Translations under genes and position numbers: made by a program | The notes under the pieces: generated by a model | Told to the model about the DNA's origin: nothing | Databases searched by the model: none | What the model saw: only the letters and a program-made list of their open reading frames with translations | Shown here: piece by piece, positions 1 to 6,465 of the stretch | Numbering within the stretch: the stretch's first letter is position 1 | Layout: every line of letters starts with the position of its first letter | Virus record (IMG/VR): IMGVR_UViG_2778261313_000001 | Coordinates: 1-6,465 of that record | Strand: one strand, 5' to 3' | Origin: a virus | Taxonomy: Duplodnaviria > Heunggongvirae > Uroviricota > Caudoviricetes | DNA: 6,465 nucleotides

Positions 1-84
1 CGGTTCAAAGCTCTGCTGAACAATTGCGATCTTTTCCTGTGTGGTACGCCGTCTGCGTTTCTCCGGCCCTAAGACATCAATCAT
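1..84 (-). CDS. insC: IS2 transposase OrfA (InsC), N-terminal 28 codons only (partial, continues beyond window start)
   Basis: ATG on - strand at 84..82; translation [28 protein letters not shown]; the basic RRRR stretch followed by QEKIAIV is the start of the IS3-family OrfA helix-turn-helix region. Confidence 0.85.
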
Positions 85-175
85 CTGTTCTCCAATGACT
101 AGTCTAAAAACTAGTATTAAGACTATCACTTATTTAAGTGATACTGGTTGTCTGGAGATTCAGGGGGCCAGTCTA
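1..175 (-). mobile_element. IS2 (IS3 family) insertion sequence, terminal ~175 bp including the inverted repeat; the rest of the element lies left of the window
   Basis: Reverse complement of 1-84 encodes [28 protein letters not shown], which I recognise as the N-terminus of IS2 OrfA/InsC, with GGAG Shine-Dalgarno upstream of its ATG. Positions 86-175 match the IS2 terminal region as I recall it, ending ...GATTCAGGGGGCCAGTCTA at 175. Identification is from memory, not a search. Confidence 0.88.
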
Positions 176-179
176 ATTC

Positions 180-782
180 TTGGTTAACATGGATAGTATT
201 AAGGGGTCTGGTGCATATTTCCCTATTATCGCTGGCTATAGTAACTTAGGTGATGTTGGTTATCGTCAGTCCTTCGAGTTTGGTTGGACGGGTAGCGGTT
301 CGACTCACGGTTGGCGTACTGGTATTATCCGTATGCGTGGCGATAACGCCAACGGGCAGCAAGCACGCTGGGAATTTACTATGGATGGTGACTTTACCGC
401 AGGTCGTAACGGTAGCTTTAACGATGTTTACATTCGCTCTGACTCCCGTTTGAAGATTAACAAGGAAGAATTACAGGACGGCGCATTAGAGAAAGTAAAC
501 TCCCTGAAAGTCTACACCTACGATAAAGTTAAATCTCTTTCAGATGACACAGTGATTAAACGCGAAGTAGGTATTATTGCTCAGGATCTGGAAGAAGTGT
601 TGCCGGAAGCAGTAGGTATTCAATCCACCGAAGATCCAGAACAACCGGAAGCAATTAAGACTATTTCTAACTCTGCTGTTAATGCCTTGATTATTAAAGC
701 TATTCAGGAAATGGACGCCAAATATCAAGCTAAGATTGAAGCATTGACTAAAGAGATTGCCGAACTCAAAGCAACTAAATAA
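180..782 (+). CDS. 3' fragment of a tail fiber/tailspike gene with C-terminal Peptidase S74-like intramolecular chaperone domain; probably truncated at its 5' side by the IS2 insertion
   Basis: Frame is open from 177, immediately at the IS2 junction (the TAA at 174-176 is formed by the IS2 end plus one flanking base). Possible starts are TTG 180 or ATG 189, neither with a convincing Shine-Dalgarno. Motif RSDSRLK (nt 435-455) gives a Ser...Lys spacing like the catalytic dyad of S74 chaperone domains, followed by GIIAQDLEEVLPEAV, typical of that domain. The part before the motif is Gly/Ser/Thr-rich, fiber-like. Ends TAATAA at 779-784. Confidence 0.6.
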   Translation: MVNMDSIKGSGAYFPIIAGYSNLGDVGYRQSFEFGWTGSGSTHGWRTGIIRMRGDNANGQQARWEFTMDGDFTAGRNGSFNDVYIRSDSRLKINKEELQDGALEKVNSLKVYTYDKVKSLSDDTVIKREVGIIAQDLEEVLPEAVGIQSTEDPEQPEAIKTISNSAVNALIIKAIQEMDAKYQAKIEALTKEIAELKATK

Positions 783-790
783 TAAAAGTC

Positions 791-807
791 GGGGGACTAG
801 TTCCCCC
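791..807 (+). terminator. GC-rich hairpin (GGGGGA-CTAGT-TCCCCC) after the fiber gene; weak terminator or RNA stability element
   Basis: 6-bp stem with 5 G:C pairs and a 5-nt loop, 8 nt past the stop; followed by an A/T-rich stretch but no immediate U-run. Confidence 0.3.
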
Positions 808-838
808 ATAATAACAATTTTAATTAAGGGGTAATTCT

Positions 839-1309
839 ATGTCTCAATTTAATGATATTTTTACTGGTGGTCTGGTAAGTCTGTTCTATCACGCTGATAC
901 CACTAACACCGCTCTCGATCACTCCGGTTACGAAGAAATTAAAGAGTGTGCTGGTTTTCCTGAAACTGGTATCGAGCGCGGTACTGTAGAAGTTAAATCC
1001 TTCTCTTCTCAGTATAACCGTAAGCTGGTAGGGAAACTGAACGTTCCTGATCTGACTCTGACCGTTAACTACATCCCAGGCGATGCGGTGCACGAGAAGC
1101 TCATTAAAGCTGCCGAAGACGGTACTCGAATTCAGATTAAGATTGAATACTATGTTGATGCAGCAAAACAGACTGGTATTCGCACCGCTTTCAACGGCTT
1201 TATTTCTAAAGTTGCTATGAACGGTGGCGATGAAGAAGTTGTAACCAAAGAGTTTACCTTCGCGGTGGACGGAAAGCCGATCAAACAGGAAATCTTCACT
1301 GCCGGATGA
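839..1309 (+). CDS. major tail tube protein, lambda gpV-like tube domain (156 aa); in-frame UGA stop followed by 41 sense codons to TAA at 1433-1435
   Basis: Shine-Dalgarno AAGGGG at 826-831, 7 nt before ATG 839. The segment DLTLTVNYIPGDAVHEKLIKAAEDGTRIQIKIEY lines up with the lambda gpV segment [34 protein letters not shown] as I recall it. Position upstream of the chaperone pair and tape measure gene; terminator downstream. Confidence 0.75.
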   Translation: MSQFNDIFTGGLVSLFYHADTTNTALDHSGYEEIKECAGFPETGIERGTVEVKSFSSQYNRKLVGKLNVPDLTLTVNYIPGDAVHEKLIKAAEDGTRIQIKIEYYVDAAKQTGIRTAFNGFISKVAMNGGDEEVVTKEFTFAVDGKPIKQEIFTAG

Positions 1310-1440
1310 ACTAACGAAGAACTTCCTTTAATAGAACCGGAACCACTACCGGAACATGAAGCGGTGGTGATTCCAGAAGTAGAAGAAGTTACGGCGAAAG
1401 CCACAGCAAAACGAGGCCGCAAGGCTAAGAATTAATTTTA

Positions 1441-1468
1441 AGCCCTGCCTTAATGGTGGGGCTTTTTT
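1441..1468 (+). terminator. rho-independent terminator after the major tail protein region
   Basis: Stem AGCCCTGCC (1441-1449) pairs with GGTGGGGCT (1455-1463), 9 bp including 2 G:U pairs, loop TTAAT, followed by TTTTT at 1464-1468. It begins 6 nt after the TAA at 1433-1435. Confidence 0.7.
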
Positions 1469-1483
1469 ATTGGAGTAATCAAA

Positions 1484-1990
1484 ATGGCAAATGTCGTTAA
1501 TAAGCCCGGCTGGGTCGGATCATCTGCTGTATCGGTGACGGGTAAGCGATGGATGAAAGAAGCATTAACAGCTTTAAAAGTTCCGGCTCCGCGTAATATG
1601 TCGGCAATGGCTGGTCGTGGTATGGATACGGTTGTAGCTACTGCATCGTGGTCTACTTCATTGGGTAATAACTGGGGTGTAACTGCTTCAAACTATCCTG
1701 TTTCCGGTATGCAAAGCAAAGGATCTATGGAGAACCCCGAAAACGTGGGCGTAGGCCGTCTAATTGGCGTTATCGTTGGTCAATTCAATGGCGGTACTCC
1801 TACTATGGCTGTATATCTCCAGAACGGTAGAGCGGGGAATATAACCGTTAATTTGGGTGGTGCTGCTGTCACTGTTCCTTATAACAGTATGCAAAGTGGT
1901 TTTCATTACTACTGGTTAAGCAATCCTCCGGCAGCTTTCCTCAATAACATTAAGAAGACTGGCACTAAGCAGACTTTGAAAATCTCTTAA
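1484..1990 (+). CDS. hypothetical protein (168 aa), Gly/Ser/Thr/Asn/Ala-rich and acid-poor, no obvious signal peptide; function unknown
   Basis: Shine-Dalgarno GGAG at 1472-1475, 8 nt before ATG 1484. 507-nt open frame in AT-rich DNA; co-oriented with and sandwiched between the major tail and chaperone genes. Confidence 0.7.
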   Translation: MANVVNKPGWVGSSAVSVTGKRWMKEALTALKVPAPRNMSAMAGRGMDTVVATASWSTSLGNNWGVTASNYPVSGMQSKGSMENPENVGVGRLIGVIVGQFNGGTPTMAVYLQNGRAGNITVNLGGAAVTVPYNSMQSGFHYYWLSNPPAAFLNNIKKTGTKQTLKIS

Positions 1991-2032
1991 ATTCTAAATA
2001 AACATATCGAATTAACTTAAGAGGAAACAAGA

Positions 2033-2341
2033 ATGAATATTAATGAAATGCTGAAAGCTCTTTCTCCGAAACGCGAATCTCTGACCATCGGTGGATTCAC
2101 TTTCTATGCTCGCCCTATGTCAGTAAAAGAATTTAACGAACATGTTTTCAATACCGATAAAGATGACCGTGATGAACGTTCTATTCTTCGTTGTATTGAA
2201 GATGAAGACGGTAAACCAGTATTTGAATCTATGGAACAAGTTAAGGCACTGTATACTAACGTCCGCAGTGAATTAATCGGTTTGGTTGCTCAAGCGTCAT
2301 TGATGCAAGATCCGACAGTAATTGAAAACGAGGTAAAGTAA
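2033..2341 (+). CDS. tail assembly chaperone, gpG-like (102 aa)
   Basis: Shine-Dalgarno AAGAGGA at 2017-2023 before ATG 2033. Small acidic protein directly upstream of the tape measure gene, with an overlapping -1 frame ORF downstream. Confidence 0.75.
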   Translation: MNINEMLKALSPKRESLTIGGFTFYARPMSVKEFNEHVFNTDKDDRDERSILRCIEDEDGKPVFESMEQVKALYTNVRSELIGLVAQASLMQDPTVIENEVK

Positions 2342-2712
2342 ACCCGCTTCTGAATTTCTATTTTCGGCAAATGATGCGATCGGGGCTTAGTAAAGATGAA
2401 ATGGATAATATGCCAATCACTCTGTTTTGGAAATTATACATTTTCGACACCTACTTAGAACCACAAAGCCCCGCGTTTCATGATATGCAGAATGCGATGT
2501 TGCAATATTCCATGTATATGACGTCGCAAGGAATGACACGCGAAACTGCACGCAAACTCAAGCCTAGCCAATTCCAATTAATTAGAGAAGAAAAACTCTT
2601 TAAAACTAAAGAAGAACTGGAAGAAATTGCACGCAAGAAAGAAGAAGAACGTAAAGCGGCAATGCTGAACATGTTTGATCCATCTTTGCTTGAGAAACTC
2701 AGAAGCGGTTAA
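2326..2712 (+). CDS. gpT-like segment of the tail assembly chaperone, probably expressed as a G-T fusion by -1 ribosomal frameshift near 2333-2341 (fusion would span 2033..2712)
   Basis: The -1 frame is open from 2326 (TGA at 2323-2325 closes it upstream), overlapping the last 16 nt of the G ORF, and runs to TAA at 2710-2712. The first in-frame ATG (2371) has no Shine-Dalgarno (preceding sequence TTTTCGGCAA). Confidence 0.6.
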   Translation, partial: KRGKVNPLLNFYFRQMMRSGLSKDEMDNMPITLFWKLYIFDTYLEPQSPAFHDMQNAMLQYSMYMTSQGMTRETARKLKPSQFQLIREEKLFKTKEELEEIARKKEEERKAAMLNMFDPSLLEKLRSG

Positions 2713-2723
2713 AGGGGTAATTT

Positions 2724-5153
2724 ATGACAAAACATATAGTAACAATAGAAGGGGATAATAAAGGTCTAAGGAGAAGTACCAATGAAGCCGCCGACCTTCT
2801 CGATAGTTTGTCTGAAAAGGCAAGTAATATTGATTTTGGTGGTGGCTTATCTGGTCTGACTGGATCTCTTCGTGGGATCGCTGGCTCTGCTGGTTTGGCT
2901 GCTGGTGGTATCGGCTTAGTTGCGACCGCAGTGGTTGCAGCCGCTAAAGCTGGCGCGGAATACGTTAAACAATATTCAGAAGTATCTAAGGCGACCGGAC
3001 TCTCGATTGAATCCCTTCAAAGACTGGAAAAGGAATTTTCTGGTACTGGCCTAACAGTTGAAAAATTCGGTGATATCAACAAAGACACCTTAGATAAGAT
3101 GGGTGATGCATGGGCTAACGGTGGTGGTATTGCTGATGACTTAGAATCGGTTGGTCTTAAGTTAGAAAACTATGCTCACTTCATGACAGATCCGCAAGGT
3201 GGTATGAAAGCGGCGATCCAAGTGTTCTATGACATGAAGAAAGCCGGAAAATCAATGGCTGAAATCAAGTTCATGATGGAATCTTTAGCCAGTGATTCAA
3301 GCCATATGACCAGCCAGCTTGAGAAATATAATAGTGCTCAAGAGGCGATGATCGCTATTCAGAATCAATCTGTTAACGTCACCGAAGAAAACGCTAAAAA
3401 ATATGATAAATTTTCTCAGAATATTAATAAGCTGGAAAATAACCTGAAAGGCGCAGCCATGACCATTACTGGTCCTTTGGTTGATAGCTTAAACTGGTTA
3501 TTTGAATGGTTTAATATTGATTGGGAAAAGAGTTCTCTATTCAGGGCATTAGACCGTCTGAATAAAGAAGGTAAGACCGCAACTGGTGGTATTCTTAACA
3601 CCAACCATAAAGACGCTCAAAAGATTATTGACAAGTACAATAAAGAAAAGCGTTGGAATAATCTAGCAGATTGGGAAAAGGCCGCGATCCGTGGTGCTGG
3701 TGTCGATCCTCGTACTGCTGGCTTTGATGTAGAAGGATTTAAGAAACGTTTTGGTGGGTCTTATAAGAAAAATGGTGCTCTGATTGTCGTAGATGCTGGT
3801 GAACATCTGACACGCAAGGCAGATCCTAACACTGATTTAACTCTACCAAATAAACCAGTAAGACCAGAATCATTGGGTAAATCTGGCAACGAGAAGAAAG
3901 CCGAGGAAGAAGCACGCAAGAAAGCGGAAGAGGCAGCTAAAAAGGCTAAGGAAGCCGCAGAAAAAGCACAGAAAGAACGTGAGGATGCAATCAAGCGTCT
4001 GAATGCACTTGATGTTAAATTGCAAGGGCAAGTTGCAGCGTCTATTGCTTCTCAAAACAAGCAGTTAGAAGCCAGCTTGAAAGATTTGGATACTGCTTTA
4101 GATCTGGGCTTAATCTCTCAGCAAGACGCAGCCGCGAAACGCCAATCCTTAATCGATCAGAATACTGAAAACGTATACAAGATGATTTTAGGTGCTGATC
4201 CGGTTGATGCTCTGAATGCTTTAACACAATTGCAACAAATCAGGGATAATGAGTTAGAAAGCCATAAACGGTTACTTGATGGTAAGGCTATCTCCTACGA
4301 AGAATATATGCGTCGTGTGAATGATACCGAACAAAGTTATTCGCAGATTGAAGATTCTTTGCATGGAATGGATGGTTTTAAAACCAATCAGTTGACCAAT
4401 AGCTTAGACTATCAGGACTCAAATAATCCGTTTGCTAAATTTAATGCAATCGATAAAGAGAAATCGGAAGCCGAACAAGATTATAAAACCGATAAACTCA
4501 AGATTGATGGGATCACCGATCCGGCTAAACGGATGGAAGAATTAGAAAAACTCAATGAAAACCATCAAAAACGAATGGCTGCAATTGAGAAGAAATATGC
4601 TGATGCTCGCCAGTCAATAGCCGATGATATGTACGGCGGTTTTGCTGCTGCAATGACTCTCTTCGGGCAGGAAAACACTAAAGCTATGCAGATGGCTTTC
4701 AATGCTCATAAAGCATTCTCTATCGGACAAGCGACGGTGAACATGTGGACGGCTGCTACCGATGCATGGAACGATCCGACCAACGTAACCACAGGTCAAA
4801 AAATCGCTGCTGCTGCATTGGCTGTTTCTCAGAACATGGGGAACATCGCAAACATCAAGTCTACTAACGTTAGCGGTATGGCTCATGATGGTATCGATAA
4901 TATCCCTCGTGAGGGTACATGGTTGCTTGATAAGGGTGAACGAGTAGTTGATCAGCGTACTAACGGTGATTTGAAAGACTTCCTTGCTGCTCAAAAATCA
5001 GGCGGTGGCAACTCTCAGCCGATTGAAGTTAACGCACCTTTGAACATTAACGGCAACGTTAATAGCTCAGACAAGATGGTCATGGATGCTATCAAACGTC
5101 ACGCTAAGTTAGTTGCTCAGGCGGTAGAAGACGCACAACGCCGTAAGATGTAA
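2724..5153 (+). CDS. tail length tape measure protein (809 aa)
   Basis: Shine-Dalgarno AAGGGG at 2712-2717 before ATG 2724. Largest gene, directly after the chaperone pair. Gly-rich hydrophobic segment near the N-terminus (GGGLSGLTGSLRGIAGSAGLAAGGIGLVATAVVAAAKAG), a K/A/E-rich coiled-coil block (KKAEEEARKKAEEAAKKAKEAAEKAQKERE), and a second hydrophobic segment toward the C-terminus. Confidence 0.9.
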   Translation: MTKHIVTIEGDNKGLRRSTNEAADLLDSLSEKASNIDFGGGLSGLTGSLRGIAGSAGLAAGGIGLVATAVVAAAKAGAEYVKQYSEVSKATGLSIESLQRLEKEFSGTGLTVEKFGDINKDTLDKMGDAWANGGGIADDLESVGLKLENYAHFMTDPQGGMKAAIQVFYDMKKAGKSMAEIKFMMESLASDSSHMTSQLEKYNSAQEAMIAIQNQSVNVTEENAKKYDKFSQNINKLENNLKGAAMTITGPLVDSLNWLFEWFNIDWEKSSLFRALDRLNKEGKTATGGILNTNHKDAQKIIDKYNKEKRWNNLADWEKAAIRGAGVDPRTAGFDVEGFKKRFGGSYKKNGALIVVDAGEHLTRKADPNTDLTLPNKPVRPESLGKSGNEKKAEEEARKKAEEAAKKAKEAAEKAQKEREDAIKRLNALDVKLQGQVAASIASQNKQLEASLKDLDTALDLGLISQQDAAAKRQSLIDQNTENVYKMILGADPVDALNALTQLQQIRDNELESHKRLLDGKAISYEEYMRRVNDTEQSYSQIEDSLHGMDGFKTNQLTNSLDYQDSNNPFAKFNAIDKEKSEAEQDYKTDKLKIDGITDPAKRMEELEKLNENHQKRMAAIEKKYADARQSIADDMYGGFAAAMTLFGQENTKAMQMAFNAHKAFSIGQATVNMWTAATDAWNDPTNVTTGQKIAAAALAVSQNMGNIANIKSTNVSGMAHDGIDNIPREGTWLLDKGERVVDQRTNGDLKDFLAAQKSGGGNSQPIEVNAPLNINGNVNSSDKMVMDAIKRHAKLVAQAVEDAQRRKM

Positions 5154-5158
5154 TTAAA

Positions 5159-5203
5159 AGCCCCCATAGTCATAAATAATCATAAAACTATGGGGGCTTT
5201 TCT
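5159..5203 (+). terminator. strong hairpin terminator after the tape measure gene; its 3' arm contains the Shine-Dalgarno of the next gene
   Basis: Perfect 12-bp inverted repeat AGCCCCCATAGT (5159-5170) / ACTATGGGGGCT (5187-5198), 16-nt loop, followed by TTTTCT and then ATG at 5204. Confidence 0.7.
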
Positions 5204-5764
5204 ATGTTCAAATCCAAGAATATTAAAATCACAGATTTTACTCTTAAATCAAAACAGCCTTTCTTCAAGGCGCAATCTATCTCCGGTAAATTTCAACGTC
5301 GCTTTACTGGCATTCATTTTTACGAAGCAGAATTTACCGCGAATTACATGGCTCAGGATATTAACGAAGTAAAAGAATTTGTAGCACGTCACCTTTTTGG
5401 TCGTCCTTTTAGTGTGCCACTGTCTTACTTTTCAAAATATACAGGTGATGTACGCCAGATGGTTACGGCTGCTGCTGGTACTGCTCGCGGTGGGCGTAAG
5501 GTGAGAATCTCCAACTTCACCGGAACACTGAAAGCGGGAACTATCATCCAGTTTGAGAACCACAAGAAAATCTACACGATCACCGAAGATGTGAAATCAG
5601 GTGGCGAAATGAAACTCTTCCCTAATTTGCGTCAGAACGTCCTGGCTGGTGAGGTGATCAAGTATCAGAACGTAGAAGGTGAATTTGTTCTCAAAACGGA
5701 AAATATCGATTGGAAGATCGCCCAGATTGGCAAGATGAAATTCGAATTAGTGGAGAATGTATAA
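5204..5764 (+). CDS. minor tail protein immediately after the tape measure gene (186 aa); candidate distal tail or tail tip assembly protein
   Basis: ATG 5204 with GGGGG (5192-5196) 7 nt upstream; stop TAA 5762-5764. Assignment rests on synteny only. Confidence 0.75.
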   Translation: MFKSKNIKITDFTLKSKQPFFKAQSISGKFQRRFTGIHFYEAEFTANYMAQDINEVKEFVARHLFGRPFSVPLSYFSKYTGDVRQMVTAAAGTARGGRKVRISNFTGTLKAGTIIQFENHKKIYTITEDVKSGGEMKLFPNLRQNVLAGEVIKYQNVEGEFVLKTENIDWKIAQIGKMKFELVENV

Positions 5765-6393
5765 TGGCAACTATTCAGGAATCATTCAGCAAACTATGCA
5801 CTAATCTGGACTTCATCGAGGTATACAACGACCAGACAGGTCAGAATGTGTCTAGATTGACTCTACCGCAGCTTTTCTCTACTGGCTCGATGTTTCACAT
5901 TATCGAAGTGATAACAGCGTCAGGGGACGTTCTACGGCTTACAGATGGGTATTTCGATTTGGACTATAACGGTTTTACATATCTCGCAACGGGTGATTTT
6001 CTTCAAATCTCATCGAATACCGAAGAGAAGGAGATCAACAACAACGGGATCAACGTAACTGTTTCTAACGTTCGCGAAGAATACATTAGCCTGATTCGAA
6101 ACAAGCAATTCGATAAATCTGATGTGAAAATCGAGATGGTTTTCCTTAACCCCAACACGGGCAAGGTTGAAACTACTTACCCTGTTTTCCGTGGGGTAGT
6201 CGATTCCATCGGTATTAACATCGAACATGAAGATGATGAGTGTAAAAACGAATCAGAATTTCAGCTTAATAGTATCTGGGAAGTTCTAGATAAAAACGCT
6301 CGTAGTCATGCCTCCGATGGTATCCACCGATCCTATGTTGGAAACGAGAACGATCTATTCTTCTCTCGTGCCGGGAAGTGGCAAAGCGGGTAA
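5764..6393 (+). CDS. minor tail / tail tip protein, 3'-truncated by IS1; phage-derived part is 5764..6388 and the stop codon comes from the IS1 terminus
   Basis: ATG at 5764-5766 overlaps the upstream stop (TAATG) with GGAG at 5752-5755; the track's 5710 start would overlap the upstream gene by 55 nt and is less likely. The frame runs into the IS1 terminal repeat that begins at 6389; the last codon GGG spans the junction and TAA 6391-6393 is IS1 sequence. Confidence 0.7.
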   Translation: MATIQESFSKLCTNLDFIEVYNDQTGQNVSRLTLPQLFSTGSMFHIIEVITASGDVLRLTDGYFDLDYNGFTYLATGDFLQISSNTEEKEINNNGINVTVSNVREEYISLIRNKQFDKSDVKIEMVFLNPNTGKVETTYPVFRGVVDSIGINIEHEDDECKNESEFQLNSIWEVLDKNARSHASDGIHRSYVGNENDLFFSRAGKWQSG

Positions 6394-6465
6394 TGACTCC
6401 AACTTATTGATAGTGTTTTATGTTCAGATAATGCCCGATGACTTTGTCATGCAGCTCCACCGATT
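6389..6465 (-). mobile_element. IS1 insertion sequence, terminal 77 bp (right inverted repeat end); the element continues beyond the window
   Basis: 6389-6465 reads GGTAATGACTCCAACTTATTGATAGTGTTTTATGTTCAGATAATGCCCGATGACTTTGTCATGCAGCTCCACCGATT, which I recognise as the reverse complement of the IS1 right end, including the 23-bp terminal repeat GGTAATGACTCCAACTTATTGAT. From memory, not a search. Confidence 0.88.
6404..6465 (-). CDS. insB: IS1 transposase InsB, C-terminal ~20 codons (partial)
   Basis: - strand translation ends ...[21 protein letters not shown] with stop TAA at 6406..6404, matching the InsB C-terminus as recalled. Confidence 0.8.
   Translation of the reverse strand, partial: [19 protein letters not shown]

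Follow-up and report, generated by a model that had tools for sequence, protein, structure and literature searches.

Probable division of a gp37-type tail fiber gene by IS2 in a decaying, siphovirus-type prophage

The 6,465-nt stretch of viral DNA analyzed here, referred to below as the window, begins with one end of the insertion sequence IS2 lying directly against the 3' part of a tail fiber gene. We consider it very likely that an IS2 insertion split a 1202-codon prophage tail fiber gene, in the course of ordinary prophage decay. IS2 (1331 bp) would have inserted antisense after nt 3007 of the 3609-nt gene, between codons 1002 and 1003, and would have duplicated the 5-bp target ATTCT, leaving in the window the IRL end of the element and, cut off from the rest of the gene, its last 201 codons. 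The original prediction, made from the letters of the window alone, had likewise proposed that IS2 split a longer fiber gene, and the intact gene was found: window 176-782 is the final 607 nt of a 3609-nt CDS encoding 1202 aa in Escherichia coli HCP5S3_I4 (L001) and CE0007a (L002). The features of the window are collected in Table 1.

Table 1. Positions of the IS elements, the fiber gene remnant and neighboring genes in the window.
Feature	Position	Strand	Remarks
IS2 left end (IS3 family)	1-175	minus	ends ...CCAGTCTA at 175
IS2 42-bp IRL	134-175	minus	41 of 42 positions as in the published IRL
IS2 transposase OrfA (insC), first 28 codons	84-1	minus	from translation
TAA stop in the fiber frame	174-176	plus	last two IS2 bases and first duplication base
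ATTCT, right-hand copy of the 5-bp target-site duplication	176-180		IS2 insertion
3' fiber gene fragment	177-782	plus	codons 1002-1202 and stop of the 1202-codon gp37-type gene
Distal tip, last 87 residues of the mature fiber	177-437	plus	ends in strand DVYIR
C-terminal Peptidase_S74 intramolecular chaperone, 114 aa	438-779	plus	PF13884
Tail tube protein gene, 156 aa	839-1309	plus	intact; downstream neighbor of the fiber gene
gp38-like tail fiber adhesin gene, 168 aa	1484-1990	plus	Pfam Gp38_N, E = 2.1e-15
IS1 end, 77 nt	6389-6465		100% identical to IS1 in many phage records

A member of the IS3 family, IS2 transposes by a copy-out/paste-in route via a figure-of-eight and a minicircle. The element had been said to terminate at 175 and the fiber frame to open at 177, and both statements were borne out by the 100% identity of window 1-175 to the IS2 annotated at L003 8001-8175 in E. 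coli E275a and by the stop codon formed at the junction. Minus-strand translation of window 1-84 gave 28 residues that we take to be the start of IS2 OrfA/InsC, and an HTH_Tnp_1 gene was called at the OrfA position in three other contigs (L008-L010); IS2 transcription is directed away from the fiber fragment. The reverse complement of 134-175 matches the published IRL TAGACTGGCCCCCTGAATCTCC... with a single mismatch, the 42-bp repeat being given as beginning TAGACTGGCCCCCTGAATCTCCAGACAACCA... (PMC3299598). At window 144 (IRL position 32), G is found in place of the A of the published IRL (AACCAGTATCAC vs AACCAATATCAC), and the same variant occurs in the E275a copy. The IRR of the element, ...GGGGCAAATCCA, was read at the matching junction in two metagenome contigs, L012 and L005. 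As the window itself contains 175 bp of IS2, the length of the element was taken from L005, in which the full IS2 at a junction identical to that of the window measures exactly 1331 bp and has gene calls for HTH_Tnp_1 and rve. Terminal inverted repeats, 1331 bp with orfA and orfB, and a 5-bp target duplication were thereby all found for this element. Its last base is 175, the match to the intact fiber gene starts at 176, and none of the features at the boundary is a chance match.

The frame of the fragment was fixed by alignment to the intact CDS (L001 4999-8607, product WP_032083079.1), in which the fragment corresponds to 8001-8607. With a TAA at the junction, the fiber frame opens at 177 and runs to 782, giving 200 aa from TTG180 or 197 aa from ATG189, the start chosen by gene callers. 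The fragment of about 200 aa had been described as carrying a C-terminal S74 chaperone, and the proposed search against Peptidase_S74 profiles gave a Pfam match at aa 87-145 (55.3 bits against a cut-off of 22, E = 8.2e-15), equivalent to aa 1089-1147 at the C-terminus of the 1202-aa fiber protein; both motifs quoted at the time, RSDSRLK and GIIAQDLEEVLPEAV, are present. The autocleavage serine is predicted to be Ser1089 of the intact protein (codon 438-440), with a Lys five residues after it (codon 453-455). These two residues of SDSRLK are presumably the S74 catalytic dyad, a Ser-Lys pair reportedly described by Schulz et al. in 2010. The S-x-x-x-x-K pattern is thus present in SDSRLK at aa 87-92, which aligns with SDRRIK of S16 gp37. 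The cleavage motif of the fragment, DVYIR^SDSRLKI, matches the site DVYIR^SDGRLKI of the fPS phages, that of S16 being DLNVS^SDRRIKK (PMC7917993).

Two IS-free copies of the locus were found in the complete E. coli genomes searched. HCP5S3_I4 differs from window 176-6388 by 1 mismatch in 6213 bases (99.98% identity), and CE0007a is 96.6% identical to the window. Comparison with relatives lacking the IS, suggested in the original prediction, thus yielded an uninterrupted 1202-aa fiber gene in both, annotated in each as a "tail fiber domain-containing protein". Its product matches phrog_1699, 'long tail fiber protein distal subunit', with E = 2e-128 and contains Gp34_trimer (aa 637-746) and S74 (aa 1089-1147) domains; it is laid out as an N-terminal repeat region, Gp34_trimer, a shaft, a tip ending in DVYIR and the 114-aa S74 chaperone. 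The disrupted fiber is a T-even gp37-type long tail fiber. All prophage genes examined in CE0007a are intact. The HCP5S3_I4 comparator is itself damaged, a different IS2 lying beside its capsid gene.

The intact site in L001 reads GACCGTGCTCC-ATTCT-TGGTTAACATGG, with ATTCT in single copy (GCTCC-ATTCT-TGGTT). In the window, the right junction reads CCAGTCTA/ATTCT-TGGTT, where the slash marks the IS2 boundary. The reciprocal left junction was read in the metagenome contig OJKF01000175.1 (L012), the only return when metagenome contigs were scanned with the 29 nt upstream of the site. There, the 5' part of the fiber gene is followed by the right end of IS2 in the same orientation as in the window (...GTGACCGTGCTCC ATTCT/TGGATTTGCCCC...); the bases at the boundary are GCTCC-ATTCT/TGGATTTGCC, the latter from the IRR, and the junction is also written out as ATTCT/TGGATTTGCCCCTATATTTCCAGACATCTGTTATCACTTAA... 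The 5' part carries GGCGGCATTACCTTTAACCGTCG about 100 nt upstream of the insertion site. Taken together, the window and L012 junctions, which come from different samples, give the 5-bp ATTCT duplication expected of a simple IS2 insertion.

A near-precise loss of the element appears to be preserved in a further contig. In L011 (Logan SRR24578001, 4170-4200), the position corresponding to window 175/176 is without IS2 and reads CCATTCT-A-ATTCTTGG. This allele, CCATTCTAATTCTTGG, retains both ATTCT copies plus one base, 6 bp in excess of the intact gene, and the extra bases make an in-frame TAA. It looks like the scar of a near-precise natural IS2 excision, with the element possibly lost via TCT microhomology. 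As the L011 sequence is derivable only from an insertion allele, it is an independent sign that ATTCT once flanked IS2 on both sides. We also considered L011 as a pre-insertion ancestor and rejected this, since insertion of IS2 into either ATTCT copy gives junctions unlike those observed.

The window stops 175 bases into IS2 and, with IS2 at one end and IS1 at the other, resembles an entire contig from short-read assembly, so the far side of the element is unreadable in the window's own assembly. The original prediction had called for a fiber ORF on that far side and a 5-bp duplication of the flanking bases; both were recovered in L012, where the fiber 5' part precedes ATTCT and IS2, and the flank in L005 differs. 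All three checks proposed in the prediction favored a split gene. Four NCBI assemblies bear on the same point. In these, a partial protein ending ...DRAP at a contig end (P0121) and partial proteins starting LVNMD or VNMD (P0138/P0139) have neighboring accession numbers, from which both halves of the fiber gene appear to be in the same four genomes, each contig broken exactly at the IS site. We think it quite likely that the 5' half still adjoins this IS2 in the window's own genome, the estimate being held below certainty by the differing left flank of L005. In the collection of complete E. coli genomes, none carried this IS2-fiber junction, only the IS-free copies and one independent insertion being present. 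Neither the 50 nt of the right junction nor the 29 nt upstream of the site had an exact match in genome_contigs, which says little for a set holding one genome per species.

The L005 flank is a point in favor of a different history, in which the fiber 5' part no longer lies beside this IS2 in the window's genome, owing to IS2-IS2 recombination or an adjacent deletion or inversion, and the fragment marks the edge of a rearrangement and not half of a simple insertion. In L005 (ENA ERZ27227080 k119_127366), a right junction identical to that of the window is followed, on the other side of the complete 1331-bp element, by a lom/ail gene from a different prophage-like region, and the far flank is TCCTG instead of ATTCT, with no target duplication. 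The same junction also occurs in variously deleted downstream contexts (L004, L005 and L008-L010), indicating a region prone to rearrangement. L005 is, however, a MEGAHIT contig assembled from short metagenome reads across a multicopy 1.3-kb repeat and may be chimeric, whereas the left junction in L012 fits a simple insertion and the four isolate assemblies seem to hold both halves. We regard such a history as unlikely for the window and, even if true in some strains, it would be secondary to the same primary insertion; L005 would reflect a secondary rearrangement mediated by IS2 or else a chimera formed in metagenome assembly. The lom/ail junction occupies L005 5697-7498, and IS66-family elements are nearby.

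Simple insertion could also be given an adaptive meaning. E. coli E275a has an independent antisense IS2 at another site in the homologous fiber gene (L003 6845-8175), with the duplication GAACG on both sides within one genome. These two independent antisense insertions, in the window lineage and in E275a, and the near-precise loss in one lineage, are the grounds for the suggestion that IS2 disruption of the fiber gene is recurrent and selected as a switch-off of gp37/gp38, or that the orphan tip-plus-chaperone is expressed as a free protein. We judge this very doubtful and retain a simple insertion with ordinary decay as the preferred reading.

Exceedingly improbable is the reading implied by the RefSeq annotation, by which the 197-200-aa ORF would be a genuine stand-alone fiber-tip or chaperone gene. 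RefSeq lists the 197-aa product as WP_024245686.1 under the name "tail fiber domain-containing protein"; the ORF is intact with a complete S74 domain, and exactly this product was called in 51 blocks of the contig collection. Yet ATG189 is the internal Met1006 of a 1202-aa protein identical over the stretch, and the contigs read that encode the product all carry the IS2 junction or, in one case, the 6-bp TAA scar at the same site. The profile matches of the fragment are confined to the extreme C-terminal end of fiber families of 500-1500 aa, as with phrog_1699 ('long tail fiber distal subunit'), where it covers profile positions 814-996 of 1000 (E = 1e-52). The earlier remark that no convincing Shine-Dalgarno precedes ATG189 or TTG180 agrees with our direct reading, in which no AGGAG-like run was seen before either start, the bases before ATG189 being agtctaattcttggttaac; scanning the plus strand upstream of 189 turned up nothing resembling a promoter. 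A complete homologue of about 200 aa with this start in intact phages, named beforehand as the finding that would count against a split gene, did not turn up, and an exact look-up of the 200-aa product starting at TTG gave no record. The stand-alone reading can be taken as largely refuted already. Because a Shine-Dalgarno and a promoter-like site are both missing and an in-frame TAA lies directly before it, the downstream ORF of 197 or 200 aa is very probably unexpressed, and the 197-aa "protein" is an annotation by-product of the IS2 insertion, a pseudogene fragment.

That the junction is an assembly artefact at a chimeric contig end has a negligible probability: the window does look like a whole short-read contig with repeats at both ends, IS2 contributing 175 nt and IS1 77 nt, and in a nearly identical SPAdes contig of 6465 nt (L007) each IS accounts for 126 nt, but the identical right junction was found in seven contigs (L004-L010) from NCBI, ENA and Logan, with different assemblers and samples, and the reciprocal junction and the excision scar fall at the same 5 bases.

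The IS2 insertion is one of several lesions in this prophage. A 2-bp deletion at nt 1643-1644 of the fiber gene (GATAATAAC to GATAAAC) lies outside the window and was seen in both contigs where the 5' part can be read with this allele, near 2914 in L012 and 2823 in L011, so the scar allele has the same frameshift as the IS2-bearing allele. The deletion splits the 5' part into pieces of 553 aa and 455-469 aa and, together with IS2, leaves the fiber gene broken twice. A predicted N-terminal product of 1015 aa (aa 1-1002 plus LDLPLYFQTSVIT) gave no record in an exact look-up, which is accounted for by the frameshift, the real products being the two shorter pieces. At the other end of the window, homology to L001 ends at 6388, and the tail gene starting at 5764 (5764-6417) is cut short by IS1, losing about its final 29 nt. 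In L008-L010 this IS1 end directly follows window 5469, with 5470-6388 beside it deleted; the phage sequence of L004 breaks off at window 1392, beyond which lie chromosomal genes; and the tail tube gene of L005 is truncated by another transposase. Taking the IS2 insertion, the 2-bp frameshift and the IS1 truncation together, the prophage is cryptic, decaying and multiply disrupted, and of siphovirus type.

The tail tube gene downstream of the fiber fragment matched Pfam Phage_TTP_11 (29.0 bits against a cut-off of 28.4, E = 1e-6) and carries the annotation "phage tail tube protein" in L002. Its TGA (1307-1309) is followed by an in-frame open stretch of 41 codons, TNEELPLIEPEPLPEHEAVVIPEVEEVTAKATAKRGRKAKN* (window 1307-1435), that is conserved in frame in L002 and, with two aa changes, in the more divergent L003; it may extend the tube protein by read-through of the stop codon. 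The gene order is odd for a siphovirus-type tail module (window 839-5153, L001/L002). In L001/L002 the 1202-aa fiber gene stands between head-completion and tail tube genes, and the gp38-like adhesin gene comes after the tube gene and before those for the tail assembly chaperones. No close isolated phage relative was found, a nucleotide search matching fiber-tip segments and IS1 only, and the best tape measure match to an isolated phage was 37% aa identity, with Escherichia phage DCP80.

In the intact fiber, the chaperone would normally drive trimer folding and cleave itself off at Ser1089, exposing the tip for the gp38-like adhesin. In the interrupted allele, the tip and chaperone are separated from the shaft. 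Translation from upstream would end 13 IS2-encoded codons past Phe1002 and, because such a product is without the trimer-folding chaperone and the gp38 docking tip, it would be unable to fold into a functional fiber; this expectation draws on what is established for S74 chaperones and S16-type fibers. Autoproteolytic release after trimerization is moot once the S74 domain has been cut off from its fiber. The prophage would then lack receptor-binding side fibers. Its gp38-like protein, which matched phrog_1121 ('tail fiber adhesin') with E = 2e-34, is presumed from sequence to be the docking partner of the fiber tip, and it has no complete fiber left to dock on. For annotation, it follows that WP_024245686.1 should be marked as a pseudogene and the carrier prophage scored as defective. 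The lesions lie in sequence otherwise separated by only 1 base in 6.2 kb from that of a copy whose fiber gene is intact, and the locus is a clean natural case of stepwise IS-driven prophage decay.

Set against known systems, the locus is a textbook IS2 insertion in a gp37/gp38-type locus and is nothing new in kind, with no new type of gene. It resembles classical E. coli IS2 insertions in its IRL, in the 1331-bp length and in the 5-bp duplication, as well as in the interruption of a host gene with an IS-encoded stop soon after the break. There is no difference in mechanism; the target here is a prophage tail fiber gene.

The fiber also compares with the S16/T2-type gp37 and gp38 system (PDB 6F45; Dunne et al. 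2018, known here through its citation in PMC7917993). In fibers of this type, the last ~113 residues form a chaperone whose removal by cleavage uncovers the surface on which gp38 docks, the DVYIR strand (PMC7917993). The prophage has both homology to gp37 distal subunits and a Gp38_N-bearing adhesin gene nearby, and the fragment aligns to the C-terminus of S16 gp37 (PDB 6F45) over SSDRRIK as well as the chaperone. Both systems have an S74 chaperone at the fiber C-terminus, a motif of this kind at the cleavage site, and a gp38-like protein with Gp38_N that is encoded by its own gene. In contrast to the T-even myovirus setting of S16/T2, the prophage genes lie in a siphovirus-type tail module (lambda-like tube, G/T-like chaperones and tape measure), with the fiber gene upstream of the tail tube gene, which separates it from the gp38-like gene. 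Moreover, the prophage gp38-like protein is only 168 aa and the similarity to S16 gp37 is weak (E = 0.0016).

A closer match is the gp37-position protein of the T-even-like Krischvirus phage Cognac (QZI93826.1, 971 aa), which shares 73% aa identity over aa 290-1199 of the fiber; at the nucleotide level, its gene is 89.7% identical to the tip region (window 176-475). The prophage protein differs in having ~290 additional N-terminal repeat residues, and the remaining genomes are unrelated. Exchange of T-even fiber modules with temperate phages has long been known from lambda stf/tfa and T4 gp37/gp38. The prophage resembles laboratory and cryptic lambdoid prophages with inactivated side-tail-fiber genes such as stf, in which a side-fiber gene derived from T-even gp37 has likewise been lost through a frameshift or an insertion, and, as in these, the tail genes of the window remain open reading frames except for the one cut by IS1. 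It differs from lambda PaPa, whose stf frameshift was reportedly described by Hendrix and Duda in 1992, in the nature of the lesion, which in the window is an inserted IS2, the 2-bp deletion lying upstream, and in that the prophage is not lambda-like in sequence.

Follow-up and report, generated by a model that had tools for sequence, protein, structure and literature searches.

Most probably, two transpositions broke the tail operon of a prophage resident in hicB of E. coli, and the prophage was then no longer maintained as a phage. According to this reading, the window, that is, the whole 6,465-nt stretch of DNA analysed here, would be the central part of the late (tail) operon in a temperate siphovirus-type E. 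coli prophage of ∼35 kb. IS2 would have entered the 1202-codon fibre gene at codon ∼1002, splitting the fibre, and IS1 would have entered the hub gene 29 nt short of its end, with loss of 9 residues. IS2, its own genes pointing the other way, would sever the enclosed tail genes from the upstream late transcript; the prophage would no longer be maintained, and in genomes inheriting both junctions the module would have taken further IS hits and deletions. The identities of the two IS, their junctions, the truncations, the intact relatives integrated in hicB, and a nested series of more damaged descendants are observed directly. We infer that the insertions were simple ones in the window's lineage and that the prophage is non-functional in its source genome.

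The features of the window are collected in Table 1. A sequence search, named beforehand as a check that could overturn the identification of the flanks as IS2 and IS1 in the initial annotation, supports both identities at 100%. At the left, 175 of 175 nt (window 1-175) match annotated IS2 (E 4e-85) and equal the last 175 nt of the complete 1331-bp IS2 in metagenome contig L019 and in the E. coli genome E275a. The minus strand from 84 to 1 encodes the 28 N-terminal residues of IS2 OrfA/InsC, with matches annotated 'transposase InsC' and 'IS2 OrfA', and this start lies at the expected spacing from the IS2 left end. At the right, IS1 is matched at 100% over 77-78 nt (window 6388/6389-6465; E 3e-31; IS1 in P1, SfIV, and others), some of the matched features bearing the labels 'terminal IR of IS1' and 'IS1 transposase B', and the InsB C-terminus (...HYLNIKHYQ and stop) is read from the minus strand. 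The window holds only 175 nt of IS2 and 77 nt of IS1, with their far flanks outside it; the same IS1 copy is carried out to 737 nt in L009, against 768 bp for a complete element.

Table 1. Features of the 6,465-nt window, with the matches on which each assignment is based.
Feature	Position	Strand	Content or evidence
Left end of IS2 (IS3 family)	1-175	minus	Left inverted repeat and first 28 orfA/insC codons
Tail-fibre 3' remnant	176-782	plus	Last 202 of 1202 codons; Peptidase_S74 intramolecular chaperone domain (Pfam, PHROG)
Tail tube (major tail) protein, 156 aa, intact	839-1309	plus	Phage_TTP_11 above Pfam cut-off; Phage_TTP_12 just below; phrog_158 E 7e-22
Gp38-like tail-fibre adhesin, 168 aa, intact	1484-1990	plus	Pfam Gp38_N E 2e-15; phrog_1121 tail fiber adhesin E 2e-34
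Tail assembly chaperone pair	2033-2712	plus	Weak Phage_TAC_13 and Phage_tail_T matches; phrog_344
Tape measure protein, 809 aa, intact	2724-5153	plus	phrog_13674 E 9e-64; RefSeq WP_024245690.1 'phage tail tape measure protein'
Distal tail protein, 186 aa, intact in window	5204-5764	plus	phrog_1302 E 1.5e-16; weak DTP-pb9_B-dom
Baseplate-hub gene (DUF2163 / Gp84_N), IS1-truncated	5764-6393	plus	Pfam PF09931; phrog_2048
Right end of IS1	6389-6465	minus	Right inverted repeat and insB 3' end

The tail module occupies 176-6388 (∼6.2 kb), with IS ends adjoining tail ORFs on both sides and, as initially described, each IS at a junction with a tail gene, the fibre and the hub both being truncated. The IS2 junction falls at fibre codon ∼1001-1002 of a gene found uninterrupted in L001 (16999-20607). 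Position 176 adjoins the IS2 left inverted repeat, the IS2 transposase reads away from the tail genes, and ATTCT (176-180) is the expected IS2 target duplication. The ORF called within the fibre remnant (189-782) corresponds to WP_024245686.1, 197 aa. At the other end the junction is ambiguous by 1 nt (G6388), the IS1 transposase points toward the tail genes and is antisense to them, and GGCAAAGCG (6380-6388) is the expected IS1 target duplication. The last 9 hub codons are removed by IS1, giving a product of 209 rather than 217 aa (exact match WP_249439951.1) that ends ...GKWQSG with its stop TAA (6391-6393) inside the IS1 inverted repeat, where the intact protein ends ...GKWQSESKWFSSKK.

Simple insertions make definite predictions for the far sides of both elements. 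For IS2 the reciprocal junction would join ...GACCGTGCTCCATTCT, at fibre codon ∼1002, to TGGATTTGCCCCTATATTTCC of the IS2 right end; for IS1, at its left end, it would join ...AAGTTGGCAGCATCACC to GGCAAAGCGAGTCGAAGTGGTTTAGC, and the far end of the hub IS1 would continue into GGCAAAGCGAGTCGAAGTGG. Head genes would then be expected upstream and DUF6950 and tail-tip genes downstream, whereas a rearrangement predicts unrelated flanks such as lom. The predicted 1015-aa fusion of the fibre N-terminal part with IS2, in two alleles, was absent from the protein collection by exact look-up, in which a single substitution would hide a match. The only contig that crosses the IS2 at the fibre junction is L019, assembled from a metagenome with megahit. 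There IS2 is complete, with ORFs of 121 and 301 aa; its sequence is that of a common variant and matches the E275a copy at 100%. It is flanked by TCCTG on one side and ATTCT on the other, without a 5-bp duplication, and on its far side stand a truncated lambdoid lom gene, lysis genes, and IS66-family elements; the contig is possibly chimeric. At least in L019, then, IS2 did not enter by simple insertion, unless the contig is a chimera.

Between the IS ends, the decay in the window itself amounts to the two IS hits, and the interior is one base off the prophage in E. coli HCP5S3_I4. The tail tube product carries the RefSeq label 'phage tail tube protein', and the exact tape-measure protein is present in 349 collection blocks. 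Frame analysis of the chaperone region gives an ORF at 2033-2341 and, in the -1 frame, which is open from 2326, an ORF at 2371-2712; the two are probably a G/GT-type pair joined by a putative frameshift. No Rfam RNA family was found in the window. The impression that the phage DNA is AT-richer than its host holds: the GC content is 42.3% in 176-6388 compared with 49.2% in the chromosomal ydc flank of a relative.

Judged by sequence comparison, the tail module belongs to a siphovirus-type prophage of ∼35 kb that integrates into hicB by way of a large serine recombinase. Two complete genomes contain relatives in which a prophage of ∼35.3 kb divides hicB into a 5' and a 3' part. The full prophage carries a Rha regulator, terminase, portal, capsid, tail, and lysis genes, an M15 peptidase, and a 559-aa large serine recombinase, so that recombinase, split target, and the modules for head, tail, and lysis stand together in the relatives, as in an integrated temperate prophage. 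The integrase, attachment sites, and head genes that the initial annotation proposed to look for are thus present, as recombinase, split hicB, and head genes, in the intact form of other strains. Members of the family in complete E. coli genomes (CE0007a, intact and without IS; HCP5S3_I4, E275a, and L73, damaged) share 93-100% nucleotide identity with the window across 176-6388 and have the same gene order and hicB locus; their IS insertions stand at sites other than those of the window and are independent events. E275a has a simple IS2 insertion elsewhere in the fibre gene, with GAACG on both sides, and H1 has two IS2 together with IS1 and IS5. Across the family, at least five IS2 hits are independent. 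The closed genome L73 resembles the window in having a short tail fragment between two different IS, and retains at hicB only IS3, ∼2 kb of tail genes, and IS1.

Roughly 30 more copies of the hicB prophage, each of ∼35 kb, are found in IMG/VR. Metagenome UViGs of ∼35.5 kb in that collection were considered as evidence of excision and rejected, since their first positions coincide with gene starts at the edge of the prophage, and they are trimmed proviruses. Homology to Escherichia phage DCP80 is distant (tape measure 36.6% and protease-capsid fusion 43.4% amino acid identity), the capsid is ∼30% identical to those of phiHAP-1 and of Dinoroseobacter and Ralstonia phages, and the layout of hub, DUF6950, and tail tip resembles phiJL001/GTA-type tails, as judged by Pfam names. 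The family pairs a T-even-type fibre tip and a gp38-like adhesin with a siphovirus tail. No close relative was found among deposited phages, a search with the tape-measure protein of 185,579 species-representative genomes returned zero relatives, and a literature search on hicB-integrating prophages gave nothing relevant, the LF82 paper mentioning phage-borne hicAB only. All known members of the family are E. coli prophages, which are rare and have no cultured relative.

Both junctions recur, base-exact, in dozens of public E. coli assemblies made from isolates and metagenomes with different assemblers (NCBI, ENA, Logan), and are therefore real and inherited. Isolates with both of them are represented by GCA_024354905.1, GCA_036619535.1, GCA_015912555.1, and GCA_013424485.1. 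The exact 197-aa fibre remnant occurs in 51 collection blocks and the exact 209-aa hub in 44, and NCBI names both as E. coli proteins. A Shigella host, suspected from the IS load, was rejected on this naming and on the chromosomal flank of L018, which matches E. coli strains at 99.8-100% identity. Neither the GTDB species representatives nor IMG/VR contain the junction sequences, and among 5,426 complete E. coli genomes the IS2::fibre junction, the exact IS1::hub junction, and the lom::IS2 junction of L019 each occur in 0. Nearly all junction-bearing contigs are shorter than 10 kb. The only match in the metagenome scan, OJKF01000294.1, is no longer than the window and has exactly 126 nt of IS at either end. 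The window is probably an entire short-read contig that stops in repeats, and the finding of both IS within 6.5 kb, although it reflects real junctions, is therefore partly a selection effect of where contigs end. That the source genome is rich in IS is not borne out; IS2 ends occur in about 86% and IS1 ends in about 91% of complete E. coli genomes anyway, in a median of 3 and 10 places.

Genomes sharing the junctions are more damaged. GCA_036619535.1 has the order IS2, 176-5469, IS1, 5461-5701, IS5075, 5701-6388, and IS1, the second IS1 (at 5469) being flanked by the 9-bp duplication GGTTACGGC; this IS1 and the IS5075 at 5701 fall in the distal tail gene. In metagenome ERZ27227080, IS903B has additionally entered at 1064, and the tape-measure gene is interrupted at 3729 by an IS629-like element of 1310 bp; in L012 a 10-bp gap splits that gene. 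In L018 the sequence from 1392 to the attR side is lost, and ydcR is still its neighbour. The added IS and the deletion in genomes that share the junctions give the picture of a prophage without selection. Together with the truncations and the IS-linked deletion in L73, they make the initial description of a degenerating prophage well supported. For domestication, also suggested there, no evidence was found, and the lineage does not preserve the complete tail set.

An IS inside a prophage is by itself no proof of a defect, because an Stx2 prophage with IS629 in stx2 still forms plaques and has its downstream genes transcribed (PMC7430833), and P1 naturally carries IS1. The hicB prophage might thus be functional despite two tolerated IS, with the fibre accessory, the hub tolerant, antitermination running through the IS, and the extra 2.1 kb packaged. 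In some siphoviruses side fibres are dispensable (stf in lambda PaPa). All seven other tail ORFs are intact and near-identical to those of IS-free relatives, and the hub is short by only 9 aa. Against this, about 1002 of the 1202 fibre residues are lost from the transcription unit, and IS2 is oriented against the operon. In genomes with the same junctions the damage later reaches the tape-measure and distal-tail genes or removes the right arm entirely, so that tail function is evidently not under selection; a functional prophage is accordingly improbable. That the flanks are an artefact of assembly or chimerism is hardly credible: the window does end within repeats, as is typical of short-read contigs, and a near-identical contig equal in size is offset by 49 nt, yet the junctions are base-exact in many independent assemblies from different assemblers, and RefSeq records exist for both truncated proteins. 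The idea that the window is a rotated copy of L010 was rejected, the 49-nt ends being different.

Tentatively, the block may now be an isolated fragment amid unrelated prophage debris, after recombination or IS-mediated deletion or inversion with other IS2 or IS1 copies; this is a later stage of the same decay and not a different phenomenon. The initial annotation had IS2 and IS1 acting as a pair in such rearrangements, which does not hold, each element recombining only with its own copies. The unrelated far flank of IS2 in L019, without a target duplication, would fit a fragment, as would the failure of exact look-up to find the reciprocal fusion protein; in the closed genome L73 the same prophage has ended in this way, and L018 has a large deletion to attR. 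Nevertheless, L019 is a short-read metagenome assembly whose path through a common IS2 variant may be chimeric, its lom-IS2-fibre linkage appears nowhere in the complete genomes, L018 remains at the original hicB-ydcR locus, and the closeness of head-module RefSeq numbers (WP_0242454xx) to that of the fibre (WP_024245686) hints weakly that these were first seen in one genome. Very little speaks for the block having been kept as useful to a successful E. coli clone, or, in a milder form, for hicB prophages being a favoured IS2 landing pad. Were it so, a tailocin-like or phage-exclusion device might be formed by the remaining tail tube, tape measure, and Gp38-like adhesin, and usefulness would explain the same junctions in more than 40 collection blocks. 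A domesticated tailocin-like device was rejected, given that only 202 of the 1202 fibre residues are left, the block lacks the tail-tip genes, and descendants disrupt tape-measure and distal-tail genes or delete the module. A composite transposon was also rejected, the flanks being IS2 (IS3 family) and the unrelated IS1, not two copies of one IS.

Break-up of a resident prophage by two transpositions, the reading preferred here, has close parallels. IS-bearing cryptic prophages are known from K-12. In IS-disrupted E. coli cryptic prophages, such as those of O157:H7 with IS629, resident IS have likewise hit prophage genes, with truncated structural genes and progressive loss; the prophage described here is of a different family, being non-lambdoid, sitting in hicB, and encoding a serine recombinase, and it was hit by IS2 and IS1 rather than IS629. 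Repeats drive deletions and inversions in IS-disrupted prophages and leave defective remnants (PMC7430833). Break-up of resident prophages by IS is thus an ordinary and well-known phenomenon, and nothing here is mechanistically new. The window offers a clean, base-resolved case of stepwise prophage break-up by resident IS, which matters little beyond book-keeping, and it illustrates that the bounds of IS-bracketed short-read contigs owe as much to the assembler as to biology. The hicB prophage family itself may be worth a separate description.

The IS identities proposed in the initial annotation at the two tail-gene junctions are borne out by megablast, in which the first 175 nt match IS2 (100% identity, E 4e-85) and 6388/6389-6465 match IS1 (100% identity, E 3e-31), both beyond chance. 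Translation of the minus strand reveals the start of IS2 OrfA at 84..1 and, in the final 77 nt, the C-terminal end of IS1 InsB, indicating that both elements lie on the minus strand, with the IS2 left end adjoining the fibre remnant and the IS1 right end adjoining the hub gene. Relative to L001, an E. coli sequence with an uninterrupted fibre gene (window coordinate = L001 coordinate minus 19825), IS2 interrupts the fibre gene (1202 codons) at codon ~1001-1002, with 202 codons remaining on the window side, and IS1 lies 29 nt short of the end of the hub gene, which has 217 codons when intact. The hub C-terminus is ...GKWQSG* in the window versus ...GKWQSESKWFSSKK* when intact, the stop codon falling within the IS1 inverted repeat. 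All remaining ORFs are equal in length to those of intact relatives, and A808 is the one base that sets the window apart from all of them. The damage within the window is recent and limited to the two insertions.

ORF calling places every sizeable plus-strand ORF of 176-6393 in one co-directional tail block, assigned by Pfam and PHROGs; the list contains no transposase because just the IS tips fall inside the window. The interior has 42.3% GC versus 49.2% for the adjoining E. coli chromosome of a relative, confirming the impression that the phage DNA is AT-richer; the observation thus holds in all its elements.

Tail-module ORFs of the window and IS2 sites in the prophage family (L001, L024 and L041 are retrieved relatives)
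Sequence	Feature	Coordinates	Strand	Assignment
Window	Tail-fibre C-terminus with Peptidase_S74 chaperone domain	189-782	+	Pfam, PHROGs
Window	Tail tube protein	839-1309	+	Pfam, PHROGs
Window	Gp38_N adhesin-like protein	1484-1990	+	Pfam, PHROGs
Window	Two small chaperone-like ORFs	2033-2341 and 2371-2712	+	Pfam, PHROGs
Window	Tape measure protein, 809 aa	2724-5153	+	Pfam, PHROGs
Window	Distal tail protein	5204-5764	+	Pfam, PHROGs
Window	Baseplate hub (Gp84_N/DUF2163)	5764-6393	+	Pfam, PHROGs
Window	IS2 site	1-175	-	
L001	IS2 site	12016-13346		
L001	IS2 site	32694-34024		
L024	IS2 site	10845-12175		
L041	IS2 site	1-108		

The gene order (fibre, tube, adhesin, chaperones, tape measure) is unusual. 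By megablast the fibre tip (176-475) has 89.7% nucleotide identity to the T-even-type phage Cognac, and 386-713 is ~75% identical to T4-like long-tail-fibre genes; with the Gp38_N gene 3' of the tube gene, a temperate siphovirus-type prophage thus bears a virulent-myovirus fibre-tip/adhesin module. RefSeq treats the chaperone region as two separate ORFs. The 102-aa ORF stops at 2341, and the -1 frame, open from 2326 to 2712, has a weak Phage_tail_T match; a G/GT-type -1 programmed frameshift is probable here on sequence grounds, with GGTAAAGTAA (2332-2341) a possible slip site.

The arrangement recurs in NCBI isolates, ENA metagenomes and Logan assemblies, where the 197-aa fibre remnant (WP_024245686.1) and the 209-aa truncated hub (WP_249439951.1), both named E. 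coli in RefSeq, occur in 51 and 44 assembly-collection blocks, respectively. Because these proteins recur and the chromosomal flank on one junction-bearing contig matches ordinary E. coli at 99.8-100% identity, the arrangement is real and inherited within an E. coli lineage; Shigella as the host lineage is dismissed on the same protein names and flank. A search of 5,426 complete E. coli genomes found neither junction in its exact form. Contigs with the junctions almost all fall below 10 kb, and a twin of the window, the public metagenome contig OJKF01000294.1 (also ERZ1743105 NODE_294_length_6465) carries exactly 126 nt of IS at either end, the mark of a short-read assembler halting in repeats. 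The window itself is almost certainly such a contig, and the IS bracketing therefore owes partly to how it was delimited. OJKF01000294.1 is as long as the window (6465) yet offset by 49 nt, with IS ends of 126+126 versus 175+77, and has G at position 808, as does every other relative, where the window has A.

The window interior differs by a single mismatch from the chromosome of E. coli HCP5S3_I4 and occurs at 92-97% identity in 16 other complete genomes. The parent element there is a ~35.3 kb prophage that interrupts hicB, an antitoxin gene, with yncJ-hicA on one side and ydcR on the other. Besides the tail module and a gpJ-like tail tip, it encodes terminase, portal and a protease-capsid fusion, along with a Rha regulator, an M15 peptidase and a 559-aa large serine recombinase. 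The integrase, attachment sites and head genes to be sought on the full replicon are thus accounted for through relatives, as recombinase, split hicB and head genes. The copy in E. coli CE0007a is IS-free and without annotated pseudogenes, and IMG/VR holds ~30 more copies of roughly 35 kb each. The family is uncharacterised but already annotated. No cultured phage is close, the closest, DCP80, having amino-acid identities of 37% in the tape measure and 43% in the capsid, and the tape-measure protein had no match in 185,579 species-representative genomes.

That the prophage is degenerating is upheld by contigs with the window's junctions, in which further lesions form a nested series of IS insertions, a deletion and a gap. 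GCA_036619535.1 has the order IS2, 176-5469, IS1 (9-bp duplication GGTTACGGC), 5461-5701, IS5075, 5701-6388, IS1. Metagenome ERZ27227080 has two additional insertions, IS903B at 1064 and, within the tape-measure gene at 3729, a 1310-bp IS629-like element of the IS3 family; in L012, a Logan contig, the tape-measure gene is split by a 10-bp gap. Contig L018 retains IS2, the fibre remnant and tail tube, after which a deletion showing 5-bp microhomology fuses position 1392 to the attR side beside ydcR. The series has the appearance of neutral DNA in an IS-active lineage; nothing supports the suggested domestication.

The L018 deletion, which takes away the prophage's right arm, joins window ~1364-1392 to what is left of the hicB 3' end. 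At 1217-1411 of that contig it gives rise to a chimeric 64-aa ORF running from phage intergenic sequence into hicB C-terminal codons (...LGKELSLVMV*). Several Logan contigs from different samples (L011, L012, L023) begin at 1394 or stop at 1417 (window ~1392-1417), which, with the L018 deletion start, suggests that the intergenic region between the tube and adhesin genes holds a recurrent breakpoint or a short repeat. IS5075 (L017 369-1694, from GCA_036619535.1) is inserted at window 5701 between AAAACGGA and AAATA. Region 5688-5710 seems to resemble the Tn21 terminal repeat, so that the distal-tail gene would hold another Tn21-repeat mimic hit by IS5075. The usual targets of IS5075 are terminal repeats of Tn21-family transposons, and it is also known in chance look-alikes, e.g., Klebsiella ureC (PMC8269217).

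Other members have decayed independently. L73 retains a remnant at hicB consisting of IS3, ~2 kb of tail genes and IS1; E275a has a simple IS2 insertion (duplication GAACG) at a different fibre site; HCP5S3_I4 carries one IS2 within the capsid gene and another close to the lysis genes, as well as IS1 and IS5; and in an IMG/VR member IS2 lies 836 nt upstream of the fibre gene. IS2 has hit the family at at least five independent sites, as two variants ~96% identical to each other. IS-driven prophage erosion is already known from the cryptic prophages of E. coli O157 and K-12, and it acts here on another prophage family; the sequences are public at 100% identity. IS1 ends occur in ~91% and IS2 ends in ~86% of complete E. 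coli genomes, so their presence does not make a genome IS-rich, as had been proposed. Nor can the IS2/IS1 pair cooperate in rearrangement, which requires other copies of the same element.

Simple insertions in an otherwise present prophage and a fragment that is already isolated are regarded as successive stages of a single process, and the window may represent either. A prophage viable despite its insertions is unlikely, even granting that some siphoviruses can do without long side fibres and that phage P1 carries IS1. IS-bearing prophages can also retain activity (PMC7430833). Selective retention of the cassette, or an IS2 preference for this family, is highly improbable. Isolation would accord with metagenome contig L019, the sole contig crossing the window's IS2, in which a truncated lambdoid lom gene lies on the far side and the IS2 flanks (TCCTG versus ATTCT) lack a 5-bp duplication, indicating IS2-mediated rearrangement if the contig path is correct; the path may be chimeric, since this is a megahit metagenome contig and the IS2 variant is common. 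Exact look-up of the predicted reciprocal fusion protein, itself weak evidence, returned no match. Beyond the IS2, L019 1-6167 contains jumbled lambdoid prophage pieces (DUF1327, lysozyme, antirepressor, inverted truncated lom) interspersed with IS66-family elements, and its lom segment matches STEC strains at 100% identity. If the L019 assembly is right, its strain has patchwork prophage debris joined by IS elements.

Follow-up and report, generated by a model that had tools for sequence, protein, structure and literature searches.

An Escherichia coli prophage family probably makes minor extended forms of its tail tube and major capsid proteins by stop-codon readthrough

The tail tube gene of a family of E. 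coli prophages closes with a TGA behind which the same frame runs on to a strong stop beside an intrinsic terminator, and the same arrangement recurs behind the major capsid gene. From these sequences we conclude that the family probably makes minor extended tube and capsid forms by stop-codon readthrough. The stretch of DNA analysed, hereafter the window, is the whole of OJKF01000294.1 (6,465 nt), a metagenome contig that carries the tail module of a siphovirus-type prophage (Table 1). As judged from sequence comparison, programmed UGA readthrough is the best explanation of the tube-gene TGA and extends to the capsid gene, a reading to which we give a high probability.

Table 1. Coordinates of the features in the window.
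Feature	Position	Strand	Basis or remark
IS2	1-178		one window end
Tail-fibre C-terminus, S74 chaperone domain	180-782		
Tail tube protein body, lambda gpV-N-type fold, 156 codons	839-1306	+	ORF, Pfam, Foldseek, AF2
Putative leaky stop context TGA-ACT (UGA 1307-1309, +4 A)	1307-1312	+	conservation, Qbeta hexamer
Extension part 1, acidic Pro-rich linker TNEELPLIEPEPLPEHEAVVIPEVEEVT, 28 codons, net charge -9	1310-1393	+	
Extension part 2, basic tail AKATAKRGRKAKN, 13 codons, net charge +6	1394-1432	+	
Strong stop TAA closing the extension	1433-1435	+	
Intrinsic terminator, 10-bp stem, 5-nt loop, T-run	1440-1471	+	compensatory changes in alignment
Gp38_N-domain gene	1484-1990		
Tail assembly chaperone G	2033-2341		
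Tail assembly chaperone T	2371-2712		
Tape measure gene	2724-5153		
Distal tail protein	5204-5764		
Hub gene	from 5764		truncated by contig-end IS
IS1	6392-6465		other window end

The tube ORF (839-1309; 156 aa) has an ATG start behind a Shine-Dalgarno-like AAGGGG at 826-831. Its product scored 29 bits against Pfam PF16460 (cut-off 28.4), found its best Foldseek matches in the tubes of YDC107, NF5 and lambda gpV (E 2e-7) and gave an AF2 model with a pLDDT of 80-92 in the core, and the TAC G/T and then the tape measure genes lie downstream; by profile, fold and gene order alike, the product of 839-1306 is a lambda-like tail tube protein. Behind the TGA, 41 in-frame codons (1310-1432) translate to TNEELPLIEPEPLPEHEAVVIPEVEEVTAKATAKRGRKAKN. 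Re-reading of the ORFs confirmed most of what a sequence-only reading had reported at this place: the TGA at 1307-1309 with an A directly after the UGA, 41 sense codons in frame to the TAA at 1433-1435, the early closure of the remaining two forward frames (after 7 codons and 1 codon), and a Pro/Glu-rich linker-like part followed by a basic tail (net charge -9 over 28 codons, then +6 over 13). Two of its figures needed correction. The terminator does lie just past the extension's stop, but its hairpin (1440-1464, then the T-run) starts 4 nt past the TAA and not the claimed 6 nt, and the readthrough product, put at 197, comes to 198 residues when the UGA position is included. The caution that a single open frame is only suggestive was well placed: 41 open codons arose by chance in 8-11% of random or shuffled sequences of the same composition, and because of this the window sequence on its own is only suggestive.

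Protein and DNA searches of viral contigs, metagenomes and complete E. coli genomes yielded about 60 related loci, with the full locus in 20 of 5,426 complete E. coli genomes. Sequenced strains include intact lysogens, among them E. coli CE0007a (NZ_CP119011.1), STEC1575 (NZ_CP116044.1), PSJ-22 (NZ_AP027634.1) and 23CRST001 (NZ_AP045758.1). The relatives carrying the extension are all uncultured prophages. For the tube gene, we compared 35 loci with a tube protein at least 82% identical together with 5 further E. coli genomes (40 loci). In 40/40 the first stop was TGA, the next codon was ACT and an in-frame extension of 36, 39, 40 or 41 codons followed; among these loci there were 21 distinct tube-gene sequences, all with TGA-ACT (21/21). 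The stretch TGA-ACT-NNC-GAA-GAA-C was unchanged across the tube alignment, and the two codons ahead of the TGA differed (GCC GGA, GCC GCT, GCC TCT, GGT GGT and GGC GGA, among others). The extension peptide was recognisable throughout (...VIPE.E.VTAKATAKR.RKAK.); a replacement block in the linker, QPQPIQDEPT, is divergent in sequence and keeps both frame and composition. Every tube extension ended in a strong stop with the terminator 2-6 nt further on. In tube relatives of 74% identity or less the gene closed with TAA, frequently doubled to TAA-TAA, and the terminator came directly next, no more than about 10 nt away. The rule of a stop followed by a terminator is thus kept by the stop of the extension and not by the TGA, which bears out the earlier remark that the terminator is placed as it would be for a longer gene: in relatives lacking the extension it starts within about 10 nt of the tube TAA.

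A sense codon at the position of the TGA was not found in any tube relative examined. Two apparent fused readthrough homologues, P0004 and P0029, were set aside, as their DNA has TGA and the gene caller had used a code in which TGA is Trp, and PGAP annotates the short tube protein only, leaving the extension as an unannotated gap. The alignment of homologues that had been proposed as a check hence came out with the stop kept together with a conserved in-frame extension and with no relatives that read through this position as one ORF. Among cultured phages, the nucleotide search gave no match and the protein searches gave only the distant relative DCP80, in which the tube and capsid genes both close with TAA. 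Neither protein patterns nor the DNA motif of the extension had a match in GTDB species-representative genomes, and a profile search of the database with the extension peptide returned only one mis-called 33-aa ORF, with no other carriers and no sense-codon fusions. An antisense ORF at 1150-1422 was considered as a gene and dismissed, being open in at most 5 of the 21 tube sequences.

The arrangement recurs as a portable cassette, which we define as UGA-A, an acidic proline-rich spacer, a basic tip, a strong stop and a terminator. In L001, an intact copy of the prophage, 31 genes end in TAA (25), TGA (5) or TAG (1). The major capsid gene of L001 ends in TGA-A, with ACT and then 42 in-frame codons (TPVEPSEPSPDSGEENLIPKPEEESQTVTAKATAKRGRKPKE), TGA-TAA and a terminator. 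The tube and capsid copies share the 3' core GTTACGGCGAAAGCCACAGCAAAACGAGGCCGCAAG to the nucleotide, and the L001 prophage contains it just these two times; of the four TGA stops in L001 besides that of the tube gene, the one of the capsid gene has the cassette and two more that were examined have nothing like it. The cassette was also found on capsid alleles that are 38-41% identical over the last 200 residues, and the capsid extensions measure 28, 33, 42, 43, 44 and 45 codons. In one of them an annotator had called a 33-aa ORF (P0030). Composition accounts for an antisense frame that is open in the capsid set. Two sister prophage groups have the cassette on the capsid gene and a tube gene that ends in plain TAA; since these prophages do without it, the tube extension is not essential. 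By these comparisons the cassette is modular: the capsid gene commonly carries it, and one subclade, to which the window belongs, has it on the tube gene as well.

We then pooled 31 distinct nucleotide sequences (21 tube and 10 capsid), which are closely related and recombining, so that the counts given here overstate the number of independent events: the first stop was TGA in 31/31, the +4 base was A in 31/31 and both other sense frames were closed in 31/31. Two further distinct capsid sequences from sister prophages, beyond these 31, fit the pattern. The codon after the TGA was ACT in 28 sequences and AAT in 3 (capsid alone: ACT 7, AAT 3), the final stop was TAA in 28/31, often doubled, and TGA in 3, and the codon before the first stop varied (GGA/GCT/GGT/TCT; GAA/GAC/GAG/GAT). 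Frame continuity was assessed by anchoring on the peptide motif, ignoring the upstream gene, and walking back to the first in-frame stop; the stop reached was the TGA closing the long tube or capsid ORF in 28/28 distinct contexts. Length-changing events, at least 8 in number, were all multiples of 3 nt, and column shuffles kept all sequences open in 0/5000 cases for each gene, which puts the open frame across the relatives far beyond chance, although the test is crude because the indel phase is scrambled as well.

The codon-level conservation of the extension, another check named by the earlier reading, was evident for the tube gene, where the Nei-Gojobori pN/pS of the extension was 0.41-0.50 in frame 0 versus 0.81-1.30 in the wrong frames (tube body: 0.17). 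In the capsid extension pN/pS was not frame-specific (0.69 in frame 0 versus 0.80 and 0.61), and there the coding evidence consists of frame maintenance and composition. Despite a synonymous divergence of 0.34 per site in the tube body, every extension has stayed free of stops and frameshifts. Synonymous sites are less divergent in the 3' half of the extension (0.18-0.23 per site). This low diversity could be due to gene conversion, recent spread or extra constraint, and the identity of the 3' half between copies might stem from recent spread or from a role of the nucleotide sequence itself, and not from selection on the peptide.

Every variant of the extension peptide is bipartite: an acidic linker rich in Pro (net charge -3 to -9) is followed by a basic tail whose charge is +4 to +6 in 31/31 (KRGRKAKN, KRSRKAKD, KRGRKSRK, KKVGRPPKAK and KKQRKTKE). 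This conserved charge layout, together with the composition, points to selection on the peptide. AlphaFold gave residues 157-198 no secondary structure and a pLDDT of 42-58; the extension is accordingly predicted to be disordered. Searched against Pfam, it matched no family; the AT-hook (PF02178) reached 13.4-14.7 bits against a gathering threshold of 17.4, solely with the capsid GRPPKAK variants, and the tail in the window had no match to it. In lambda gpV the tube domain comprises residues 1-156 and the C-terminal domain projects outward (PMC8718954), so by homology the tube extension should be external.

How would ribosomes reach the extension? No Shine-Dalgarno sequence was found before any of its in-frame ATG, GTG or TTG codons, and two capsid variants have no in-frame start codon at all; as the extension has no start signals of its own, ribosomes must come through the TGA if it is translated. 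RNAalifold on the region between UGA and terminator, which contains indels and the replacement block, revealed no conserved structure or SECIS-like hairpin (covariation term -0.04), and only the terminator was supported. A hairpin about 30 nt past the window TGA was considered as a readthrough stimulator and discarded, being absent from the replacement-block variants and showing no covariation. No tRNA gene was found in 36 kb of prophage. Since neither a suppressor tRNA nor a conserved RNA structure is on hand, the extension would be reached most simply by ordinary near-cognate decoding. E. coli is known to decode UGA by near-cognate tRNA-Trp in competition with RF2 (PMC10570021); a UGA with A behind it is prone to misreading by tRNA-Trp in this species (Engelberg-Kulka 1981, as cited in PMC5289835), and UGAA shows relatively weak RF2 binding (PMC5373646). 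The validated leaky stop of the Qbeta coat gene lies in the context UAC UGA ACU, whose hexamer UGA-ACU is identical to that of the window, and near-cognate tRNA-Trp decodes it at a low, fixed ratio of about 1 in 15 (PMC8067240). UAA is the usual stop of high-copy virion genes (PMC5289835; for SPP1, PMC6316719), and the two highest-copy genes of the prophage, capsid and tube, end in UGA-A, unlike most of its genes.

In the mechanism that we propose, most ribosomes would stop at the TGA at 1307-1309 and release the 156-aa tube protein. A minority would insert an amino acid at UGA-A, most likely Trp carried by the near-cognate tRNA-Trp that competes with RF2, and would go on through 41 codons, reach the TAA next to the terminator and so give the 198-aa form. 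With Trp inserted, the tube junction would read ...EIFTAG-W-TNEELPL...VTAK and the capsid junction ...VD-W-TPVEPSEPSPDSGEENLIPK. The 41 extra residues would form a disordered appendage on the outside of the tail, with an acidic proline-rich spacer and a lysine/arginine-rich tip, and the capsid cassette would give a few head subunits the same kind of tip. We infer the occurrence of readthrough, the insertion of Trp and the level alike. By analogy with Qbeta the level is perhaps a few per cent, which would place a handful of extended copies on each tail and each head. The RF2 of natural E. coli terminates more efficiently at UGA than that of K-12, and in the presence of the natural form the two chromosomal readthrough products that had been confirmed in K-12 could not be detected (PMC5373646); with so efficient an RF2, readthrough of the prophage genes may be very low. 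For the role of the appendage, our best guess is that it adheres weakly, through its charge, to anionic polymers on surfaces, comparable to the Ig-like/FN3 decorations that are added by frameshifting in other phages. The earlier proposal of programmed readthrough is therefore supported in part, by the conserved stop and the in-frame extension (40 loci, and the capsid gene as well).

Among the alternatives, one would make the extension a non-coding 3'-UTR/terminator cassette that serves mRNA stability, processing or termination and was duplicated after two highly expressed late genes, the open frame being incidental and translated to no useful degree. The nucleotide identity of the 3' half in the capsid and tube copies and its near invariance at synonymous sites fit this idea, as do the similar terminator that always accompanies it and the capsid pN/pS values, which are not frame-specific. 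However, it leaves unexplained why the element stands in a constant in-frame relation to the upstream gene in three gene contexts, why its length changes are all of 3n and why openness is confined to frame 0 (31/31); moreover, the linker and tip change in sequence yet keep composition and charge, and RNAalifold found no conserved structure besides the terminator (covariation term -0.04). We consider such a cassette unlikely. Readthrough might also be regulatory: ribosomes moving past the UGA would mask the 5' arm of the terminator and thereby couple downstream tail transcription to UGA decoding, that is, to the tRNA-Trp/RF2 balance and growth state, and the peptide would matter little. Consistent with this, every family member has 2-10 nt between its final stop and the terminator stem, and UGA readthrough in E. 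coli responds to physiology (cAMP, temperature; PMC10570021). Relatives with a plain TAA, however, already have a stop beside the terminator, so readthrough is not needed for masking, and the conserved charge pattern and composition speak for selection on the peptide. As the main explanation we hold regulation to be very unlikely, and masking can possibly coexist with programmed readthrough as an added effect.

The sequence-only reading had offered as its other option a recent nonsense mutation in a decaying element, in which an ancestral longer tube gene was hit and the extension is a decaying remnant. IS2 and IS1 do indeed lie at the two ends of the window and cut short its tail fibre and hub genes, and in an Edwardsiella-type relative a short tail (...NVIPEAVAAKEK) is fused on without a stop. 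But the IS damage is unrelated to the tube-gene stop. All 40 loci have the TGA, among them intact prophages from many unrelated E. coli strains, with no sense-codon version found, no extension has acquired a stop or frameshift over the divergence given above for the tube body, and the capsid gene has the same arrangement. We reject this option as having next to no probability. Equally close to negligible, in our estimate, is that the extension is an independent small gene or is reached by special decoding (selenocysteine, a phage suppressor tRNA or reassigned TGA, or ribosome hopping). P0030, annotated inside the capsid extension, favours a small gene, but there is no conserved start codon or Shine-Dalgarno sequence and two variants lack any in-frame start. 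Metagenome gene callers rendered the TGA as Trp, as a special code would; yet no tRNA gene occurs in the 36 kb and in-frame TGAs are found only at the ends of the tube and capsid bodies, which argues against reassignment, and no SECIS-like structure lies 3' of the UGA, which argues against selenocysteine. Hopping is unlikely because the codon before the stop varies and there is no take-off/landing pair.

Qbeta is the textbook case of readthrough in phages. Programmed UGA readthrough as proposed here would share with it the host species, the UGA-ACU hexamer closing the gene of a major virion protein, a proline-rich spacer that opens the extension (as in A1) and a minor extended form among many short copies. 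Qbeta is, however, an ssRNA phage whose 196-aa extension has a folded globular domain required for infection. In the present family, in contrast, a dsDNA tailed prophage carries extensions of 28-45 aa that are predicted to be disordered, that sit on both capsid and tube genes, that are dispensable at least on the tube and that have no sequence homology to Qbeta. To our knowledge, the known extended tail and capsid forms of tailed phages are all frameshift-made and all add folded domains. Such C-terminal extensions of major tail or capsid proteins occur in SPP1 (gp17.1*), the Listeria phages A118, A500 and PSA, Lactobacillus phage A2 and T3/T7 (10B), and, like the forms proposed here, they involve two products with a shared N-terminus, an exposed C-terminal extension and a ratio set by recoding. 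Several phages have both tube and capsid forms, which were non-essential where tested (PMC8718954, PMC5009743, PMC6316719). In those systems a +1 or -1 shift adds a folded Ig-like/FN3 domain of about 80-100 aa, whereas here the extension is in frame 0 behind a UGA, with no slippery site, and is short and without a Pfam domain; the likeness to frameshift-made tube extensions that had been drawn earlier is thus apt as an analogy. Lambda gpV has the same tube fold and the same 156-aa domain length, with a tube-domain identity of only about 15%, but every gpV subunit carries its folded Big_2 (Ig-like) domain as a fusion, without a stop in between.

A distant member of the tube family (L059; 46% identity, one contig only) has a textbook -1 frameshift signal, namely G_GGA_AAC, a 6-nt spacer and an 8-bp GC hairpin; the frame reached by the shift encodes an acidic Pro-rich extension of 41 codons, which likewise stops at the terminator. 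This single contig suggests that the tube family may have acquired C-terminal appendages by more than one recoding route.

In E. coli, nudL and pheL provide a precedent for UGA read by a near-cognate tRNA with no RNA structure or SECIS (PMC5373646). They are viewed as by-products of the weak K-12 RF2 and have no conserved extensions, whereas in the present family the stop, its context and the extension are all conserved, over many strains and behind two genes. Bacteria are considered to make use of stop-codon readthrough only rarely in comparison with frameshifting (PMC5373646). Our literature search, which was incomplete in coverage, found no precedent for readthrough in capsid or tail genes of tailed phages, and among phages found it described only for Qbeta.

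Taken together, we lean towards the view that in E. coli, tailed dsDNA phages employ programmed UGA readthrough in the manner of Qbeta, by means of a portable cassette on the capsid and tube genes, so that each virion would bear a few flexible charged 'whiskers' on head and tail. For annotation, the consequence is that current pipelines truncate such genes or, with the wrong genetic code, fuse them. If confirmed, our observations would mean that tailed phages also exploit the intrinsic leakiness of UGA-A, that a readthrough signal can be as small as a stop and its 3' neighbour, and that the selected payload can be a short, disordered, charged peptide and not a domain; they would likewise offer phage engineers a natural, tunable, low-copy display site on head and tail. 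If true, this would be the first readthrough-made virion decoration in the Caudoviricetes and a natural equivalent of low-valency phage display.

The tube-gene cassette also lies behind the major capsid gene. At the capsid locus of an intact copy of the window prophage (L001, NZ_CM149869.1), the gene ends in TGA-A and is followed by an in-frame extension. The same arrangement was found in L074-L076, L078, L084, L096, L097, and L099-L105, with capsid-gene extensions of 28-45 codons in frame after TGA-A, a terminator behind them, and the acidic linker/basic tail design of the tube extension. The capsid-gene extension is present even in those sister prophages in which the tube gene stops at a plain TAA. 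Within one genome, the capsid and tube copies of the extension have the same nucleotide sequence throughout their 3' half, and synonymous sites in this half scarcely vary across the clade. This suggests that the half has undergone gene conversion, has spread recently, or is under an additional constraint at the nucleotide level. Covarying RNA structure was not found for the same stretch.

A distant tube gene (L059, IMGVR_UViG_2791354933_000011; 46% identical) carries a canonical -1 frameshift signal one codon upstream of its TAA, and the -1 frame is open for approximately 41 acidic, Pro-rich codons as far as the terminator; a tube gene of this type was found in a single contig (n = 1). At the junction of the tail assembly chaperones, the G ORF ends in GTA AAG TAA and the T frame lies at -1 relative to G. 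This junction has no classical slippery heptamer, but if tRNA-Lys slipped by -1 at the A_AAG beside the stop, the usual G-T fusion would be made.

Coordinates of the features discussed
Feature	Locus	Position	Detail
Extension, 3' half	Window	1385-1420	
Extension, 3' half	L001	10267-10302; 16210-16245	
Capsid-gene end and extension	L001	10186-10317	
Region of the tube-gene -1 signal	L059	1968-2100	G_GGA_AAC, 6-nt spacer, 8-bp GC hairpin with GGAA loop
Chaperone G, final codons	Window	2333-2341	
Chaperone T frame	Window	2338-2712	Open from 2338
Gp38_N adhesin-domain gene	Window	1484-1990	Between tube and chaperone genes
P0004, P0029	L003; L004	41-637; 968-1249	
Capsid/tube/chaperone module	L098	5500-15000	
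IS2 end	Window	1-178	100% identical to annotated copy
IS1 end	Window	6392-6465	100% identical to annotated copy

Public databases hold "fused" tube proteins with Trp at the stop position (P0004 and P0029), which we rejected as true fusions, as they are artefacts of a metagenome gene caller using a TGA = Trp code. P0030, a 33-aa "hypothetical protein" called inside a capsid extension, is likewise an annotation artefact that the cassette gives rise to. Escherichia phage DCP80 (L098, PQ671644.1) carries a lambda-like capsid/tube/chaperone module related to the window prophage, and its tube protein continues directly into a short acidic tail (...GEKPTEEPIV). Because this module sits in a record classified as Straboviridae (T4-like, 141 kb), the record may be a chimeric assembly. 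In the window itself, the IS2 and IS1 ends truncate the tail fibre and hub genes, indicating either that this prophage copy is disrupted or that the contig broke at repeats.

The Gp38_N gene occurs at its position only in the clade with the tube extension; in outgroups, the chaperone gene directly follows the tube terminator with nothing between. Judging from this gene order, the tube extension, terminator, and Gp38_N gene may have arrived jointly.

Follow-up and report, generated by a model that had tools for sequence, protein, structure and literature searches.

Programmed -1 frameshifting at the lambda tail genes, which produces gpG and gpGT, was reportedly described by Levin, Hendrix and Casjens in 1993 and by Xu, Hendrix and Duda in 2004, 2013 and 2014, and lambda G-T is reported to need no stimulatory RNA structure. 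'Shifty stop' frameshifting is said to go back to Weiss et al. in 1987 and 1990; its documented phage examples are +1 shifts on CCC (CCC_UGA or CCC_UAA, in tail genes of a Listeria phage and SPP1). Hexanucleotide -1 sites of the NNA_AAG type such as those of IS1222 and cdd use stimulators, either a structure of the IS3/IS911 type or, in cdd, an upstream Shine-Dalgarno (SD)-like element. That A_AAG and NNA_AAG serve as -1 sites is well established for Escherichia coli, a host with a single tRNA-Lys (PMC5009743), hexanucleotide examples being IS1222 G_CGA_AAG and Bacillus subtilis cdd A_CGA_AAG (Licznar et al. 2003, via PMC5009743). AAG is the shifting codon both in lambda G-T (G_GGA_AAG) and in E. 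coli dnaX (A_AAA_AAG), as the initial annotation of the locus described here had noted.

Here we analyse a pair of overlapping ORFs, G and T, in a 6,465-nucleotide stretch of viral DNA (the window; positions are counted from its first nucleotide). By position, architecture, conservation and fold, the pair is functionally the lambda G/GT arrangement. As in lambda, the tape measure gene directly follows two overlapping ORFs, of which the second is read in the -1 frame and lacks a start signal, AAG read by tRNA-Lys is the slip codon, and the predicted output is abundant G with a rare G-T fusion. Unlike lambda, where a canonical G_GGA_AAG lies several codons before the G stop, the window has GUA_AAG abutting UAA with a P-site mismatch, and its G and T match those of lambda in sequence only below threshold. 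The window site shares with NNA_AAG sites a 5' codon that ends in A and a tRNA-Lys that alone can re-pair (AAG to AAA), and its GUA_AAG is in frame in an E. coli host with a single tRNA-Lys; it differs from them in that its family has no conserved stimulator but an adjacent stop codon instead. Like shifty stops, it places a slip-prone P-site codon directly before a stop at the end of a phage tail gene (A_AAG_UAA, 2335-2341), but the shift would be -1 on AAG rather than +1 on CCC, and the stop is dispensable in some relatives. With dnaX it has the slip codon and tRNA-Lys in common, and two relatives (L032 and L076) share the heptamer A_AAA_AAG, whereas the window itself lacks the heptamer, the correctly spaced SD-like element and the hairpin. 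The mechanism thus resembles that of NNA_AAG sites and shifty stops more than that of lambda or dnaX.

Genomic context and assignment of the two ORFs

The window belongs to an E. coli prophage and encodes a tail module of siphovirus type; strain HCP5S3_I4 matches it at 100%, and at least 80% of the window is present in 17 of 5,426 complete E. coli genomes. The module runs from a Peptidase_S74 tail-fibre C-terminus through tube, Gp38-like adhesin, G, T, tape measure and distal tail genes to the baseplate hub. G and T are consecutive ORFs between the tube and tape measure genes (Table 1), as in lambda-type G/GT pairs, with the adhesin gene intervening between tube and G. No promoter-like site on the + strand and no terminator-like site was found between G and T, and a T gene with its own promoter, or a terminator separating the two, was rejected on that ground.

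Table 1. Coordinates of the tail genes and junction features in the window
Feature	Position	Strand	Evidence or remark
Major tail (tube) protein gene, lambda-like	839..1309	+	PHROG 158, E 7e-22; Pfam Phage_TTP_11
Gp38-like adhesin gene	1484-1990		Between tube gene and G
G-like tail assembly chaperone ORF, 102 aa, zero frame	2033..2341	+	PHROG 344, E 8e-7; predicted fold; SD -6.0 kcal/mol
UGA closing the -1 frame	2323..2325	+	5' limit of the shift window; read from sequence
Proposed slip site GUA_AAG	2333..2338	+	Core A_AAG 2335-2338; heptamer G_GUA_AAG 2332-2338
-1-frame codons VNPLLNFYFRQ	2338..2370	+	Precede any start codon; would be read only post-shift
UAA stop of G	2339..2341	+	Directly 3' of the slip codon; candidate 'shifty stop' stimulator
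T-like ORF as conventionally called, 113 aa	2371..2712	+	ORF list; Phage_tail_T below cut-off; no SD
Tape measure protein gene	2724..5153	+	PHROG 13674 tail length tape measure protein, E 9e-64

G matched PHROG 344 'tail assembly chaperone' (Table 1) and, below the gathering cut-off of 28.8 bits, Pfam Phage_TAC_13 (E 3e-4, 21.5 bits); T matched Pfam Phage_tail_T at E 2.5e-4 and 21.8 bits, under the gathering cut-off of 25.9 bits, and relatives gave similarly weak Phage_TAC_13 and Phage_tail_T matches. An AF2 model of G (pLDDT 79, from a 29-sequence alignment) found the HK97 tail assembly chaperone 2ob9 as its top PDB match (E 4e-3, probability 1.0, TM 0.54-0.58) and also resembles many viral proteins in BFVD annotated as tail assembly chaperones. 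Alignment to lambda GT with hhalign was weak (E 0.069) and confined to the T region, where it sets the stretch just past the junction against the equivalent part of lambda T; a search of solved structures with the GT alignment profile returned nothing significant. The initial annotation had called the first ORF a tail assembly chaperone, and the position of G between tube and tape measure genes agrees with its HK97-like predicted fold: by position and modelled fold, G is a tail assembly chaperone, with sequence similarity to the lambda G/T family below threshold.

Public records describe the pair differently. RefSeq and gene callers list G and T as separate proteins, RefSeq giving T as a hypothetical protein that starts at window position 2410, and the fusion is absent from all public records. 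The pair is labelled as a 'cytochrome' or 'hypothetical' gene followed by a truncated 'hypothetical' gene, 'cytochrome' being a widespread label for G.

Reading frames at the junction and their conservation

The 3' end of G reads ATT GAA AAC GAG GTA AAG TAA, with GAA at 2324-2326. This zero-frame ending, given in the initial annotation as GAA AAC GAG GUA AAG UAA (2324-2341), is exact in the sequence, and so are the UGA that shuts the -1 frame, the open -1 frame from 2326 to 2712 and the 16-nt shift window that it had deduced. The -1 frame holds 128 sense codons (KRGKVNPLLNFYFRQMMRSGL...) before its stop, and its first and second ATG lie at 2371 and 2374. Because the UGA closes the -1 frame on one side and the G stop ends the zero frame on the other, any shift from G to T is confined to 2326-2341. 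The +1 frame closes after some 17 codons and offers no path to T.

Junctions of relatives were assembled from 31 IMG/VR prophage contigs collected through the tape measure protein, further viral contigs found by a T profile, contigs from Providencia, Salmonella and metagenomes whose T or G proteins are diverged, two species-representative genomes and Escherichia phage DCP80. The last is the sole related phage found in GenBank by tblastn against phages; megablast of the junction region against phage genomes gave no match, nor did a first scan of genome contigs with the T profile. Wherever G and T are both intact among the relatives examined, T is read in the -1 frame relative to G, whose 3' end it overlaps, and the comparison of homologous chaperone pairs proposed in the initial annotation bears out the overlap. 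It is kept in 29 of the 31 IMG/VR loci, the exceptions being L021, with a stop within T, and L007, with a shortened G frame, and it is also found in E. coli, Providencia, Salmonella and Edwardsiella-type prophages, in Buttiauxella and in metagenomic loci.

Those two degraded loci give some colour to the idea that a single GT gene has decayed or been mis-sequenced at the junction, split by a frameshift mutation in a defective prophage. However, dozens of independent assemblies, spread over several genera, show this -1 architecture, both frames are under purifying selection, and a 3-nt insertion in one relative (L029; AAG TAG TAA ACC) leaves both frames intact with a stop still adjoining the site. 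Furthermore, the 67 T and 31 G clusters included no homologue with GT as a single ORF. We consider decay or sequencing error highly improbable.

Coding signature and start signals of T

The 30-nt stretch between the G stop and the first ATG of T carries the signature of coding in the T frame. Among codon positions in that frame, third positions vary at 10/10 sites, first positions at 4 and second positions at 2. Pairwise codon differences in the T frame are 676 synonymous against 258 nonsynonymous, compared with 87:724 and 118:699 in the other frames, and among 19 distinct sequences none has a stop in the T frame, whereas 17 have one in the G frame. The peptide K-V-N-P-L-L-x-F-Y-(F/Y)-R-Q is kept through synonymous codons (four for Leu, four for Arg, AAC/AAT and CCG/CCC). 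Judged by these substitution patterns, the -1-frame peptide 5' of the ATG is under purifying selection. The -1-frame stop and the K-V-N-P-L-L peptide have no ATG, GTG or TTG between them; as the stretch is coding in the T frame and has no start codon of its own, it must be translated by ribosomes arriving from G.

The start region of T is correspondingly poor in initiation signals. At ATG 2371/2374 the best upstream anti-SD duplex reaches -1.7 kcal/mol, against -5.9 to -8.4 kcal/mol at the other gene starts tested in the window (n = 6), as expected from the initial annotation, which had denied the downstream ORF a Shine-Dalgarno sequence; about half of all window positions reach -2 kcal/mol or better, that is, stronger than upstream of the T ATGs. 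The first ATG is not conserved: ATG 2371 is replaced by TTA or ATT in some relatives and ATG 2374 by TTG or CTA in others.

These data bear on the simplest rival, in which there is no frameshift, T is initiated or reinitiated at ATG 2371/2374 or at 2410 (the RefSeq start) and the overlap is incidental. Most relatives do have an ATG at one of the two positions, RefSeq and gene callers annotate two proteins, and reinitiation is conceivable with the G stop just 30 nt upstream. But independent initiation leaves unexplained the 10 codons with a -1-frame coding signature and no start codon ahead of them, the missing SD, the relative (L075) that has neither ATG (CAA GCG CTT AGA) and still keeps KVNPLLTFY, the tblastn match in DCP80 that begins 5' of the ATG, and an A_AAG kept at one spot across the family. 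We regard separate initiation of T as quite improbable.

The putative slip site in relatives

GTAAAG is invariant in 26/26 distinct junction segments, and A_AAG is the only invariant slip-competent element across the G/T family, always at the homologous position (Table 2). A stop adjoins the slip codon in 24/26 junction segments and also in L075, L076 and L077, and a sense codon replaces it in the remaining relatives of Table 2. This pattern accords with the slip that the initial annotation had favoured, tRNA-Lys moving from AAG to AAA beside a stop. The window heptamer, already recognized there as non-canonical, fails the X_XXY_YYZ criterion when read from the sequence, and of the relatives only the distant DCP80, L032 and L076 have canonical heptamers. 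A literature search for the heptamer brought up nothing but primer and miRNA papers on other subjects. An alternative slip on GAA_AAC (2324-2329) was rejected, with poor re-pairing and codons that are not conserved beyond the closest clade.

Table 2. Putative slip sites in the G/T family and the zero-frame codon that follows
Relatives	Site	Next zero-frame codon
Window clade and most Salmonella/E. coli relatives	(G/A)_GUA_AAG	UAA (UAG in L029)
L075	G_GCA_AAG	UAA
L077	G_GAA_AAG	UAA
L076, Buttiauxella	A_AAA_AAG (canonical)	UAA
L032	A_AAA_AAG (canonical)	UCC (sense)
DCP80	U_UUA_AAG (canonical)	CCG (sense)
L064, L072	GUA_AAG	AAA (sense); G extends four codons

In the window alone the signal is modest. 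In-frame NNA_AAG dicodons number 9/1935 in window genes, and one would be expected by chance in the 5 available overlap slots at about 2.3%; the weight of the suggestive case for the slip site is carried by conservation across relatives.

Conservation also bears on the choice between single-tRNA and tandem slippage. A tandem slip on G_GUA_AAG would move tRNA-Val (cmo5UAC) from GUA to GGU together with tRNA-Lys from AAG to AAA. The heptamer is one base from lambda G_GGA_AAG, G precedes GUA in 24/26 junction segments (otherwise A) and true tandem heptamers occur in distant relatives, but GGU gives a central A:G mismatch with the Val anticodon, and two lineages (L068 and L069) have A_GUA_AAG while others have G_GCA_AAG or G_GAA_AAG. 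Since the preceding codon and its 5' base vary, re-pairing of a tRNA in the P site is not a conserved requirement, and the site thus acts as a hexanucleotide NNA_AAG single-tRNA site rather than a tandem site with RNA structure, in line with the single-tRNA slippage raised in the initial annotation. Tandem slippage we hold to be unlikely. The tandem and single-tRNA models predict an identical fusion peptide.

The tRNAs that decode GUA and GCA carry cmo5U34 and have extended wobble. A wobble-prone tRNA on the 5' codon is stated to favour the shift because the third-position A is released (PMC5009743). GUA in the window and GCA in L075 fit this wobble-prone class.

Slippage of RNA polymerase, producing a -1 mRNA subpopulation, could in principle be allowed by the A7 runs in L032 and L076. 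Such slippage requires longer homopolymer runs (PMC5009743) than the A3 runs that are all the window site has, and we give this explanation almost no credence.

Stimulatory elements

The stimulatory structure 3' of 2341 for which the initial annotation had suggested RNA folding did not emerge. Shuffled sequences folded more stably than 2339-2420 and 2300-2460 (z +1.25 and +1.40), an RNAalifold consensus of 11 diverse relatives had 3 pairs at -0.45 kcal/mol with no covariation, and an Rfam search gave no match. An upstream SD-like stimulator, GAGGU (2330-2334), which abuts the site, was also rejected, being unconserved: relatives have UCGGU, GAAGU or GCGGU at this place.

With no downstream structure, frameshift efficiency could be very low. 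In E. coli reporters the A_AAG tetranucleotide by itself hardly exceeded background, and it reached 5.6% only with a pseudoknot (PMC4066793), which makes it plausible that the adjacent UAA stands in for a stimulator; the combination of a re-pairable tRNA in the P site and a stop in the A site has been called 'especially shift-prone' (PMC3082878). The stop is missing in L064, L072, L032 and DCP80, and so is dispensable, and the Val codon GUA that overlaps it in the -1 frame confounds its conservation.

Proposed mechanism

Taken from the sequence comparisons, it is likely that a -1 shift at A_AAG yields a G-T fusion; we infer the slippage itself, its efficiency and its A-site or P-site timing. 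A minority of ribosomes translating G would shift -1 at A_AAG, the single E. coli tRNA-Lys (mnm5s2UUU) leaving AAG (2336-2338) and re-pairing on AAA (2335-2337). Decoding would then resume at GUA (2338-2340) in the T frame and continue through 2712, for a predicted 226-aa G-T fusion (2033-2338 + 2338-2712) with the junction ...IENEVK|VNPLLNFYF..., while the majority of ribosomes would stop at UAA and release the 102-aa G. The adjoining stop, slow to decode, would probably help the NNA_AAG slip, which may be timed either as an A-site hexanucleotide event or as a P-site 'shifty stop', with the same protein resulting either way. That the family has replaced second-tRNA re-pairing and RNA structure with a -1 shifty stop, in which termination is slow while AAG occupies the P site and UAA the A site, is a tentative proposal and rather doubtful.

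If the proteins work as lambda gpG and gpGT do, the tape measure protein would be coated by G and by the G portion of GT, and the T part would recruit the tube protein. Lambda makes G and GT at about 30:1 (PMC5009743), and by analogy a low shift efficiency would suffice here and might even be required.

Implications

Frameshifting in tail chaperone genes and these types of slip site have long been known, and the window pair is an unannotated case with a somewhat unusual site; understanding of tail assembly is unchanged. For annotation, the correction is a G-T fusion, probably essential, that is missing from public records, and frameshift predictors restricted to X_XXY_YYZ would overlook most of these A_AAG sites. 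If the shifty-stop reading were true, the tail chaperone gene of this family would have a -1 site that is coupled to termination and needs no stimulator, with a G:GT ratio set by, and maybe responsive to, host release factor activity. The relatives form a natural A_AAG series, in which the slip codon is preceded by GUA, GCA, GAA, AAA or UUA and occurs with and without an adjoining stop, and which may be of use, as a compact set, for testing how far -1 slippage in enterobacteria depends on the P-site codon and on a stop next to it.

Variation at the G/T junction in related loci

Junctions between the tail assembly chaperone gene G and its overlapping -1-frame partner T, for which a G-T fusion is predicted, vary among loci related to the window. 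One related locus (L029, junction at about 3600-3620) carries a 3-nt insertion exactly at the slip site, which reads AAG TAG TAA ACC; both frames are kept, with the T frame gaining one Val and the G stop becoming UAG. Two other loci have disrupted copies, with an in-frame TAA within T at about 3890 in L021 and a shortened G reading frame (G region, about 3454) in L007, and these may be decaying prophage copies. A further contig (L077, JBEBQJ010000175) encodes a 55%-identical G, the site GAA_AAG_UAA and T in the -1 frame, and was assigned by binning to a Bacteroidota MAG labelled Sphingobacterium yanglingense. Because every other host belongs to the Enterobacterales, this placement may be a binning artefact.

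Escherichia phage DCP80 (L001, PQ671644) has a 141-kb genome and the taxonomy label Straboviridae/Tevenvirinae/Gaprivervirus. Despite this label, positions 13777-16877 of the record hold a siphovirus-type G/T/tape-measure module, in which every gene is annotated as hypothetical and the G/T slip site is the canonical U_UUA_AAG. This may cast doubt on either the taxonomic assignment or the assembly.

Many NCBI records name homologues of G (window 2033-2341; P0068-P0094) 'cytochrome'. Predicted fold and gene position match those of a phage tail assembly chaperone, and the name therefore looks like a propagated misannotation.

Gene order and mosaicism in the window

Gene order upstream of G is unusual (window 180-1990).

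Features upstream of the chaperone genes
Feature	Window position	Placement
Tail-fibre C-terminus with Peptidase_S74 intramolecular chaperone domain	180-782	Precedes tube gene
Tube gene	839-1309	Between tail-fibre C-terminus and Gp38-like adhesin gene
Gp38-like adhesin gene	1484-1990	Separates tube gene from chaperone genes

The 100% match to E. coli spans only window positions 176-6388, and >10,000 E. coli records match parts of the window, presumably through tail-fibre segments held in common. Together, these sequence matches point to mosaicism at the window ends (1-175 and 6389-6465), which lie outside the 100% match.

Follow-up and report, generated by a model that had tools for sequence, protein, structure and literature searches.

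Gene content and organization of the locus

The window (the entire stretch of phage DNA analysed here, 6,465 nucleotides in length) carries genes for a tape measure protein, a distal tail protein and a baseplate hub protein (Table 1). The tape measure product matches the PHROG tail length tape measure family phrog_13674 (E = 9e-64), and its open reading frame has ATG 5148-5150 as the last sense codon, followed by TAA 5151-5153. The distal tail protein matches phrog_1302 (E = 1.5e-16), with an additional weak match to the T5 pb9 B-domain. Its start at ATG 5204 is that annotated in RefSeq; five homologues with 43-49% identity align from residue M1, and no in-frame start lies between TAA 5183-5185 and this codon. 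The distal tail and hub genes share a TAATG overlap whose coordinates were given correctly in the preliminary description of this DNA. IS1 sequence starts at 6388, which is 6 nt short of where the hub open reading frame ends as read in the window.

Table 1. Features of the tape measure/distal tail protein junction and related elements in the window
Feature	Position	Strand	Remarks
Tail tube gene terminator (comparator), AAGCCCTGCC-TTAAT-GGTGGGGCTT + TTTTATTGG	1440-1464	+	Canonical terminator
Second intergenic TAAATA box	1995-2000	+	32 nt before tail assembly chaperone gene (ATG 2033)
Tape measure protein gene	2724-5153	+	809 aa; ORF list, RefSeq annotation of identical prophage
Stem 5' arm, AAAAGCCCCCATAGT	5156-5170	+	Sequence and fold; C-run 5161-5165 is the Shine-Dalgarno complement
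Loop, CATAAATAATCATAAA	5171-5186	+	A/U-rich, 16 nt; sequence and fold
TAAATA box	5173-5178	+	Candidate -10-type promoter element; 8-mer CATAAATA at 5171-5178
Predicted transcription start	5184	+	6 nt past box, from T4 geometry (PMC1524935); 3 nt before 3' arm
Stem 3' arm, ACTATGGGGGCTTTT	5187-5201	+	Sequence and fold
Shine-Dalgarno GGGGG of distal tail protein gene	5192-5196	+	7 nt before ATG, in 3' arm
U-rich tail, TTTTCTATGTTCAAA	5198-5212	+	Terminator-like part; runs into coding sequence (AUG UUC)
Distal tail protein gene	5204-5764	+	186 aa
TAATG stop/start overlap, distal tail protein/baseplate hub genes	5762-5766	+	TAA 5762-5764, ATG 5764-5766
Baseplate hub gene	5764-6393	+	PF09931 and phrog_2048

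A hairpin sequesters the Shine-Dalgarno sequence of the distal tail protein gene

Two nucleotides past the tape measure stop codon begins a 46-nt element (5156-5201) with a perfect 12-bp core stem, formed by AGCCCCCATAGT (5159-5170) and its exact reverse complement ACTATGGGGGCT (5187-5198). The stem reaches 15 bp with the addition of three A-U pairs, 5156-5158 with 5199-5201. Both the core stem and the stop lie exactly where the preliminary description had placed them. Reading 3' through the end of the core, the order is GGGGG, then CTTTTCT, then ATG 5204-5206. The minimum-free-energy fold of 5140-5215 is this hairpin (-25.6 kcal/mol), and none of 200 shuffles of the same segment folds as well (mean -10.0, sd 2.5; z = -6.2). 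The 46-nt hairpin alone has a predicted energy of -23.5 kcal/mol and the 12-bp core -20.8 kcal/mol. The hairpin is confirmed as real.

GGGG(G) is the usual Shine-Dalgarno sequence in this prophage, and no other purine-rich stretch occurs between the stem and ATG 5204. The earlier claim that the GGGGG of the 3' arm is the only Shine-Dalgarno sequence for this start holds, as does its sequestration by the hairpin: in folding calculations on a long RNA, the probability that 5192-5196 is unpaired is 0.000. This lock on the distal tail protein gene is not incidental, because none of 150 shuffled upstream sequences hides the Shine-Dalgarno as well and because locks recur elsewhere in the prophage. 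A twin hairpin with a near-identical stem (UACCCUCAUAG-AAUC-UUAUGGGGGUA), lacking a U-rich tail, locks the Shine-Dalgarno of gene x4, starting 8 nt past the upstream stop at the x3-x4 junction. Weaker locks precede the terL, hyp and h1 genes; that before the large terminase gene (terL) has no upstream co-directional gene.

Conservation of the element

The preliminary description had pointed to conservation of the hairpin in related phages as a check, and among close relatives the hairpin is indeed kept. Only 2 of 50 columns are polymorphic in the intergenic element, against 46 of the 100 nearest third-codon positions (Fisher p = 2e-8). Of the 16 loop positions, 15 do not vary across 33 close relatives, the exception being 5171 (C or G). 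The stem substitutions seen are limited to C5164T (7/33 relatives), which leaves a G-U pair and keeps the stem, and a compensatory change of pair C5163-G5194 to U-A in L075/L077, which also turns the Shine-Dalgarno from GGGGG to GGAGG. Judged from these alignments, the 46-nt stem-loop is under selection.

Searches of the window against all Rfam families (E up to 1) and against a plasmid DNA collection returned no match; in a phage DNA collection, matches were confined to the IS2 and IS1 ends and to segments of T-even-like fibre genes. Of two scans of genome contigs, the first found none and the second found one metagenome-assembled contig. Differing palindromes that precede the distal tail protein homologues of L035-L039 (47% identity) were rejected as covariation for a lock at the tape measure junction: the upstream gene there is a divergent lysozyme gene, and the palindrome arises automatically because two symmetric box-plus-Shine-Dalgarno units lie on opposite strands. 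DCP80 was likewise rejected as an independent annotated relative, being a scrambled assembly whose module is found nowhere else. A literature search for DCP80 or for prophages with T4 late promoters found nothing relevant.

Resemblance to an intrinsic terminator

The hairpin also resembles an intrinsic terminator. Its stem base is G+C-rich, and a stem of 12-15 bp (-20.8 to -23.5 kcal/mol) is followed by the tail TTTTCTAT, with 6 U in the first 8 bases. The tail score of -4.68 (-5.1 in T5 variants) is reached by only 0.06% of window positions; that of the canonical terminator after the tail tube gene is -5.47. The 16-nt loop is longer than that of a typical terminator (3-8 nt), and a simple terminator scan missed the hairpin solely because its loop exceeds 8 nt. 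An AGCCC...GGGGCTTTT motif is common to the hairpin and to the terminators that this prophage has downstream of its capsid and tail tube genes. In 8 of 9 co-directional lineages the tape measure gene is followed by a hairpin; three of these, in distant relatives (L050-53, L054 and L060-61), are canonical terminators with a separate Shine-Dalgarno sequence.

Between stop codon and stem lie 2 nt if counted up to the first A-U pair, or 6 nt up to the first G-C pair, short of the free RNA after a stop (> about 10-15 nt) that would allow folding independently of the ribosome. Full termination efficiency is reached at stop-to-stem distances above 27 nt, and with a stop 2-6 nt from the stem, termination is expected to be suppressed if a ribosome closely trails the polymerase (PMC4824070). 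In a lambda tR2 reporter series and in the pyrBI attenuator, which likewise have a hairpin and U-tract a few nucleotides past a stop, termination is almost abolished with coupled translation and returns when translation is uncoupled (PMC4824070). The present element differs from these in that its 3' arm also holds the next gene's Shine-Dalgarno and its loop is 16 nt long. In the ColE7 T1 stem-loop (cei-cel; PMC2896534), an intercistronic terminator similarly lowers transcription of the distal gene with separate translational control at the Shine-Dalgarno, although there CsrA represses a Shine-Dalgarno placed outside the stem, whereas here it lies within the stem.

Because the stop-to-stem gap is only 2-6 nt, termination would be expected mainly on RNA without a closely following ribosome. 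The earlier reading of this hairpin as a terminator thus stands as far as its anatomy goes (stem, U-rich tail and the terminators of relatives), whereas with the stop so near, a trailing ribosome should suppress termination. A weak or leaky terminator is plausible.

Reach of the terminating ribosome

Counted from the P-site codon, the ribosome acts on downstream RNA at a helicase site at about +11 and has its 3' edge (toeprint) at about +16. When UAA occupies the A site, the codon in the P site begins at 5148, giving a reach of 5158-5163. The 5' arm lies wholly past the stop, and this reach covers no more than its first 3-8 nt. In folding calculations the residual helix retains -20.9 to -9.7 kcal/mol with 5192-5196 still paired, and the lock opens only when at least 17 nt are held single-stranded. 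The preliminary description had proposed that a ribosome terminating at the tape measure stop covers the 5' arm and frees the Shine-Dalgarno; the reach calculated here leaves the helix paired. Nor would attenuation and coupling operate at the same time on one transcript, as had also been suggested, since the near stop is expected to suppress termination under a trailing ribosome.

Coupling by RNA unfolding is known for rpmI-rplT, phage f1 genes VII-IX and MS2 coat-lysis (reviewed in PMC12548453). As in these systems, the downstream ribosome-binding site here is occluded by structure, at a spacing of about 50 nt (+52 in rpmI-rplT). Unlike in these systems, where ribosomes traverse the inhibitory strand inside the upstream ORF, the 5' arm here lies outside the path of the upstream ribosome, becoming borderline if the reach is at least 17 nt. 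In the relative L041, the first C-G pair is 9 nt past the stop. The case for coupling of the distal tail protein to tape measure termination is weak.

The layout is superficially that of a translational bypass: the tape measure gene ends AUG-UAA, a hairpin follows, and an AUG preceded by a Shine-Dalgarno-like G-run lies 53 nt on. A T4 gene 60-like bypass was rejected as a working model, as the codon match is trivial (all genes start with AUG) and the take-off codon is outside the stem.

A conserved TAAATA box in the loop

The account of the element in the preliminary description, correct as to the hairpin, overlooked a conserved TAAATA box in its loop. TAAATA is the core of the T4-type late promoter TATAAATA, which occupies -13 to -6 with position -13 variable (CTAAATA in phage Aeh1; PMC1524935). 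The box is invariant in every relative, including L075/L077 and L041, in which the remaining loop has changed. In a wider comparison of 20 lineages, 14 have a box 21-34 nt ahead of the distal tail protein ATG (chance about 0.045 per locus); DCP80, L042/43 and L063-67 have no box at this junction. At junctions with a canonical terminator, the order is terminator, box, Shine-Dalgarno, ATG. A match to an IHF site in the loop was dismissed as casual and poor.

TAAATA precedes most genes of this prophage in a gene-directed manner. Plus-strand intergenic DNA of prophage L002 has 12 copies against 2.6 expected, a count reached in none of 2000 shuffles, while the reverse complement occurs at its expected count. 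All 15 intergenic boxes of L002 point to a downstream gene and lie 10-76 nt before its start, including those in divergent regions. The full TATAAATA is present in only 3 of these 15 boxes, and the core is just 6 bp; DCP80 has the full consensus after terminators in its homologous module. No -35 element above background accompanies the boxes (2.43 vs 2.48 matches), and TAAATA lacks a T at -7; a sigma-70 promoter reading was rejected on these grounds. A search of 12 unannotated prophage proteins with Pfam, PHROGs and NCBIfam detected no sigma factor (gp55/gp33-like or other). Several prophage proteins have no assigned role, and a helper phage could supply a late sigma factor.

RNA starting at the predicted position would have a 20-nt leader without the 5' arm, and for its Shine-Dalgarno the calculated probability of being unpaired is 0.42-0.47, compared with 0.000 in the long RNA. 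The base at the predicted start is A in 10 of 13 lineages. Predicted starts omit the anti-Shine-Dalgarno strand and free the Shine-Dalgarno at the distal tail protein, terL, hyp, h1 and x4 genes.

This arrangement is known from T4 (PMC3014915; McPheeters et al. 1986 as cited there), in which the late promoters of the e (lysozyme), soc, 49 and I-TevI genes are embedded in hairpins masking the ribosome-binding site. There, the helix of the long read-through RNA covers both Shine-Dalgarno and start codon, and the box lies within or beside the DNA for the 5' strand. As in those genes, the long RNA is predicted to fold a helix on the ribosome-binding site, and the box lies between the arms so that a short RNA would lack the 5' strand; at the motif level, both the sequestered site and a box placing the start past the 5' strand are present. 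Unlike T4, the element is carried by a temperate siphovirus-like prophage of roughly 35 kb without recognizable gp55, gp33 or clamp genes, and the box is usually the 6-bp core only. The helix here also has a U-rich tail and directly follows a stop codon, and is terminator-like for that reason.

Proposed function and alternatives

We tentatively favour a model, held at somewhat less than even confidence, in which the hairpin separates two kinds of transcript: read-through RNA, which is stopped or silent, and box-initiated RNA, which is translated. On RNA reading through from the tape measure gene, the hairpin would act as a leaky intrinsic terminator, mainly where no ribosome follows closely, and the only Shine-Dalgarno of the distal tail protein gene would be locked in a helix of -21 to -24 kcal/mol, so that this RNA would be poorly translatable. 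A ribosome terminating at 5151-5153 would fall short of opening the lock. Transcription from the box would start about 6 nt past TAAATA, near 5184; such RNA would lack the 5' arm, could not form the hairpin or terminate at it, and would be translated from a free Shine-Dalgarno. We infer that the box is a promoter, that transcription starts near 5184 and that termination occurs. Several observations count against this model: both the tape measure gene and the distal tail protein gene are late, and the gain from separating them is not obvious; the U-rich tail is superfluous; the box might act at the RNA level, for instance in processing or protein binding; no sigma factor match was found among the prophage proteins (Pfam, PHROGs, NCBIfam); the core is only 6 bp; and some lineages have no box at this junction.

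A plain intercistronic terminator or mRNA 3'-end stabilizer, after which the spacer has shrunk in this lineage so that the G-rich 3' arm happens to provide the Shine-Dalgarno and read-through gives low-level distal tail protein, is a possible but doubtful alternative. It would suit the hairpins that recur after the tape measure gene in this phage group (8/9 co-directional lineages), the AGCCC...GGGGCTTTT motif shared with the capsid and tail tube terminators, the good tail score and the few copies of tail-tip proteins needed. However, a helix of about -21 kcal/mol on the only Shine-Dalgarno would leave an essential gene with almost no initiation, the x4 twin lock has no U-rich tail and locking thus seems selected for itself, conservation of the loop and box is left unexplained, and on translated RNA termination is weakened by a stop this close (2-6 nt) to the stem (PMC4824070). 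Less probable is an attenuator and lock opened by tape measure termination, which would yield distal tail protein only after the tape measure protein is completed, through RNA-unfolding coupling possibly helped by 70S/30S re-initiation across the helix base. In its favour, the stem follows the stop after 2 nt and locks the Shine-Dalgarno; stop and start codons are just 2-3 nt from the two helix ends, unfolding over about 50 nt is known for rpmI-rplT (PMC12548453), full hairpin folding needs 10-15 nt beyond the A site (quoted in PMC4824070), and the helix collapses if at least 17 nt from the first P-site base are held single-stranded. The usual limits of +11 to +16 nevertheless leave -20.9 to -9.7 kcal/mol with the Shine-Dalgarno paired. 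Known cases hold the inhibitory strand within the upstream ORF, coupling in phage f1 genes VII-IX was lost once the stop had been moved to before the hairpin, and structure right after a stop correlates negatively with coupling (PMC12548453). Moreover, in L041 and at x3-x4 the stop is separated from the stem by 6-10 nt, no upstream gene precedes the terL lock, and coupling does not explain the invariant loop and box.

We think it quite unlikely that TAAATA is instead an RNA element, an endonuclease processing or protein-binding site at which cleavage or binding separates or melts the arms and activates translation. The box does sit in a single-stranded A/U-rich loop and, at several junctions, between anti-Shine-Dalgarno and Shine-Dalgarno, and no sigma factor match was found among prophage proteins (Pfam, PHROGs, NCBIfam). 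In the divergent 50-nt regions of a second group of loci (L036, L039 and others), however, the box is symmetric on both strands, 28-34 nt from each start; these regions leave no room for other promoters, and a DNA-level promoter is therefore favoured. At terL and x4 the box adjoins the helix rather than lying in a loop, and loop cleavage would leave a 12-15 bp duplex still holding the Shine-Dalgarno. A broader version of the promoter reading, to which we give little credence, is that the boxes are true T4-type late promoters wiring nearly every gene block, read either with late machinery from a superinfecting T-even-type phage or with an unrecognized sigma factor of the prophage itself, with the hairpins silencing structural genes on other RNA. 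The prophage has no recognizable gp55, gp33 or replication module, and its tail-fibre tip and gp38 adhesin genes are T-even-like. In the DCP80 record, T4-like fragments are joined to a homologous module rich in exact TATAAATA boxes, a makeup that would be consistent with joint propagation of such an element and a T4-like phage.

Implications

What is new here is the invariant TAAATA in the loop of a Shine-Dalgarno-locking hairpin, a candidate promoter. Within 46 nt are combined three signals: a stop-proximal terminator, a Shine-Dalgarno lock and a promoter-like box. For annotation, ribosome reach and loop content should be checked before a hairpin that follows a stop codon is labelled a terminator or a coupling device. 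The genome-wide TAAATA boxes raise the question of which polymerase or sigma factor reads this E. coli prophage. If the loop box is a promoter, the locus would represent the design of T4 gene e outside the T4 family, with a gene translated only from its own promoter.

Prophage context and gene order

The window holds part of an E. coli prophage, delimited by IS2 and IS1 fragments, and its phage portion (6.2 kb) is 100% identical to the intact prophage in strain HCP5S3_I4. E. coli CE0007a is another lysogen whose copy is intact. Related prophage copies are present in 56 of 5426 complete E. coli genomes and are chromosomal in every case. The copy in the window is defective because IS2 interrupts the long tail-fibre gene, of which the last 200 codons are all that is left, and because IS1 reaches into the baseplate hub ORF, starting 6 nt ahead of the ORF end in the window (6393); the intact hub gene in HCP5S3_I4 is 654 nt long. 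The prophage is approximately 35 kb in length, is integrated at hicB and encodes a serine integrase, a Rha-like regulator and a small terminase subunit. Sigma-70-like promoters are present in its early region. No recognisable replication module, repressor, gp55, gp33 or other sigma factor is encoded by the prophage.

Features of the window, in gene order (nt positions)
Feature	Position	Remark
IS2 fragment	1-177	left flank
Tail-fibre tip	180-782	first in gene order; T-even type
Tail tube protein	839-1309	after tail-fibre tip
gp38-like adhesin	1484-1990	after tail tube protein
Two tail-assembly-chaperone ORFs		between gp38-like adhesin and tape measure
Tape measure protein	2724-5153	
Distal tail protein	5204-5764	
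Baseplate hub	from 5764	last in window
IS1 fragment	6388-6465	right flank

In this siphovirus-like prophage, the tail tube gene is sandwiched between genes for a T-even-type long-tail-fibre tip and a gp38-type adhesin. The DNA of tip and adhesin is 74-90% identical to that of the T4-like phages Cognac, ELT4 and Ec_Makalu_002, a sequence likeness that points to an exchange with T-even phages in recent times. Three unannotated prophage proteins of 60, 74 and 201 aa (minus strand of the related whole prophage L002, 3170-4035; related locus L071, 2673-2855) have in common an N-terminal (G)RPxxFxRE motif, repeated in the 201-aa protein, and after it a segment resembling a helix-turn-helix; all three are candidate regulators that would bind DNA.

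The hairpin and the distal tail protein start

The junction between the tape measure and distal tail protein genes has the layout given in the preliminary description: a TAA stop at 5151-5153, a GGGGG Shine-Dalgarno sequence at 5192-5196, CTTTTCT running into ATG 5204, and perfect complementarity of 5159-5170 with 5187-5198. The TAATG said to couple the next gene is likewise correctly placed at 5762-5766. When three additional A-U pairs are counted, the stem is 15 bp in length (5156-5170 with 5187-5201) and encloses a 16-nt loop, CATAAATAATCATAAA. The fold of 5140-5215 has a free energy of -25.6 kcal/mol (z = -6.2; equally stable shuffles 0/200), and the five G's of the Shine-Dalgarno sequence are paired with a probability of 1.000.

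ATG 5204 is the true start of the distal tail protein: it is the RefSeq start, no alternative in-frame start follows TAA 5183-5185 ahead of it, and the alignment with five homologues (43-49% identity) begins at residue 1. In the window, in the related loci L041 and L042/43 and in the GenBank relative DCP80, the last codon of the tape measure gene is AUG (Met), followed by UAA (5148-5153), and the next AUG (5204-5206) is 53 nt on, beyond a hairpin and a G-run. The superficial likeness of this layout to the bypass geometry of T4 gene 60 was judged coincidental.

Conservation of the element

Conservation in related phages was assessed with 33 close relatives (31 IMG/VR contigs, one E. coli genome and the window; 28 haplotypes). 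Substitutions occur in 2 of 50 intergenic columns, compared to 46 polymorphic sites among the 100 nearest third-codon positions (Fisher p = 2e-8). The sole stem substitution, C5164T, retains a G-U pair; the second variable site, 5171, is the first base of the loop, and all other changes are in the lengths of C-, G- and T-runs. Two E. coli copies at a greater distance (L075 and L077, 87% identity) have U-A in place of C5163-G5194, a compensatory double change that also turns the Shine-Dalgarno sequence from GGGGG to GGAGG; pairing between it and the C-run is therefore maintained. By this pattern of substitution, the hairpin element is under selection.

Terminator features

The element has the anatomy of a terminator: an A-tract lies upstream, the base of the stem is rich in G+C, and the tail, rich in U, scores -4.68 (-5.1 where relatives have five T's; -5.47 for the canonical terminator after the tail tube gene), a value equalled at just 0.06% of window positions. 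The hairpin has AGCCC...GGGGCTTTT in common with the canonical terminators after the capsid and tail tube genes. These two are near-identical (AGCCCTGCC-TTAAY-GGTGGGGCTTTTTT; L002 10310-10340 and window 1440-1464) and are preceded by long, similar 3' untranslated regions of 170-190 nt.

Stem and tail fit the proposed terminator, with two caveats: a 16-nt loop is atypical, and the stem begins just 2-6 nt past the stop. In lambda tR2 reporters, stop-proximal terminators are almost fully repressed by the trailing ribosome and become active again only once translation is uncoupled (PMC4824070). Given this behaviour and the short gap, any termination here should, by analogy, mainly affect RNA whose translation does not keep pace with the polymerase.

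A survey of distal tail protein homologues, extending to 27% identity, gave nine lineages with a same-strand upstream tape measure gene. A hairpin directly follows the tape measure stop in 8/9, and structure at this position is therefore a family trait. Three lineages (L050-53, L054, L060-61) have textbook terminators with a separate Shine-Dalgarno sequence 30-40 nt further on, and three (L042/43, DCP80, L055-57/62) have hairpins with no U-tract. Placement of the Shine-Dalgarno sequence within the 3' arm is confined, among those surveyed, to the window lineage and L041 (62% identity); its merging with the hairpin is, in this comparison, lineage-specific.

Shine-Dalgarno locks and the reach of the ribosome

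Occlusion of the Shine-Dalgarno sequence was compared with shuffled upstream sequence at 20 gene starts of L002. It is exceptional at the distal tail protein gene, where the sequestration originally described is upheld, and at x4 (0/150 shuffles occlude as well in each case). It is also exceptional at the gene after the large terminase gene terL (0.007) and the gene after the capsid gene (0.04), marginally so at terL itself (0.09), and unremarkable at the remaining starts. Locking has thus been selected at certain genes and is no general by-product. The junction between x3 and x4 (L002 26740-26781) reads TAA-TCCA-TAAATA-CCCTCATAG-AATC-TTATGGGGG-TATAAC-ATG, with the same stem sequence as the hairpin studied here, a 4-nt loop and the TAAATA 5' of the stem; x4 is a small lysis-region gene just before a D-Ala-D-Ala carboxypeptidase lysis gene.

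With UAA in the A site of a terminating ribosome, the P-site codon begins at 5148. The helicase site of the ribosome lies near +11 and its toeprint or footprint edge near +15 to +16. Full hairpin folding is quoted as needing 10-15 nt beyond the A site (PMC4824070). By these figures, RNA would be kept single-stranded to about 5158-5163. Folding of the remaining RNA leaves a helix of -20.9 kcal/mol at a reach of +11, -16.2 at +13 and -9.7 at +16, with collapse only from +17 or +18 onward. As the residual helix persists up to +16, the freeing of the Shine-Dalgarno sequence by a ribosome terminating on the tape measure gene, as the preliminary description had it, is at best borderline.

Comparison with other locks points the same way. 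The first C-G pair of L041 is 9 nt beyond the stop; the twin before x4 (stem UACCCUCAUAG-AAUC-UUAUGGGGGUA, nearly the same sequence, no U-rich tail) starts 8 nt after the upstream stop; and a similar lock precedes terL in a divergent region with no upstream gene. In known couplings of the unfolding type, the inhibitory strand lies inside the upstream ORF, and in phage f1 coupling is abolished when the stop is placed ahead of the hairpin (PMC12548453).

The TAAATA box

The loop contains TAAATA (5173-5178), which is invariant in every relative, including L075/L077 and L041, where the loop is otherwise altered. On the plus strand of L002, intergenic TAAATA occurs 12 times versus 2.6 expected (0/2000 shuffles reach 12), whereas its reverse complement is at expectation (3 versus 2.4). 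All 15 intergenic L002 boxes are directed at the downstream gene, 10-76 nt before its start; they lie upstream of most gene blocks, on both sides of the divergent terL region and ahead of leftward genes close to the integrase. The phage part of the window has three plus-strand copies (776-781, 1995-2000 and 5173-5178), each in intergenic DNA or at the end of a gene. In 14 of 20 lineages, the distal tail protein ATG has a box 21-34 nt upstream (chance approximately 0.045 per locus), and loci with a canonical terminator have the order terminator, box, Shine-Dalgarno sequence, ATG. No -35 element accompanies the boxes (2.43 matches versus a background of 2.48).

The T4-type late promoter is TATAAATA at -13 to -6, with TAAATA as its conserved core; position -13 differs between relatives of T4, with CTAAATA in phage Aeh1 (PMC1524935). 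This geometry puts the predicted transcription start at 5184, where the base is A, as it is at the predicted start in 10/13 lineages. In RNA from this start, which would have a 20-nt leader lacking the 5' arm, the Shine-Dalgarno sequence is unpaired with a probability of 0.42-0.47, up from 0.000 in the long RNA. The same applies at terL, hyp, h1 and x4, each with a C-rich anti-Shine-Dalgarno strand upstream of its predicted start. The candidate arrangement of box and lock here would be exactly that of T4 genes e, soc, 49 and I-TevI, in which read-through RNA goes untranslated and the translated RNA is initiated at a late promoter within the structure (PMC3014915).

In a second group of loci, belonging to another prophage group (L035-39, L044-48, L070), the genes for the distal tail protein and hub stand alone as a pair beside a divergent lysozyme gene. 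A palindrome of approximately 50 nt between the start codons (approximately 2940-3000 in each locus) comprises two opposite-strand box-plus-Shine-Dalgarno units and leaves no space for other kinds of promoter. The lysozyme gene and a serine integrase flank this two-gene cassette, with a CAP12/Pycsar-type TIR-domain gene nearby; orphaned tail-tip genes at such an accessory position could serve as a decoy or for defence. The junction downstream of the hub gene (L003-L034, approximately +1210 to +1290 from the distal tail protein start) comes in two unrelated alleles with a mosaic boundary; in both, a C-rich stretch (CCCTTCTCCC or GCCCTC) precedes a TAAATA box.

DCP80 (L072-L074, GenBank PQ671644.1, Escherichia phage) consists of scrambled T4-like fragments joined to a 23-kb module homologous to the prophage. 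The T4-like part includes three rIIA copies, gp33, gp45 and other genes, with the exonuclease and primase genes duplicated; its label is that of a complete Gaprivervirus genome, but the sequence has the look of a scrambled assembly. In the siphovirus-like structural module, 11 of 14 plus-strand TAAATA are full TATAAATA, several directly after terminators, and the module is absent from every other phage or E. coli record searched. The joining of a TATAAATA-rich module to T4-like fragments is no more than suggestive.

Function of the hairpin

The observation that opened this analysis is confirmed and its interpretation is partly supported: terminator anatomy and lock are upheld, and opening of the lock by a terminating ribosome is not. 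Our preferred, tentative reading is that the hairpin silences read-through RNA, which would be weakly terminated there and have its Shine-Dalgarno sequence locked, and that the distal tail protein gene would be expressed from RNA beginning at the loop box. That the hairpin is a plain terminator and the Shine-Dalgarno overlap incidental would suit its stem and tail, but is rather unlikely: loop conservation (15 of 16 positions invariant in the 33 relatives) is not explained by a stem-only function, and locking is selected at a subset of genes. Coupling through a terminating ribosome would draw on the same lock and on the nearby stop, and is improbable in view of the helix left within standard reach. 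Least probable is that the box is an RNA element, which its place in a loop would suit.

Either the boxes are read by a prophage protein of unassigned function or by a helper phage, or the box is not a promoter. This kind of device is already known from T4; what appears to be new is a T4-type device placed within a terminator-like hairpin, in a temperate siphovirus-like prophage that has a genome-wide set of boxes without a known reader.

Follow-up and report, generated by a model that had tools for sequence, protein, structure and literature searches.

An IS1 insertion at the 3′ end of a tail-tip hub gene in a decaying Escherichia coli siphovirus prophage

IS1 is an element of ~768 bp that encodes InsA (zinc ribbon) and InsB (DDE) by frameshift and generates a target duplication of 8-9 bp. 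Its insertions are classically polar in both orientations, and this polarity is Rho-dependent. Insertions of IS1 have been described in E. coli operons and prophages, including P1 and SfIV. The locus reported here shares with them the element itself, a target within a coding region, termination of translation in the IS end and the expected polarity. The mechanism is no different; only the target, the hub gene of a prophage integrated in hicB, sets this case apart. The IS-mediated decay of cryptic E. coli prophages is likewise a close parallel. As in that process, IS1, IS2, other IS3-family and IS110-family elements were found in structural genes of related strains, and strain L73 retains an IS-bounded remnant of three genes; we noted no difference of importance.

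For the interrupted gene, the closest described systems are tail-tip hub proteins. Phage lambda gpL consists of HDI followed by a C-terminal domain, and the latter completes the HDII-insertion domain of gpJ, a split arrangement found in lambda and RcGTA (PMC10721106). The C-terminal [4Fe-4S] binding domain of gpL involves Cys173, Cys182, Cys205 and Cys212 (PMC10721106). In T5 and DT57C, HDI is the N-terminal part of pb3, a single chain of 949 aa that comprises HDI-HDIV, the plug and FNIII (PDB 7zhj, 7zqp, 8hqz). In RcGTA, g13 (PDB 6tba/6teh) is a protein of 292 aa with an HDI of the DUF2163 type and an iron-sulfur C-terminal domain.

Here we describe a stretch of viral DNA of 6,465 nucleotides (IMGVR_UViG_2778261313_000001:1-6465), referred to below as the window, which ends in IS1. 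It is very probable, on the joint reading of the evidence, that transposition of IS1 hit the 3′-terminal part of the hub gene in a decaying E. coli siphovirus prophage, that the hub product is truncated and that the tail no longer functions.

The prophage segment between two insertion sequences

The window is a prophage tail segment bounded by two different insertion sequences (Table 1). The region belongs to a prophage that is present in 56 of the 5426 complete E. coli genomes searched. In its intact form this is a siphovirus-type prophage of ~40 kb that lies in hicB and has a large serine recombinase at its right end (L012, NZ_CM149869.1 2446000-2495900), and even the intact copy bears IS2 insertions. 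The best match among complete E. coli genomes was the uninterrupted prophage of E. coli HCP5S3_I4, which is 99.98% identical over window positions 176-6388. Integration of the prophage splits hicB, the antitoxin gene of the hicAB toxin-antitoxin locus.

At the left end of the window, the match to IS2 stops exactly at the IS2 terminus. The element cuts a tail-fibre gene of 3609 nt (1202 aa) after nt 3002, and native sequence resumes at position 176, which corresponds to nt 3003 of the gene. The apparent ORF of 200 aa at 180-782 is only the C-terminal Peptidase_S74 (intramolecular chaperone) remnant of this tail-fibre protein.

Table 1. Coordinates of the features discussed in the text (window positions)
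Feature	Position	Strand	Basis
IS2-like element (IS3 family), terminal 175 nt, ends ...GGGGGCCAGTCTA	1..175	-	96% identity to annotated IS2 end in L001:16822-16996
Tail-fibre gene remnant, last 607 nt (~201 codons + stop)	176..782	+	Mapping onto intact 1202-aa gene; PF13884 E=8e-15
Tape-measure gene (TMP), 809 aa, intact	2724..5153	+	Annotated 'phage tail tape measure protein' in the HCP5S3_I4 prophage
Distal tail protein (Dit) gene, intact; stop overlaps hub ATG	5204..5764	+	phrog_1302 E=1.5e-16; weak pb9 B domain match
Truncated tail-tip hub gene (HDI domain; gpL / pb3 N-terminus / RcGTA g13 analog)	5764..6393	+	ORF, intact allele, PF09931, pb3, Foldseek
GGCAAAGCG, predicted 9-bp target duplication, given a simple insertion	6380..6388	.	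Breakpoint position
IS1, first 77 nt, entered from the insB-proximal inverted repeat (IRR)	6389..6465	-	100% identity to annotated copies
TAA stop	6391..6393	+	Bases 3-5 of the IS1 terminal repeat

Two further features of the segment were observed. A gene for a Gp38-like tail-fibre adhesin of the T-even type (PF21721 Gp38_N, phrog_1121) is located at 1484-1990, between the tail-tube gene and the tail assembly chaperone genes. This position is unusual for a lambda/T5-like siphovirus tail module, and the tube gene separates the Gp38-like gene from the tail-fibre gene. In addition, two ORFs occupy the chaperone position (2033-2341 and 2326-2712); the second is in the -1 frame and overlaps the first by 16 nt, an arrangement that resembles a G/GT frameshift pair. 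This overlap (GAAAACGAGGTAAAGTAA) showed no canonical X XXY YYZ slippery heptamer.

Identity and conservation of the hub protein

The tape-measure gene in the window is followed by Dit and then by the hub gene, and the statement of the first-pass annotation that IS1 lies within the second gene after the tape-measure gene agrees with this order. The genes of the intact prophage are arranged as TMP, Dit, hub, DUF6950 and a gene for a protein of 1258 aa with Ig_GpJ_C and Phage_Tail_Tip domains. Pfam family PF09931 (Phage_phiJL001_Gp84_N / DUF2163; 'baseplate hub protein, N-terminal attachment domain') matched the truncated hub with 26.5 bits and the intact hub with 26.3 bits, both marginal with respect to the cut-off of 26. 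RefSeq labels close alleles as 'DUF2163 domain-containing' or 'baseplate hub domain-containing' protein, and PHROGs assign the product to a tail protein family. The family profile, compared with the PDB, matched residues 14-179 of the T5/DT57C baseplate hub pb3 (E=2e-18). Top Foldseek matches of an AlphaFold model were DT57C/T5 pb3, the RcGTA hub (6tba_7A) and tip proteins of JBD30, Chi and R4C, all with a probability of 1.00. Judged by Pfam, by homology and fold, and by gene position, the product is an HDI hub-domain protein of the siphovirus tail tip.

The AlphaFold model was built with 50 sequences and had a mean pLDDT of 76; with only the 16 close homologs, pLDDT was below 50 for residues 171-217. 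The last residues in the 50-sequence monomer form a low-confidence coil (pLDDT ~58), for which reason the monomer model was not used for structural claims on the lost residues.

Like lambda gpL (PDB 8iyd and related structures), the hub is a stand-alone HDI protein of ~220-230 aa, has a C-terminal segment after HDI, and is encoded after Dit and before a central fibre protein of the gpJ type. Unlike gpL, it does not have the four-cysteine [4Fe-4S] motif: C12 and C159 are the sole cysteines of the intact hub, and residues 171-217 are free of cysteine. Because this iron-sulfur motif is absent, we consider the protein a functional analog of gpL and not a member of the gpL family. Foldseek detected only a weak similarity to the lambda tail cap, at rank 12 (E=3e-3), the gpL Pfam family was not among the reported matches, and DUF6950 stands in place of gpK/gpI. 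The N-terminal HDI of T5/DT57C pb3 is the best match by both sequence and fold (E=2e-7 for the fold) and falls in the same Pfam family. In contrast to the single chain of pb3, HDI is here a separate product of 217 aa, and the rest resides in the 1258-aa gpJ-like protein. RcGTA shares the HDI type and the order Dit, hub, small protein and large tip protein, whereas the iron-sulfur C-terminal domain of g13 is absent from the window protein.

A profile search of 1.84 billion representatives yielded 457 relatives. In an alignment of 50 sequences, extending down to 15-20% identity, two positions (G144 and D197) are invariant and another two (F200 and W212) reach at least 90% conservation; no other position does. 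Residues 171-217 (window 6274-6388 plus the lost tail) form the most conserved part of the cysteine-free stand-alone HDI family, and conserved positions within them are W172, R180, H182, D185, H188, R189, G193-N-E195, D197, F199-F200, G204, W206, E209 and W212. This segment stands where gpL and g13 have their Fe-S domain, which suggests a different docking to the J-like protein. By analogy with these systems, residues ~171-217 would contact the gpJ-like protein.

The IS1 junction and the lost C-terminus

Across the end of the hub gene into IS1, the window reads ...TCT CGT GCC GGG AAG TGG CAA AGC GGG TAA TGA CTC C.... Direct reading and the ORF listing agree that the ORF from ATG 5764 terminates at TAA 6391-6393, and a longer TTG-started ORF (5710..6393) shares this stop. 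The IS1 end starts at 6389 with the inverted repeat GGTAATGACTCCAACTTATTGATAGTG... and occupies the 77 nt that remain to the window end. These 77 nt (6389-6465, GGTAATGACTCCAACTTATTGATAGTGTTTTATGTTCAGATAATGCCCGATGACTTTGTCATGCAGCTCCACCGATT) are 100% identical to the annotated IS1 of SfIV, P1 (AF125376), GER2 and RCS47, and have IS1 matches in 4962 of 5426 complete E. coli genomes. Identity with the uninterrupted HCP5S3_I4 prophage ends exactly at 6388, and in the DNA alignment to the intact allele the window departs into IS1 after ...GGCAAAGCG. With the breakpoint at 6388/6389, the stop codon is donated by the IS1 terminal repeat, as had been proposed from the sequence. Depending on the entering frame, this IS1 end gives a stop after 0, 6 or 26 codons, 0 being the frame used here.

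The transposase genes of IS1 are encoded on the minus strand, against the direction of the tail operon, and the window ends within the element. Sister contigs extend it further: IS1 continues for 737 of 768 bp beyond the same junction in L003 (GCA_024354905.1), a minus-strand DDE_Tnp_IS1 fragment adjoins the hub gene in L011, and DDE_Tnp_IS1 and Zn_ribbon_InsA domain fragments are present at the ends of L011. By its terminal inverted repeat and, via the sister contigs, by its organization as an InsA/InsB element of ~768 bp, the element at 6389 is assigned to the IS1 family.

The intact hub gene of HCP5S3_I4 has 654 nt and encodes 217 aa, ending in ...FFSRAGKWQS-ESKWFSSKK before the stop; the intact allele of strain L73 ends in ...GRWQSESKWHSSKK. 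IS1 inserted 26 nt upstream of the native stop. The truncated product has 209 aa, namely 208 native residues and one Gly (GGG 6388-6390, two bases of which come from IS1), and nine of the 217 residues (4%) are lost, ESKWFSSKK, including W212. Thus, the native C-terminus is missing, since the intact allele goes nine codons further than the window ORF, and the alignment to uninterrupted homologs, proposed earlier for estimating the loss, sets it at nine residues. The description of the tail-tip gene as truncated needs qualification: the gene is cut, but the term overstates the physical damage at nine residues.

None of the 16 close (47-98% identity) or 34 remote homologs ends at ...WQS; all run 7-10 residues on, and these extensions pass through a conserved E and W. 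The 16 close full-length homologs have 214-220 aa and all go past ...W(Q/N)S with E209 and W212; E209 is invariant among them. With W212, the lost tail therefore includes a residue that ranks among the family's four most conserved. As every homolog runs past the breakpoint, the truncation of the gene is genuine. The first-pass annotation had named one outcome that would speak against it, homologs ending in ...AGKWQS, which would place IS1 just beyond the natural stop of a complete gene. The chance of this is practically nil, and we regard the idea as refuted, both by these 50 homologs and by the allele of the 99.98% identical prophage, which is nine codons longer.

The window begins in IS2 and ends in IS1, as would a short-read contig collapsed at repeats, and the junction could in principle be a chimeric assembly artefact in which a prophage contig was joined to an IS1 repeat. 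We give this a negligible probability, as an identical 41-nt junction was detected in nine contigs (NCBI, ENA and Logan) from different projects and assemblers, one junction contig reaches 737 bp into IS1, and the truncated protein has its own RefSeq accession. The exact 209-aa product is RefSeq WP_249439951.1, 'hypothetical protein', and 44 index blocks of the assembly collection contain it. NCBI gives Escherichia coli as its source, and a Shigella carrier, which the high IS load had suggested, was therefore dismissed. The occurrence of the same allele in nine contigs and 44 blocks indicates that it is inherited. The truncation is an inherited allele of one E. coli lineage, so far seen only in short-read assemblies: contigs encoding the exact protein are all <10 kb and none spans IS1.

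Neither the complete E. coli genomes nor IMG/VR contained the left junction, and its sole match in JGI metagenomes was OJKF01000294.1. This contig (L004/L013, ERZ1743105 NODE_294), likewise 6465 nt long, clearly represents the same locus, with an offset of 49 nt and one mismatch relative to the window. It has 126 nt of IS at either end, compared with 175 and 77 nt in the window.

Tail function, the far side of IS1 and decay of the prophage

We propose the following sequence of events. A full-length IS1 would have transposed into the hub gene of a lambda/T5-like siphovirus prophage, 26 nt before the native stop. Translation would read one codon (Gly) over the junction and stop at the TAA of the IS1 repeat, giving the 209-aa product without ESKWFSSKK. 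By homology with gpL and pb3, the C-terminal segment of the hub would pack against the N-terminal part of the gpJ-like protein; the deletion would take a family-conserved Trp from it, and docking of the hub to the gpJ-like protein would probably be impaired. The untranslated IS1, at least 770 nt long and read antisense to its own genes, would block transcription of DUF6950 and the gpJ-like gene by polarity. Together, IS1 in the hub and IS2 in the tail fibre would represent a cryptic prophage dismantled by insertion sequences in one lineage.

A terminator scan found no intrinsic terminator-like site in IS1 in the operon orientation, and the polarity argument therefore draws on the established behaviour of IS1. 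We infer that hub function is lost, that the insertion is polar and that no tails are made. The tail is likely non-functional, considering W212, the expected polarity and the IS2-cut tail-fibre gene. On these grounds, the view of the first-pass annotation that the module probably cannot build a functional tail holds as a likely outcome and not as a demonstrated fact.

Against a functional loss, only 9/217 residues are gone, which form a low-confidence coil in the monomer, and such a loss might be tolerated. Were the truncation harmless, the 209-aa hub would assemble, the downstream genes would be expressed and the tail module would work. The small fraction of the protein lost, the coil, the terminator scan and the intact state of the other window ORFs are consistent with this reading, which we nevertheless consider improbable: W212 and the invariant E209 are among the residues removed, conservation of the hub is highest in the C-terminal segment, which by gpL analogy would contact the J-like protein, IS1 insertions are generally polar, and the tail-fibre gene in the same window is itself cut. 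It is very doubtful that the 209-aa hub is still functional and the IS2...IS1 tail segment is kept for host use, for example as a tailocin-like or domesticated tail, a reading compatible with the wide occurrence of the allele (44 index blocks) and with the undamaged ORFs next to it.

A further point against a functional loss is that the window ORFs other than the interrupted genes are undamaged and share 99.98% identity with the uninterrupted prophage; the insertion is therefore recent.

Other forms of the prophage were also observed. In strain L73 it is reduced to Dit, hub and DUF6950 between IS3 and IS1, still inside hicB. An IS3-family element (HTH_Tnp_1 and rve domains; start TGAACCGCCCCGGGAATCC...), which we take to be IS629-like, is present in the TMP gene at window position 3729 (L007:1-1310, L010). 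Contig L011 (1-127, 368-1695) has an IS110-family element at window position 5701 and a second IS1 at 5460/5461, both in Dit; this IS1 has the same orientation as that at 6389. In L006:1331-3750, TMP is split into 668 and 136 aa.

Given a simple insertion, the right junction is predicted to read ...GTTGGCAGCATCACC-GGCAAAGCG-AGTCGAAGTGGTTTAGC... (also GCAGCATCACC GGCAAAGCG AGTCGAAGTGGTTTAGCTCTAAGAAATAA), corresponding to the IS1 IRL, the 9-bp duplication and the displaced 3′ end of the hub gene. The search pattern consisted of the IS1-IRL, 6-12 nt and the displaced 3′ end (AGTCGAAGTGG..., AGTCGAAGTGGTTTAGCTC), and its IRL part fits this IS1 variant (L011, L002). The pattern was absent from JGI metagenome contigs, GTDB representative genomes and IMG/VR, and a synthetic right junction gave no megablast match in the 5426 complete E. 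coli genomes. The carrier contigs, without exception, break off within IS1. As the right junction has never been seen, a simple insertion is still unproven, and the genes beyond IS1 may no longer be there at all.

It is possible, if on the unlikely side, that IS1 at 6389 is instead the edge of an IS1-mediated deletion or rearrangement, with the last 26 nt of the hub gene, DUF6950 and the gpJ-like gene no longer adjacent or gone. The right junction was missing from four collections, including JGI, which does hold the left-junction contig. The three-gene remnant of L73, bounded by IS3 and IS1, and the second, same-orientation IS1 in Dit of L011 indicate that IS-bounded deletions do happen in this prophage. 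However, absence from the collections argues weakly here, as the lineage is represented only by short-read contigs of <10 kb, the one metagenome contig has ~8x coverage, and short right-hand contigs may not be stored. Moreover, IS1 is contiguous over 737/768 bp in L003 with no sign of truncation.

In summary, the case is a routine IS1 insertion in a decaying prophage, with no new mechanism and with a truncated product that was already in RefSeq. Within the lineage, the prophage is still decaying. For annotation, WP_249439951.1 can be recorded as the IS1-truncated allele of a 217-aa tail-hub protein, and the prophage of the carrier lineage should be scored as defective. The IS1 insertion could serve as a clonal marker of this E. 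coli lineage. For the family as a whole, the C-terminal D-x-x-F...W is the most conserved feature of stand-alone, cysteine-free HDI hubs, and it points to contact with the gpJ-like protein.
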